A DNA stretch of 55,907 bases from a virus (lineage: Duplodnaviria > Caudoviricetes): positions 1-55,907 of the IMG/VR virus record IMGVR_UViG_3300027976_000049; one strand, written 5' to 3'. Positions 1 through 55,907 of this stretch are shown here, one piece after another (within the stretch, counting starts at the first letter, position 1; every line of letters begins with the position of its first letter). A model generated the notes under the pieces. That model did no database searches. It was not told where the DNA came from and was given only the letters and a program-made list of their open reading frames with translations. The translations under genes were made by a program, and so were the position numbers.

Positions 1-215
1 CCGAATTTTCAAAATAGATTTCATTATTGTTTTTATTAAATTTACTTTTATGCCAATAACCATCCGAATTTTCAAAATAGATTTCATTATTATTTTCATC
101 AAATTCACTTTTATGCCAAGAACCATCTGAATCTTCATGATAGATTTCATATTGTTTTCATCAAATTCTCTTTTATACCAAAAACCATTTGCATTTTCAA
201 AATACATTTCATTAC
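1..215. repeat. Tandem ~63-bp coding repeats, about 3.5 copies
   Basis: ccgaattttcaaaatagatttcattatt... recurs at 1, 64, 127 and 189. Confidence 0.9.
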
Positions 216-279
216 CATTTTTATCTCTAATCTCGAAAGGAAATTCTTTTACATTTAATTGTTGTGCTATTGTTTTCAT
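1..279 (-). pseudogene. Partial 21-aa tandem-repeat protein (NEIYFENSDGYWHKSEFD-like units) with an apparent 1-bp frameshift near 150
   Basis: ATG at 279 overlaps the TGA of the upstream ORF and reads MKTIAQQLNVKEFPFEIRDKNGNEMYFENANGFWYKREFDENN. Units at 1-63 and 64-126 are 63 bp, the unit at 127-188 is 62 bp. Runs off the window. Confidence 0.7.
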
Positions 280-842
280 AATGTTACTTTTATATTGTTT
301 GAATCTTTTGATGTAAAGTGGATGGATGAATCAACTGTTATACTACTTCGTTTTTCATCATCTTTCCAAAATTCATGTCTAATTACTTGTATTAAATCAA
401 ATGCTTCTCTACAACTTTCATCTACTTTTGGATTATGAATACCCCAATTACCATTTCTCCCTGTTGAATAATCTTGTATTAATATGTTTCTTACTTCTGT
501 TAATCTGTTATCAACTTCATCTCGGATTGAATGGAATCTTGAATAATCAGTAGATAACTTAACATCTTTTAATTTTTTCCACGCAGTTTCCTTATCCCAC
601 ATACCATTCTTTATACTACCATTAATTAATGCTTTACCATTCTTAATTTCAAGTATTTCTCCTTGTGAGGTTCTATCACCAACCTCGATATCTTTAACAG
701 GAATACATTCATTACATAAATGCCTTTCAAATGTTGGGTGATCTTTTATTACACCGAATTGACCAGCACCAACTCTTGAGTATAAATCTAATGCTCTTTG
801 GATTAATCTAAGTTGTTTGTTATTTACTTCTAGTGTTGCCAT
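276..842 (-). CDS. Hypothetical phage protein
   Basis: 188-aa ORF, tightly packed with neighbours. An internal segment is duplicated at 9892-9977. Confidence 0.85.
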   Translation of the reverse strand: MATLEVNNKQLRLIQRALDLYSRVGAGQFGVIKDHPTFERHLCNECIPVKDIEVGDRTSQGEILEIKNGKALINGSIKNGMWDKETAWKKLKDVKLSTDYSRFHSIRDEVDNRLTEVRNILIQDYSTGRNGNWGIHNPKVDESCREAFDLIQVIRHEFWKDDEKRSSITVDSSIHFTSKDSNNIKVTL

Positions 843-843
843 A

Positions 844-1290
844 TTATTGTTTTAATGTTATGTTAATTGTGGATATTACTAGTGCATTATTTAAATCTAC
901 TTTTGGAACAAATCGCAACATTGGTTCTGTTAATAGTTCACATTCTATTGTAATTGTATTAATATCATCCATTTTACAGAGCCGTTCAATAAAAGATTTT
1001 GATAGAGTTGGAAATGGGTACCACCCACCTACTTCATCGCCATAACCTACTTCAGTATTAGTTGTTGCTATAATTTTATAACAGTGGTGTGGGTCGGTAT
1101 TAGTATGATATGTTTTATCTGTTGCTGATATATAATGATCTTCTGGTTCATTAGATTCTTTACATTGAAATATTTCACCTAATTCAATTGAGAAACACCA
1201 ATCATCAGCTATAATATCATCATCAGATGTAATGTAAACTTGTAATTTGTTATTCTGATTGTATTGTTTGTGTACTCTTAATGTTTTCAT
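844..1290 (-). CDS. Hypothetical phage protein (YITSDD...DW...CYKIIATT type)
   Basis: 148-aa ORF sharing its motif pattern with 10330..10632. Confidence 0.8.
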   Translation of the reverse strand: MKTLRVHKQYNQNNKLQVYITSDDDIIADDWCFSIELGEIFQCKESNEPEDHYISATDKTYHTNTDPHHCYKIIATTNTEVGYGDEVGGWYPFPTLSKSFIERLCKMDDINTITIECELLTEPMLRFVPKVDLNNALVISTINITLKQ

Positions 1291-1292
1291 TA

Positions 1293-1556
1293 TTATATTT
1301 CTATTGTTTTATCTCTTAACATATAACAAAATAATTCATCTCTATCCTCATCTGCTACATAGCTGATACTATAATTGTTTTCTTGTAGTGCTGGATGTAA
1401 CCAATCCCATTAATCATAAAATTCTAATTCGGTGAAACATTTACCACCATTCCTATCATAAGCTATCTGAGGTAGTAACATTTTATTATCATACCAACCA
1501 TCATCAGTTTTAGTGAATCCTAAAAACCCAGCTATTAATTCATCTCTATTTTCCAT
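1293..1556 (-). pseudogene. Small phage protein (WDWL motif) interrupted by an in-frame TAA at 1410-1412
   Basis: Reads MENRDELIAGFLGF...ELEFYD*WDWLHPAL...IEI* and fills the gap between neighbours exactly. Confidence 0.65.
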
Positions 1557-1565
1557 ATACTTTAT

Positions 1566-2141
1566 TTATTTTGATATAGAGTTGTCACGCGTCAACATTA
1601 TAATTGAACACCACGTGTGTTCCATATTAGGTATAAAAAAACCATCTGTTACGGTATACCAACTTAAATAAGTATCCCATAAGTAATCGTTTAATCCCTC
1701 TTTAAATGAATCCATATCAGTTGGATTAATTTTAGTAATCTTACATTTAATAGTCTCAGGTAGGTGTATGGATGCTAAGTGATTAGTGTGTTCCGACCAA
1801 TTTTTATGAGGGCCTTTATCAAAACCATCACCACCATTAAATATGTATGAGTTTGTTAATATATTATGTAGCCTGGTATTCTCTATGAGTTCGTCTGAAC
1901 TTACTGGGATAACATTGAGAGTCTTAATCGTATCCACTTCTAATGTTGGTAGATATCTAAACTCTATAATTTCCCCTGCTAATTGACCTAAGTAATAACT
2001 TTCGCTGCATATCGATTTGATTGGCGCATCTAAATCTAATGGAATTTTAGATTCAGTGGTTCGCTTAGCCATTAAACACTTTAGCCATTTTCCAGTAAAC
2101 CAATTACCTTTGTGTTTTTTTGTAATATTTATATTGCTCAT
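1566..2141 (-). CDS. Hypothetical protein
   Basis: 191-aa ORF in a co-directional array. Confidence 0.75.
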   Translation of the reverse strand: MSNINITKKHKGNWFTGKWLKCLMAKRTTESKIPLDLDAPIKSICSESYYLGQLAGEIIEFRYLPTLEVDTIKTLNVIPVSSDELIENTRLHNILTNSYIFNGGDGFDKGPHKNWSEHTNHLASIHLPETIKCKITKINPTDMDSFKEGLNDYLWDTYLSWYTVTDGFFIPNMEHTWCSIIMLTRDNSISK

Positions 2142-2432
2142 TTATCGTGTTTTAATATGTTATACTTAATATACTAAAATTATAGCAAATATTTAATAAT
2201 TATGATTCTACCGTCTATATTGTAGTTATTATTCTATTAAAATCATCATCCTTAATTATTTCTTTAATGCTTGGCAGTTGTTCCATGTTAATTAGTTTTT
2301 ATTTATATTATAAATATAATACTATTTCTTGAGTATTGAACTATAAAATCTTGTTTTGTTTAGATTGTTTATAACTTTTTTCTGTACAGTATATATTCAT
2401 TCTTTTCTTTTTTGATATTAATGTTATCATGA

Positions 2433-2843
2433 TTATATTGAGGTTAGTAATCTTTCTGTTATGTCTTCTATCATGGTTCGTCTCCATGCCCAACTTACTG
2501 GGTGTGGTAGCATTGCGAATGCTTCGAACTTCAAATCAAGTACGGCTTTCTCTGCTTGCTTACCAAAAGTAATAACAGCAAACCATTCTTTTTCATCTAA
2601 TGCACGTTGCACCCAATCTAAATCTGTATCAAATTTATCAGTCTTATTCTTTGCCAGCTTTGGAGTACATTCAGACATCGAAATCTGAAAATGTGGTTCC
2701 AAGTGAGGTATTACTCTACTGTAAGTTGCGTTCTTACGGTTTATCCAGTCAGTACCATATGTCGGAGATTTGAAACGAATGCTTCTACTTCTTGTGTTTG
2801 TGTATGCGTTCTGAAAGATTAATAAGACATGTTGTTTGATCAT
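2433..2843 (-). CDS. Uracil-DNA glycosylase-superfamily-like protein
   Basis: QNAY near the N-terminus, VITFGKQAE and LPHPVS motifs resemble the UDG-like fold. Confidence 0.55.
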   Translation of the reverse strand: MIKQHVLLIFQNAYTNTRSRSIRFKSPTYGTDWINRKNATYSRVIPHLEPHFQISMSECTPKLAKNKTDKFDTDLDWVQRALDEKEWFAVITFGKQAEKAVLDLKFEAFAMLPHPVSWAWRRTMIEDITERLLTSI

Positions 2844-2897
2844 TTGAGTCTATATATTGTTGGTTGTTAAGTAAATGAACATTGTATAGTTGTATTT

Positions 2898-3896
2898 TCA
2901 TATATATTTGTTTAAGTTGTTATTTTTAATGTATATAAAACTGCCTGCTCCTGACTTTGCAGAATTTATATTATCTCGACTTTTTAAATAGTCTTTTGAT
3001 AGTACCCCATTATATGAATTTAAAGTTTGACTATATGACTTTAAGTCTAAGTCATAAAACATCACGTATTCAAGTCTATATTTATTAATGTAGTTTTCTA
3101 ATTCAGTTTTTAATTGATTAGCAGTTCCATAAATATAAGTTAAGTGTTTATTGTTTGGTGTAGATATTAGAATTTTCCCTCCACTAAATCTACCTAATTC
3201 GTCTCCGTTTCCTGAGCTTCCCATACCTATAGGATATGAATGTTCAGTCTTGTCTAAATTAATTAGTTTAATCGCAATCTCTCTTCCAGTTACACCTGAC
3301 CAACCTAATACTGAATTTGTGCCATCTATATTAATGCCAGTGATTTTTTTAGGATTCCATAGTTGACTAACTTTATAATTAGTATTTATAAATTCTTTTA
3401 ATCTACCTACTTTAACATTTCCGTTATCGTTTATAGCTAACATATAACTGTCTAGGGTAGGCATTGGTAGTTTACCACATCTTTTAATTTTACTTAATAC
3501 TGGCTCTCCAAATGGAGAAAATGATGATATTATAGCGGAGCCGTAAATATCATCATTGTCATATCTATTTCGATGTCCTAGATTATTATACTTATCTAAT
3601 TCTATTAACATTGGTAAATAATACATAGTAGAATTTTCAGGATTCTTAATAGTATCAGATAGAATAGTTATATTACTATAAGTTATTGGGTATTTACTAT
3701 TTACTATAATACTAGTTTCCCTAATTAAACCAACTCTATTTTTTACAAAATTAATTAGCTGAATAAAAAAATTAATAGTACCTTCTTTTTTAATAGTTTC
3801 TAATCCTTCTTCTATTAAAGTTATTTCTTTATGTTCGATACAAGAATTAAGTATGCATGGATTTAATAAAATTAGTAATAATACTATAGTTTTCAT
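2898..3896 (-). CDS. Putative lipoprotein or exported protein
   Basis: 332 aa with signal and lipobox-like MKTIVLLLILLNPCILNSC. Overlaps the endolysin stop (ATGA). Confidence 0.7.
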   Translation of the reverse strand: MKTIVLLLILLNPCILNSCIEHKEITLIEEGLETIKKEGTINFFIQLINFVKNRVGLIRETSIIVNSKYPITYSNITILSDTIKNPENSTMYYLPMLIELDKYNNLGHRNRYDNDDIYGSAIISSFSPFGEPVLSKIKRCGKLPMPTLDSYMLAINDNGNVKVGRLKEFINTNYKVSQLWNPKKITGINIDGTNSVLGWSGVTGREIAIKLINLDKTEHSYPIGMGSSGNGDELGRFSGGKILISTPNNKHLTYIYGTANQLKTELENYINKYRLEYVMFYDLDLKSYSQTLNSYNGVLSKDYLKSRDNINSAKSGAGSFIYIKNNNLNKYI

Positions 3897-4714
3897 TTAA
3901 GTAAGTTATAAAATTTATTGAAATGTTTAATACGATCATCAAGACCATTGGTTCCACCATTAACTCTTTTAGTTACTGCGGTTATTGTTGCAACATCGGA
4001 TCCTTTATCACAAATGGACCAAAGTGAGTTGCGATTAAAAAAGAAGGCCGCTGATGATAAAGGGTATTTGGTTGATACTAAATCAGGATTAGACATAATA
4101 TCATCGTTTACTGTTTTATTAAATTCTGCATAATTATCTTTTCCAGTTAATTGAATATACCCTCTACCTCTATGCTTCCACCCATCACCGCTATCTTCGT
4201 TACCGTTACCCATTCTTGATGAATATACTAGATTAGCTATTTTTTCAGGGTTACGCTCATATAACAAAGCCTTTGCATTAGTAGGAAAATATTTTTTAAA
4301 TATTGAACTCAACCCAGAAGCCCCATAATTCAAATTCTCAGTAACAGCCTTGAAATTACCCGATTCATGTCCACATTGAGATAAGAAATGAGCTAATCTT
4401 AATACTGTAGTGATATTATATGTTGTGGCTGTTTCAGGGATTTGCGATATTACAGAATAAGGAATATATCCTTTTAAATTTTCCAATTTAAAATTTGATT
4501 TAGGCATGTTTACTAATGGTAGTATTGTTGTAGATAACACCATTTTAGACCATGTAGAATCACCCACAATACCATCGGCAATAAGACTATTATTTGATTG
4601 CCATGCTTTAACTGCTGCTTCTGTTCCTTTACCAAAGCTGCCATCTGCACTCACACCCAAGAACTCTTGTAATTGTTTAACTTCCTTACCCTTTGAATTA
4701 ATTTTCAAAATCAT
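3893..4714 (-). CDS. Endolysin: peptidoglycan-binding domain plus GH19 domain
   Basis: ADGSFGKGT..AVKAWQ...LIADGIVG (PG-binding). AHFLSQCGHESG, ENLNY, GDGWKHRGRGYIQLTGKDNY and VTKRVNGG (GH19). Confidence 0.93.
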   Translation of the reverse strand: MILKINSKGKEVKQLQEFLGVSADGSFGKGTEAAVKAWQSNNSLIADGIVGDSTWSKMVLSTTILPLVNMPKSNFKLENLKGYIPYSVISQIPETATTYNITTVLRLAHFLSQCGHESGNFKAVTENLNYGASGLSSIFKKYFPTNAKALLYERNPEKIANLVYSSRMGNGNEDSGDGWKHRGRGYIQLTGKDNYAEFNKTVNDDIMSNPDLVSTKYPLSSAAFFFNRNSLWSICDKGSDVATITAVTKRVNGGTNGLDDRIKHFNKFYNLLK

Positions 4715-4926
4715 AATGCACTATTTATTTTTATATCTGTGATCACTTCGGAATTAATTTGATTAATTAATTCTTTAAAAAATAATATTTCTTCTCTACT
4801 AAAAGCCATACCTATAGAAAAATAAGGTCTATTACGTTTCCATATAATAAACATACTTGATGTTTTATACATTAACTTTTTTATTATTAATATTACTAAT
4901 AGTGTTATCATGAGTATTAATATCAT
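4711..4926 (-). CDS. Small membrane protein
   Basis: Hydrophobic N-terminus, translationally coupled on both sides. Confidence 0.55.
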   Translation of the reverse strand: MILILMITLLVILIIKKLMYKTSSMFIIWKRNRPYFSIGMAFSREEILFFKELINQINSEVITDIKINSAL

Positions 4927-5132
4927 TAAATATCGTCGAAGAATACAGAGTTAAATCTCTCATTGTCAAATTCAATTAGTATTACGTCAGTATACCACCC
5001 ACGCACAATTGTTTTTTTAACAGTATATACAGTGCCTACTGTTAAGTGTAAATTTGCATGTTCTTTGTGCACATCGTAACCTCCGTTTCCAGTGTACATT
5101 ACTCGAGTTCCGTGCTTTGCTATAATATTCAT
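4926..5132 (-). CDS. Small SH3-like hypothetical phage protein
   Basis: LTVGTVYTV...FNSVFF pattern, 68 aa. Confidence 0.7.
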   Translation of the reverse strand: MNIIAKHGTRVMYTGNGGYDVHKEHANLHLTVGTVYTVKKTIVRGWYTDVILIEFDNERFNSVFFDDI

Positions 5133-5204
5133 TTTTTTATTTTTTATTATTTATCTGTTTTATATAGACTAATATGTGGTGCCAAGATTTTGTCTTGTTT
5201 TATT

Positions 5205-5774
5205 TTATTTAAACAATTCGTTTTCCTCATTTTTTAATTCAATAAATTCACTTATGTTCCATTCATTTAAATAAGTAGCAAGATCTGACATTACAGAAAA
5301 ACTTAATATTAATACTTTTGGGCTGGACTTTATGTATTGGTTTTTAGAATCCTGCATTGCTGAAATATACAAAAAATAATTTGGGCTACCGTTAATAATA
5401 GAAATCATACTAGTTATTTTTGCATTAGAAAACCTCCAACCGCCATAATCAAAAAAACTTGGAAATGAAATAGTTTCAATTGCTTTTGACATAGTAGTTA
5501 CATTATTTTTTTTTGCTAAATCTGACCATTCTACATATTTAGAATATGAATCACCAATAAATTTTAGAAATTCTATTCTATCAGATTTGTTTAATATAAT
5601 ACAAATATCGTCTATGTGTAAATACATAGCACTTTGCCCAACACCTGCTTTAACTGTTATTTCTATTTTGCCATATTCATATGTTTTGTAAAGTTCTTGT
5701 GCATTTGATAAGTTAAATGCTAATGCTATTAATAATGTTATTAATGTTTTTTTCATATTTTTTATTTTTTCCAT
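5205..5774 (-). CDS. Exported protein with signal peptide
   Basis: MKKTLITLLIALAFNLSNA|Q signal peptide. The true start is probably the second Met. Confidence 0.8.
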   Translation of the reverse strand: MEKIKNMKKTLITLLIALAFNLSNAQELYKTYEYGKIEITVKAGVGQSAMYLHIDDICIILNKSDRIEFLKFIGDSYSKYVEWSDLAKKNNVTTMSKAIETISFPSFFDYGGWRFSNAKITSMISIINGSPNYFLYISAMQDSKNQYIKSSPKVLILSFSVMSDLATYLNEWNISEFIELKNEENELFK

Positions 5775-5804
5775 TTTATTAAATTTATTAATTATTAAAA
5801 ATTA

Positions 5805-6335
5805 CTATTTAACTATTTTTTTAAGTTTAGCAACATAATTTGAATCTTCAGCATAATTAGCAGATAAATATTGAAAATACTCACTTTCAGTTTTTACCTT
5901 TCTTAAATATGTTGCTTGATAAAATGCATAATCAAGTACCGATTGCCTCCAGTTACTATAAAAAGCATGACCGGATTCTTCGCCAAGTGCAGTAGTTGGT
6001 CTACGACTGGAAATTTTCATACCAAATAAATTATTGTTTTCAATAAATATTTTTGACTTATAATTAAAACTTTCTAATTTACTTTGGGCTAATACAATAT
6101 TAGGAAACTTTATATTTAATTCTATAAGATATTCTTTTAATTTTGTTTCAGAAAACTCATTCTGTTCTTTGATTAAAATAATCCTTGCTTCTTCTGTAAT
6201 AAAAGTTTCTTTAGTTGGTATAGCGCATGTTAAAATGCCTATTGTAAATATCATAATAGATATTATAATTAAGAATATTTTAAAATTTCCCATTTTTTCA
6301 AATTTAAGTATATTATTATTGTACGTATATATCAT
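5805..6335 (-). CDS. Membrane-anchored GH73 glucosaminidase/muramidase
   Basis: N-terminal TM, then VLAQSKLES, NNLFGMK and YAEDSNY motifs. Confidence 0.85.
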   Translation of the reverse strand: MIYTYNNNILKFEKMGNFKIFLIIISIMIFTIGILTCAIPTKETFITEEARIILIKEQNEFSETKLKEYLIELNIKFPNIVLAQSKLESFNYKSKIFIENNNLFGMKISSRRPTTALGEESGHAFYSNWRQSVLDYAFYQATYLRKVKTESEYFQYLSANYAEDSNYVAKLKKIVK

Positions 6336-6384
6336 ATTTTTGGTTTTAAGTTATTATACCCATTTGGATATAATTAAAGATTTA

Positions 6385-6561
6385 TTATTTAATTTTAACT
6401 ATGTCGTAACCTTTGTCTTTTATTTTACGTAAAAAATTATGCGGATGATATCCTTCGGTGTTGCGTTTTGCTTCCATCACTAAAGCTAGTAATTGATAGT
6501 TTATTCTAGGTTTTGAGATATAATCTGAAAAAAGCAAGTTGCCTGTTGGTTTCAATTTCAT
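6385..6561 (-). CDS. Small protein (58 aa), paralog of 8937..9080; not in ORF track
   Basis: MKLKPTGNLLFSDYISKPRINYQLLALVMEAKRNTEG... matches DYISRPRIHYSHLAKVMEARR. Confidence 0.75.
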   Translation of the reverse strand: MKLKPTGNLLFSDYISKPRINYQLLALVMEAKRNTEGYHPHNFLRKIKDKGYDIVKIK

Positions 6562-6755
6562 AATATTTATTTTTTAATTGGTTCATTCATTGTTTACTTT
6601 ATTGGACGGCTTGTGCAATAGTAATCATTTTCTTTTAAAGATGACTATTAAAATAGATATAATCAACACAATTATTTTCATTTGAATTACTTATCATTCA
6701 CTAAGGTACATTTTTTATTCTTATGAATGAGATATTGCGCATTATATTATTTTTT

Positions 6756-7160
6756 TCAGATGGCAAAAGATTTTAAGTATTCAAAACCTTCTTCTATCGT
6801 TTCAAATACAATATCAGATACTTGCGTTACAAATGATAAGTAAGCATCTTTAATTGTTTCGTGATTTGTCTCTAATACAGTTATTACTGTTTTTCCTAAT
6901 CCTTTTGCATATCCAGCTTCACAACATAATCCTATACAGCTTGTATTTGTTCTTTCAACATAAACAAATAGTATATCACACTGACGTATAAAGTGTAAAT
7001 CCCATTTACCATATTCGTTTACATTCATTACAACTCTTTCCCCATTTTTAAACTCTTTTTCTTTTGGGTTTATCCATTGGAAATTATCTGAACATTTCTT
7101 TACTTCATTAGCCCAGTCTGATTTGAAACCACCAGCTAAATAAATTTTTTGTTTTGCCAT
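6756..7160 (-). CDS. Nucleoside 2-deoxyribosyltransferase / N-glycosidase-like protein
   Basis: KIYLAGG, WINPK, WDLHFIRQCD and GLCCEAGYAKGLGK motifs. Confidence 0.85.
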   Translation of the reverse strand: MAKQKIYLAGGFKSDWANEVKKCSDNFQWINPKEKEFKNGERVVMNVNEYGKWDLHFIRQCDILFVYVERTNTSCIGLCCEAGYAKGLGKTVITVLETNHETIKDAYLSFVTQVSDIVFETIEEGFEYLKSFAI

Positions 7161-7219
7161 CGCTTTTTTCTTTTTAATTCGTTTTCAATCCAAGTTTTGT
7201 GCTAAAAAGTCGGCACTTC

Positions 7220-7350
7220 TTATAACAAGTGCTGTACAAAAGAGGCGGTTTGGTGCATCTAATGAAGTTTTGTAATAAGTTGAAGATTTGTTTTTCATGT
7301 CAAGTTCAGTGGTTTAATTCGCCTCCTTCGTATAGCACCATCCGTTATGA
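7220..7350 (+). mobile_element. attC-like imperfect palindrome (integron cassette recombination site-like)
   Basis: TTATAAC (7220) ... GTTATGA (7350), with 19-bp imperfect inner arms at 7229-7247 and 7320-7338. Total 131 bp. Confidence 0.6.
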
Positions 7351-7392
7351 TGAAATTAAAAAAGCGTATATTGTTTTTTTCTTTCTTCATAT

Positions 7393-8352
7393 TTAAGAAA
7401 CCAAAATATCGTATAAAGGTTCATCGTATTCTGAAGGCATTACACCTTCATTAATGTAATACAAAATCGATTCTTCTTTTGATTTCGCTTCGACCATAAT
7501 CCAAGCACCAGTTCCATAATCATTGATTTCTTCGTAGATATAATCTGCGTGAGCTCTAGCAATTTTATCCGGCTGTTCGTGATTGATAGTTGATGAGAAA
7601 TGAAAGCAAGGAGGCGCATCTTTCCAGGTTGATGCTGCCATCAAAGCGGCTTCTTTATGAGTTAAACCAGAATGACAATATTTATGATGATGTACATCAA
7701 AGGTAATAGGAGTACCAATACGTTCATAAACTTCATATAAATCTTTAACGGAAAACATAGTAGGTTTATCATCGTTTTCTACAACTAAACGTTTTTTTGT
7801 ACTTTCGTCGAGTAATAGGAAATTTTCACAAAATCTATCGATAGCTGAAGGTTTATCGCCATACGTTGCTCCGATATGAATGTTAATTTTATTCCAATGA
7901 CTTGGTTCATAACCCATAATATCGAAAATTTCTGAATGTTGATTTAGGTCTTTTATGGCATTACGAACAACATATTTTTTATCACTAGCCAAAATGTTAT
8001 ATGGACCAGGATGAAATGTTAATCTTTGATAAGATCTATCGGCTATTTCTTTTACCGTTATTAAACAATTTACTATTTCATCATAATCTTTTAGATCCTT
8101 TAAATCGTAATGTGAACTCCACGGAAACATGCTTGAAGACATTCTATAAAAATGAATTCCTATATTTTCATTCCATTCTATTACTCTTATTAAATCTTTT
8201 ACATTTAATAAGGCCAATTCTGAAGCATAATCGATTCCTTTTTCGTTGAATGTTTTTTTAATCATTCCGCGATTAATTATAATATCCTTTGTTTCGGCTA
8301 GAGTATTATTAATACATGCATAGCCTAGTCTTTGATTTACTGATAGATCCAT
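7393..8352 (-). CDS. uvsE: UV damage endonuclease
   Basis: LGYACIN, FYRMSSSMFPW, LTFHPG, INIHIG, LVVENDD, FDVHHH, AHADY and MVEAKSKE motifs. Confidence 0.95.
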   Translation of the reverse strand: MDLSVNQRLGYACINNTLAETKDIIINRGMIKKTFNEKGIDYASELALLNVKDLIRVIEWNENIGIHFYRMSSSMFPWSSHYDLKDLKDYDEIVNCLITVKEIADRSYQRLTFHPGPYNILASDKKYVVRNAIKDLNQHSEIFDIMGYEPSHWNKINIHIGATYGDKPSAIDRFCENFLLLDESTKKRLVVENDDKPTMFSVKDLYEVYERIGTPITFDVHHHKYCHSGLTHKEAALMAASTWKDAPPCFHFSSTINHEQPDKIARAHADYIYEEINDYGTGAWIMVEAKSKEESILYYINEGVMPSEYDEPLYDILVS

Positions 8353-8389
8353 ATTTTTTATTTAGTACTAATATAATAATTTTTTGTGG

Positions 8390-8948
8390 AATAAAAAAAT
8401 TTACATTCCATCAAATGAAGATTCATTAATCAACTCAGGTCTAGGAAATCTTTCGAAAAAATCATCATCATGTTTATATTTTTCTTGTATTAATTGTTTT
8501 CTAAAATAATTAGACATTCGGATAGTATTTGAATATAATCTTGTCTAGACATTTCCTTTCTGTAATATTTTCCAGATTTAGGTGTCCTTAAAATTAAACG
8601 TTCAATATTAATTATATGATCTCTTTGTTTAGGAAACCAATCCGGAGATGCATTTTCACATTCCATTGTAGGATTCATTTTACGATTTAACATTTCCTGT
8701 CGCAATAAGTTAAATCGATTTTTAATATATCCTATTTTATTGTAAAAGAATATTATATGTCCAGATCCTAACCTATACTCCTTTGGAATATCTCTTGAAG
8801 CGGATTTTTCGGATAATCCTACAACCCTTAAAATTTCTCGATATTCGGCAACTAAATGCTTATCACATAAATATTTAGGAGGAATAGTATTGACTCTGGT
8901 CATTATATAGATTTAGCATTACTGAAATAAAAAAATTTACATTCCATC
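8390..8948. repeat. 23-bp direct repeats flanking denV
   Basis: aataaaaaaatttacattccatc is identical at 8390-8412 and 8926-8948. Confidence 0.85.
8490..8903 (-). CDS. denV: Pyrimidine dimer DNA glycosylase (T4 endonuclease V family)
   Basis: MTRVN, L.DKHLVAEYREILRV and YRLGSGHIIFFYNK match T4 DenV. Confidence 0.93.
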   Translation of the reverse strand: MTRVNTIPPKYLCDKHLVAEYREILRVVGLSEKSASRDIPKEYRLGSGHIIFFYNKIGYIKNRFNLLRQEMLNRKMNPTMECENASPDWFPKQRDHIINIERLILRTPKSGKYYRKEMSRQDYIQILSECLIILENN

Positions 8949-9080
8949 TTTTGGTAAATTTTGAAAAAATAAATTAGGGAATTCTCCTAAACTAATTCTC
9001 CTAGCTTCCATAACTTTAGCTAAATGAGAATAATGAATTCTAGGTCTAGAAATATAATCACCTGGATTTAATTCTTCCAT
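8937..9080 (-). CDS. Small protein (47 aa), paralog of 6385..6561
   Basis: C-terminal part of the 8937..9176 ORF, starting at MEELNPG. Confidence 0.6.
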   Translation of the reverse strand: MEELNPGDYISRPRIHYSHLAKVMEARRISLGEFPNLFFQNLPKDGM

Positions 9081-9129
9081 ATTGACTAATTCTTTTTTAA
9101 CTTCGTTTTTTGCTATTTTGAGCATAAAT

Positions 9130-9285
9130 TCAATCATATTTCTTATTTTTAGAACTATATGTAGTTTCGACATCATATCCTATTTCTGTTAATATCGTAT
9201 TAGTACTATCGTATCTAGTTACGGTAATCTGACTCATACATAATGTTGATATTAGGAGCATCACTGCTATATACAATAGTTTCAT
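9130..9285 (-). pseudogene. Truncated tandem paralog of 9306..9683
   Basis: MKLLYIAVMLLISTLCMSQITVTRYDSTN... versus MKGLCTALMLILSTLCMSQITMTTYDSNN. Stops after 51 aa. Confidence 0.7.
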
Positions 9286-9305
9286 TGTTTTTATTTATGC
9301 TTTGA

Positions 9306-9683
9306 TTAATATAGTAAACCTGCTCCGTCCAATACTGAGTAATTACCATTTTGATATTGTATTGTTACTATATTTTCACCATTATAGAAGAATGTATAAT
9401 CGATGTTGTGTCCGTTAGTATCTACACATTTATAATTAATCCACGTCATATTAAGAGCATCGATACCCACTTCAAGTATTTTATAATGTAGCGTGGTAGT
9501 TGTATCATTATGTGATGATATTACGGTTAATATAGACTCATCGTCGTTGGAAATATACGATGTCTCCATATTTTTTCGAGTCTCGTTTAAATACTCGTTG
9601 TTACTATCATATGTAGTCATGGTGATTTGACTCATACATAATGTAGATAATATTAGCATTAATGCTGTGCACAATCCTTTCAT
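9306..9683 (-). CDS. Exported protein with signal peptide
   Basis: Signal peptide ending CMS|Q, 125 aa. Confidence 0.8.
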   Translation of the reverse strand: MKGLCTALMLILSTLCMSQITMTTYDSNNEYLNETRKNMETSYISNDDESILTVISSHNDTTTTLHYKILEVGIDALNMTWINYKCVDTNGHNIDYTFFYNGENIVTIQYQNGNYSVLDGAGLLY

Positions 9684-9694
9684 AATGTTTAATT

Positions 9695-9838
9695 TTAATT
9701 ATTTCTAATATATTTTCCTAGATCACTGTCATTAGGAAATTTACTTTTTAGTTTATCGAAGTAAATATTGAATTCACTATCAATGACGGTTTGTTTACTA
9801 TGTCCAATACTGATTAAATATTCTAATAATGCTTTCAT
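9695..9838 (-). CDS. Small hypothetical protein (47 aa); not in ORF track
   Basis: MKALLEYLISIGHSK...KFPNDSDLGKYIRNN fills the intergenic gap. Confidence 0.55.
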   Translation of the reverse strand: MKALLEYLISIGHSKQTVIDSEFNIYFDKLKSKFPNDSDLGKYIRNN

Positions 9839-9851
9839 AATTTTATTGTTC

Positions 9852-10178
9852 TTATATAAATTCTACTTCTTTTCCGCTATATATTAATCCTTTATTCCAC
9901 ATACCATTCTTTATACTCCCATCAATTAATGCTTTACCATCTTTAACTTCAAGTACTCTACCTTGTGGTGTTGAATCTAAGAAACTGTCACGGTTACCTG
10001 GAACATAAACTTTATATTCAGCTGGATAATCTAGCCACCAATCACAGAAGTAACGCCTTTCATTTGAATACTCTTCTCTATAATTAGTAGCATCTCCACA
10101 GTGAATTAATAAGTCTACTTTAGTTTGCAGTTCATCCAAATGGAATTGGTGAGTGTCACTTAGTATTTTTAGTTTCAT
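9852..10178 (-). pseudogene. Truncated metallophosphoesterase fused to a fragment of a 276..842-like gene
   Basis: SDTH, LIHCGD and PGNRD motifs, then a switch to PQGRVLEVKDGKALIDGSIKNGMW. C-terminal His motifs are missing. Confidence 0.75.
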
Positions 10179-10190
10179 CTTCGCTTATTT

Positions 10191-10220
10191 AAACTTATTG
10201 TTATATCTCTTTGTATAATA
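10191..10220 (+). promoter_or_regulatory. AAACT-N17-GTATAATA promoter-like motif, opposite to flanking genes
   Basis: Same bipartite motif as upstream of several minus-strand genes. Confidence 0.4.
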
Positions 10221-10329
10221 CTATAAAATCTTGTTTTGTTTGGGCGTTATAAGTAATACTACATCATACGTTCCAATTAACATTTTGTTTCAAAAATTTT
10301 TTAAAAATTTACAAATTTCCTCGCACAAA

Positions 10330-10632
10330 TTACTGATTAAAAATATCTGCTCGTTTTAATTTAAAATATTTAACGCCATCCATTTTTTTTGTTGATGAAA
10401 CTATTTTATGAGAATAACACAAATTCCAATCACCATAAGAATGATTTTTAAAATCTCTGCCATACCCACCAAAAACATTTTCGTTTGATACTTGTAAATG
10501 AGTATCATCTGTTAATCCAATGCACTTGAAAATAAAAGCGTGATTTGTATTGTCGGAACAATAAAACCAATCACCAATATTTATTTTATCATTATTTGTT
10601 ATATAGTACTCGTTTTCAAGTTCAACCAACAT
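10330..10632 (-). CDS. Hypothetical phage protein related to 844..1290
   Basis: YYITNNDKINIGDWFY...HKIVSST. Confidence 0.75.
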   Translation of the reverse strand: MLVELENEYYITNNDKINIGDWFYCSDNTNHAFIFKCIGLTDDTHLQVSNENVFGGYGRDFKNHSYGDWNLCYSHKIVSSTKKMDGVKYFKLKRADIFNQ

Positions 10633-10642
10633 TTCTATTAAT

Positions 10643-11035
10643 TTAATTTTTCTGATCTACAATACTTTTTCGGTTTCTGTAAGTCGCATATTTTGCCACC
10701 CCTTCGTACATATTTCCAACCACTTTATTTAAGTTACCTAAAGATTCATTTAATGATACGATTCTGCCTTTTTGGTCAATATAACTACACCACCAAGCCG
10801 CTTTATCTTCGTTCCAGTAAACCTCCTGCAAGTCTTTTGTATCGCAATTCTCAATAATATCACCCTCAAAAACTTCTGTGCCATTTATTTCAGCATCATT
10901 TGATCCTGTATATTGCATTATAATTGCATCATCTCTTAATATCCCAAAGAAACGGCTAATTCCATAATTTGTACTAATCGGCATTGTTAACATTTTGCCG
11001 TCATCAAACGCTCTAAAATTTAATTCTCTTTTCAT
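10643..11035 (-). CDS. YopX family protein
   Basis: RELNFRAFD, MQYTG, EVFEGDI and VVGNMYE motifs. Confidence 0.9.
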   Translation of the reverse strand: MKRELNFRAFDDGKMLTMPISTNYGISRFFGILRDDAIIMQYTGSNDAEINGTEVFEGDIIENCDTKDLQEVYWNEDKAAWWCSYIDQKGRIVSLNESLGNLNKVVGNMYEGVAKYATYRNRKSIVDQKN

Positions 11036-11037
11036 TT

Positions 11038-11562
11038 TTATTTAGTGTATTTATAATATTGCTTTTTTATCTTGTCTCTTAGAATAGCAGCATATTCATA
11101 ATTCTCATCATCTAATGCATCTTCTAATAAATCTTCTAGGCTTGTATGTTTATCTTTTATAACATGTCCTAAAAATTGTTGTTTAAAAACTAATCTAAAT
11201 TCAATCAACTCTCTACACATTTCTCTCCAATCTACAGACATATGTCTAAGTATAGGTGTAGCCGGTTCACCATTTTGTATAATATTATTAATAACATACG
11301 GATCGTCATCTAAGTGGAACAAGAAAAAATCTATTGGTAAAAAATCTACTTTATTTTGTCTGCTCGTAAATATAATATTAGAATACGGAATCCCTAGTCT
11401 TTCTGTTACTTTAAGAAGATCTATATTACTTCCTTCATTATATCTTGAAGTAGTAACCCAGACATCTATACCATTTGTTAATAGTTCTTTTGCGAATTCT
11501 TCTACTGAGGGTATACTTAGTACACCATCAAAATCAAAACTTACGTTTATTTGTGTTTTCAT
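11038..11562 (-). CDS. HAD-like phosphatase with C-terminal UVR domain
   Basis: SFDFDGVL, VTTSR and HLDDD, then ALDDENYEYAAILRDKI. Confidence 0.8.
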   Translation of the reverse strand: MKTQINVSFDFDGVLSIPSVEEFAKELLTNGIDVWVTTSRYNEGSNIDLLKVTERLGIPYSNIIFTSRQNKVDFLPIDFFLFHLDDDPYVINNIIQNGEPATPILRHMSVDWREMCRELIEFRLVFKQQFLGHVIKDKHTSLEDLLEDALDDENYEYAAILRDKIKKQYYKYTK

Positions 11563-11672
11563 TTTTTTTTAGTTTTTAACTATATTTCAGATATTAGTAT
11601 TATGTTTTAAGAACTCACTTCCGGATACACTGAGCATAATCTTTATCAGGATAGAATCTAGTGGTACTAGTT

Positions 11673-11867
11673 TTATAGGTCTTCTAGCCTTTTAAAATGA
11701 TCGTATGTAATTGATACTTGTACAAAATCTATTCCATGTTCGATATGTCCAGGCTGATATGTATGCCACGTATCAATCTTCGTGTTGTTATCCCATTGAA
11801 ACTTATCAGATACAATATATGCTAGCGTATCAATGTCACGTATTTTAATCCAGATGTTTATCCTCAT
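11673..11867 (-). CDS. Hypothetical protein
   Basis: 64-aa ORF in array. Confidence 0.6.
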   Translation of the reverse strand: MRINIWIKIRDIDTLAYIVSDKFQWDNNTKIDTWHTYQPGHIEHGIDFVQVSITYDHFKRLEDL

Positions 11868-11878
11868 TACATATTAGT

Positions 11879-12250
11879 TTATAACGCTTCGGTTTTAGTT
11901 GATACTGTTATTGTGTAATGCAGTAGACCTGACATGGATGCAAAGCTACAATCTATTATATGCTGATTACTAGTTATAGTCTTTAAAAAAGCATTAATTT
12001 TACTTTCTAAAATCTCACTACTTTTACCTGTTATTACTGTGCATGAAATTGTAGGTTTCGTTGAAATAATAGGTGTTTCCATAATTAAATTTTCAGATTT
12101 TTGCAGGTTTAACGAATGTGGGTTAACTTTATTATTTGATACTGTTAAATCAATACCACTTTCATCACTTCCAATATTAGTAAGCGAATCCTCGTGTGTT
12201 CGCATCGCTTGTCCAATAAATCCGGGTATCATTTTATCTTTCCAACTCAT
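11879..12250 (-). CDS. Hypothetical protein
   Basis: 123-aa ORF downstream of an AAAC/GTATAAT motif. Confidence 0.7.
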   Translation of the reverse strand: MSWKDKMIPGFIGQAMRTHEDSLTNIGSDESGIDLTVSNNKVNPHSLNLQKSENLIMETPIISTKPTISCTVITGKSSEILESKINAFLKTITSNQHIIDCSFASMSGLLHYTITVSTKTEAL

Positions 12251-12267
12251 AATTTTAAATTTTAATT

Positions 12268-12296
12268 ATTATACAATGTATTAATATTCAAGTTTC
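12268..12296 (-). promoter_or_regulatory. GAAACT-N16-GTATAAT promoter-like motif
   Basis: GAAACTTGAATATTAATACATTGTATAAT lies just upstream of the start at 12250. Confidence 0.6.
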
Positions 12297-12299
12297 GCG

Positions 12300-12536
12300 C
12301 TAGCTATCGCTTTTTTGAGGGTTAGGATTACACATTATAATTTTAAATTCTCCTCTTTCTGAATCGGTTAAAGTAAATGATATACCCTTATAGTTAAGTC
12401 CATCTTGTTCGATAATCGCTACTTCTTTTCCTGATGTAGTTACTTCTCCGTCTACATTAAATGCTTCCTTAAGGAATGATTTAACTCCATTTAATTGATC
12501 GTCCATTGCATTCTTAATCTCAGTGTGGTGTTCCAT
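12300..12536 (-). CDS. Hypothetical protein
   Basis: 78-aa ORF in array. Confidence 0.65.
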   Translation of the reverse strand: MEHHTEIKNAMDDQLNGVKSFLKEAFNVDGEVTTSGKEVAIIEQDGLNYKGISFTLTDSERGEFKIIMCNPNPQKSDS

Positions 12537-12542
12537 AATTTT

Positions 12543-12899
12543 TTATTTTTTATAGTTAGCGTCATGTCCAGATCTATCGTACCTTTCAAAGATGCATGTG
12601 AATTTACATACACTGCGTGTTGACTTGTTAATTACTCGGTGAAAACTTCCGGCTTTAATTAAGAACGTATCTCCGGGTACTGCTGCATGTGAAATGTCAT
12701 CTATTATCATTATGCTATTTCCATCAGTGAAAGTATAAACTTCCTCTTGATCTACATGAGAATGTCCCCGTGTAGATTGTCCAGGTTTTAGTATAGTCTG
12801 TGACAATGTTAAGTTATTCAAGAAGTTGTTGTCAATCAACGTATACGTTTCATTATCCTTTATAATGTCTCCTGCAATATTATCCAATTTTACCTTCAT
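12543..12899 (-). CDS. Cupin domain protein
   Basis: GHSH...EEVY...FHRVIN. ATG at 12899 avoids overlap with the upstream gene. Confidence 0.88.
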   Translation of the reverse strand: MKVKLDNIAGDIIKDNETYTLIDNNFLNNLTLSQTILKPGQSTRGHSHVDQEEVYTFTDGNSIMIIDDISHAAVPGDTFLIKAGSFHRVINKSTRSVCKFTCIFERYDRSGHDANYKK

Positions 12900-12915
12900 T
12901 TCTATGTTTGTTATA

Positions 12916-13227
12916 TTAACTGTCAAATTCATCAATGTAATCAGAAGCACGTTGCCTAGGAATATAAGATGATTTCTCGTAATGTTTTAAATAAATTGCC
13001 TGTTGTCTAATTCCAAATTCGCGTGTTAATTTGTTGAAATTTGGATACTCGGATTTTCCAATGTCTATGCAATTATTAGCCATTTTATATGCGTTGAAAC
13101 TATTAGTTCTTCCTCTTATATTTCCATCTGAATCTGAGCTTTTTAATATTGCTTGAGATAATTGATCAAACGTCTCAGCTGAATTGACTACTTCATATAT
13201 TAATCCCATTGTATTTGTCATATTCAT
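12916..13227 (-). CDS. Hypothetical protein
   Basis: 103 aa, LTREFGIRQQA motif. Confidence 0.75.
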   Translation of the reverse strand: MNMTNTMGLIYEVVNSAETFDQLSQAILKSSDSDGNIRGRTNSFNAYKMANNCIDIGKSEYPNFNKLTREFGIRQQAIYLKHYEKSSYIPRQRASDYIDEFDS

Positions 13228-13272
13228 ATGTTTAGATAATTATTATACTAATTATATTTGTAAGATTACACA

Positions 13273-13283
13273 GATAAATAATA
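13273..13283 (+). promoter_or_regulatory. Late-type promoter motif GATAAATAATA
   Basis: Recurring motif similar to the T4 late promoter TATAAATA, immediately upstream of the ATG. Confidence 0.6.
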
Positions 13284-13286
13284 CAG

Positions 13287-13943
13287 ATGAAAGCACTTAG
13301 TTTTAATAATTGGAATATGATAACAGAGGCAGTGATAGAATGGAAATCACAGGTTGGCTTATCTGAATTCTATAACGATGCGATTGAATTAATTGAGTTG
13401 AAGAGCGATAGATCAAATATTGATTATTTATTAATTAGCGAGTTAAGGACTATCGGGGATAACAATGGAATAGACGTAGTTACATATGAAGAATTTTTAG
13501 ATGAATTACCAGATGAATTAATGCATACTGCTCCACCTAAGCGTGCTGGTTTATTTGCTATGGTTAATCCAAACACAAACATGCCAATTGTAGTGGTTGC
13601 AATTTCAAAAATGCATAAAAGAGAGATTGATTATATATATCATATGCTTAAGCATGAGGCTATTCACATAGAACAATTTAGTAGACGACCAGATAACGTC
13701 AAGCATGCTGAGCTAGATCCAACAAATCAATCTGAGTACTTCTCTAATAAGGACGAGGTTATGGCATTTTCGCACTCAATTGCGGATATGATTAGAACAT
13801 CGGGTATGTATTCAAGTGTTGAAGATGCAATGCATCATCTTATTGATATTAGATTATACAACACAATTAAGAAGAGTGTTAACGCTAAGATTCTTAAGAG
13901 GTACCATAAATATATATACATGTATTTACAAAATGAATTATAA
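13287..13943 (+). CDS. Putative zincin-type metallopeptidase-like virion protein
   Basis: LKHEAIHIEQ (HExxH) with downstream EVMAF. N-terminal tag SFNNWNMITE. Confidence 0.7.
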   Translation: MKALSFNNWNMITEAVIEWKSQVGLSEFYNDAIELIELKSDRSNIDYLLISELRTIGDNNGIDVVTYEEFLDELPDELMHTAPPKRAGLFAMVNPNTNMPIVVVAISKMHKREIDYIYHMLKHEAIHIEQFSRRPDNVKHAELDPTNQSEYFSNKDEVMAFSHSIADMIRTSGMYSSVEDAMHHLIDIRLYNTIKKSVNAKILKRYHKYIYMYLQNEL

Positions 13944-13990
13944 TATTTCAATTGAAATATTAAATAAATAACAAAAATGAACATTTAACT

Positions 13991-15610
13991 ATGGGGAATA
14001 TTTTAAATTACGACAAATGGTTAGCATTATTTGAGCAAGTTGAGTTACAACAAGTTACCTTTAAATCGTTAAAGGGATCGACTGTCGATAATAAGGTGAT
14101 ACATGATGCACAAATCATGGCACAAAACTCCGTTAGATATGGTAAACCAGGTAGCGTTGAAAAGCTATGGAAATATTTTCCGGAACTAGGATCAGCACTA
14201 ATAGCTAAGGCTAAAATAAAGAATCTTTATGATTATTATGATAAGGCGGGACAATATCAAGTTCATGACTCAACGTTAACAGGAGCAGGCACTAAATATC
14301 TATATAGTTTTGGAGGTAAAGTTATCCTACTTGATAGAACAGGTAAAGATGATAAACTTACATATAAAGATAAGGATACATTTATTGAGTCATATAATTC
14401 TAAGAATTTAGAATTATGGAAAGCTGGTAAAACCCCACAACAATTAGGATACATTGCAACTAATCAATGGAATAGTCACGGTATTCACATCGTAACTGGT
14501 GCTAGAGTATCAAATGATAAAAAGCCGACATATAGCGGAGCCACACCTCTGTTTACATATAAATTAAGAGGTAAAACATACGGAACATATGCATATTTTA
14601 AAGGTAGATCATTGAAGGAGTGGAACGGAGGAGACACGTTATATACAATGCTAGATGAGGTATATAAGTTTAATGATTTAAATGTGCACGGGTCTATAAA
14701 GCAGACTCACATTCCTTATATGGAAGTTATGTATCAGAGTAAAACAATGACAAATTTAAATAAGCTGCCTGGATTATATTTCGACGAAACTAAGCAGGAA
14801 ATAACTAAAAATGCATGGTTGACCGGAGATAATACAAGCGTAGAAACCGATATTAAAATTACTAAATATCCAGACAAGACTTGGAAAGAGCCCGGTGCAT
14901 TTAAAACAGGAGAATTTAAAGTTGCGGATTCTGGAACAGCACAAGCATTTATTAAGCGAGTAATTCAGGAAATTGAGGCATATAAGGAAGATAAAACTTC
15001 GGTAACTATTGGAGAGCTACAAATAGTATCGTCATCTAGTAATTTCTACGGAGGAACGGTTCCAGCTACACACAGTAATGATGGAAAGAAATTAGATAGC
15101 ACCGATAAAAAATCAGGAGATCCTTTTCCAAACACCGAATCTTATAAGGAACTAAGTGGGTCCGATGCAAATAATAAACTTGCATATTTAAGAGGTAAAG
15201 AATTTGCCGCATACTTAAATGACGAAGTATCTAAAATTGAAGGAGTTAAATTAAATGGAGACATTAAAGTATTCTGGAGAATTACAGATACTGGAGGAAA
15301 GGTTGATAGTAATAGAGACAAAACCTTGTATCCAGAGGACGGACAATATGTAAAGGTTAATATTAAAGCTGGAGGAGAATCTAGGGAAGTTATTACAACT
15401 GAAACAACAACAATTGGAGTTAAAGGGTATGTTACATTAACAAATCTTAATAGTATTGACTATAGTTATTACCGGGCACCTGGGGTACAAGCTCATCCTA
15501 ATGCTAAGTTCTCAGGAATGATTAATGCTATTTCAGCTTTATTAGGAATGAGTCACACTAAATCTACATCTACTCAATTTGCGAAGTCAAAGGGAGCAGG
15601 CAATCTTTAA
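13991..15610 (+). CDS. Putative virion protein with degenerate OmpA-like C-terminal domain
   Basis: FKTGEF...SSSS...NNKLAYLRGK resembles the OmpA C-terminal N..LS..RA motif. N-terminal tag NYDKWLALFE. Confidence 0.65.
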   Translation: MGNILNYDKWLALFEQVELQQVTFKSLKGSTVDNKVIHDAQIMAQNSVRYGKPGSVEKLWKYFPELGSALIAKAKIKNLYDYYDKAGQYQVHDSTLTGAGTKYLYSFGGKVILLDRTGKDDKLTYKDKDTFIESYNSKNLELWKAGKTPQQLGYIATNQWNSHGIHIVTGARVSNDKKPTYSGATPLFTYKLRGKTYGTYAYFKGRSLKEWNGGDTLYTMLDEVYKFNDLNVHGSIKQTHIPYMEVMYQSKTMTNLNKLPGLYFDETKQEITKNAWLTGDNTSVETDIKITKYPDKTWKEPGAFKTGEFKVADSGTAQAFIKRVIQEIEAYKEDKTSVTIGELQIVSSSSNFYGGTVPATHSNDGKKLDSTDKKSGDPFPNTESYKELSGSDANNKLAYLRGKEFAAYLNDEVSKIEGVKLNGDIKVFWRITDTGGKVDSNRDKTLYPEDGQYVKVNIKAGGESREVITTETTTIGVKGYVTLTNLNSIDYSYYRAPGVQAHPNAKFSGMINAISALLGMSHTKSTSTQFAKSKGAGNL

Positions 15611-15631
15611 TATTAAAATACATTAATTAAC

Positions 15632-16324
15632 TTACCGAGACCCAGTAGTGGTCTCGGTTTTTGTATATATAATATGACCACTATCATCTGTCTCGTATAA
15701 GCTACCATGTCCCATTTTAGTGATTGTGGAAAATACTATTATTCTACATGTGAATGATCCATCGCTATTCCTCTTAGTTGCATCAGGATTGAACGATGCA
15801 CTTACTGTTTGGTAATAAATATATTCCTTAGCTCTCATTGAATATTCAATTGGTGTATTATCTAACATCGCACTATTATGTGAAGCCGATCTTGTGAATC
15901 CGCCAATTACTATTTTCCAAAAATCAGGAGAGTTAATAAATACATTAATAGTATCATTAATATTAATAGTGTCGGCAAATACAAATGGAATAGATTGAGA
16001 TATTTCATATGCTCCTCTTTCTATAAACTTATTAACACCGGAATTTGATATTAATTTTGCATTATCTGTGCATTTTAACCATGAATTATTTGGATCGTTA
16101 GTATGACCAATTGAATTCCTAGTAGTATACCAATCTGATTTATGTTGGATTATAGCACTTCCTGTTGTATCTAGTACAACTTCATCAGTTAATCCGTTCG
16201 ATGCTCTATATTCCACCATTATTTTGTGAAATTCAGCCTGACCTTTGATATTCGCATTAATGATGTTATTTTGCGATAATACTAATGTTGTGGTAAGTGT
16301 TAATATAAGAGTTAAGAGTTTCAT
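15632..16324 (-). CDS. Exported CAP/SCP-like domain protein
   Basis: Signal peptide VLS|Q, then EYRASNGL, IGH and FTRSASHNSAML. Confidence 0.65.
   Translation of the reverse strand: MKLLTLILTLTTTLVLSQNNIINANIKGQAEFHKIMVEYRASNGLTDEVVLDTTGSAIIQHKSDWYTTRNSIGHTNDPNNSWLKCTDNAKLISNSGVNKFIERGAYEISQSIPFVFADTININDTINVFINSPDFWKIVIGGFTRSASHNSAMLDNTPIEYSMRAKEYIYYQTVSASFNPDATKRNSDGSFTCRIIVFSTITKMGHGSLYETDDSGHIIYTKTETTTGSR
15634..15662 (+). terminator. Intrinsic terminator embedded in the 3' end of the convergent gene
   Basis: ACCGAGACC-cagtagt-GGTCTCGGT followed by TTTT. Confidence 0.65.
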
Positions 16325-16430
16325 GGCGTGTGTTTTGGTTACATATCTATTATACTACAATAAATACTACTATTAATAAAATAGGTGTATTAGAATCAAC
16401 GGGAGTGACTGTTTATATTATTATAATAAT

Positions 16431-16443
16431 GATAAATAATAAA
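16431..16443 (+). promoter_or_regulatory. Late-type promoter motif GATAAATAATAAA
   Basis: Exact recurring motif upstream of 16457. Confidence 0.65.
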
Positions 16444-16456
16444 AAATCAACATCAA

Positions 16457-16732
16457 ATGGCTAAAATAAATCCATATTTTAAGTTGGTAAATGATATTCT
16501 TAAAGAAAACGGTAAGTATTCACAGGGCAGAATATATTTAATGTTGTCAGTATTTGCATATTACATTACGCTTGGTGTGTTAATGATAGCAGGAATTAAA
16601 AATAGTGATATTGATATTGACAATTTTAAATTAATAATAGATGCATTAGAATATGCGATGACCCTATTTGGAAGTTACGTATTCGGTGGTAAATTTATAA
16701 GTGGATATACAACGATTAAAGGAAAGATTTAA
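16457..16732 (+). CDS. Putative holin (2 TM)
   Basis: GKYSQGRI followed by two hydrophobic helices, 91 aa. Confidence 0.6.
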   Translation: MAKINPYFKLVNDILKENGKYSQGRIYLMLSVFAYYITLGVLMIAGIKNSDIDIDNFKLIIDALEYAMTLFGSYVFGGKFISGYTTIKGKI

Positions 16733-16889
16733 TTAATGTTAGTGTATGAAATCGGTTTTATTTTTATTAAAACTGTTTTATACATATTGTTATATGTAGG
16801 AGTGGTTAGTTTATTACTAAATTATTCGGAGAACTGAGATAAATTTTAGAAAGTGTATTTTTTTACTTAATATATAAAATATTGAAAAT

Positions 16890-17420
16890 ATGAAAGAATT
16901 AAGACATATTATGTTATTTGAAAATTTCCTAAAAGGAAATTATAGATATAAATTATTAGCTAACACAGAATGGGATTTAGAGTTCATACATAAATATATG
17001 GAAAGAGATAATATAAAATGTAAAACAGTTGAACTAAATGAAACATTACAAGAAGGTGAAACTTATGGAACATCTAATGAAAAACCGCCATCTTGGACAG
17101 TATCTGGAATAACAATAAAAATTGAGGATGTACAAAAGTATCTTGATGAAAATAATATACAAGTAGTTGAAATTCCAATAAAATATATATTTAGTCTATG
17201 TGCCCATATAGATAAAACTGATAAAAGAACATTAGATAGAAGCGAAAGGTCTGATTTAAAATTCCCAATAATAGTTTTAAAAAAGAATGGAAAATATCAT
17301 ATGATTCTTGATGGACATCATAGATTGTTAAAGGCTAAAAATAATAATATTGATAAAATAAAGACAAGAGTGTTTAATTTAGAAGATGCTCCTGATGAAT
17401 ATAAAAAAGTGTTATGCTAA
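16890..17420 (+). CDS. ParB/Srx-like domain protein
   Basis: DLKFPIIV...ILDGHHRLLKA. N-terminal tag RHIMLFENF. Confidence 0.8.
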   Translation: MKELRHIMLFENFLKGNYRYKLLANTEWDLEFIHKYMERDNIKCKTVELNETLQEGETYGTSNEKPPSWTVSGITIKIEDVQKYLDENNIQVVEIPIKYIFSLCAHIDKTDKRTLDRSERSDLKFPIIVLKKNGKYHMILDGHHRLLKAKNNNIDKIKTRVFNLEDAPDEYKKVLC

Positions 17421-17467
17421 AAATTATTAAAATGTGTGGTACGAATGTAATACTTACACATAATATA

Positions 17468-17869
17468 CTAGTATATTAACCTATCTGTTCTTGGATATAT
17501 AAAACCTACAGTAGATTTAATATTATCAATTGCATAGTAGAACCCTCTAATTGTAGTTATATTGTCACTGTAACTCATGATTGAAATATCTAATTTAATT
17601 GCACCAAATTTTGATATAATATTACGAATTGATTTGCAATCATCTATATGGTTACGAATTGAATTAGCTTGATTATCATCAATATTAAATTCAATATATT
17701 CCCATTGCATTCCGCCACCCTGTTTCATATTAACAGTATCGGTCATATGATCAGGTGATATTTCAGTGAATTTTTCTCCGTTAAGATCTAAATCATGATC
17801 TCTAAATCCCTGTGATAGTACATAATTTGATATTAAAATTAATGTTAGAATACTTATTAGATTTTTCAT
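17468..17869 (-). CDS. Exported protein with signal peptide
   Basis: MKNLISILTLILISNYVLS|Q, with a TAGTATAAT motif upstream. Confidence 0.75.
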   Translation of the reverse strand: MKNLISILTLILISNYVLSQGFRDHDLDLNGEKFTEISPDHMTDTVNMKQGGGMQWEYIEFNIDDNQANSIRNHIDDCKSIRNIISKFGAIKLDISIMSYSDNITTIRGFYYAIDNIKSTVGFIYPRTDRLIY

Positions 17870-17947
17870 ATTAAAGTTTTTAATTGATTATAATATTATT
17901 ATACTAAACTATTATGATATTTTTCGTATATTGTAATAACTTAAATA

Positions 17948-19003
17948 TTAATAATGTCCTTGCTTATCTGTGGACTTCTCTACTGAAACGTTATTTGGTA
18001 TAGATGGAATAGGAATAGCAGGCATAGCAGGTCCCATGATCATCTTAACGTTTTTACGGCACATTGCTGTATATTCTGCTGTCTTAGTTAATTCGCTAGT
18101 TCTCCATGTTTCAATATATGTAAGTGTGGTTTTAAATAACTCCATACCTATGCCCGCCTCGTCTGCTTCTAATTTTATATACGATTTGTATCTATCAGCA
18201 ACTGTGTCTATGTGAGACTTCAAATTCATTGTAGTATAATCCTTTATAGCTGTTGTTACTTCTACAAACGTGAAGTCGGTAATAGGCACCGTCCGTTTAT
18301 GCTTTGTGACAAATTCATCTCCGTTTATTTTACTAACTTTTAGTATTTGTCCCCGCTTAGTGTTATCGTTTATTGAAGGTACTGCAAAATGGTTCAATAT
18401 ATCACCCGCGGGTGTATCATTAAAATATTCTAATTGTCCTGACTTATTGTCTTCATGTTGTTTTATTACTTTCGCTGAAAGCATTGTATACCCACAACTG
18501 GTTGCGAAACTAACCATTGAACCTTTTAAACTAGAACGAGTATTTGTGTAGAAACTGTCGAGATTGTTCTTATTAAGAACTAAGATTATTTCAGAATTAA
18601 TTGACATTTTATGTTCTTCGCTTTTTGCAATTGCTCGGCCTAATGCAAATATACCATTACCGGTTGCTTCTATTTGACGTTTATTAAGTTCCTCTTTAGT
18701 TATAACCATATGTGCAACCGTATCTTCTGATTCTTCTATTTGTTTATCTCCAATTTTAAGGTAATTGTTGCCATTTTGTTTTTTAGTACCCATATAATAA
18801 GTATCGCTATCTGCATCCTTAAACAGTGCAGAGTCTTTAGTTATGGCTCCATTAACCTTTAATTGTGTGAACTTAATAAATTTATTAGTTGCATCAATAG
18901 TAGTCGTCGGGTTCTTAGATGCACCTGTTAATAGCGCTGAGATATCACCTTGTTCAACTTGCTCGTTAATTCTATTCCAATCATTAAAATTTAATACATT
19001 TAT
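17948..19003 (-). CDS. Putative virion protein, likely starting at ATA 19003
   Basis: The frame is open for 70 codons upstream of ATG 18793, reading INVLNFNDWNRINEQVEQ... directly after TAAATA motifs. Confidence 0.7.
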   Translation of the reverse strand: MNVLNFNDWNRINEQVEQGDISALLTGASKNPTTTIDATNKFIKFTQLKVNGAITKDSALFKDADSDTYYMGTKKQNGNNYLKIGDKQIEESEDTVAHMVITKEELNKRQIEATGNGIFALGRAIAKSEEHKMSINSEIILVLNKNNLDSFYTNTRSSLKGSMVSFATSCGYTMLSAKVIKQHEDNKSGQLEYFNDTPAGDILNHFAVPSINDNTKRGQILKVSKINGDEFVTKHKRTVPITDFTFVEVTTAIKDYTTMNLKSHIDTVADRYKSYIKLEADEAGIGMELFKTTLTYIETWRTSELTKTAEYTAMCRKNVKMIMGPAMPAIPIPSIPNNVSVEKSTDKQGHY

Positions 19004-19022
19004 TTATTTATTATTTTATCAT

Positions 19023-20189
19023 TTACATATCAAAAAGTAAATCATCGATACCTAGCTCCTTAAATGGATCATCAGTATAGAACTTCTTGTGTACTTTTCC
19101 TAGTGCTACAAATTGTAAGAACATGGAAGCAACTACCGCCATTGTGTGAATTTCAGACATATGAGATAAACTTGCTTTTTGTCTTCCTGAATATGAATCA
19201 TCTTCAGGGTTGTATTCTCCCTCAGTTGCAGCTAATTTTTGGAAAGCATCTAATTTAGGTTTTAGTGCATCTTCATCTAGTGTTACTGAACTAATTTCAT
19301 AAGACAATTTAGATAATTTGTTCTTTTTATCTATTGCGCCTTGGTTGTCTGAGTATCTATTGTTAATTTCTGCCCATTCAGCGGGTGTAATATTTCCAAC
19401 TAATTCTTTAAATTCATCAGATTTCTTATCTGATGCATCTCCTACGAACTTCTGAGCTATAGTATTAAAGTTGCTAATAAAGTACTTAATGAATTGTTTA
19501 GCAGTAACCTCTTTAATATCAACTCGAGTTTTCCTTTTATCATTAACCCTAGTTTCTTCTTCCATTATGTATAAAACTGAATCATCGTCCATATCATCCG
19601 CCATTTGACCGATTGTACCTTCCCATGCTGATATTGGATCTCCTGAATCTCCATCAAGAGTAACGACTCTCATATAAAGACCTCTTTTATTAGAAGTTCC
19701 TTGCTCTCTTGCATCTTCTGTGTTACGAATATCTGCATCTAACATTTGCGACTTAGACATTTTACCTGTTTTACGAGTTAAATAATGAATCTGATCTTGA
19801 TTTGGGTTTACTAAGATTAACCTAAGTCCAGAATCCTTTCTTGAATCCAATAATTGAGTTAGGTAATGATATATGTTTCGCTTACCTGATTTTGATCCCT
19901 TTACTTCTATATCGTGAGATAGTGGAGCATCTTCTCTTTCCGGCCACGGTCCACCCTTTGCTTTATAAGGTTCCTTACGTGTGTGAAACTTTGAAGTTTC
20001 TCTTCCTGATGTAGGATCTTTTTGTACATCTCCATTTTGAGACATCCTGTGAACTTTACCACTAAGTTTGTGAATAAACTGCATTAGGTTTTTTGGAACT
20101 CCTAATTTTGTAAGTTCCGATGCCATTTCATTTATTGCACCAGTGTTGTTAAAATTAGCAAATCCCTTGATATAATTGTTGATTTTCAT
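19023..20189 (-). CDS. Putative virion protein
   Basis: 388 aa with tag IKGFANFNN...INE. GATAAATAATAA at 20216-20227. Confidence 0.8.
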   Translation of the reverse strand: MKINNYIKGFANFNNTGAINEMASELTKLGVPKNLMQFIHKLSGKVHRMSQNGDVQKDPTSGRETSKFHTRKEPYKAKGGPWPEREDAPLSHDIEVKGSKSGKRNIYHYLTQLLDSRKDSGLRLILVNPNQDQIHYLTRKTGKMSKSQMLDADIRNTEDAREQGTSNKRGLYMRVVTLDGDSGDPISAWEGTIGQMADDMDDDSVLYIMEEETRVNDKRKTRVDIKEVTAKQFIKYFISNFNTIAQKFVGDASDKKSDEFKELVGNITPAEWAEINNRYSDNQGAIDKKNKLSKLSYEISSVTLDEDALKPKLDAFQKLAATEGEYNPEDDSYSGRQKASLSHMSEIHTMAVVASMFLQFVALGKVHKKFYTDDPFKELGIDDLLFDM

Positions 20190-20281
20190 AATTAATAGGT
20201 TTTTTGTCGATATTTTTATTATTTATCAGCGTTGAGTGTTATTTTTTATTCAATAATGTAAAACATATTATACATATAAAT

Positions 20282-20309
20282 AAAAAAGTCCCTCGATAGA
20301 GGGACTTTT
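20282..20309. terminator. Bidirectional intrinsic terminator
   Basis: AAAAAAGTCCCTC-gata-GAGGGACTTTT. Confidence 0.85.
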
Positions 20310-20728
20310 TATCGTATTAATTCTATTTCAAGTTTAGGCCTGATTTTACGCTCAATTTTAAAGTTCATATTTAAAGAGTGGCCTCTCAGTTTAGATATGG
20401 TATCAGTACCTGGGATACCTTCCATTGTTTTTCCATGTATTGAATCACCTTTTATATATCCCATATCGTCAATCTGATCCAGTGGTTTATTATATTCAAT
20501 TATTATCATGTCAACTGTATGAAGCTTATGAGTTATATTAAATTTACCGAAGTCCCATTTCTTTTCATCTATAATATCAAATATTTCCTTTCCAAGCTGG
20601 CCTAAAAATGTAATTTTATTAGGCCACTTCCGATGTTCATATGCAAGGTTCTGTATATTCTCAGATATAATATTGAATAATAGTATTGGAAAATCATTTC
20701 CCTTTAGTATTGGAACCTTAAATTTCAC
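20309..20728 (-). CDS. Hypothetical protein
   Basis: 139-aa ORF in an operon. Confidence 0.75.
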   Translation of the reverse strand: MKFKVPILKGNDFPILLFNIISENIQNLAYEHRKWPNKITFLGQLGKEIFDIIDEKKWDFGKFNITHKLHTVDMIIIEYNKPLDQIDDMGYIKGDSIHGKTMEGIPGTDTISKLRGHSLNMNFKIERKIRPKLEIELIR

Positions 20729-21026
20729 GTATTTTAAAATCTTCTATGTTAGGCGTAGTATTAGTGTTCATATTAGATAGAATATTTTTAATGATGGCAT
20801 TTATTTTATATTCATCATATCCTTCTATTGAATAGTCTTTTCCATTTTTTATAAATGTTCTTATCTTTCCATCTAAACAATTAATATTGAACCTACTCGG
20901 GGGATTAGCAATTACTCCAAAACTATATATGAAACCTTCACGGTCATAGTGTTTAGGACTAGCATTTGCATATCTCTCTAATACCGCATATATATCCTCT
21001 GCTATTTTAGTAGGAATTCGTTCCAT
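20718..21026 (-). CDS. Hypothetical protein
   Basis: 102-aa ORF in an operon. Confidence 0.75.
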   Translation of the reverse strand: MERIPTKIAEDIYAVLERYANASPKHYDREGFIYSFGVIANPPSRFNINCLDGKIRTFIKNGKDYSIEGYDEYKINAIIKNILSNMNTNTTPNIEDFKIREI

Positions 21027-21029
21027 GTG

Positions 21030-21233
21030 TTATTTGATGATGCCCATTATATTAGATTCATCAACTTTAATAACTGACATTTCAGACATCGAATCCTTAA
21101 ACTCTACATTTAATTTGTCTTCTACGTCAGAAACACTTGTTCCTTCTACTATGTAATTTTCTTTAGTCTTTTGAATTTTTCCAGTCTTATCGTTAACTGT
21201 TTCAAATTGTATTCTTGCTGTGTAATATTTCAT
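21030..21233 (-). CDS. DUF4494-like protein
   Basis: GKIQKTKENYIVEGTSVSDVE pattern. Confidence 0.7.
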   Translation of the reverse strand: MKYYTARIQFETVNDKTGKIQKTKENYIVEGTSVSDVEDKLNVEFKDSMSEMSVIKVDESNIMGIIK

Positions 21234-21307
21234 GTTTTTAATTTTGATTGTTAATTAATATATTGTATTATACTTAATAATAATAATTAGTTTAATTATT
21301 AAATCGA

Positions 21308-22741
21308 CTACTTGACTTTTAATGAATTTACCATATTATCGATGGCAATACATTCATTAAAAGTATTTGCGGTATGTTTATCATTTCTCAATTTAATGAA
21401 GACGGGGTGTAATAGTGAATAGTTTCCTTTACTGTCGTGTGATATTCCAGAGCATTTTACTTCAACAATTGTTCCCATTAATTTATCCTGATTGTTAGTT
21501 ATGTATTTCATATCAACATCTGAAATTCCAGCAGGAGATGTTTTAAGTAATCCATCTTCACATTCAACATCAATTGACGATATTAACAATTCATTCTTAG
21601 ATCCAGGAGTTCCATAATTAAAGCTTACAATCTTTAAATCATAATAGTCAACTTTTTTCATCTTGATCTGCCAGTTTGGCTTTCCGTCCTTCCATATACC
21701 ATCTATTGATTTAAGAATAGTTCCTTCTAATCCTCTATTTAAAGCATCTACAAAGTGCTCCATTGCTTCTGAGTATGACGTTACTATCTTATGTTCGACA
21801 ATATCAACATTCATGTCAGTATCTTGATTAGCAATGATCTCAATCATTAACTCATGTAATCGTTTACTATATGGTACTAGAGATTTATTAGCATCATAAT
21901 ATTCTAATTCAATCCTATCCCATACCGTATAAACAATTAGATTTAGTAATTCGTTATACGTTCGATTGTATCGTTCAAATAAGTGAGACATTTCATCACT
22001 TACGTCAATTCCGTCTCTTAATTTTGTAGTAATTCCAATTACTGAATTTACGATTCCATTAGCAGTATTCCTATCGAACCCCGGGATAGTTAATTCCCCA
22101 TTTAATACACAGTCGCCGAACTTAGATAGATCATCCATTAGTTTTGATCCAGTAAGTAATGTAGTTTCTCCAGATCTAGATTCTAAATATGCTTCGCCAT
22201 CTTCTATGATAGCATTACAATATCTGCCATCCATTTTGATTTGACTGTAAGCCATTGTTCTAGTTTCCGTTCCTTTAGTTTGCGTATTAGTTGGAGTAAA
22301 TATATCCTTCGCTAATTTTTCACTAAATGCTTTAGCTCCCATGTAAGGAGTTTTTTCAATTAATTTAGGAAATATCTTATTGATGTTAGATGTACCCATT
22401 CCAATCTTTAAATCTTTTTCAATTATTCGTTGAATAACGTAAGCATCGTCAGGAGATGATGTTCCCAATATTGATTTAAGATGTTCAATTCCTGCATGTC
22501 CAGTAACATCCCGGTTGCTTAATTGAGATAATCCTCCGTCAATCGATGATTCTAAATCTCCAACAAACGCAGATTGTTTAAAGTCAGGAAGCTTCTTAAT
22601 ATAATATTTTACCCTTGGACTTTTAGCCGCATATAATACTTTCTTTAATAGTTCATTACTATCATATTTTCTAAGGATATTCATTTTAGCGTTTGAACCT
22701 GGTTCATTTGCTATTTCGTCAAGTATTGCTTTAATATTCAT
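21308..22741 (-). CDS. ATP-dependent DNA ligase (T4 gp30-like)
   Basis: QIKMDGRY (KxDG), LNGEL, EGTILK, WQIKMK and LLHPVF motifs. Confidence 0.95.
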   Translation of the reverse strand: MNIKAILDEIANEPGSNAKMNILRKYDSNELLKKVLYAAKSPRVKYYIKKLPDFKQSAFVGDLESSIDGGLSQLSNRDVTGHAGIEHLKSILGTSSPDDAYVIQRIIEKDLKIGMGTSNINKIFPKLIEKTPYMGAKAFSEKLAKDIFTPTNTQTKGTETRTMAYSQIKMDGRYCNAIIEDGEAYLESRSGETTLLTGSKLMDDLSKFGDCVLNGELTIPGFDRNTANGIVNSVIGITTKLRDGIDVSDEMSHLFERYNRTYNELLNLIVYTVWDRIELEYYDANKSLVPYSKRLHELMIEIIANQDTDMNVDIVEHKIVTSYSEAMEHFVDALNRGLEGTILKSIDGIWKDGKPNWQIKMKKVDYYDLKIVSFNYGTPGSKNELLISSIDVECEDGLLKTSPAGISDVDMKYITNNQDKLMGTIVEVKCSGISHDSKGNYSLLHPVFIKLRNDKHTANTFNECIAIDNMVNSLKVK

Positions 22742-22772
22742 AATATTATTATACTAAATTTCCTTATAATAT

Positions 22773-22844
22773 AAAAACCCGAGAAGTAGCGATACTATCT
22801 CGGGGGTTTTTCATAGCGTAACTATGACGGGTCCTAAGCCGTTA
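22773..22844 (-). ncRNA. Structured 3'-UTR/terminator element complementary to 23S rRNA H69-H71
   Basis: + strand CGTAACTATGACGGGTCCTAAG (22817-22838) and GTAGCGA (22786-22792) versus 23S rRNA CGTAACTATAACGGTCCTAAG-GTAGCGA. Hairpin CCCGAGA-AGTA-GCGA-TACT-A-TCTCGGG flanked by A and T tracts. Confidence 0.6.
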
Positions 22845-23276
22845 AAATTTTAAAGTAGGATTCTCCATGTTTAAATGAGCATCTGCCCATCCTGATTTAA
22901 GTTCTACTGCATATTGTGCAGGTGCTTTACTTTTGTATATTTTTAAATTTTCATCTGATTCTCCATTATATGGATCCATTGTAAAGCTATCTACCATATT
23001 CATATCTGCATCAAAGAATAAGATATCAAGTGCATAATTAACGTTTTTCATCCAGAAATCTAATATACTTGGATTTTCATATATAAATATCATGCCAGTA
23101 TTGGCATGGGGCTCATCTGAGTCCATTAAACCTCTTGCCTTTGTATTATCATTTGCAGCTACTATAAGTTTAATAGGAGTGCCTGATATGCTAGCGCTTA
23201 TTTCCTTTCCATCGATGTCACTTTTTCGACAAAAACCTTCAAACATTGGAATTATTCTATGTGTAATATATTGCAT
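22842..23276 (-). CDS. DUF192 family protein
   Basis: ARGLM, GMIFIY, FWMKNVNYALDILF and AQYAVELKSG motifs. Confidence 0.9.
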   Translation of the reverse strand: MQYITHRIIPMFEGFCRKSDIDGKEISASISGTPIKLIVAANDNTKARGLMDSDEPHANTGMIFIYENPSILDFWMKNVNYALDILFFDADMNMVDSFTMDPYNGESDENLKIYKSKAPAQYAVELKSGWADAHLNMENPTLKF

Positions 23277-23313
23277 ATATGATTATTTATCTAATTAGAA
23301 GTTGATAACTATG

Positions 23314-24243
23314 TTATAACGATATTAGCATATCCATTAATTCTTGCTGAGGAAACATATCAGATTTATCTTTCCTTATATTAGAATGTGTTAGTAGACC
23401 TTTAGCTTTGCCATAATATGCATCTTTATTCCATTCGAATGCATCTGCACCTTTTGCTTTAATCCATGTTGGTAATCCTGCTATAATGTCAATATTATCT
23501 CTATCACCAATAAATAATATTAAATTTTTCAATGATTCAATTTGCATATCAGAATATTTGTGCCATGTTGAGTGACCTCTAAATGGCTTATCTAATATAA
23601 CTATTTGTGAATCATCTGCTAATACTCCAGAATATGTATAATATGAATTTGGGTTTTTAGTTATCCAAATACCGTTTTTAGTATATCCACCCTTTGTTAA
23701 ATATGCAAAGTTATTTACTTCAATACCTACTGAGTTTTTATGCATACTCTGAGAACCATTCTTTCCTAAGTGCCATCCATAATTTCCAGCAGGAAATGAT
23801 TGTACAACATCACCGTCATAACTATCATCGTCACCCTTAACACTTGGTCCGCCAATTATGAATTCAGTTGAAACTGCTCCTCTAGAATCTCTACCCCAAT
23901 GATCGATTGTTTTATATGGATTTTGCCAGCCGGCAGTATGGTGCAAAAACATATATTCTGGATTAATTGGACCTTGTTTGTATTCAGATATTGGTAAAAA
24001 ATGTTTGTTTATAATTAATCCATTTTCTGTAGAATAGTACGTCTCCGAAAGGTCAGTAGTAGCCAAACCCATACAATTCCAAGTGGCAGGGCCCACAATG
24101 CCATCAGCAACAAGACCATTATCGGCTTGCCATTCTTTAACAGATCTTTCTGTTCCTTTACCAAAGATGCCATCTATTGTAATATCCAAGAATTCCTGAA
24201 GTTCATTAACATAATTTCCGATGGTTCCAATTTTTAAAATCAT
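23314..24243 (-). CDS. N-acetylmuramoyl-L-alanine amidase with PG-binding domain
   Basis: IDGIFGKGT...GLVADGIVGPATW, then LHHTAG, WHLG, SVGIEV and THSN..KDKSD. Confidence 0.9.
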   Translation of the reverse strand: MILKIGTIGNYVNELQEFLDITIDGIFGKGTERSVKEWQADNGLVADGIVGPATWNCMGLATTDLSETYYSTENGLIINKHFLPISEYKQGPINPEYMFLHHTAGWQNPYKTIDHWGRDSRGAVSTEFIIGGPSVKGDDDSYDGDVVQSFPAGNYGWHLGKNGSQSMHKNSVGIEVNNFAYLTKGGYTKNGIWITKNPNSYYTYSGVLADDSQIVILDKPFRGHSTWHKYSDMQIESLKNLILFIGDRDNIDIIAGLPTWIKAKGADAFEWNKDAYYGKAKGLLTHSNIRKDKSDMFPQQELMDMLISL

Positions 24244-24325
24244 AATTAATTTTTAATGAGCACTAGAATATGGAGCGTCGTATATGAAGTTCCCTATTCT
24301 AGCGTTTGAGATATTGATGAATATA

Positions 24326-24664
24326 TTAAGCTTCTTCTTCTTCTTCTTCTTCTTCTTCTTCTTCGCCTTCTTCAGTTTCCTCTTCCATTCCCTCTTCGTC
24401 TTCACCTTCTTCATCTGGTTCTAACGCTTCAAGTCTTTCAGTTAAATCATCAATCATAGCCTTTAGGTCTTCTAGAGTAACTTCTTCCTCTTCCATTCCC
24501 TCTTCGTCTTCTGCAAATTCATCTGCAGCTTGGTCTTCTTCTTCTTCTTCTGGATTAGCTCCATATTGCATTCCTGCACTTAAGCCATCTTCTTCTTCGA
24601 AACCGGCTTGTTCGTTTAATGCCTTTGATTTCATGAATCCTTTAAAATCTTTTACTTTACTCAT
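24326..24664 (-). CDS. Highly acidic protein, putative prohead core/scaffold component
   Basis: Glu-rich with a short coiled coil (LEDLKAMIDDLTERLEAL). Tag VKDFKGF...LNE. GATAAATAATAA at 24679-24690. Confidence 0.7.
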   Translation of the reverse strand: MSKVKDFKGFMKSKALNEQAGFEEEDGLSAGMQYGANPEEEEEDQAADEFAEDEEGMEEEEVTLEDLKAMIDDLTERLEALEPDEEGEDEEGMEEETEEGEEEEEEEEEEEA

Positions 24665-24739
24665 TACGATATAATTTTTTATTATTTATCATCAGCTATT
24701 TAACAAAATACGATTTTTATTTTTTTATCCAATGCATAA

Positions 24740-25207
24740 TTATTTTTTAGCTTCTTCTAATTGTTCGTCTAATTTGTTGATTTCTCCCATCGCTGGACGT
24801 AATAGCATACTAGCAGTAAATAACTTAGTCGCGGAATCAGATCCCTTGCCTTCAAAATTATTCATAAAGAATCCTACAGATTCAATACATGCAGAAGTTA
24901 ATTCAACCTCATATCTAGTTTCCCTATCTTGAGTTTTAAGTCCCTGTACGATACTAACTAACTCAGATTTTGCTACTAATAGTAAGTATGCTTGTTGCGG
25001 CCCTTTAAATGTGGATTTTTCCATTAAATTTCTAAAGAATACAGCATCTCCATACGCTATACCTACTGTAAATTTTCCCATTCGTTTAATCTTAAGGTCT
25101 TCATAAACCTGTTCAGCGGGACTAAGCTTTAATTCTTTAACATCCGCTTGAACGGTATCCTCAATTACAGTATCTATAATTTCTAATTCATTTTTAGTTT
25201 CTTGCAT
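24740..25207 (-). CDS. Hypothetical protein
   Basis: 155 aa, with AAACT-N16-GTATAAT upstream. Confidence 0.8.
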   Translation of the reverse strand: MQETKNELEIIDTVIEDTVQADVKELKLSPAEQVYEDLKIKRMGKFTVGIAYGDAVFFRNLMEKSTFKGPQQAYLLLVAKSELVSIVQGLKTQDRETRYEVELTSACIESVGFFMNNFEGKGSDSATKLFTASMLLRPAMGEINKLDEQLEEAKK

Positions 25208-25258
25208 AATATTGTAAATTTTATAATATTATACTAAACACACAATAAGAAGTTTTAA

Positions 25259-26743
25259 TTAAGTTACAATATTAGGTGTTTTTCCTGCTTGTTTATCAAG
25301 GTCTTTGAATCCATACTTATTGATTATTGATATAAGCACATCCGCATAAGTACCACTTGTCGCATATCCAGCAGACTGTAGTGCTTTTGCCTGTTCCTCT
25401 GGTGTCGTTGCATCTCTTACGATTTGATATCTCGATAATGTTAATAGTAAGTTAGAGTGATCTAATATGCTGTCTTTCAGTGATGCATATTTTCTAAAAT
25501 CCAGCGTATATGTTCCCTCTTTTCCATCGTATACCTCGGATGTAGATGCAGATACCTTACTTCCATCCCAGTATTTAGTATGTGATCCACTTGCTTTTAT
25601 TCCAAACATGTTATTAGCGCCACTAATCGTTGATTTACCCCACCCTGTTTCTAGTGCAGCCTGTGCAAGTTTAACAGATGGAAATAGAGTAGTTCCTTCG
25701 GTTGCTGATATCATAGATGGTCCATATTTACTCATAAAGTCGGATGGACTTAATTTAATATTAGTGGATACATTATTATCTTCAATAGTAATATAGTCAT
25801 TACTGTTTGTTTTAGAAATTACTCCACTTTTTGCCGCAATAACAAATAATTTTTTAAATACTATCCCAACAGGTGTATTTGTTATATCATCGTTATTCAT
25901 TACAATTGTTTCTCCGTTTAGCAGTACTTCCCCAATTAGTTTCATATTACGGTCATATACTTTAAACATATCTCCTTTGTATTTTGCAGTAAGAAATCTT
26001 TTGTTTGCTTTATCATATACCTTATAGTAATATTTTCCTTTATTACGTGCACCGTTTTGTGCAATATTAGTACTTGATTCGACTCCAATATTTGATATAT
26101 TGTTACGACTAGTGCCACTACCATCCCATTCAGTCTTATATTTTCCTTTATATCTAAATGATGCAGTCTTAGTTGGATTTCTATTTGCGACTGAGTTCCA
26201 TCCAGAAAGTGTGTAGTTTATTTCTATTTGTCCCTTTTTATCTCCTTCAAATCCACCAGATGAATTTGATACTATTTTATTATCATCTACTACCACACCA
26301 ACGTGTCCAGGCTTAGTGCCTCTTCTAGTTAGTATGATATCACCTGGTATACTATCTGATTTCCAGTTTGATATCTTAACCCAGTCGGATGACGTATTCA
26401 TGTAGTCCCACATATTAGATGTGCTTAATTCTATTGTTTTATTGTTTATCATGGGGTATCCAGTTGCTCTATAAAAAATAAGAGATACTGCTGCTGCGCA
26501 TCCTAGTGATCCGGTTTCAGTGCCAGGAACGTTTCTAGTTGGAACGTTAATATTAGCATACGCAGATTTTACAATATCACCAAGTGGGCCGTTTATAGGG
26601 ATATCAGTAGGTTCATGAGATGATTTATCTGTTAACCCTATTTTACTTCCAAAACTATCTATATTTGAAGGAACTGAATCTTCTTCTATATGTTTAAGGC
26701 GATCGGTGTTTAGCCAATTATCAAATGTTTCTATTTCTGTCAT
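25259..26743 (-). CDS. Two-domain muralytic protein: NlpC/P60-like peptidase plus GH73 glucosaminidase
   Basis: LGCAAAVS...PGDIIL...GHVGVV, then LAQAALETGWG, NNMFGIKA and AGYATS. Confidence 0.88.
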   Translation of the reverse strand: MTEIETFDNWLNTDRLKHIEEDSVPSNIDSFGSKIGLTDKSSHEPTDIPINGPLGDIVKSAYANINVPTRNVPGTETGSLGCAAAVSLIFYRATGYPMINNKTIELSTSNMWDYMNTSSDWVKISNWKSDSIPGDIILTRRGTKPGHVGVVVDDNKIVSNSSGGFEGDKKGQIEINYTLSGWNSVANRNPTKTASFRYKGKYKTEWDGSGTSRNNISNIGVESSTNIAQNGARNKGKYYYKVYDKANKRFLTAKYKGDMFKVYDRNMKLIGEVLLNGETIVMNNDDITNTPVGIVFKKLFVIAAKSGVISKTNSNDYITIEDNNVSTNIKLSPSDFMSKYGPSMISATEGTTLFPSVKLAQAALETGWGKSTISGANNMFGIKASGSHTKYWDGSKVSASTSEVYDGKEGTYTLDFRKYASLKDSILDHSNLLLTLSRYQIVRDATTPEEQAKALQSAGYATSGTYADVLISIINKYGFKDLDKQAGKTPNIVT

Positions 26744-26765
26744 ATCGTAATTGTTATTTATTTAT

Positions 26766-27257
26766 TTATTTCATCCTATCTAATATAATCATTTGAGATA
26801 TATGCATTTTTGAATATACCACATCTATATCTATAAATCCGGCCCAATCTACTTCATCAAGTTGAAGTTGAGATTTCGGAACTCGGTGATCATTTAATCC
26901 AATCTGTTCAGGACTATCTATTGTCATTGTGAAATAAATTAATTGAGACTTAACCTTTCCATTTTTTCCAAAATGATTAGCTACTTGTGGAGCTAAATCA
27001 AGTTCATTAGACCTGATAATTATACCAGTTTCTTCCTTGAGTTCTCTAATAGCAGCTTCTTTTTCTGATTCTCCATGCTCAATACCACCCTTTGGAATTC
27101 CATATGCACTCTTGTTCCAACTTCCATTAGTTGGATGAACTACTAATATCTTGTTACCCCATTTAATAGCGACGCCTGCTGTATTCTTACTTATAGATGG
27201 ATCTATATCTTCATATGATTCAGTCATTATAAAATCGTTAAAGTTTTTTACCTTCAT
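26766..27257 (-). CDS. NUDIX hydrolase
   Basis: Nudix box GGIEHGESEKEAAIRELKEETG. Tag VKNFNDFIMTE. Confidence 0.93.
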   Translation of the reverse strand: MKVKNFNDFIMTESYEDIDPSISKNTAGVAIKWGNKILVVHPTNGSWNKSAYGIPKGGIEHGESEKEAAIRELKEETGIIIRSNELDLAPQVANHFGKNGKVKSQLIYFTMTIDSPEQIGLNDHRVPKSQLQLDEVDWAGFIDIDVVYSKMHISQMIILDRMK

Positions 27258-28120
27258 TTTTGTTGTTTATAATATTTTGAATAATTCATGGTGTGTTTAG
27301 ATTTAACAAGCATTGAATCATAATGTTTTTGCTTATAATACTTACTTACACTTTCTTCAATCATTTTATTTTTAACCCAGTTTGGAATCTTAGTTGAATA
27401 ATAATCATTATATGCATATTCATATACGGTAAGTGCTTGGTGCGGATTAAGATCTAATTTTCTGTTAACTCCATTTACGTATAATCCTCCTTGTATTGAT
27501 TCATATATTTCAATATTATAAAAATCTAGGTCGTACTTTTTATGTAACGTTCTAGCTATATTTTTAACCTCGGTCATTAATGCAAATCTTCTCATATCCA
27601 CATCTAATGGAAATTTGTTGATTTTTTCAACAATACTAATAGGTTCTCCTTTAAAAGATAGAACGTTAAATTTTGTTTTAGGTACTATCTTTTCTCTAAA
27701 TCGTTCATAAACTCCTTCAGATGCTCTTAATTTACCAATTGTTTTAAATTCAGTTTCACTATTTTTACTATATGCAGTAATAGGGAACTTTAATTGTTTA
27801 GTATCTTTTATATTATACTTTTGATTTGTAATAAACTTCTCATTCTTAAAATCATCGAATACTTCTTCAATTGATGGCATCTCATTTAAATTGTACGTGA
27901 ATTCACCTGACTCGTATATTGCAGTTGATTCGCTTGTAAAATCGTCTGATACTATTATCGGAATATTCTTATGATTTTCCTTAAGATCAAACTTATTTTT
28001 AATGTAATCAAAGTACGGAAATTCAATAGTTTCATTAGTAGCAATTGCCACCCTATTAATAAATGAGGCTACATCATTTGAATATTGTCTAGTATATTGA
28101 TCGAAGTTCTTAAAATTCAC
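27254..28120 (-). CDS. Degenerate ATP-grasp (RimK-like) fold protein
   Basis: GTG start. LKFPI, FREKI and LDFYNIEI...GLYVNGVN resemble an ATP-grasp C-terminus (E-x-N altered). Confidence 0.5.
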   Translation of the reverse strand: MNFKNFDQYTRQYSNDVASFINRVAIATNETIEFPYFDYIKNKFDLKENHKNIPIIVSDDFTSESTAIYESGEFTYNLNEMPSIEEVFDDFKNEKFITNQKYNIKDTKQLKFPITAYSKNSETEFKTIGKLRASEGVYERFREKIVPKTKFNVLSFKGEPISIVEKINKFPLDVDMRRFALMTEVKNIARTLHKKYDLDFYNIEIYESIQGGLYVNGVNRKLDLNPHQALTVYEYAYNDYYSTKIPNWVKNKMIEESVSKYYKQKHYDSMLVKSKHTMNYSKYYKQQK

Positions 28121-28134
28121 GGGTATCTACTATT

Positions 28135-28166
28135 TTTATTATTTATTATGAGATAAATAAAATAAA
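28135..28166. promoter_or_regulatory. Back-to-back late-type promoters
   Basis: AATAAATAATAAA on minus and GATAAATAAAATAAA on plus, between divergent genes. Confidence 0.6.
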
Positions 28167-28177
28167 ACCTACATAAA

Positions 28178-29200
28178 ATGGTTAATTCATTTAAATCCTG
28201 GGGTGAAGTAAACGAAGCTACTGGAAGTAAGCAAGTTTATATCTCACCATCCGGTCATAAATTTAAAGTAGTTATTAAAATACAAAATTCTACTAATTTC
28301 ATGGTTAAGACAATTGGCGAAATGGAACTGTTAGACGCGAATTCAAATATGACTAACAAAGGAGCATCGTCTATTAAACAGTACTTTAATAGTCAACAGG
28401 CGTTTATAAACACTGTTGGAAAATTAGATAACTCTTTTTTTACTAAGAATTTTATCATATATACTGTAGTTAGAGACACTAACCGAAAGGAAAAGATACA
28501 GTTTACTGTTGCAATAAGATCCGAGGTTGAAGGATTAGATGCGGCTGCTCAATTTGTATCAACATCCGCACTTAAATATATTCAAAATAAAACAGAAGCA
28601 CTTGATGGAATTATTACCGGAAATATAGATCAAGCAAATAACGATGAGGTACAGGGAGAATCCGAATTGGCAATAGATGGTGATGTAAAAACTGGAGAGG
28701 GAACAGATATTACAGAAGATTTGTTAGGAAATAGATTCAGATATACAATGCGGACTAATGGAGTAACTTATGTATGTACAATTGGAGGAGGAGGAGTTAT
28801 TGAAATGGAACCTTATAATAATAACAAAGCAGCAGTTGGGGCGATATCATGGGACTCTCCTAAAGTTATTTGGTATACAGATGCTGATAATAATACAAGA
28901 TTTATTAATAACGCACCACTATTTATGGATGCTGAAATAACAAATAATGCAGATAAGATATTCTTTACTAAGATGTTTACAGATAAAAAGTTTAGCGATG
29001 AAATTATTAAAGAATATGAAGACGAGTATGGTAATTCTGAAATAAATGGAGATAGCCTAAGAGGAATGTTATATTATGATGATTATACTCCAATATTTCA
29101 TTCAAGTGCGCATGATAAAGAACCAAGTGAAATTGTTGGAACATCTACAGCTAACAGTGGAGCTCTTAGAAAGTCAACAGGTAAAAATTATACTGTTTAA
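28178..29200 (+). CDS. Putative virion protein
   Basis: 340 aa with tag NSFKSWGEVNE. Confidence 0.8.
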   Translation: MVNSFKSWGEVNEATGSKQVYISPSGHKFKVVIKIQNSTNFMVKTIGEMELLDANSNMTNKGASSIKQYFNSQQAFINTVGKLDNSFFTKNFIIYTVVRDTNRKEKIQFTVAIRSEVEGLDAAAQFVSTSALKYIQNKTEALDGIITGNIDQANNDEVQGESELAIDGDVKTGEGTDITEDLLGNRFRYTMRTNGVTYVCTIGGGGVIEMEPYNNNKAAVGAISWDSPKVIWYTDADNNTRFINNAPLFMDAEITNNADKIFFTKMFTDKKFSDEIIKEYEDEYGNSEINGDSLRGMLYYDDYTPIFHSSAHDKEPSEIVGTSTANSGALRKSTGKNYTV

Positions 29201-29228
29201 ACTAAATAATTAAAAATAATAAATTATA

Positions 29229-30872
29229 ATGTATAACATAAGTAATTATAAGAATAAATTAAATGAAAAATCATCTGCTGTTGTTGCTAGTGATTTAAAG
29301 GATAGATTAAAACAATATTTAGACAATGAGGATTTTCTAGAGGAATTAAGTGGATTTCTTATTAATTTAGAAGATGGAGAGGCTACTAATTCGATAGAGC
29401 TTAATTTAGACACACGTAGTCATGGATTTCTAGAAGATGATATTCTAAATATTAGAGTAGATAAATCAGATATTAAGTCTCCTAAATTTATAATGTGGAT
29501 AATGAATGACGCTTTTGCATTTGCTGACGTAGATATTGATATAGCTGCTGCAATTTTTAAACATTCAACGAAGGGAGGTCTTGGAACTATTGGCACAGGA
29601 TTAAATTTTTTAGGATCACTAGTGGGATTAGGAGACGCAGGAGATGATGGAACAAACGAAGAAGAGTTAATTGGGCTAGCAGGAGCAATCGGATCAATAG
29701 CAAGAGATAAACACATAGATCCTAAGATATATTTTGACAAACTAGATTTAGTTTATAAACAAAAATATGGTAAGAGTATAACTAGTGAACTAAATACTGA
29801 ATTCTCAGGAAGAGCTGAAGCAGTCGCGTTGAATACGTTTAGACGTGAAATTGAACCGTCCATAGCACGAGGAGTTAATCTTCCAAGTATATTACTTGAT
29901 ATAGCATTAGCTGCTGCTAGTTTTGGAACTGGAACCGCAGCAATTGCTGCGGTTAAGGGAACATCATCTGCAACTAGAATTGCATCAGCGGCTACAAAGG
30001 CCGGCAGTGTAGCAAAATCGACCAAAGTAGGAAGTGGAATTATTAAAGTAGGAAGTAAAACTCTTACTGGTTCAAAGGCTGTTATTAGTAGAATTCCTGG
30101 ATTTTCTAAATTAACGTCGACTGTACAAGCAACCCATCTTGAAAAGGTAGTAAAAGTCGGAGATGTTGTAAAACATCGGCGTTCAATAACGGTAGCAGGG
30201 AAAAAAGTAATGACAACGGTGGACCATACAATCGTATCTATTGGAAAACAAGGCGTAGTTTTAAAACCACCAACTGGACAAATATTTAATGTCACTGCTT
30301 CTAATTTTTTATTAACCACTACACCTGAGCTAGCTAATAATGTATTAAACGTGGCAAAAATTAGTGCTACTACAGCAGGATTAGCACTAGCGACTAAGAA
30401 AGCAGTAGATTTAGGAGATAGTGCCGGAGATAATAACTCACCTGATAGTGCAGGGATGGTTGCAACCGCAGCGGAGGTTATGGGATGGTATGATACATTA
30501 ACATCAGATCCAGCTAAGTATATAGCGGATATAATAGATATTGACGAAGAAGATAAAGGAACAACTCTTGCATCAATGCTTATGGATTTAAAGGATGGAA
30601 CTGGATTTTGGGGTAATACGACAGACCAGGAAGAATTAGCAATGGCTTTAATAATTACATCGATATCTCCAGAAGGAGCAGATTCGATTAATAGTGAATA
30701 TAGTAAATTGGATATTGAAATGAATGTAGGATCATTATTATCAGACGAACTAGGGGGAGACCTCGGAAAGTTTGCGACATATTGGTGGAATGCTATATCA
30801 GGAGATACTTTAAATGCGAGTGCAACTAGTATTAAAACAAGATTAACTACTAATAATAGTAAAAATAAGTAA
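29229..30872 (+). CDS. Putative ejected virion protein with annexin-like repeats and hydrophobic Gly/Ala hairpins
   Basis: GTNEEELI...YKQKYGKSITSELNTEFSG, a second degenerate unit GNTTDQEE...LLSDELGGD, and LDIALAAASFGTGTAA. Confidence 0.7.
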   Translation: MYNISNYKNKLNEKSSAVVASDLKDRLKQYLDNEDFLEELSGFLINLEDGEATNSIELNLDTRSHGFLEDDILNIRVDKSDIKSPKFIMWIMNDAFAFADVDIDIAAAIFKHSTKGGLGTIGTGLNFLGSLVGLGDAGDDGTNEEELIGLAGAIGSIARDKHIDPKIYFDKLDLVYKQKYGKSITSELNTEFSGRAEAVALNTFRREIEPSIARGVNLPSILLDIALAAASFGTGTAAIAAVKGTSSATRIASAATKAGSVAKSTKVGSGIIKVGSKTLTGSKAVISRIPGFSKLTSTVQATHLEKVVKVGDVVKHRRSITVAGKKVMTTVDHTIVSIGKQGVVLKPPTGQIFNVTASNFLLTTTPELANNVLNVAKISATTAGLALATKKAVDLGDSAGDNNSPDSAGMVATAAEVMGWYDTLTSDPAKYIADIIDIDEEDKGTTLASMLMDLKDGTGFWGNTTDQEELAMALIITSISPEGADSINSEYSKLDIEMNVGSLLSDELGGDLGKFATYWWNAISGDTLNASATSIKTRLTTNNSKNK

Positions 30873-30914
30873 ATTAAAAAGCCGATCATTATTAATAATG
30901 ATCGGCTTTTTAAT
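30873..30914. terminator. Perfect 42-bp palindrome between convergent genes (bidirectional terminator)
   Basis: ATTAAAAAGCCGATCATTATT|AATAATGATCGGCTTTTTAAT. Confidence 0.85.
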
Positions 30915-30931
30915 GTTTTAATAATAGTGGT

Positions 30932-32797
30932 TTATAATTTAAACTTTCGTAAATGCTTTAATTTATTACTTTCGTAAGCTTTATCTGCACTTGTTTTTTT
31001 AAATTTCTTAGGAGATCTCATTTTTTCATAATCCTCTATAGAATAATCTTTATCTTTGTATCCAAAGTTAAAGAAGTCATTAACGTCTTTAGGAAGATCA
31101 TCTTTCTCTCTATTTGCTGCATATATAACATCACCGATATCCGCTGCTCCAAACTGCTCGGCCATTTCTTGTAGATGGTCATTCAATACTTTACGGTCAT
31201 CTGTGTCAAGTCCATCAAATATAGGCACAACATATGCTGCTTTCGGATTATTTTTTAACTCCTCTTTTATTTTTTCCTGAACTTTATTATATACTGGCAG
31301 AGACCCAATTACGTTGATAAATGGATCCGACAGATTATCTGGATCTACACCTATCATTAATTTAGCTATTTGTTTTCCAATAAATAATGTTAATGTTTTA
31401 GAAAATATAAATGCGTCGGTTGCCTTACTACCAAACTTGAAAGGTGTACCATATTTAGAGTCAACATGTTTCATACTACTAGCGAGTTGTTCATAGAATC
31501 CAATTATATTACTTTCGGTTCGAGTCGCAAATTTCTTACCAATAGAACTTGCTAGATCTGGACCATATCTAGAATTAAGGAAATCTACACGTTTTAACAT
31601 GCTACTATTTAATTCTCCTAAAACACGACCACCGCTACTTTTAATTATAAGCTTATCGCCATTTCTAACCATTTTGGTTCCTGGCCCGGCAGCTGCCATA
31701 AAGAATTTATCAATTACCCCCATTTCAACTTTACTTAATATTACCGGGACATCGTCTGCAAGCTTTGTAGATACTTTAAAGAATTTATCAAACATATCAG
31801 CAATAGATGCAAAAAACCGTTGAAGGGGTTTACCAATACCTGGTATCCATTTTACCGCTGCTCCAAGAAAGTCTTTAAAAAATGTGTCTAATACTTGCTT
31901 AGCAAGTGGAAGTGCTTTTTTTGAAGCTTTTGCAATATAAGTTAATGCGTCGGTTCCTTTTGGCCCAGCACTTGCTAATAATGATATTGCATCATCAGAT
32001 ACATGTATCGCGGTAGTACCTATAATATCCGCAGTTTTTACGCCTGCTGCACCTATTCCTCCCATATAGTCAGCTGTAAATTTAACAACTGTTTTTCCAG
32101 CGACTGTTGTTTTAAATAATCCTTTTAAAATATCTCCACCAAATGGAATAACCGCTGCTATGAATGAAATTAGAGCGAGAATATACTTACTCTTGTCTCC
32201 GTTCATCGCTCTAACCATGTATATTACTCCATTTAACACATCTGCAATAACCCCTACTGGCGGGAAAAAATCGCCAAGTAAACCTACAATATCAAGCATT
32301 AGATGAAGAACTCCTAAGAAAGAGCCTTCTTCAGTTAGACCACTAAGAATCGACTTAAACATACCAGGTAGGGATGCCATGCTAGATTCAGGTACATTAG
32401 GGTCAGCTTTAAGATTGTTCTGTATTATACTAGATGTAGACTGTTCAGTTGACGACAGTGCAGCATCGTCCTCATTTAATCGTATAGATTTTAAGTTATT
32501 AGGGATAGATTTAAATGCTTCGTTAATTCTAGCTATCTCAGATTTAGGTATATTATAATTAGATAAGCTATTAATCATAGAATTTTTACCTTTTACTAAA
32601 TTTCTATGATGATTATCAACTCCCTTTAATCCTTTTTCTATAAGAAGCTTTAACTCAAGTTCGATTAATATATCGGCAGGAATACTGGACTCTGCTCTAG
32701 CTATGATAGCAGTCTCGTTTACTATTAAATCGTAATAATTTAGAATAGATATTCCAAAACTTTGGGTGTTATCTACATATGGTAATACATGGCGCAT
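30932..32797 (-). CDS. Putative ejected virion protein with pre-toxin-TG-like membrane segment
   Basis: HLMLDIVGLLGDFFPPVGVIADVLNGVIY...ALISFIAAVIPFGGD. C-terminal YESNKLKHLRKF tag. Confidence 0.72.
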   Translation of the reverse strand: MRHVLPYVDNTQSFGISILNYYDLIVNETAIIARAESSIPADILIELELKLLIEKGLKGVDNHHRNLVKGKNSMINSLSNYNIPKSEIARINEAFKSIPNNLKSIRLNEDDAALSSTEQSTSSIIQNNLKADPNVPESSMASLPGMFKSILSGLTEEGSFLGVLHLMLDIVGLLGDFFPPVGVIADVLNGVIYMVRAMNGDKSKYILALISFIAAVIPFGGDILKGLFKTTVAGKTVVKFTADYMGGIGAAGVKTADIIGTTAIHVSDDAISLLASAGPKGTDALTYIAKASKKALPLAKQVLDTFFKDFLGAAVKWIPGIGKPLQRFFASIADMFDKFFKVSTKLADDVPVILSKVEMGVIDKFFMAAAGPGTKMVRNGDKLIIKSSGGRVLGELNSSMLKRVDFLNSRYGPDLASSIGKKFATRTESNIIGFYEQLASSMKHVDSKYGTPFKFGSKATDAFIFSKTLTLFIGKQIAKLMIGVDPDNLSDPFINVIGSLPVYNKVQEKIKEELKNNPKAAYVVPIFDGLDTDDRKVLNDHLQEMAEQFGAADIGDVIYAANREKDDLPKDVNDFFNFGYKDKDYSIEDYEKMRSPKKFKKTSADKAYESNKLKHLRKFKL

Positions 32798-32825
32798 ATG
32801 ATATAGTTTTTTATTATTTATTCAT

Positions 32826-32877
32826 ATATTTAAACAAAAAATGACCACATCGATGTGGTCATTTTTTGTTTAAATAT
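32826..32877. terminator. Perfect 52-bp palindrome (terminator-like)
   Basis: ATATTTAAACAAAAAATGACCACATC|GATGTGGTCATTTTTTGTTTAAATAT. Confidence 0.85.
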
Positions 32878-32886
32878 TATATGTTA

Positions 32887-33261
32887 CTATATTATATTAT
32901 ACTTAATATTGAATTTTGTTTCTAATTCTTCTTCAGTTATAAGTTTATACGAGCCATTACATTCGCCTAGTTCCATATCTTCATATATTGTATGAAAATG
33001 CTGAGTCATTACACTAGGATTAGAGCTTAATGATTGACTACCCGCAGGTATGACAATCAGCCATACTGGTATACCATTCCCTTTAAATGTTTTGAAATCT
33101 CGCGGACCAATATCATTTGGTCCTTTATTAAATCTACCCCTAAGGTTAACATAGTATGAGTCATTCATTTCTTCCCACTCGTGTTTATTTGTATATTTTT
33201 TATCAACTGCTGATAATTCATTCAAATATTCGTCGGGTATTATGTTTCTATGTCCACTCAT
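32887..33261 (-). CDS. Hypothetical protein
   Basis: 124-aa ORF, last gene of the cluster. Confidence 0.75.
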   Translation of the reverse strand: MSGHRNIIPDEYLNELSAVDKKYTNKHEWEEMNDSYYVNLRGRFNKGPNDIGPRDFKTFKGNGIPVWLIVIPAGSQSLSSNPSVMTQHFHTIYEDMELGECNGSYKLITEEELETKFNIKYNII

Positions 33262-33266
33262 ATCTT

Positions 33267-34277
33267 TTAATTTATTTTAAATATTCTCTGTAATTCCTTT
33301 CGTTGTCTATTAATTAGATCGGGTGAATATGCATTAATTAAACGCTTTACGTCGTCTTGGTTAGATACATATAGCAGATCTTTAAGAACTGGATCCTGTA
33401 TTAATAATTTGCCAGGATCGTATTCAATTTGAATAGCGGCTAAACAATTAGATGCTAGTGTTTCGTAAAATCTATAAGTAGTGACATTATCTAGATGTTC
33501 TTCATCACCTGTTATTAACGATACTTTTACTGAGTCTAATTTGATCATTAGATCTCCATGTTTTAATTTCTTAATAAATTCACCGGGAACTTTATCAGAT
33601 TTATATCCAATTTTTAAATTATTAGTGTCTGCCGGGAAATATTTCCTAAGTTGATTTTCTCTAAATGACCCACGTTTATCTCCAAAGTAAACTAGGTCGT
33701 ATTCTTTCTCTATTGTTGCATCAGCGTCTGCAAATATATCAAATTCTCCGCTTTCTGTAAATCTATGTTTGAATATATATGTAAACCAGTCAACTTGTTT
33801 CCAATTCTTAGGTTGCCAACCTAAGAATTGTTTTATATCTTTACCTGCAAACAAGTAAGTAGCATCTTCTATGATTGTGTCCCATTTCTCTACAGAATCT
33901 GTACATAATTTAAATCTATCAGATATTATCTTTGCGTAGTTAATAGGTGGAATACGTGGATCATTAATAAGGAAAAATATACGTCCTTTATAATTGGCTA
34001 GATTATTACATATAGTTTCACAATGTTCTCCCATTACTCCTCCAAAGAAATTAGGAGTACTCAATTGAAGAATAACTGCGTTATATTCTGAAAAGTCAGT
34101 GTCCGTATAATTCTTGTAGAAGTCTAAATGTTTAGTGCTACGATTTTTATAACCAACGACATCCACCTCTGATCCTTTTTCCTCCATCATTTTCTTAAAA
34201 AACGTTGCTTCTAACCCTCGGTGGTTTTTATCGTTATACGTTATATTTGCGAATACTGATGTTATTGCTACTTTCAT
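33267..34277 (-). CDS. bgt: DNA beta-glucosyltransferase homolog (T4 BGT family)
   Basis: Colinear matches to T4 BGT: NFFGG, INDPRIP (T4 FTDIRLP), DLVYFGDKRGSFRE (DVIYGGSFRSGQRE) and GD....DNVTTYRFYETLAS (GDKNYNDNFITLRVWETMAS). Confidence 0.88.
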   Translation of the reverse strand: MKVAITSVFANITYNDKNHRGLEATFFKKMMEEKGSEVDVVGYKNRSTKHLDFYKNYTDTDFSEYNAVILQLSTPNFFGGVMGEHCETICNNLANYKGRIFFLINDPRIPPINYAKIISDRFKLCTDSVEKWDTIIEDATYLFAGKDIKQFLGWQPKNWKQVDWFTYIFKHRFTESGEFDIFADADATIEKEYDLVYFGDKRGSFRENQLRKYFPADTNNLKIGYKSDKVPGEFIKKLKHGDLMIKLDSVKVSLITGDEEHLDNVTTYRFYETLASNCLAAIQIEYDPGKLLIQDPVLKDLLYVSNQDDVKRLINAYSPDLINRQRKELQRIFKIN

Positions 34278-34301
34278 AATATATAATATACTTTAATGTT
34301 G

Positions 34302-35033
34302 TTACTTATTTAATTTTGCATAATACTTATCGAATCCTTTAAGTAGATCGTCTATACTAGAAGTTTTAGTTTTAATGACCTCATCTATTAATCCAAATTT
34401 AAGTGCTTCAGTGGAAGTGTACCACTTGTCTCTATCTACTGTACTAATATATTCATCAAATGTTTTATTACTATATTGAGCTAGCATTTTAGCTAGTATA
34501 TAATTACTCTTCTCAGCTTCTTTTTGTGTAATTCTAACATCCATAACTACACCTTTCGCTCCATATGAAACTTGATGAGTCATAACTTGTGAAAATCGTA
34601 GTGATGATCTCTTTCCTTTGGTACCTGCTGCTAATATAACAGATCCCATTGACGCACACATACCTGTGTTAATTGTTCTAATATCGGATTTAACTAATTC
34701 CATTACATCTACGATTCCTAATCCGGATTTAACAGATCCTCCTGGTGTATCAACGTGTAAGATTATGTCTTTTTTTTCAAGACTATCTAAAAATAATAGT
34801 TGTGCTTGTACAACAACACTAATTGAGTCACGAACCGGTCCAGATAACCAAATTGTTCTATCTGCCATTAACCTTGAAAATATATCAATTTGTGAATATC
34901 TCATTTCTCTTTCTTCTAATATATACGGAGTCATGCTACCTGTTATATCGAAACCAAAATGTTGCACAAGTTCATGTTCTTTAATACCCATATGTTTAGT
35001 GGCGTATTTATGAAATTCCTTATTCTCTATCAT
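34302..35033 (-). CDS. clpP: ATP-dependent Clp protease proteolytic subunit
   Basis: DIFSRLM.DR, TPGGSV, GMCASMG (Ser), MTHQ (His) and DRD (Asp). Bacteroidota-like MTPYILEERE N-terminal region. Confidence 0.95.
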   Translation of the reverse strand: MIENKEFHKYATKHMGIKEHELVQHFGFDITGSMTPYILEEREMRYSQIDIFSRLMADRTIWLSGPVRDSISVVVQAQLLFLDSLEKKDIILHVDTPGGSVKSGLGIVDVMELVKSDIRTINTGMCASMGSVILAAGTKGKRSSLRFSQVMTHQVSYGAKGVVMDVRITQKEAEKSNYILAKMLAQYSNKTFDEYISTVDRDKWYTSTEALKFGLIDEVIKTKTSSIDDLLKGFDKYYAKLNK

Positions 35034-35034
35034 A

Positions 35035-35310
35035 TTATTTATTGTTTTCGTAGTTTTCTAGTCCTTGAATATAAGCAACCGCATCTAATAAGTTATCCTT
35101 TTTATGATTATACGACTCACGAGAGAACTTCAATGCTATTAATGCTTTGAACATATCACCGCCAGATACGGTGTGACCTGTCATACCGTTGAATATCATA
35201 GCGGCTCTCTCCATTCCCTCAGTGAATGGTCCATAGTTTCTGTCCGCTTCATCTGATCTTTCGTTTACTATGTTATGCGCTTCTTCTAGTATTGATTTGT
35301 GTTTTGCCAT
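35035..35310 (-). CDS. DUF6378-like protein
   Basis: SILEEA..IV..R.....YGP...LKFSRE....K.DNLLDAVAY pattern. Confidence 0.8.
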   Translation of the reverse strand: MAKHKSILEEAHNIVNERSDEADRNYGPFTEGMERAAMIFNGMTGHTVSGGDMFKALIALKFSRESYNHKKDNLLDAVAYIQGLENYENNK

Positions 35311-35317
35311 GTTTATA

Positions 35318-35344
35318 TTATACTATGAATGTATATCATGTTTC
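35318..35344 (-). promoter_or_regulatory. GAAACA-N15-GTATAAT promoter-like motif
   Basis: Directly upstream of the DUF6378-clpP-bgt cluster. Confidence 0.6.
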
Positions 35345-35347
35345 ATT

Positions 35348-35392
35348 ACACATAAAAAAAGCGAACAATGAATGTTCGCTTTTTTTATGTGT
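35348..35392. terminator. Terminator hairpin with 20-bp perfect arms
   Basis: ACACATAAAAAAAGCGAACA-atgaa-TGTTCGCTTTTTTTATGTGT. Confidence 0.85.
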
Positions 35393-35407
35393 TAGTATGT
35401 AAAATAT

Positions 35408-37462
35408 TTAAGAATTAACTCTGCCATATTTAGTCATAAGTGCTTCTAATTTACTTTCATCTATTTTACCATTTTCGTCGCTATCTTCAGATGTTTCATC
35501 GTCTGATTTGGAATCTTTCTTAGATTTCTTAGATGTTTTAGCATCCTTCTTAGCTTTCTTCTTATCGTGATAAGCTTTAAGCCCGGCTGGCATTTCACCT
35601 TCATCTACTTTAGCGGTACTTACTTTAGATTTAGATAAATCAACATTAATGTAATCTTCTTTTAATTTAGAAATAGATTCATTAATAGAAGTTTTAAGTT
35701 TCTCAAGTTCAGCAACCTTACTCGCATCAACATCATCAGATTTGATTGTGGTATTTAGTTTAGCAACAGAACCTTCAAGCTTATTAATATTCTCCAATAT
35801 TCCAGCTTTAGCAGTTTCAATACGTCTTTTAAGTTCTATAGTTTCGTCTATTTTAGTAGCAAATATTGAACTTATATCATATTGAAAGTTCTCATTAAAG
35901 AATTCAGACATTTGAAGTTCATCAACTTTATTCCAAATTCTATCTGCAGTATTAGGTTTATTACACAATATGTAGTTTCCTCCTAATTCAAAAACTGTAG
36001 CTTCTGATAATAATCTGTCGTTTGAAATATTCTTAATAAATTCAAATGCGAATATACTAGATACATTTTCAAAAACAAATTCTACTCTACTTTTAACTTC
36101 TGGGGTTTCCATTAATAATGCTTCAGTTAAATTAATAGATTTTAATCCGTCAATCTTGTTGTCGTTTAAGTAAATATCTAATCCTCTGGCTTCATTTGTA
36201 TTTAAACCCATTTTAAAGTTTCTAATAGAATTGCTCTCTACTCCTTCTCTATTAGAAGATGGAACGAATCCTAACGAAGCAAATGCTTCAGATAGTTTAT
36301 AGAATTTAGGAAATTTAGCTTTAACAAATTCAGGATTCATTGTTGCTATTGTAAAACCTTCATTAGTATTAGACGACGTGTCATTTTTCCACCAATTTAA
36401 TGGATTAGCAACAGATTTTTCAATATAGCTAACAACATCCTTTGCTGCGGCTACTCCAGTGTTTATTTTTTTTAATTGTGTTTTAACTAATGATTTAGTT
36501 ACTTTTGTACCTGTATCTTCTACTTCTTTAACTGCCTGCTTTATAGCTTTCTTGTTGCTAGGACTTAATGATGTCCATATTGCTGTTGCTGTTGCTATTT
36601 GCTCATTGATATGAACTTCAGTTTCATTTCCAGTTAATTTAGTAGATTCTGAAATTTTCATGAATCTATTATCTACATAAGTAATAATTCCATTCTTAAT
36701 TTTAATAGATGGAGCAATAACATTTTGAATTTTAGTATCTATATTACCTGCTCCTAGTGTAAATGATCCGTCTTTACTAGCTTCTATAATTCTTAAGTTA
36801 TTAACTAATTGAGTAACTAATGGTAAGTTAGACTCTCCATGCATTAAATTAATTATATCGGCGCTATACTTATTTTCAGCGAGTGATTTTTTCAATGATT
36901 CTGCAATAGATTCATAGATGGGAGTTTGAGAATTAGCACTAGTCATAATGTGAATAGTATTTAATAACTCAAAATCAGTTGCTTTATTTTTAACGATGTT
37001 GATTACTTGATCAACTACAGTTTTAACCGATTTTTCGTGAATATGTTGAGTCATTTCATTAATGAAAGACGGATATAATCTAAACTCTGGATATCCGCTG
37101 TTAATTGAATCACAGTAGCTATCTACTTTAGATTTAATAATAGGATTAGAATAAGCATTAGATTCTTTAATTAATTCAAGCTTACTAGATAAGTTTGCAA
37201 CTTTACTCATTTCGTGTAGAATTGAATATGTTGTTTTTTCCTGTTTATTAAATTGAGATAATAATACACTAATTTTTTTATTTTTAAGATGTTCATTGAC
37301 TCCTTTAAGAGAATCTTTTAGTTGAACATATATGTTATCGTAGTTATCTTGATTAACAATTGATTTATTTGTTGATTCTATAACTAATTTCACTAATGAG
37401 TTCTTATTTAGTGTTAAGTCACTCTTTAGTTCTGTTAATACGCGGTTTACGAAATCCTTCAT
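35408..37462 (-). CDS. Large coiled-coil head-associated protein (scaffold/core-like)
   Basis: 684 aa with many (L/I)xE sites, a C-terminal coiled coil, a charged tail and a GATAAATA motif upstream. Confidence 0.6.
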   Translation of the reverse strand: MKDFVNRVLTELKSDLTLNKNSLVKLVIESTNKSIVNQDNYDNIYVQLKDSLKGVNEHLKNKKISVLLSQFNKQEKTTYSILHEMSKVANLSSKLELIKESNAYSNPIIKSKVDSYCDSINSGYPEFRLYPSFINEMTQHIHEKSVKTVVDQVINIVKNKATDFELLNTIHIMTSANSQTPIYESIAESLKKSLAENKYSADIINLMHGESNLPLVTQLVNNLRIIEASKDGSFTLGAGNIDTKIQNVIAPSIKIKNGIITYVDNRFMKISESTKLTGNETEVHINEQIATATAIWTSLSPSNKKAIKQAVKEVEDTGTKVTKSLVKTQLKKINTGVAAAKDVVSYIEKSVANPLNWWKNDTSSNTNEGFTIATMNPEFVKAKFPKFYKLSEAFASLGFVPSSNREGVESNSIRNFKMGLNTNEARGLDIYLNDNKIDGLKSINLTEALLMETPEVKSRVEFVFENVSSIFAFEFIKNISNDRLLSEATVFELGGNYILCNKPNTADRIWNKVDELQMSEFFNENFQYDISSIFATKIDETIELKRRIETAKAGILENINKLEGSVAKLNTTIKSDDVDASKVAELEKLKTSINESISKLKEDYINVDLSKSKVSTAKVDEGEMPAGLKAYHDKKKAKKDAKTSKKSKKDSKSDDETSEDSDENGKIDESKLEALMTKYGRVNS

Positions 37463-37550
37463 TTAAATACAAATTATTTTATTTTATTTATCATCATTAT
37501 TTAATATTTTTAGACGATTTGCGTCTTATTAATATGTATCTAATGTTTAA

Positions 37551-39563
37551 TTAGTTAGATTTAAGGAACGTTACTGATGTGCCTGATTTTTTACCGGCAT
37601 TAGATACGTTTGTTATAATTTTTTTAGGTTGCGCCATTTTATACCTATTAACAATAGACGGCGGAGCTTTTTTTAATATCTGATTGTTTCTAGATATAAT
37701 AAATTTTTTCTTATTCTGATCTTCAATTAGTTTTGATATTTTAGTTTCTAGACCTGATATTTTAGATTCTCTGTTATCTATTTCATTAAATTTATCTCTT
37801 GCTTCTTTTTCAGCGGCATCAACATCATATTGTTGGCTAGGTCTTCTCCATTCTCCTGAGTACATTAACGTTTCAACGTTATCCTGTGAAACCGACGTAA
37901 TATAAATGGTTTGTTTAGACGATTTTAGTATATTTTCACTATCAGATTGTGATATTCTAAACGAAATCTCTCCGTTTGCTAAGTTCTCAGACTTTGCGCT
38001 TTTCTCATTGTTTATTTTTATCTTTCCAGCTGATGTTTCAAATACAAGTCGATAAATTGCGCCATTTAGATTAAGATCTAGTGGAATAGATTTATTATTA
38101 ACTATATTAAATAATTTTAGTTTTACTGCGTTATCAAACGGAGATATAATAAGCCTTAATTTTCCAGGTCCAAATATAATGTCATCTCCAATATCTTTAA
38201 GTTTAACAATTCCACTATTTTTAGATACTGATATATTATTATTACTAAAAAACACGGGTACATACTCAATAGATTTAACAGGGGCAACATGTGTAGCCTC
38301 ATCTCCAATAAATCCTGGAGCAAATGTAGGTTCTATGAACAGTTTGGTTGCTTCAAAATTCTTTTTAATTATCTTATTATATACCTTTTGAGATTGTGGC
38401 TCATCTGATAATGGAATAACATTTAACTTTCTGCCATATTTCTTAGGAGATATCATTGAAAACGAAGCTTCTCTAATGATTTGTTCTCCATTTCTTCGGT
38501 TTGTTAATCTTGCTAATAAGTCAATTGACATACTAACAGCTGTCCCCGCATTCTTAAGAATAGGTCTAAATACTAAAGGTTCATCCCAATCATCTTCTTG
38601 AAATATAACCTGACGTGATGTATTTATAAATGCGCTTCCGATTTGTTCAAAAATACTAAGCTGATGTATGATTACCCAATCGTCGCTAGGATGTTTCTTA
38701 TTTAATATTGAAATAAGTTCTTCGGGGAATCCTCCATTCCAAGTAAGATAATATTCTATAAAGTCACCGTTTGCCGATTCCGTAACAGCAGCACCAACAT
38801 TATTGAACTCATTTGATTGAGATACAGATGCGCTGTAATTTTCTGATATCTCAAAGGCATCATATTTAACATTTAAATCAGTATGAATTATTGAACGTTT
38901 ACCACATTCAGATAATGTAACATTAATTGGTGCGTTTGTAGTAAATCCTGAATATCCACCAGTTGAAGTAGGAGTAATTGCGGCAGCTAATGTATTTGAT
39001 TTAACTGCTGCATTTATAAAATCTTGATTTATATTTTTAATAGATGGAACTAAAATGTCAATATATCTATCAAATTGAGAATCGGATAAGAATAAAGGTT
39101 TAGGATTAAATGTTATTAATTCGCCGATAGTATCCGGTGAAAGCATTATGTTAGCAAATATATGATTTTCTCCATTATTTTGTCTATTTATTACTGCTAG
39201 GATAATTGCTTTAAATCCTTCGAAATCAAATCCGGATACAAAATGAAATCGTACCCTGTCATATACTACATTCCAACCTGATAATGATGTCTCTGTCATA
39301 TCGTTATCATAATCTATATAGTTAGGGATTTTTTCTGAATCTATATAAACCATTTTATTATTACCAATAGAGACAGCTGTTAAATCTTTAATATTTCTAG
39401 TTGATGAAAATGAACTATCTTCGTTGTATATCTGATACACTCCGGCTTTGTCGTTATGTAACAATGTAATATTGTCAGAAATAAAATTAGTTGACCCCAT
39501 CGGTTCAAACATGTACTCAACTAAACAATATGATGTTAAACTTATGAATCTACTTTCCGTCAT
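37551..39563 (-). CDS. Putative structural protein
   Basis: 670-aa beta-rich ORF in a late operon. Confidence 0.75.
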   Translation of the reverse strand: MTESRFISLTSYCLVEYMFEPMGSTNFISDNITLLHNDKAGVYQIYNEDSSFSSTRNIKDLTAVSIGNNKMVYIDSEKIPNYIDYDNDMTETSLSGWNVVYDRVRFHFVSGFDFEGFKAIILAVINRQNNGENHIFANIMLSPDTIGELITFNPKPLFLSDSQFDRYIDILVPSIKNINQDFINAAVKSNTLAAAITPTSTGGYSGFTTNAPINVTLSECGKRSIIHTDLNVKYDAFEISENYSASVSQSNEFNNVGAAVTESANGDFIEYYLTWNGGFPEELISILNKKHPSDDWVIIHQLSIFEQIGSAFINTSRQVIFQEDDWDEPLVFRPILKNAGTAVSMSIDLLARLTNRRNGEQIIREASFSMISPKKYGRKLNVIPLSDEPQSQKVYNKIIKKNFEATKLFIEPTFAPGFIGDEATHVAPVKSIEYVPVFFSNNNISVSKNSGIVKLKDIGDDIIFGPGKLRLIISPFDNAVKLKLFNIVNNKSIPLDLNLNGAIYRLVFETSAGKIKINNEKSAKSENLANGEISFRISQSDSENILKSSKQTIYITSVSQDNVETLMYSGEWRRPSQQYDVDAAEKEARDKFNEIDNRESKISGLETKISKLIEDQNKKKFIISRNNQILKKAPPSIVNRYKMAQPKKIITNVSNAGKKSGTSVTFLKSN

Positions 39564-39577
39564 TGTATTTTACTTTT

Positions 39578-40360
39578 TTATAGACCAAACGGTCTAAATA
39601 ATTTTTTAAAATGTTTATTTAGGTTGTATGTTGCAGTTACTCCTACAAATACGCCATGGTTTACTGAACTTGTATTAAATACTAACCCATATCCGACTGA
39701 TGGACCAAATACAACAGCGCTTTCGTTTGATGTTATCATCTTTTTATCAATAATAGATCCCGTTATATCTGTTACTATAAACCCTGGATAATCTGATTTT
39801 ATAAATATTTTATACGAATCCTTTCCTTCTGATAATCCAGTAGTAAATGACATTCCTATTTCGTTTACATTGATTGACGTAGTACCCGGTTGAATTGAAT
39901 CGCCGATATGTGTAAATCTACTTTCTCCTGATAGTTTTTGATAATTACCAACACTAAATGTTTTATCGTAGTTCCAAGATATTCCAGTGCTTCCATCTTT
40001 GTATTTAAATACGACGTTATCAACATTAAGTGTATCATGTTTAATAACAATAGTTTCAACAAATACAACTTTAGGGTTATTCTTAAGATGTTTTATTTTA
40101 TCGTATAAATCTTTATTAATAGATTTTAATTCTTCCTTAGATGCAACTAAAATGCCCTTCTCGAATGTTAGATCTCCAGCTTTATCAGTGTATGTTGTTA
40201 TGCTATCAGCAAGTGCTATCCTATTCATATTAGCAATAGTTACCTCATCTTTTAGATTAGACGAACGATTACATTGTTTTAAATATAACATAGTAACGAT
40301 AGCTATGACTATGATAAGTATAGTGTTTGTGTTAATGTTTTTAAGTTTTCCTAGTTTCAT
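39578..40360 (-). CDS. Membrane-anchored spanin-like protein
   Basis: N-terminal TM ending LKQC, a coiled coil, and a C-terminal beta-hairpin GPSVGYG...GVFVGVTATYN. Confidence 0.55.
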   Translation of the reverse strand: MKLGKLKNINTNTILIIVIAIVTMLYLKQCNRSSNLKDEVTIANMNRIALADSITTYTDKAGDLTFEKGILVASKEELKSINKDLYDKIKHLKNNPKVVFVETIVIKHDTLNVDNVVFKYKDGSTGISWNYDKTFSVGNYQKLSGESRFTHIGDSIQPGTTSINVNEIGMSFTTGLSEGKDSYKIFIKSDYPGFIVTDITGSIIDKKMITSNESAVVFGPSVGYGLVFNTSSVNHGVFVGVTATYNLNKHFKKLFRPFGL

Positions 40361-40596
40361 GTGTTTATAAGTTTAGTTAGATTTTCCTGGTTTAATATTA
40401 AACCTGTTTCCTCTTCTATTTTATTTATCAACATAATTTCTGACTCTCTTAAGTTAGTAAGTTCATTACTTATTATGTTCTTATTATCAATAATAGACAA
40501 CATCGCTTTCTCTAAATTAGATATTTCAATATGAATATCTGCATATCTATTTACGATTGACTTAAGTTCTTGTATATCCGTCTCTTTAATATTCAT
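40357..40596 (-). CDS. Small coiled-coil protein
   Basis: 79 aa, translationally coupled on both sides. Confidence 0.75.
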   Translation of the reverse strand: MNIKETDIQELKSIVNRYADIHIEISNLEKAMLSIIDNKNIISNELTNLRESEIMLINKIEEETGLILNQENLTKLINT

Positions 40597-42347
40597 TATT
40601 CTATAATTTTAACATCTAACGTACCGGATAATAGATTCTCTATTTTTCTAAGTCGTGATTCTACAGCTGACATATCAGTAGGAGATGACATTGATTGATT
40701 TGACGAACTTGATTGAGTTGATGAAGTATCTGAGCTAGTCGAGTTATCAATAGTACTTGCAGTAGAGGGCGGTTCTGAATTAGTTTTTACTACTTCCGTC
40801 ATAGATACACCACTATCTGTTGGAGCAATATCAGGTTTATCAATAACGGGAGGAGTATTAATAGGAGCAACTCCTCTGTCCAACCCAATTTTTGATTTAG
40901 TAACATCAGTTGTATTAGATATATTATCAGTTACTGAATCTTTAATGTTTTTAATTTTAGATTCTGATGTATTAACTGTGTTAGATATATTAGTCTCATT
41001 TAATATATCATCTGTGTTAACAGAGTCGTCAGTCTCATTTAATATATCATCTGTGTTAACAGAGTCGTCCTCCATTCCAAAACGTTCCTTAACTGCTTCA
41101 ATATCAGCAAGTGTAATTGTTTCATCTTCATCTTCTGTATCTTTAGGGTTCACAGATGTGATGTCTGAATTTATAGCAGTGTTAGTCGTGTTAATACTAG
41201 TATCTCCGATACTTTCAGTATTTGAATCTTCTATGGATGTATCGTTTATCACAGACGATACACTTGATACATTTACTATATCATCTGTGTTAACAGAGTC
41301 GTCAGTTTCATTTAATATATCATCAGTGTTAATAGAGTCGTCCGTACTAACAGAGTCGTCCTCCATTCCAAAACGTTCCTTAACTGCTTCAATATCAGCA
41401 AGTGTAATTGTATCATCTTCATCTTCATCTTCTGTATCTTTAGTTATAGAAGAAGAATTGTTATTAATAACACTTTTAGATATATTATTAGTAATACTTT
41501 CATCAACATCGTTTATAACAGATGATGAAACATTATCAGATACATCAGACTTAACTACTTGTTTATCTTCTAATTCTAAAATTGGAGTTACATTGGATTC
41601 AACAACAGGGGCAATTGATTCAACAGAGTTGCTAGATTCAGTTTCAACATCATCTTCCTCTATTTCGTCTATTACTTCTTCTGGGTTTATAGAATCAGCT
41701 TCGTTGTAATCGGTATCATCTTTTGAATCTATATCATCAGATTCATTAATTGTGTTACTTTTAGTGTTATTTAATAGTGGATACCCATCCTCTCGTAAAG
41801 CCGCGATTAACTCAGGACTAGATAATAATCCACTAGGACCATCTAACTCAGGTTCAAATTGATGTGCGATGCTTTCAATATCTTCGCCCCCCATGATTTT
41901 ATCCCACATGTCCTCGGGTTTTGGTACCTTAAGGATAACACTAGATATTGCCTGCTTTACTTTAAGAAAATATGCATCAGGACCGTCCGCTTTATACTTG
42001 GTTACCTGTTCTAAATATTTCTTAGCTTTTTCTAGTCTACGGTTAGAATCAGATATCTTGTAAAGCTCCTTTACCATTGATTTAAATGGATCACCGTATT
42101 CTAAAAGGTTAATATAATTAATACTTAACCCTGAAGATGGATCGCCTCCATTAAATCCACCTTTTTCTGGGAAAATATTAGCAAATATCTCTCCTGCACC
42201 GAGATTAGCTGCTTCCAACGTCGCCTCTGGATGTAGTTCATTGAACCTGGCCACTAGAGTTTCATACTTCGCGACATTACTATTAACTTTTGCTATTTGT
42301 AAATCCGCCTTATTGAAAAATATACTATTGAATGCGTCTAATGACAT
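40596..42347 (-). CDS. Acidic low-complexity repeat protein, possibly tape-measure/tail-associated
   Basis: D/S/T/N-rich with internal repeats. C-terminus ESRLRKIENLLSGTLDVK. Follows the hub chaperone-like genes. Confidence 0.6.
   Translation of the reverse strand: MSLDAFNSIFFNKADLQIAKVNSNVAKYETLVARFNELHPEATLEAANLGAGEIFANIFPEKGGFNGGDPSSGLSINYINLLEYGDPFKSMVKELYKISDSNRRLEKAKKYLEQVTKYKADGPDAYFLKVKQAISSVILKVPKPEDMWDKIMGGEDIESIAHQFEPELDGPSGLLSSPELIAALREDGYPLLNNTKSNTINESDDIDSKDDTDYNEADSINPEEVIDEIEEDDVETESSNSVESIAPVVESNVTPILELEDKQVVKSDVSDNVSSSVINDVDESITNNISKSVINNNSSSITKDTEDEDEDDTITLADIEAVKERFGMEDDSVSTDDSINTDDILNETDDSVNTDDIVNVSSVSSVINDTSIEDSNTESIGDTSINTTNTAINSDITSVNPKDTEDEDETITLADIEAVKERFGMEDDSVNTDDILNETDDSVNTDDILNETNISNTVNTSESKIKNIKDSVTDNISNTTDVTKSKIGLDRGVAPINTPPVIDKPDIAPTDSGVSMTEVVKTNSEPPSTASTIDNSTSSDTSSTQSSSSNQSMSSPTDMSAVESRLRKIENLLSGTLDVKIIE
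40992..41445. repeat. Internal coding duplications
   Basis: 64-bp identical copies at 41057-41120 and 41348-41411, plus 39-bp units (TDDSVNTDDILNE). Confidence 0.9.
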
Positions 42348-42372
42348 TTACTGTAATTATTTTTATTATTTA

Positions 42373-42640
42373 TTAGTGTTTCAAGTTAGAAGGTAAGTTT
42401 ACTTTAATTGGACTAGTATCTTTTAGTTTTAGTTTATCAATATCCGTTACACGTTCATTGTCATCTTCAATATCTTTATTAATAATATTAAGGAGTAATG
42501 AATATTCCATATATTCTAAATTGTATAATGTATCAAAGCTCTGGTTAAGCTTCACTGCTAATCGAGCGTTAAGCTCAAATAAGTTCATCAAGTCTAGTTG
42601 AAACAATGAAAATATCTTTGACAGTGAAGCTTCCTCCCAA
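42373..42640 (-). CDS. T4 gp51-like baseplate hub assembly protein; start uncertain, possibly a frameshift extension
   Basis: NLFELNARLAVKLNQSFDTLYNLEYMEYSLLLNII resembles gp51-like small proteins. Overlaps the upstream gene in the +1 frame. Confidence 0.55.
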
Positions 42641-43579
42641 AAAAATCGACGTCTCCAATCCAGTTTTACATTTTTCGCATACACCAGATGCACGATTAGT
42701 TGCAGCTAATTTTAATGATTCAGTGATCTTATGAATAATCGTAAACTTCTTATCGCTCCATCTTAGAGATTCTTGTTTTAAGTGTGATAGGTTATCCATC
42801 GTAAGTTGTCTCCAGTCATATACTAAATATGGTCCAAAGCTATAGAATGCCTCATCTATATCAAATCCAGCTTTAATTTCAGTTTTCTTTTTTTGTTTAA
42901 ACTTATCAATTACCCCAGATGATGGAATATATATCTTAATTGTTTCACCTAATTTTTCAGATTTAATAGTAAAGCACTTATCCGTTTCATCATAATACTT
43001 TAATAATTCATCAGGAATTTGGAATCCTAGTAAATTTTTACTTGTTACTTGAATCCTATTAACATGTTTACATTTTACACTTTTACACTTTATATTAGCC
43101 ATTAATTTATTCTCCTGATTAGGGAAAGTTAGTTCATATATTCTAAATAGAATATGATATCTATCAGTATCACTGTAATCTTTAAAATTAAATGGCTGCG
43201 GGTTTCCTTTAACTTTGAATTTAGTACATGCGTTTAATATAAAATTTATCTTTTCCTTTATATCAATTGGATCATGACTATCCATAGTTGACCAGTGTCT
43301 AATCTCTTTAGTTTTAGCTGATCTAATTAATAATTCAACGTCATCAACGTAAAACATTCCACCTGATGGTAGTAAGTCTAATTTAAGTAATTTCCAAGGG
43401 GAATCCTCGACAGCGGATAACTGGGATTCATTTCCTTCATAGCTTCTTGCTTTACCAAGACTTGTTATTGGTTCGTGTTTTGCAACGACTTCAGTAGGTT
43501 CTTGAACATGTTGGTTTACACCATGTTCCATGTCGATTGCATCTAACCTGCTAATATCATCTTCATGTTTATTATCCAT
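42575..43579 (-). CDS. T4 gp26-like baseplate hub assembly protein
   Basis: LPSGGMFY, RSAKTKE, DRYHILFRIYELTF, and two Cys pairs (CKSVKC, CEKC). Confidence 0.75.
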   Translation of the reverse strand: MDNKHEDDISRLDAIDMEHGVNQHVQEPTEVVAKHEPITSLGKARSYEGNESQLSAVEDSPWKLLKLDLLPSGGMFYVDDVELLIRSAKTKEIRHWSTMDSHDPIDIKEKINFILNACTKFKVKGNPQPFNFKDYSDTDRYHILFRIYELTFPNQENKLMANIKCKSVKCKHVNRIQVTSKNLLGFQIPDELLKYYDETDKCFTIKSEKLGETIKIYIPSSGVIDKFKQKKKTEIKAGFDIDEAFYSFGPYLVYDWRQLTMDNLSHLKQESLRWSDKKFTIIHKITESLKLAATNRASGVCEKCKTGLETSIFLGGSFTVKDIFIVSTRLDELI

Positions 43580-43664
43580 ATATTTAATGTGTTTTTTATA
43601 TTATATACAAAAATAGGCGTCTAGTTTTAAAAACAGATGCCTTCTATTAAATTTATTTATTGGA

Positions 43665-44129
43665 CTATGAGTTGATAAACTCTGAGAAATTAAATGCTCG
43701 GTATTTGGACTCATATATACGTTCCATTGAATCGACATATATTTCCTGAGTTTTTAATGTCTCAGGATCTTTGATGTATACCTTGATAGTGTTATCACGT
43801 CGGTTGATATCTATTTTATATAACTTGCCAATTACAGTTCTACCATTTTTTGAATTAAGTTGAGAGTTAACAAGCATTCCACGTACCCTCATTCCAGGTC
43901 TGTAATAATGATCTATTATGTTTATAGTAGAATCAAATTCAGATATACCAGGATCTCCGTCCCTAGACATATCACTTAATGGTAATTGCTTTATTGAAAT
44001 ACCAGGAGTAAATTGACTCCTTCCCATTACGAAGCTAAAGTCTCCACTTTGACCAGTGAAAGGAAGTCCTCTCATTTTATCTCTCTGTTGAAAGCCGGTA
44101 AATCCGTTATTTTCATTTACGTTATTCAT
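43665..44129 (-). CDS. Putative virion protein
   Basis: 154 aa with C-terminal YESKYRAFNFSEFINS tag. Confidence 0.75.
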   Translation of the reverse strand: MNNVNENNGFTGFQQRDKMRGLPFTGQSGDFSFVMGRSQFTPGISIKQLPLSDMSRDGDPGISEFDSTINIIDHYYRPGMRVRGMLVNSQLNSKNGRTVIGKLYKIDINRRDNTIKVYIKDPETLKTQEIYVDSMERIYESKYRAFNFSEFINS

Positions 44130-44548
44130 TAAATAAACGGGGTAGTGTTTGTTCGATGTCCATATATTACATAGGCAGACTCGACTTCAGCTACTATTGT
44201 TCCACCAATGTCACTAGCAAATTCAAATTTACTTAATATAAGATTTAGTATAGGATTTGATGTTAAATATGATACTGGATATACAACAGCGGTATCATCG
44301 GTGTTATGAACTCCCCATATTTTAATGTGGGTTGTTGCGGAGTCTAAATTAGTTAGATCCACAAACTCAACCTTTGTAATAGCACCTAGTGCATTACCTA
44401 TTTTATTAGCAGCAAGCGGTCCGCCTACCTGTAGATATTTAATAGTAGTTTTATCAATATCGGGTTGTCTCTTGTCTGCATTAATATAAACAGGTTTATA
44501 TGACACCGATTCACTAAGTTTAATTATTTCTGTTGCGAAGTTATTCAT
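44129..44548 (-). CDS. Putative structural protein
   Basis: 139 aa, late operon. Confidence 0.75.
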   Translation of the reverse strand: MNNFATEIIKLSESVSYKPVYINADKRQPDIDKTTIKYLQVGGPLAANKIGNALGAITKVEFVDLTNLDSATTHIKIWGVHNTDDTAVVYPVSYLTSNPILNLILSKFEFASDIGGTIVAEVESAYVIYGHRTNTTPFI

Positions 44549-44558
44549 ATTATTATTA

Positions 44559-45098
44559 TTATTTTACTTTACCATAAACAATTAATGCTGAAATTTTAAC
44601 AGCATATAAAAGATTTGGGTTAACTATCTTTATTCTATTTATCAAATGTATTGGGTTATTTGAGGTAGGATTTGTGAACATTGTAAAAAGATTATATAGA
44701 GGATGTCCCTTATATGTTAATGATGCGGCATCCTCTATCCATAGCTCTACATTCTTGTCAGATATATCAATTTCTTCTCCATTACTATCATTAGTTGGAT
44801 ATGTCACCTTTAATATAATCCCTCTCGCATAAACTACTCCGGTGCTTAAATCTAACATAGGTGAACCTGATGTTAGTATGTGGTTATCAAACAGTATAAT
44901 TTCTCCATTATCTACATCTGCATCTAAATGAATGCATGAATATCCATCTACTGGAAATGCAAAATCACCAATACAAAAATCTCCAGCAGTTTCAGTTTTC
45001 TGTACTATCTTAAAGCACTTATCATTGAATAATTGAAGTATCGCTTGGTTATTTGATGCAGCATTCTCGCAAAACGCTTCTATTTTATTAATTGCCAT
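44559..45098 (-). CDS. Putative structural protein
   Basis: 179 aa, late operon. Confidence 0.75.
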   Translation of the reverse strand: MAINKIEAFCENAASNNQAILQLFNDKCFKIVQKTETAGDFCIGDFAFPVDGYSCIHLDADVDNGEIILFDNHILTSGSPMLDLSTGVVYARGIILKVTYPTNDSNGEEIDISDKNVELWIEDAASLTYKGHPLYNLFTMFTNPTSNNPIHLINRIKIVNPNLLYAVKISALIVYGKVK

Positions 45099-45103
45099 TG
45101 TTA

Positions 45104-45724
45104 TTACATTATTTTGTATTTTCCTGTTCTAGGGTCTATTTCTTTACTTAGAGTTTTAGTGGCACGATGTTTATTTTCTATAATAATTGGATTAATAGGA
45201 GATTCGTGCACTTGCTTAGGTTGATTATTAACATCAGATTCTGACGTATCAATATCTATAATTTTGTCGTGTTTAATGTCTGAAAATTTAATGTAAAAAT
45301 GTAAAGCAGTAAGTGACATTATTGGTAAGGTACCACCTTGGAATGCTGCTAGTAATCTACGATGATCAATTATTGTAAAATCTTCAAATACAGGTTGAAT
45401 AAGTTCTACCCATGATAGAAAACCCTCATCTAGTACATTTATATATCTATATTCAAAGAATATGTTACCTATTACTTGAATCATTGTAACTAACCCGAAT
45501 AAAAACCAAATAGATACTCTGCTTATTTTAATAGATGATGCTGAAACGGATGATAGTGCAAATACCTCAATCGCGATTGATAGGTATATTGCCCAGCTAT
45601 ATGGGTTTCCAAGACCATACCAACTAACAACGTGACTAATTGACATGATTACCACTAGTAATATTGGAAGTAGAAATGAATTACGTATAATTAATTCTTT
45701 ATTTAAGTTAATCCACTTAATCAT
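45104..45724 (-). CDS. Multi-pass membrane protein
   Basis: About four hydrophobic helices followed by a hydrophilic tail. Confidence 0.8.
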   Translation of the reverse strand: MIKWINLNKELIIRNSFLLPILLVVIMSISHVVSWYGLGNPYSWAIYLSIAIEVFALSSVSASSIKISRVSIWFLFGLVTMIQVIGNIFFEYRYINVLDEGFLSWVELIQPVFEDFTIIDHRRLLAAFQGGTLPIMSLTALHFYIKFSDIKHDKIIDIDTSESDVNNQPKQVHESPINPIIIENKHRATKTLSKEIDPRTGKYKIM

Positions 45725-46034
45725 TTGACTCTACTCTATCCTTAATTTGGGATAAACTTATTTTTCCTCTATCTAAATCATCTTCATATATTAAAAAATC
45801 TAACATAACACGCTCCATTATATTCATAGCTTCGTCAGATTTTAGTGTAACATGTTTAAGTGATATAATCTCTAATGTTAACGAATCAAGCTTATTAACT
45901 AATGTTGTATTGTTTTCAGTTAGATGCTTGTTAGTTTTACTAATCTTAGAACCATTACATCCTTTTCCAAGAAATAATACTAAGAATAATAACGTTAATA
46001 TTTGCCATGCTTGTGTTTTTATGAAATCTACCAT
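45717..46034 (-). CDS. Membrane-anchored or lipoprotein coiled-coil protein
   Basis: ILTLLFLVLFLGKG-C followed by a coiled coil. GATAAATAATAA at 46050-46061. Confidence 0.7.
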   Translation of the reverse strand: MVDFIKTQAWQILTLLFLVLFLGKGCNGSKISKTNKHLTENNTTLVNKLDSLTLEIISLKHVTLKSDEAMNIMERVMLDFLIYEDDLDRGKISLSQIKDRVESND

Positions 46035-46071
46035 GTATGATGTATATTTTTATTATTTATCATACTTTAGA

Positions 46072-46545
46072 TTATAATAAGTATGAGATTGCTATTAATA
46101 AACCCGTTAATAGCATAGATGACGAAACTACGACATATCCGATATCATATTTAAATTTGTCTTTATTATAACTTCTATATTTATAGCTAATTTGAACTAC
46201 GTATCCATAAAAATCATCACTAAATACACGCTCGTATTCGGCCTTTATTGAATCTAATATACCCTCTTTACCTAAAAAGTCTGTGTATTTCTTCATCGCA
46301 TCGGATACGAACTTAAGTTCAACAGATTCCTGTGAATCTTCGGTGTACATTAATAATTCAGGGTTAAGATTAACTCCGATGAACATTTTGTCTTTTTCCT
46401 TTCTAATTCCGAGTTTTGCAAGTTTATCATCTTCTTCGAGTTCGTTTAGGATTGATTTGTATCTACTAAAATATCTCAAATCCTCAAACGCGTCTCTAAG
46501 AGAATTAAATATTAACTGCGGATAAATGTAGTTTTTAGTTTTCAT
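46072..46545 (-). CDS. Protein with C-terminal TM helix, coupled to the sigma factor
   Basis: ATGA overlap with the sigma gene. Hydrophobic C-terminus. Confidence 0.75.
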   Translation of the reverse strand: MKTKNYIYPQLIFNSLRDAFEDLRYFSRYKSILNELEEDDKLAKLGIRKEKDKMFIGVNLNPELLMYTEDSQESVELKFVSDAMKKYTDFLGKEGILDSIKAEYERVFSDDFYGYVVQISYKYRSYNKDKFKYDIGYVVVSSSMLLTGLLIAISYLL

Positions 46546-47171
46546 AAGTCAAAAATGTGATTTAATGTTTCCCTAAATGCAGGGTTTTTTTGTAATACTT
46601 TAGTCTTAATATCGCTTCGTATTTTTCGAAGCTTGGTTTTTACTGTGTTTTCATTTATTGAATATCGATATGCTATACATCTAACCTTCTCTCTATTAAT
46701 CATTTTATCGATAGCGATACTTTGTAATAATGTATCTTCTATTCCATATATTTCAGAGATAGTCATATCATATAAACTTTGGTATTCATCTTCAAATTTA
46801 ATAAATATTTCACCCTCATTGCATTCTCCACGTTCATGTCCGAGTTCAACATTTGTTGTTCTATTTTTCTTTTTTATATGTAGATAATATAATGTTTCAT
46901 TTCTAGCGATTGTATAAACCCATGTAGTAAATCTACCTTTATTAACATCAAATTTATGTATGTTGTTAAATATCTTCTTTAATGTAAACTGTAGTGCCTC
47001 ATCCGTATCATCACTATTTTGACATAATTTACTAATGTGATATCTAAGTTTTGGGTAAACTAGGGATGCTATTTCGTTTATTTCTCGCTCGGTTATTGAA
47101 CTATCGTTAAATTTTATTGATATTTGGTGAATTCTCTCATTAATAGTCTTGTTAGTTTTTTCAAATCCCAT
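46542..47171 (-). CDS. ECF-type RNA polymerase sigma factor
   Basis: Region 2 DEALQFT..KIF..IHKFD..KGRFTTWVYTIARN and region 4 IAYRYSINENTVKTKLRK, 209 aa. Confidence 0.9.
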   Translation of the reverse strand: MGFEKTNKTINERIHQISIKFNDSSITEREINEIASLVYPKLRYHISKLCQNSDDTDEALQFTLKKIFNNIHKFDVNKGRFTTWVYTIARNETLYYLHIKKKNRTTNVELGHERGECNEGEIFIKFEDEYQSLYDMTISEIYGIEDTLLQSIAIDKMINREKVRCIAYRYSINENTVKTKLRKIRSDIKTKVLQKNPAFRETLNHIFDL

Positions 47172-47176
47172 TTATG

Positions 47177-47479
47177 CTATTTTTTTAGTTCATTGTTTAT
47201 ATTATTAATAATGTCTACACAATCTTTACATTTTTCATATTCTTCAATATCTTTAAAGAATAGAATACATCTGTTTAAACTTGCTATGAACTTATCCCTA
47301 GTGAGATTAATAGAATAATTTTTAGATTGTATTGTTATTTTTACCACGTTTATTTCGTGAATTTCACGTTTATGATAGTTTTCTTTAATAGCCCGTATAA
47401 CGCTATTATATATCTCACGTTTATTGTCTTCTAATATTTGGTCAAGTGTTTCATCTCCCGTAAATTGTAGGTTTTTCAT
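47177..47479 (-). CDS. Small protein with UVR-like C-terminus
   Basis: FFKDIEEYEKC..C motif. Confidence 0.7.
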   Translation of the reverse strand: MKNLQFTGDETLDQILEDNKREIYNSVIRAIKENYHKREIHEINVVKITIQSKNYSINLTRDKFIASLNRCILFFKDIEEYEKCKDCVDIINNINNELKK

Positions 47480-47534
47480 ATACTGATATTTAGTAGCATG
47501 TAAATGCTTTTAGTATATTATACTACTATTGTAT

Positions 47535-49508
47535 TTAAGATTTAAAGAATTTACTTTTTAAATCTGTAATGTGATTTATTGTTTCTATATTAAATATACC
47601 CCTGTCAATGTTTGATGGTTCTCCTCTATTTCCTGACTGGGCGTCATTCATTTTACGTATTTCATCAAAGTTGTATTGAGACTTTCCTCCGCCTTCTCTG
47701 TGAATACTAAATATTTCCTCTTCTAACTGTTTTACATATTCTGGAGATTGACTTTCGAATGTTTCAACTGCTATATCCCAGAACTGTGATGACTCAAATA
47801 ATGAAGACATATTAACAGAAGTCATAGCTAAATCATCATTTCCATTTTGACCTCGATATACACCACCTTTAGATCTTCCAAATGATTGAAGTTCAGTTAT
47901 AGTAGATTCGTCATTTGGTATAATACGATTTATAGTAATTAAGTATTTAAATTTCTCACAATATTTAATTTTATTAGATGGTCCTAATCTGAGCCCAGGT
48001 TTTAATTTAACCGCTGCTTGTGTATGTTTAGTGTGAACCATTTGACCTTGCCAAAAATTATCATTTTCTTTTAGTCGATCCATTATGATATCTCCCTTGT
48101 GATTAAGTTCGAGCACGATACGTGTTTGTTCAGAATTAAATATATTATATATTATATGTTCGCAGGCAGTTGCGAATTCTCCAATATCTAACTCATTAGA
48201 TCTAAGGTATCCTATTTGAACTATTGAAATTGCATCCATTTCATTCTTAACTATCTCCTTTTTCTTTAATAATTCTCTAATCGGCATGCTTACTACCTTA
48301 TATATGTTTAGCACTGAATAATCAGCACCTATTCCATCTGCTGTATCTATACTAAAAACATAATTGCTCATATCTTCTCTAAAATCATTAGCCGTCTTAT
48401 TGGCATATTTTTTATGGAAGAATAGGTAATTATTAATATGTGATAATTCTTCTTGTAATATTAAATTAACTTGTTGGTATTTGGATTTAACAACGTCAAG
48501 TCTCTTAAGATCCCTTGAGTTTAATAATAATTTATCAGATGAGAAAAATTGAAGTCCGTATTCTTGATTGAAATCTTCAATAGATCCTAGATCTGCAATA
48601 ACTGCATTTTTCCAAGTGTCTCCCCTTCCTGGCACTTGCCACCAATCTACTCGTAATGGAACATAACTTGATTTTCCATCTACTGCGGATTTCCATATTT
48701 CCCAGAATTTATTTTTACCGTTTGGAGTAGATGTTAAGATAATCTTTCCATTTGGATCTGCAGTTACAGTAGGAAAAATTGCTCTATAAAATTCATCTAA
48801 ATTAGAATCATTAATGTGGGCAAATTCATCTACATATAATAAGTTAACAGTTAAACCGATACCCGATTTCTTAGTTGTTGTTCTACCGACTAGTCTAGAG
48901 TTTGAATCAAATTTAACATTACTTGCATTTATAACGCTTATGCCCGGTTTCATAAAGAACGGAAGTCCCTCTAATGATATTTTAAATTTATCTATAAGTT
49001 CTCGAGTTGTTGTAAAATTATCGGCTACGCATAGTGCTGTTTTTTCAGGATTAAATATTAGGAACCATAACATATATAATGCAGAAGTAACAGTCTTACC
49101 TGTCTGTCTACTTGCCATCAGTATATTTAAGTTGTTATTATCAAATGTATGAAGTATTTGTTCTTGAAAATCCCTAAGTCCTCCTATTGTTTTAACAAGC
49201 ATTCTCCCACTATGTGTTTGAATAATACAATAGTTTGTAATAAAGTATAAAGGATCCATTTTACACTTCTTTAGCTCTTTTAATTCAGTATGTGTGTATT
49301 CAAACGGTAGTTTTTCACGTTTAAGATTTATATCGTTGTCCTTAAATGGCGAGTTCCTTAATTTTCTAATATCTTCTATACCATTATTAATATCACTTAT
49401 TAACTTGTCTATTTTTTCAGTAGTCCATATATAATTAGAGTTATCTCCTCCTATACCGGATACTTTAATTGACGAGAAACTGCCAGTTGCTGACATTATA
49501 TCTTTCAT
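47535..49508 (-). CDS. terL: Terminase large subunit (T4 gp17-like)
   Basis: LRDFQ, SRQTGKT (Walker A), YVDEFAH (Walker B), STPNG, FNQEY, IDTADG.GADYS and NDDLAM. Confidence 0.96.
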   Translation of the reverse strand: MKDIMSATGSFSSIKVSGIGGDNSNYIWTTEKIDKLISDINNGIEDIRKLRNSPFKDNDINLKREKLPFEYTHTELKELKKCKMDPLYFITNYCIIQTHSGRMLVKTIGGLRDFQEQILHTFDNNNLNILMASRQTGKTVTSALYMLWFLIFNPEKTALCVADNFTTTRELIDKFKISLEGLPFFMKPGISVINASNVKFDSNSRLVGRTTTKKSGIGLTVNLLYVDEFAHINDSNLDEFYRAIFPTVTADPNGKIILTSTPNGKNKFWEIWKSAVDGKSSYVPLRVDWWQVPGRGDTWKNAVIADLGSIEDFNQEYGLQFFSSDKLLLNSRDLKRLDVVKSKYQQVNLILQEELSHINNYLFFHKKYANKTANDFREDMSNYVFSIDTADGIGADYSVLNIYKVVSMPIRELLKKKEIVKNEMDAISIVQIGYLRSNELDIGEFATACEHIIYNIFNSEQTRIVLELNHKGDIIMDRLKENDNFWQGQMVHTKHTQAAVKLKPGLRLGPSNKIKYCEKFKYLITINRIIPNDESTITELQSFGRSKGGVYRGQNGNDDLAMTSVNMSSLFESSQFWDIAVETFESQSPEYVKQLEEEIFSIHREGGGKSQYNFDEIRKMNDAQSGNRGEPSNIDRGIFNIETINHITDLKSKFFKS

Positions 49509-49512
49509 ATGA

Positions 49513-50268
49513 TTATATTATTTCCTCAAGATCAATAAAGTCATCATTTATGTCCTCATTGATTGTGATGTCTTCGTCAATATTCCTAAGTAATGTTTGT
49601 TTATTAGTTGGATCTATTAGATCACTATGTTTAGCATGCAAGTTTTTATCATATTCACTAAAATCAGATTCACTAATTTCTATTTCATCTAAACTATCTA
49701 TCATATTTTTAGTTCCGACAGATAAAAAGAATTGACCTTCTTCCTGTTTAGATTTGATAACAGCTGAATCTGGGTTGACTGGAGCTTCACTATTTAACTT
49801 TTTATATGTATCTTCAAGGAAAAGTACATAATTTGCTTGCATTTTAGTAATATTAGCCATTTTATCCTGAAGTTGCCCCATTACTTCTAATAAACGAGGA
49901 TGAGTATTACCAGATGATATTTCTTCCATAACCTTCATTATAGTAATCTTTAATGTTCGTAGTTGAAAGAAAAGATTAGATATGTTTATTGTATCTAACT
50001 CTTTTTTATGTCGAGCATAATCATTGTTCTCGAATATTCCAATATCTACAAAGTTTTTAAATAGTGAATCTGTGATTTGTCTAGCTTTTACTGTATATTC
50101 GTCACTCATTTTCTCAAAGTCGTATGGACTAGGTGCACGAGTTTCCATTGCTAATTCGTTATCAACAAGTAAGTCCTCATTTGGTTGAGAGCTAATAGTA
50201 CTCAACAATGATTCTATCTCATTTTTTAGAATGTTCCGGTTTTCCTTTCTAATTTTTCCGTCTGACAT
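49513..50268 (-). CDS. Putative terminase small subunit (gp16-like)
   Basis: HPRLLEVMGQL motif, directly upstream of terL. Confidence 0.65.
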   Translation of the reverse strand: MSDGKIRKENRNILKNEIESLLSTISSQPNEDLLVDNELAMETRAPSPYDFEKMSDEYTVKARQITDSLFKNFVDIGIFENNDYARHKKELDTINISNLFFQLRTLKITIMKVMEEISSGNTHPRLLEVMGQLQDKMANITKMQANYVLFLEDTYKKLNSEAPVNPDSAVIKSKQEEGQFFLSVGTKNMIDSLDEIEISESDFSEYDKNLHAKHSDLIDPTNKQTLLRNIDEDITINEDINDDFIDLEEII

Positions 50269-50529
50269 TTAGTTAATTTTATTTTCATACTTATCAACTG
50301 CCGGATTTGCGAATATTTTAATCTGCTTTACGGATTCAATCCAGTTATAGACGATATCATTAATACGTTTAATGAATATATCTAAATCTTCATTTACTCC
50401 AAACATTTGATTAGACAAGGTATTTTTCATTATATTATCCTTGTAATCATATCCAATATGCATTCTCTTTTCCCTTCTCTCGTAAATGGGTCTGTATATA
50501 CTATCTTTTACCATATTATTATATATCAA
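50269..50529 (-). CDS. Small baseplate-associated protein
   Basis: 86 aa, overlapping the end of the wedge gene. Confidence 0.6.
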   Translation of the reverse strand: MIYNNMVKDSIYRPIYERREKRMHIGYDYKDNIMKNTLSNQMFGVNEDLDIFIKRINDIVYNWIESVKQIKIFANPAVDKYENKIN

Positions 50530-52189
50530 CAGCTGGCCTAGCTACGATATCATTTATTTTAATGTTAACTGCTCCTAGTGAATCTTCTGGAATTCCTTCA
50601 CTATATTCATTTCCATGTCGGTCTATAAATCCTCCTCTAACGAGAGGAAGTTCATTTCCACTAATTATTATATCATTAAATTCATCAAGTCCTATTAGTT
50701 TAGCGTTTGCATTTAATTTTTTAGCGTCTTCGTTTATTTGTGAAACTATTGTTATTGCAACTGAATCAATTCCGTTGATTTCTTCTATAATCTTAATTAA
50801 GTCACTCTTTGGAATTCTATGTCTACGTGTATTCTGTACAAAATAGCTACCAAGTTTAGTATATATATCATTTTTAATAATTTCGGGTGGTATATCATCG
50901 AACACAATTACTGATAAATTAACAACATATCTAACTACTATTGGATCAACTAGTTTTATATCAGATCCAATAAGTTTAGTTCCTGATTTTTCTAGATATT
51001 TCAGAAGTTCAGATTTCTGATATTCACTCAATTTAAATCTATCTAAATCTGCTGAATAATATTCTTGCGAATTATCAAATGTCTTTCTAATATCAGGTAC
51101 TAGAAATAAGTTTAACATCCTACTATCAAGTTTATCTAAATAAACAGAAATAAGTGAGAATATATTAAGTTTTCGTAAGTGTACAATATAATGTTCCTCA
51201 TTAATTAATGCAAAACTTTTAGATTGATGAGGAGCAATAAGCTTAGTTAATTCTGAATTTTCAGGATTAGCTCCAAAGAATGGAGGTTGAGTAGTGTTAA
51301 TTATAATATAATCATTTAATTCAACTTCATCTCCTAATATTGTAAATCCTGTATCCTCGAATATATATTTAACATTAGATGGATCATTAGTTCTAATATT
51401 ACCACGAGGTCCCTCGTTAACTAAATACTCTACAATAATTTCAGATCCTCTACTTGGAATTAAACCCATTGAATTATTTCCAAAGTAAATATCAAGTCCG
51501 TTAGTTATTCCAGTTTTAGATATGTAACCTTTTGCTCCTCTTGGTATATCAAGAAGAGATCTATAATGTTTCCATTTTTCTCCATTAACATATACATTCA
51601 CAAAAAAGTTATCGATGAAGAAATTTTGAGGGCTTCCAATTGAGAAACTGTCAAGTGGTAATCCCTTTGCTACTACTGTTTGTGTTTCAAGAATACCTTG
51701 CCTAACATTTAATTTTAATCCATCATCTTTTCCATTTAATGAAAATCTAACTTCATCTTGTGGTAAATCTAAAATATAAGAAAGTCCATTATTCTCACAT
51801 GTTATCTTAGATAAATTTGGTAAAATTACATAGTCTACTGGAAAATCTTCAGCATCAGTATTAATGAATAATGATATTTCTCCTGATGCAGATATTGCCC
51901 GGCTTGGATTATGCCCAGATAGTGATGCTAACGAATAAATCGAGGTAAGCCTAGATGCTTCATTAATATTAAGTTCAGTTATTGCATCTTCTATGTAGTA
52001 AAATATTAACTGTGTTAAATTTTCAACAACTATTAATATCTGACCAAACGGAGATGCCGCAGTGAATACTGATTTACTTTGATTAAATCTACCTGATAGG
52101 TATTGTACGGTATCTACTATAATATCTTCAATTGTCGCTCTAAGCGTTTTAAATATTTTATAGCTTCCTAATTGAGTGTTACTTGCCAT
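50519..52189 (-). CDS. Baseplate wedge protein (T4 gp6-like)
   Basis: SIYSLASLSGHNP.RAISA, VYVNGEKW, IYFGN...G.IP..G..I.VEYL..EG..GN and ALINEEHY. Confidence 0.88.
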   Translation of the reverse strand: MASNTQLGSYKIFKTLRATIEDIIVDTVQYLSGRFNQSKSVFTAASPFGQILIVVENLTQLIFYYIEDAITELNINEASRLTSIYSLASLSGHNPSRAISASGEISLFINTDAEDFPVDYVILPNLSKITCENNGLSYILDLPQDEVRFSLNGKDDGLKLNVRQGILETQTVVAKGLPLDSFSIGSPQNFFIDNFFVNVYVNGEKWKHYRSLLDIPRGAKGYISKTGITNGLDIYFGNNSMGLIPSRGSEIIVEYLVNEGPRGNIRTNDPSNVKYIFEDTGFTILGDEVELNDYIIINTTQPPFFGANPENSELTKLIAPHQSKSFALINEEHYIVHLRKLNIFSLISVYLDKLDSRMLNLFLVPDIRKTFDNSQEYYSADLDRFKLSEYQKSELLKYLEKSGTKLIGSDIKLVDPIVVRYVVNLSVIVFDDIPPEIIKNDIYTKLGSYFVQNTRRHRIPKSDLIKIIEEINGIDSVAITIVSQINEDAKKLNANAKLIGLDEFNDIIISGNELPLVRGGFIDRHGNEYSEGIPEDSLGAVNIKINDIVARPAVDI

Positions 52190-52206
52190 TCAGATTACTT
52201 CTATTT

Positions 52207-52218
52207 TTATTATTTATC
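52207..52218 (-). promoter_or_regulatory. Late-type promoter motif GATAAATAATAA
   Basis: Upstream of the wedge gene, divergent from AATAAATAAATA at 52271. Confidence 0.65.
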
Positions 52219-52299
52219 TGCGAATTAACGATTCTAATGATAACATATTTATTTAACCGAGGTTACGACAAATAAATAAATAAAAGATTGTGTATTCGC

Positions 52300-53616
52300 A
52301 TGTATAAAGAGCTAGATAAAAGTAAAATCTATGAGAATTCGATATTATCGTTTTCATTCGAGTTTAAATCCCCGATTAGGCGTAGAGACCTAGCTTCAAA
52401 ATTATCTAATAACTTAGGAAAAAAAGTTAATTGGTTCAAGGGAGTAGACGAGAGTTTTAAAGCAACTAAAGATATTTTTAAACTTTCTAACAAATTTAAT
52501 GCTAATACTAAGACATTTATTTTTGAGACAGGATTTCAGCCGTATCAAGAATCAATGCATACAATGTTGAAGGTTATGAACATCGTAGATCACTTCGGGC
52601 ACACTGACGATCGTTGCGAGGTTAAGGTGAATATATCAATAAACGAAAGACATATTGAGTCCGGCGTTAATATTTCAAAATTGAATAAATTCAAGTATTT
52701 AATTGGACTAAACGAAGAAAGCATTTTAAAAGACTGGAATACTGATTCTACTGAGCGACATAAGATTAATAGAAATCAATATTTTCATGTCCATGCAAAG
52801 GATCCTTATAATACTATTATGACATCGTCATTAGTTGAGCGAATGGATCCGCACAGATTCAATTTTCCTCACTCTGATTTTTTTGGACATGATTTTTCTA
52901 AGCTAAATGAAGGATTTCTTACAATAAGCTATATTGGAGGAAAAGATTACCAGAAGAGAAAACAAGAGGCAACTAATACTATTAATACGATAATTCATCG
53001 ATTATATGAGACATTGTCAACAAATTATCAATATGGAATTGATGAAAAACGAAAAATAGAGAAAATTGTTGAAGAATATACAAATACAGTTAAGTCTACT
53101 AAGAACCCATGGGATCTTAAAGCTAATTATCCTAAAATAAACTTATATTACGGATTGAGCCCGAGTTCATATCTAGTAGAAGCAAACTATCACTACTTTA
53201 GAGATAAAATATTTGAACTTTTAGTGTTTGGTGGAGTTACCGAAGCTAGTATAAATTACGATGACGAACGAAAGGTAATTCAGGTTAAAGATGCTAAGAT
53301 TGATAAAAATATTATTATAGAAAATTTTGAATTCTATAATTGTATAATTGAAGCGGACGCAAAAAAATGTTTATTTAGCGATTGTACTATTAATAACTCG
53401 AAATTAGAAGAGTGTGACATCATGACAAATAATTATATTAAAAATTCCAAGGTGATTGAATGTAAATATCATGGAGGTGGTAATGAAATTACAAATAGTC
53501 ATATATCAAATAACCCTAAGGATATGATAGACGGAGAGCTTAAAAATTGCTTAGTAAGTAAGGGTAATTTCAAATCTTCGGCATCAGTTGATAAGAATAC
53601 TATTGTATTAAACTGA
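52300..53616 (+). CDS. Amidoligase-like N-terminal domain plus beta-helix-like C-terminus
   Basis: SFSFEF, FETG, TDDRCEVKVNIS and ISYIGGKDY resemble a degenerate amidoligase_2. The C-terminus has 5-residue NS/DC repeats. Confidence 0.55.
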   Translation: MYKELDKSKIYENSILSFSFEFKSPIRRRDLASKLSNNLGKKVNWFKGVDESFKATKDIFKLSNKFNANTKTFIFETGFQPYQESMHTMLKVMNIVDHFGHTDDRCEVKVNISINERHIESGVNISKLNKFKYLIGLNEESILKDWNTDSTERHKINRNQYFHVHAKDPYNTIMTSSLVERMDPHRFNFPHSDFFGHDFSKLNEGFLTISYIGGKDYQKRKQEATNTINTIIHRLYETLSTNYQYGIDEKRKIEKIVEEYTNTVKSTKNPWDLKANYPKINLYYGLSPSSYLVEANYHYFRDKIFELLVFGGVTEASINYDDERKVIQVKDAKIDKNIIIENFEFYNCIIEADAKKCLFSDCTINNSKLEECDIMTNNYIKNSKVIECKYHGGGNEITNSHISNNPKDMIDGELKNCLVSKGNFKSSASVDKNTIVLN

Positions 53617-53657
53617 TGATTAAGTGTTAATAAATAAAAAAAATATAGGATAACTGG

Positions 53658-55052
53658 ATGTCAATATATAGTAAATTAGGGGGAATTAGAAAACTAAGTA
53701 ATTCTAGTTTAACCTCAATCGTAGATGTTACAAATTTAAATTTTAGAAGTTTATCGGACGCGACATTAGGGTTCTTAAATAATATAAAATATAATGAAAG
53801 TACTAATTCATTATCATCATTCAAGGGATCATTTGATCACGTTGATATATCAAATACATTATCTCTAAAAGTAGATGGAATTCCTACGTTTACTATAAAC
53901 ACACATGGTAAAGCAACAGGACGGGAATTACTTGTAGTAGTTTCAGAATCAAAACGACATAGATTTACGGATTTTAATGATTGGCCAGAAACAGGAGTTC
54001 CAGGAGAAGTAATTTACACTGGTGTTCAAAACCAACAACCTGGATTCGGAGAAGATTTCATAGGATATTTAAGTGGTAGAGGATGGGTAAGTTTAACTAA
54101 TTTAACTGCGCCAGTTGACGGCTTATATTTATTACCTGAAGTAGGAAGCCCTATTGTTATACCAACTGTTCCAAATGGACAGGGATTAGTGTGGATAGGA
54201 CCTCCTGGATCTGAACTTAATTATAATCCCGTTAATACAACAGTTTATTTTACAGATGATGACGGTAATACATTTGATATATTACAAGATTTTGCATGGG
54301 ATGTAATTGGAGCTAACGCAAAATTTAAACTACAAGGAAAAGCTGTAATTGGAGATAGTTCAAATATTGGAAAGTTTCAATATGTAGACGGGAACGAGAC
54401 ACCTGGATATATTCTTACATCAGATGGAGCAGGTAATGCAAACTGGGCACCTAATTCTGGAGCAAACACAATTGGAGCAACTAACCTGGCATACTGGGAA
54501 ACTACTTCATTTACATCCAATATAGCAGAGACAATTATACATGATTTAGGAACATTAAACGTAGTGCTAAATGTAGTAGATGTTACTACTAACGAAAGTG
54601 TTGAAGCTCATATAGATAATTATCAAATTAATTCATTTGATGTTACGCTATCAGATACTAATCCTAATATTAAAATCGTTGTGATGGGAGCGGGAGCTAG
54701 CTTATCGTCGACATCATCAATGATAATGTCGCCTGACGATAAATTTTTAGTTGCACTAGATACAACGACGGATGGAGATCTTGCATCTAATAATGGTATC
54801 ACTAACACTCCGATTGATGGGTGTTATGTAGTATTATATATAAACGGTCAAGAAATTGAAGTAGGAAACGGTATAGCTACAAAGTCATGCTTTTTAGCAA
54901 ACTCTGCCACTCCAACTATACCTAAAGGATTTAGCTCAGGTCATGTAAATGGTCAAGTAACATCAGGAGATAAAATATATTGGAATGGAAGTATTGCTGG
55001 TTTTGAATTAAATACAACTGACCGAATCTCTTTACATTACTTAACTGTTTAA
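53658..55052 (+). CDS. Putative tail or baseplate structural protein
   Basis: GYILTSDGAGNANW and IIHDLGT...VLNVVD fibre-like motifs. Confidence 0.7.
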   Translation: MSIYSKLGGIRKLSNSSLTSIVDVTNLNFRSLSDATLGFLNNIKYNESTNSLSSFKGSFDHVDISNTLSLKVDGIPTFTINTHGKATGRELLVVVSESKRHRFTDFNDWPETGVPGEVIYTGVQNQQPGFGEDFIGYLSGRGWVSLTNLTAPVDGLYLLPEVGSPIVIPTVPNGQGLVWIGPPGSELNYNPVNTTVYFTDDDGNTFDILQDFAWDVIGANAKFKLQGKAVIGDSSNIGKFQYVDGNETPGYILTSDGAGNANWAPNSGANTIGATNLAYWETTSFTSNIAETIIHDLGTLNVVLNVVDVTTNESVEAHIDNYQINSFDVTLSDTNPNIKIVVMGAGASLSSTSSMIMSPDDKFLVALDTTTDGDLASNNGITNTPIDGCYVVLYINGQEIEVGNGIATKSCFLANSATPTIPKGFSSGHVNGQVTSGDKIYWNGSIAGFELNTTDRISLHYLTV

Positions 55053-55093
55053 TAATGCAGTTATTAAATAAATAATAAAAAAATAACAAGTAG

Positions 55094-55907
55094 ATGTCTA
55101 GATTACCTTTTAAACAATTACAAGACGGAGCACAGAGTATATCCGGCACAGGTATAATAATATTAGAACCAAGTTCTATTGTTAGAATCGACACGGCTAC
55201 TATTGTAAATTTAGCGGATATCGTTAATAAAGAATATGTCGATATTAACATATTAGCACTAACTGCAAGTAACGGCCTTACTAAGACTGGAGTAGATACT
55301 AAATTAGGTGGAACTTTAACTGTAGATACTAATTTAGCTTTAGACTCTTTTACTCTAGGAATAACTGGAGAAGGTAACCTTAATACTGAAATTACTTTTC
55401 CCACCTCTATTGATTCTATTTTTGACCAAACTGGTGCAGATCTATTTGGATTAAAAGCTTTGGTTCCCCTTCCCAATGGAGTAAATGGAAAGGGTATAAT
55501 GTATGTTGAGGACGCATCTAATTTTATTGATAGTAATGCTGCTAGAATACTAGCAGGAAACCTTAGTGATTTTGGGTTGCCTGGAACAGGAACGGCTATT
55601 AGCATAGGAGTAGGCGATTTTAGTGGAAATATTGCAGATAACATTCTCGCTATGTTTACTGACTATGCTGCTGGTGAATCTACAATTTATGCTGGCACTA
55701 CAGGATATGATAGTGGAAATAGTATGATTGTGTTATCAGCCGATCACAATGACGATATAATATACTCAGGATTGCAATTACGAATTGGCGGTCCTACAGG
55801 TAATAAAGCAGTGATTTTACATAATGACAATTGGAGTGTACAAGATGATGTAAATAGTACAGGATATAGATTTCCTTGGGCAAATGGTACAGCAGGGCAG
55901 GTACTAG
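55094..55907 (+). CDS. Partial tail-fibre-like protein (runs off window)
   Basis: ATG 55094 follows TAAATAATAAA. MSRLPLKQLQ...DIVNKEYVD...TASNGLTKTG...KLGGTL. Confidence 0.8.
   Translation, partial: MSRLPFKQLQDGAQSISGTGIIILEPSSIVRIDTATIVNLADIVNKEYVDINILALTASNGLTKTGVDTKLGGTLTVDTNLALDSFTLGITGEGNLNTEITFPTSIDSIFDQTGADLFGLKALVPLPNGVNGKGIMYVEDASNFIDSNAARILAGNLSDFGLPGTGTAISIGVGDFSGNIADNILAMFTDYAAGESTIYAGTTGYDSGNSMIVLSADHNDDIIYSGLQLRIGGPTGNKAVILHNDNWSVQDDVNSTGYRFPWANGTAGQVL

Follow-up and report, generated by a model that had tools for sequence, protein, structure and literature searches.

Why should a phage carry, directly behind the stop codon of one of its genes, a sequence that reads as the complement of bacterial 23S rRNA? 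The question is raised by positions 22773-22844 of the window, by which we mean the whole stretch of 55,907 nucleotides that was analysed. A gene for a DUF192 protein (22842..23276, minus strand, from the ORF list; PF02643, E 6e-20) ends here with its stop TAA at 22844-22842, and a 22-nt block follows directly at 22838-22817. With E. coli rrlH (L001) as the 23S reference, this block 1 has 20/21 identities to the reverse complement of 23S 1909-1929 and one inserted C. Further on, the apex of a terminator hairpin holds TCGCTAC (22792-22786), whose reverse complement is 23S 1930-1936. The next gene on the strand encodes an ATP-dependent DNA ligase (21308..22741, minus; PF01068, E 6e-11). A sequence-only reading had reported both matches, and they are correct as reported. 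It also held that they were unlikely to arise by chance, and from them it inferred either a 3'-UTR element directed at the ribosome or, should the plus strand be transcribed, an H69/H71 mimic or decoy. These claims need to be considered separately.

The window alone cannot settle the matter of chance. Its match to 23S has blastn E 0.74 at a score of 30, and it is outscored by an unrelated site of the window, 10736-10758, which reaches 31 against 23S 148-170. Of 100 order-1 Markov resamples of the window, 54 have at least one match to the E. coli rrn operon with a score of at least 30. At this level the likeness could be a coincidence, with neither historical nor functional meaning, and the claim of improbability fails. 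Nor is there a sense-strand LSU rRNA fragment (RF02541, 0/1 matches in the record); the similarity is antisense, comes in pieces of 23 and 9 nt, and is in swapped order. The verdict on chance changes once relatives are compared.

The element belongs to a family of ~80-nt RNAs, small and well defined. Motif scans and the covariance model R1 give 96 copies, 76 of them distinct, in 46 clusters below 85% identity. The carriers are many uncultivated aquatic phages. Most members were recruited by patterns that fixed parts of both conserved segments, so the near-invariance of these two segments is partly by construction. The unforced evidence must therefore come from elsewhere: from positions 1918-1907, from the apex in sequences found by an apex-free pattern (80 of the 95 stretches in that search were examined), from a free-loop scan, and from five copies found without motif patterns, by ligase neighbours, BLAST or the model (L007, L008, G001, G009 and LR756501.1). 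The survey of ligase relatives in metagenomes covers 16 of 25 loci. One match, L109 (27 bits), was removed before clustering, and L100 (31 bits, no U tract) and 15 other non-family matches of the free-loop scan were judged by eye.

A consensus was taken as the majority of 15 representatives below 90% identity, made without reference to rRNA. It agrees with the reverse complement of 23S 1907-1929 at 23/23 positions (blastn-short E 4e-9), and its apex agrees with that of 1928-1936 at 9/9. At the 12 unforced positions, 1918-1907, the plurality base is the one expected from rRNA in 11/12 cases, with 41-74% identity at these 11. At 1906-1900 there are 0/7 plurality matches and 11-20% identity; the similarity sinks to background there. 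An unguided BLAST of one copy, L162, against GenBank phage records points the same way: 20 records match query bases 11-33 at 91.3%, and 8 of the 20 are annotated as 23S rRNA. The antisense relation to H69-H71 is thus real and non-random at the level of the family. Chance as a full explanation fits the single window, but the consensus, the unforced positions and the BLAST result reject it for the family, and we give it next to no credence. The order of the two blocks, permuted relative to rRNA, is a constant feature of the family, and they overlap by ~3 nt (1927-1929). This swapped order makes one continuous duplex with rRNA impossible.

What sort of molecule is it? In the window the whole element spans 22764..22848 on the minus strand, where R1 aligns over model positions 1-82 of 82 (66.4 bits, E ~1e-15). 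The next-best R1 scores there are at most 16.5 bits, which leaves a single strong match; a repeat within the window was considered and rejected. The element opens with the P1 hairpin (22827..22842, minus), present in both the MFE and the centroid fold. Its 5' strand is ACGG (22842-22839), whose first A also closes the DUF192 stop codon, its loop is CUUAGGAC (22838-22831) and its 3' strand is CCGU (22830-22827). Conserved segment 1, UUAGGACC(C)GU at 22827..22837 (minus), is antisense to 23S 1919-1928, and the window copy has one extra C in it. The P2 hairpin, CAUAG-UUACG-CUAUG (22812..22826, minus), holds the rest of block 1 in its 5' arm and loop. A spacer of AAAAA and then CC follows (22805..22811, minus), A-rich at the same place in the family alignments. 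The P3 hairpin (22778..22804, minus) folds with the stem CCCGAGA/UCUCGGG and an apex at 22797-22785. Conserved segment 2, UCGCUAC (22786..22792, minus), lies in this apex and is antisense to 23S 1930-1936. Last is the tract TTTTT (22773..22777, minus), which the sequence and the fold mark as the U tract of an intrinsic terminator. P3 at 22804-22778 and TTTTT at 22777-22773 together are a Rho-independent terminator, and the same is true across the family. A simple terminator scanner missed P3 because of its loop limit of 8 nt.

The family keeps this layout throughout: a weak P1 presenting UUAGGACCGU, a variable P2, the A-rich spacer, P3 with an invariant UCGC in its apex, and a U tract in all inspected members. 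The fold is supported by covariation. Compensatory changes occur at 5/5 pairs of P2 in two separate alignments, and P2 sequence differs between lineages. The P3 stem covaries at 7/7 pairs. Across P2 and P3, paired cells make up 90.6% against 73.0% in shuffles, and 85.7% against 60.0%, and 0/500 shuffles reach either value. P1 is retained with two compensated variants, ACAG/CUGU in L108 and ACGA/UCGU in LR756501.1, and its 5' strand is more variable than its 3' strand. One point about block 1 needs correcting: its ATAGTTACG half sits in P2, which varies and covaries within the family.

The strand can be polarized too. Among the P2 and P3 cells there are 19 G-U and 1 A-C, which identifies the strand that folds as the one in gene sense; this strand is antisense to rRNA. 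An H69 mimic made from the plus strand is disfavoured by the same count. This also bears on a scenario in which no RNA is needed. One can imagine that the rDNA-like blocks are read as double-stranded DNA, for instance as a site for a nuclease or recombinase that also acts on rDNA, or that they are the scar of an earlier insertion or excision at the rrl hot spot. The element is single-copy, its ~3-nt block overlap resembles insertion flanks with a short target duplication, and the rDNA stretch is a known hot spot for insertion and cleavage. However, the G-U excess and the stem covariation imply selection on a one-strand RNA fold, no nuclease or recombinase gene is conserved next to the element, and a search of 596 billion bases of prokaryote genomes gave 1 match, a 13.5-kb MAG contig, and so no sign of integration. 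We consider a signal in DNA very improbable.

The DUF192 gene of the window is context and lies outside the family unit. Among 42 upstream neighbours there are 33 families, and among 38 downstream neighbours there are 32. In L007 another gene stands between DUF192 and the element, and some copies lie between convergent or divergent genes. With flanking genes that differ this widely, the element is an autonomous RNA module and not the DUF192 3'-UTR device of the sequence-only reading. The position behind a stop codon, to which that reading also gave weight, is common without being a rule: in ~28/46 representatives the longest ORF on the same strand stops no more than 14 nt upstream. The gap to the upstream gene is at most 15 nt in 24 of the first 29 copies, and 44-64 nt past the apex motif there is often the start of a gene on the same strand. 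This spacing might suggest a device acting in cis, in which an element after the stop uses rRNA pairing to hold on to a freshly terminated 50S or 70S and alters recycling or re-initiation on the next gene. However, some copies have gaps above 100 nt or a neighbour on the opposite strand, and short gaps are normal in compact phage genomes. The built-in terminator should end most transcripts before the next gene. A single copy per genome beside unrelated genes is not what a cis device would lead one to expect either, and we think such a device quite improbable.

Copy number deserves more attention. All 5/5 whole IMG/VR records have one strong copy each, among them one of 281 kb with a completeness rating of 96%, and the 735-kb LR756501.1 likewise has one. 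The element is no repeated regulatory cassette like the promoter-early stem-loops of T4-type phages, which come in many copies per genome, each a stem-loop with an early promoter; the window and every record tested have one strong copy. One copy per genome combined with diverse neighbours fits a trans-acting gene better than a cis regulator. As to cultured carriers, a blastn search of GenBank phages with two family copies (E up to 1) gave no match, and the complete genome of Cellulophaga phage phi4:1, whose ligase marks it as a distant relative, lacks a copy. The GenBank matches are confined to the uncultured assemblies LR756501.1 and LR756503.1, the first of which was inspected.

Which parts of the element are held constant? 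The sequence-only reading looked to related phages for both blocks. Both are conserved there, and in unrelated phages as well, but the strictly conserved part of block 1 is only ~11 nt. Conserved segment 1 is 93-100% identical over the 46 cluster representatives, a figure partly forced by the search patterns, and it is also kept in the five copies that were found without motif patterns. UCGC is present in the apex of 39/40 distinct sequences from the apex-free pattern, the exception being the tRNA-like L167, and the UAC after it is kept at 87-93%. The rRNA target stretch is identical in E. coli and in the Rfam bacterial LSU consensus, where it is mostly upper case. The variation that does occur tends to preserve rRNA pairing. 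Where the element faces an rRNA G, it carries C or U in 44/46 cases at 1929 (block 1), 45/45 at 1930 and 43/45 at 1929 (block 2), and where it faces U1939 it carries A or G in 43/45. In each of the two compensated variants of P1, the strand that faces rRNA has U in place of C. In the lineage of L119, L130, L132, L133 and L138, 20/20 rRNA-complementary bases with one insertion are kept despite a shifted P2.

These patterns must be weighed against a relic of capture. A host rDNA antisense fragment, captured once, could have been reused as a structured terminator, a stabiliser of mRNA 3' ends or a protein-binding RNA; the conserved segments would then serve that role, and the rRNA complementarity would be historical only. 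The decay of similarity away from the core, with a sharp boundary at 1907, is what descent from a fragment would give. The changes in P2 and P3 are compensatory, as in any ordinary structural hairpin, and P3 with its U tract is a bona fide terminator hairpin. Several variants also break the complementarity: in L007, C faces A1927 and A faces A1936; in G009, G faces G1930; and the UCGCAAC and UCGCUCC apex subfamilies mismatch at 1932 or 1931. Against all this, the parts kept most strictly are the rRNA-derived ones, the sequence of the P3 stem being free through compensatory change, and the variation at those parts is biased to wobble-compatible changes. A generic terminator would not be expected as a single copy per genome, and it also speaks against a relic that in the relatives L004, L005 and L006 ordinary terminators stand in the element's place. 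We regard a pure relic as unlikely, if worth keeping in view.

A different line of reasoning starts from tRNA. The element is not itself a tRNA or tmRNA; ARAGORN predicts no gene anywhere in the window or at the element in any of 70 loci, the Rfam tRNA model (RF00005) is silent at the element, and this candidate was rejected. One can still imagine that P1 imitates the anticodon arm of tRNA-Leu(UAG) and P2 its long variable arm. The RNA would then be a decoy or ligand for whatever reads this arm, be it an enzyme of tRNA modification, a nuclease that cuts anticodons or the ribosomal decoding site. In 2/2 phage tRNA-Leu(UAG) genes inspected, the anticodon loop has the sequence of the P1 loop, CUUAGGA, and the variable arms are UUCG hairpins like many P2 hairpins. 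Its sole variant, CUCAGGA in L007, is a Leu anticodon (CAG) as well. The fetched flanks of 10/60 loci contain tRNA genes, and the element of L169 lies within a same-strand tRNA cluster. The same P1 sequence is found inside L167, a tRNA-like gene that scores 39.5 bits with the Rfam tRNA model against a cut-off of 29 and falls outside the family by R1. However, a tRNA-Leu anticodon arm has a 5-bp stem and a 7-nt loop with U33, a Leu anticodon and a purine at 37, whereas P1 has 3-4 pairs and, in many copies, loops of 6-8 nt, often 6 or 8. The element has no acceptor, D or true T arm, the tRNA programs do not call it, and mimicry gives no account of the 23/23 and 9/9 antisense identity. We judge it improbable that the RNA works as a tRNA-Leu mimic.

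None of the known RNA families accounts for the element. Rfam 15 gives no match at the element in window positions 22000-23600 (E up to 10), and for L057, L148, L172 and L196 (E up to 0.1) it finds true tRNAs only and nothing at the elements, so a known family was rejected. Among known systems the trans-encoded sRNAs of bacteria and phages form a class with a Rho-independent terminator, and in OxyS-fhlA two loops kiss the target. The element resembles them in its ~80 nt, its exposed 5'-proximal segment, hairpin, A/U-rich spacer and terminator with U tail, and, as in OxyS-fhlA, in having two separate loops complementary to neighbouring target segments. It differs in that its only evident target is 23S rRNA rather than an mRNA, and it has no Rfam 15 match. 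The C/D and H/ACA sno/sRNAs, the rRNA-pairing guides of archaea and eukaryotes, are likewise small and over 10-20 nt are antisense to rRNA that is highly conserved. No C/D or H/ACA boxes were seen by eye in the inspected family sequences, the antisense pieces are in swapped order relative to a bipartite guide, and the carrier is a phage of bacteria. The calicivirus TURBS binds the ribosome through rRNA complementarity near a stop codon. As an idea, it and ribosome-associated ncRNAs are alike in that a short piece of RNA or mRNA binds the ribosome in this way, but they involve the small subunit, or eukaryotes and archaea, whereas the complement of the element lies in domain IV of bacterial 23S. 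Ribosomal-protein leaders and the 23S-methyl motif are sense-strand rRNA mimics that bind the rRNA's proteins. They too are short RNA elements related in sequence to rRNA, and the element differs in being antisense. The tRNA cluster of phage T4 carries small stable RNAs that are longer than the element. The likeness here is that of a single-copy RNA gene of a large phage, some of them within or near tRNA clusters. To our knowledge no natural bacterial or phage RNA that works by 23S pairing has been described. Titles and abstracts in the literature report none that acts in this manner, and neither does the excerpted text of PMC8545117. Synthetic antisense oligomers to helix 69 of 23S (a review is PMC12828698) address the same rRNA region and are man-made, and the element would be a natural counterpart. 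The RNA family is previously undescribed, set apart by the empty Rfam 15 search and by those titles and abstracts.

We argue that a ribosome-directed antisense role is the best reading of this RNA, and we hold it tentatively. The stretch, the only copy in the window, is an autonomous structured RNA of ~80 nt that the phage encodes together with its own intrinsic terminator. The predicted transcript, with a putative 5' end near P1, may be a small RNA in its own right or may end the message of the gene upstream. The ancestral RNA would have carried the reverse complement of 23S from ~1907 to ~1945, as two pieces in swapped order. In present copies UUAGGACCGU, in the P1 loop and 3' strand, and the terminator-loop apex UCGC(UAC) are near-constant, and the P2 and P3 stems keep only their pairing. 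The likeliest action would be pairing of the two exposed segments with the adjoining, universally conserved 23S 1919-1936 in nascent or free 50S, at the 3' strand of H69 and the junction towards H70/H71. Such pairing would disturb or tether the large subunit. It speaks against this reading that the same stretch is base-paired or buried in mature ribosomes. A more specific version is possible but doubtful, in which the two loops pair at the base of H69 during takeover and either block subunit joining or 50S maturation, or mark the rRNA for cleavage; the tRNA-like gene of L167, with the same segment in it, hints at a variant delivered on a tRNA body. The central intersubunit bridge is formed by H69 and its junction, which are regarded as a target for drugs and antisense agents. 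If the ribosome-directed reading is true, this would be a new viral way of handling host ribosomes and a ready-made natural ligand for the H69 site. At the very least, even as a relic, the family is a widespread, uncatalogued structured RNA in phage genomes that differ greatly in size, with contigs of 281 kb and 735 kb among them, and shows a piece of rDNA captured and reused.

A duplex-energy scan of representatives against E. coli 16S, 23S and 5S, a method unable to model the swapped order, does not discriminate and lends the reading no help: the H69 region comes first in 5/12, and for the window copy it is not among the three best targets. As for targets encoded by the phage itself, complements of the two segments elsewhere in the window, which is ~22% of the genome, include none that is convincing; the apex complement occurs at 6 window sites with at most 2 mismatches against 2.05 expected, one of the sites being the element itself. 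Finally, a consensus scan finds a promoter-like site, TTTATA and TATAAT with a 16-nt spacer (22748..22775, minus), between the element and the ligase start. A TAGTATAAT-like box is seen again ahead of the ligase genes of relatives, whether they have the element or not.

The element lies on the minus strand of a record of 55,907 bases (31% G+C, rated 22% complete by IMG/VR). It follows a DUF192 gene (22842-23276, minus strand; PF02643, E 6e-20), and an ATP-dependent DNA ligase gene (21308-22741, minus strand) begins 100 nt after that gene. All 7 GenBank records that match the ligase region are Cellulophaga phages, a distant resemblance at 70% identity over 6% of the query. Three hairpins form in the intergenic RNA, whose fold energy is -22.5 kcal/mol (z = -2.19). 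P1 (22842-22827, minus strand) is ACGG, the loop CUUAGGAC and CCGU. P2 (22826-22812, minus strand) is CAUAG, UUACG and CUAUG. P3 (22804-22778, minus strand), preceded by five A, is CCCGAGA, a 13-nt apex and UCUCGGG, and five U come after it. A promoter-like TTTATA-16-TATAAT separates the U tract from the start of the ligase gene. A TAGTATAAT-like box is at 22748-22756, 10-15 nt 5' of the ligase start codon. This box is at the same place in other ligase loci (L004-L009, L027, L031-L037, L048). Relatives that lack the element keep it as well as those that have it, so it is probably the promoter of the ligase. The minus strand at 24253-24664 has overlapping low-complexity ORFs, one with a lysine run and one very acidic (112 aa); two other loci, L007 and L053, have a counterpart of the acidic one at this position.

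Alignment to E. coli rrlH (L001), our rRNA reference, agrees with the coordinates and rRNA numbering of the sequence-only reading. The reverse complement of 23S 1909-1929 aligns to window 22817-22838 at 20 of 21 positions, with one inserted base, and that of 1930-1936 is the TCGCTAC at 22792-22786. As raw similarity in the window alone this match is unremarkable. It ranks 5th, 2nd and 3rd among local alignments of the window to the rrn operon under three scoring schemes (E 5.5, 0.74 and 1.3). At least one rrn match scoring 30 or more appears in 54 of 100 order-1 Markov resamples. A chance-level match that served as an internal control, window 10736-10758 against the complement of 23S 148-170 (20/23), scores as well or better. 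The claim that the match is unlikely by chance thus fails for the window and has to be judged on the family.

Four IUPAC scans of IMG/VR were made that differed in which parts of the motif they fixed, and membership was decided by R1, a covariance model built from 18 sequences. The first scan gave 29 stretches, all 29 confirmed by R1. Leaving the P1 loop free gave 45, of which 19 were new and 3 of these members; leaving the P1 stem free gave 63, with 34 new and 15 of these members. With the apex free there were 95 stretches, and among the 80 matches listed 60 were new and 59 of the 60 members. The family has at least 96 copies, 76 of them distinct, in 46 clusters below 85% identity. The 596 billion bases of prokaryote genomes hold one match, on a 13.5-kb MAG contig. 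Two family members used as blastn queries found no match in GenBank phages at E up to 1. LR756501.1, a 735-kb uncultured-phage assembly, has one inspected copy (50.2 bits), and LR756503.1 gives the same BLAST match. The complete genome of Cellulophaga phage phi4:1 has no copy. A covariance model and a comparison with Rfam had been proposed in the sequence-only reading; R1 is such a model, and no family in Rfam 15 matches the element.

Fifteen representatives below 90% identity gave a majority consensus, derived without the rRNA reference. Its agreement with the reverse complement of E. coli 23S 1907-1929 is complete (23 of 23 positions; blastn-short E 4.4e-9 against the rrn operon), as is that of its apex with 1928-1936 (9 of 9). 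Over this stretch E. coli equals the Rfam bacterial LSU consensus, which is mostly upper case there. Identity to antisense rRNA was also counted per position in an ungapped register across the 46 cluster representatives. It is 93-100% at 1928-1919, where the search patterns partly fix the bases. Of the 12 positions 1918-1907, which no pattern fixed, 11 show 41-74% and one, 1911, shows 22%; rRNA and the plurality base are the same at 11 of them. At 1906-1900 it is 11-20% and the plurality base agrees at none of 7. This drop between 1907 and 1906 is a sharp homology boundary. The apex-free pattern finds UCGC at the apex in 39 of 40 distinct sequences, the exception being L167, which is not an R1 member; UAC follows in 87-93% of representatives. 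In the subfamily of L172 and its relatives the similarity, read by eye, reaches about 1945 (15/17), and blastn gives a 9/9 match to 1937-1945. Unguided BLAST of the family member L162 against GenBank phages matched its bases 11-33 in 20 records at 91.3%, and 8 of the 20 are annotated as 23S ribosomal RNA. The consensus matches, the boundary and the unguided search exclude coincidence for the family, and we find that explanation hardly credible. The family's ancestor contained antisense 23S as two pieces, their order swapped relative to rRNA and overlapping by about 3 nt (1927-1929). It must be noted that 23S rRNA sequence is present in many short phage-filed records among the L162 matches (H12-H31) and in some bacterial contigs; these look like host contamination or misfiling.

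Compensatory changes occur at 5 of 5 P2 pairs and 7 of 7 P3 pairs in a model-guided alignment of 22 sequences. There 90.6% of cells pair versus 73.0% in shuffles, none of 500 shuffles reaching the observed value, and slid controls give 27-40%. Another set, with no overlap to the first (75 rows, 55 distinct), repeats this (5/5, 7/7; 85.7% versus 60.0%, 0/500), but both alignments were fitted to R1 and lean towards its structure. P2 is frequently closed by a UACG, UUCG or GCAA tetraloop. P2 and P3 together have 19 G-U cells versus 1 A-C cell, so the folded molecule is RNA of the strand described here. That strand is the gene-sense one, minus in the window and antisense of rRNA. A site or insertion scar acting at the DNA level is disfavoured by the same G-U evidence, and we consider it very improbable. 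P1 is weaker than P2 and P3: its 5' strand varies (ACGG, ACAG, AUGG, ACGU, ACGA) and its 3' strand is nearly fixed. Compensated variants exist in L108 (ACAG/CUGU) and LR756501.1 (ACGA/UCGU), and in L114 the 3' strand pairs instead with a downstream segment.

Each of five whole IMG/VR records has one strong copy, and so do LR756501.1 and the window; the five span 47-281 kb, and the largest of them is rated 96% complete. The flanking genes are very diverse: the 42 upstream proteins belong to 33 families and the 38 downstream ones to 32. The commonest variant has a PD-(D/E)XK nuclease (PF12705) downstream; another lies at an apparent prohead-protease/scaffold junction, judged by eye from translations. 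Single copies among diverse neighbours mean that the element behaves as an autonomous small-RNA gene or module. A generic terminator was rejected on this behaviour, as was a cis regulator of one gene family. The sequence-only reading had proposed a cis-acting post-termination device in the DUF192 3' UTR. Its post-stop position partly survives: in about 28 of 46 representatives (table read by eye) the longest nearby same-strand ORF stops no more than 14 nt before the element, but others have gaps over 100 nt or opposite-strand neighbours. The DUF192 link does not, given the 33 upstream families and a 218-aa ORF between DUF192 and the element in L007. We regard such a device as improbable.

Ligase protein-anchored searches gave 21 viral and 25 metagenome loci. 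The element is directly upstream of the ligase in L007 and L008 (ligases 64% and 61% identical), and 16 of the 25 metagenome loci were examined and include it in L032, L033, L037 and L050; the L033 and L037 contigs equal those of L007 and L008 in size, and L050 is identical to the window. Unrelated plain terminators take its place in L004, L005, L006, L028 and L031, and L048 has none. In two closer relatives, G001 (found by BLAST) and G009 (found by the covariance model), it is right after DUF192 and about 3 kb from the ligase. Together with the L007 ORF this means that in the window's clade the element travels with the neighbourhood and is bound to neither gene. One lineage (L113, L123, L129, L134, L139) has a separate hairpin, CCCCA CCAT TGGGG, immediately 5' of P1, which suggests that the upstream gene terminates itself and the element has its own transcript. 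tRNA genes occur in 10 of 60 loci scanned, and the L169 element is inside a same-strand tRNA cluster. The commonest variant (L056-L058, L060, L063-L069, L071, L072, L076, L077, L080, L082) has one more conserved imperfect hairpin, AGCTTGCC TATG GCAGGCT, about 20-40 nt past the U tract. The PD-(D/E)XK nuclease gene follows in most of these loci; L062, L066 and L069 have a different gene, which begins 198 nt past the apex motif.

The layout, an exposed and conserved 5' segment, a structural hairpin, an A-rich spacer and a conserved terminator loop, matches that of a base-pairing small RNA. As the sequence-only reading expected, both blocks are conserved in related phages: segment 1, UUAGGACCGU (P1 loop and 3' strand, opposite 1919-1928), and segment 2, UCGC(UAC) (P3 apex, opposite 1930-1936), are nearly constant. 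The P3 stem varies freely through compensatory change, and P2 keeps a partial memory of rRNA. We know of no sequence but 23S rRNA that is complementary to both segments, and their rRNA positions adjoin. As the leading but tentative explanation we propose pairing of the RNA with 23S 1919-1936, in 50S that is nascent or free, where 50S assembly, subunit joining or rRNA stability would be candidate targets; its expression, ends, binding and any effect are predicted. Natural variation is mostly compatible with pairing. The bases opposite G1929/G1930 are C or U in 44/46, 45/45 and 43/45 representatives, that opposite U1939 is A or G in 43/45, and both compensated P1 variants change C to U on the rRNA-facing strand. 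One lineage (L119, L130, L132, L133, L138) keeps 20 of 20 rRNA-complementary bases, with one insertion, despite a moved P2 hairpin, which points to selection on sequence and not fold only.

Some variants count against pairing with rRNA: L007 (C opposite A1927, A opposite A1936), G009 (G opposite G1930) and the UCGCAAC and UCGCUCC apex subfamilies. The swapped order makes one continuous duplex impossible, and a simple duplex-energy scan did not discriminate. A relic of rDNA capture, now in another structural or protein-binding role, is unlikely but deserves serious weight. Mimicry of a tRNA-Leu anticodon arm is a good deal more doubtful: the P1 loop has the anticodon-loop sequence of the two phage tRNA-Leu(UAG) genes inspected (2/2), the L007 loop variant reads CAG and a tRNA-like gene in L167 contains the same P1, but no tRNA detector calls the element and the 23/23 antisense match is left unexplained. 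The L167 gene (2885-2984, minus strand; 100 nt, Rfam tRNA 39.5 bits, ARAGORN negative) has acceptor, D and T arms and a 40-nt insert in the anticodon arm, which contains the family's 16-nt P1 sequence and then a small hairpin; R1 does not match it.

The closest known kinds are trans-acting small RNAs, which have a different target class, sno/sRNA guides, which belong to a different domain of life, have box motifs absent here and differ in piece order, and synthetic anti-H69 oligomers. Full-text searches of the literature, judged from listings, abstracts and PMC8545117, gave no RNA of a phage or bacterium that is antisense to helix 69 and none of the motif strings. With no Rfam match and no such description, we rate this a new RNA family of proposed function, its relation to rRNA without a described counterpart. 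Finally, the 12-mer GATAGCGATACT, one mismatch from the complement of the family apex segment, occurs twice in the window (18800-18811, minus strand; 46710-46721, plus strand). Apex-complement sites at up to 2 mismatches number 6 there versus 2.05 expected, and 3 of 100 shuffles reach 6.
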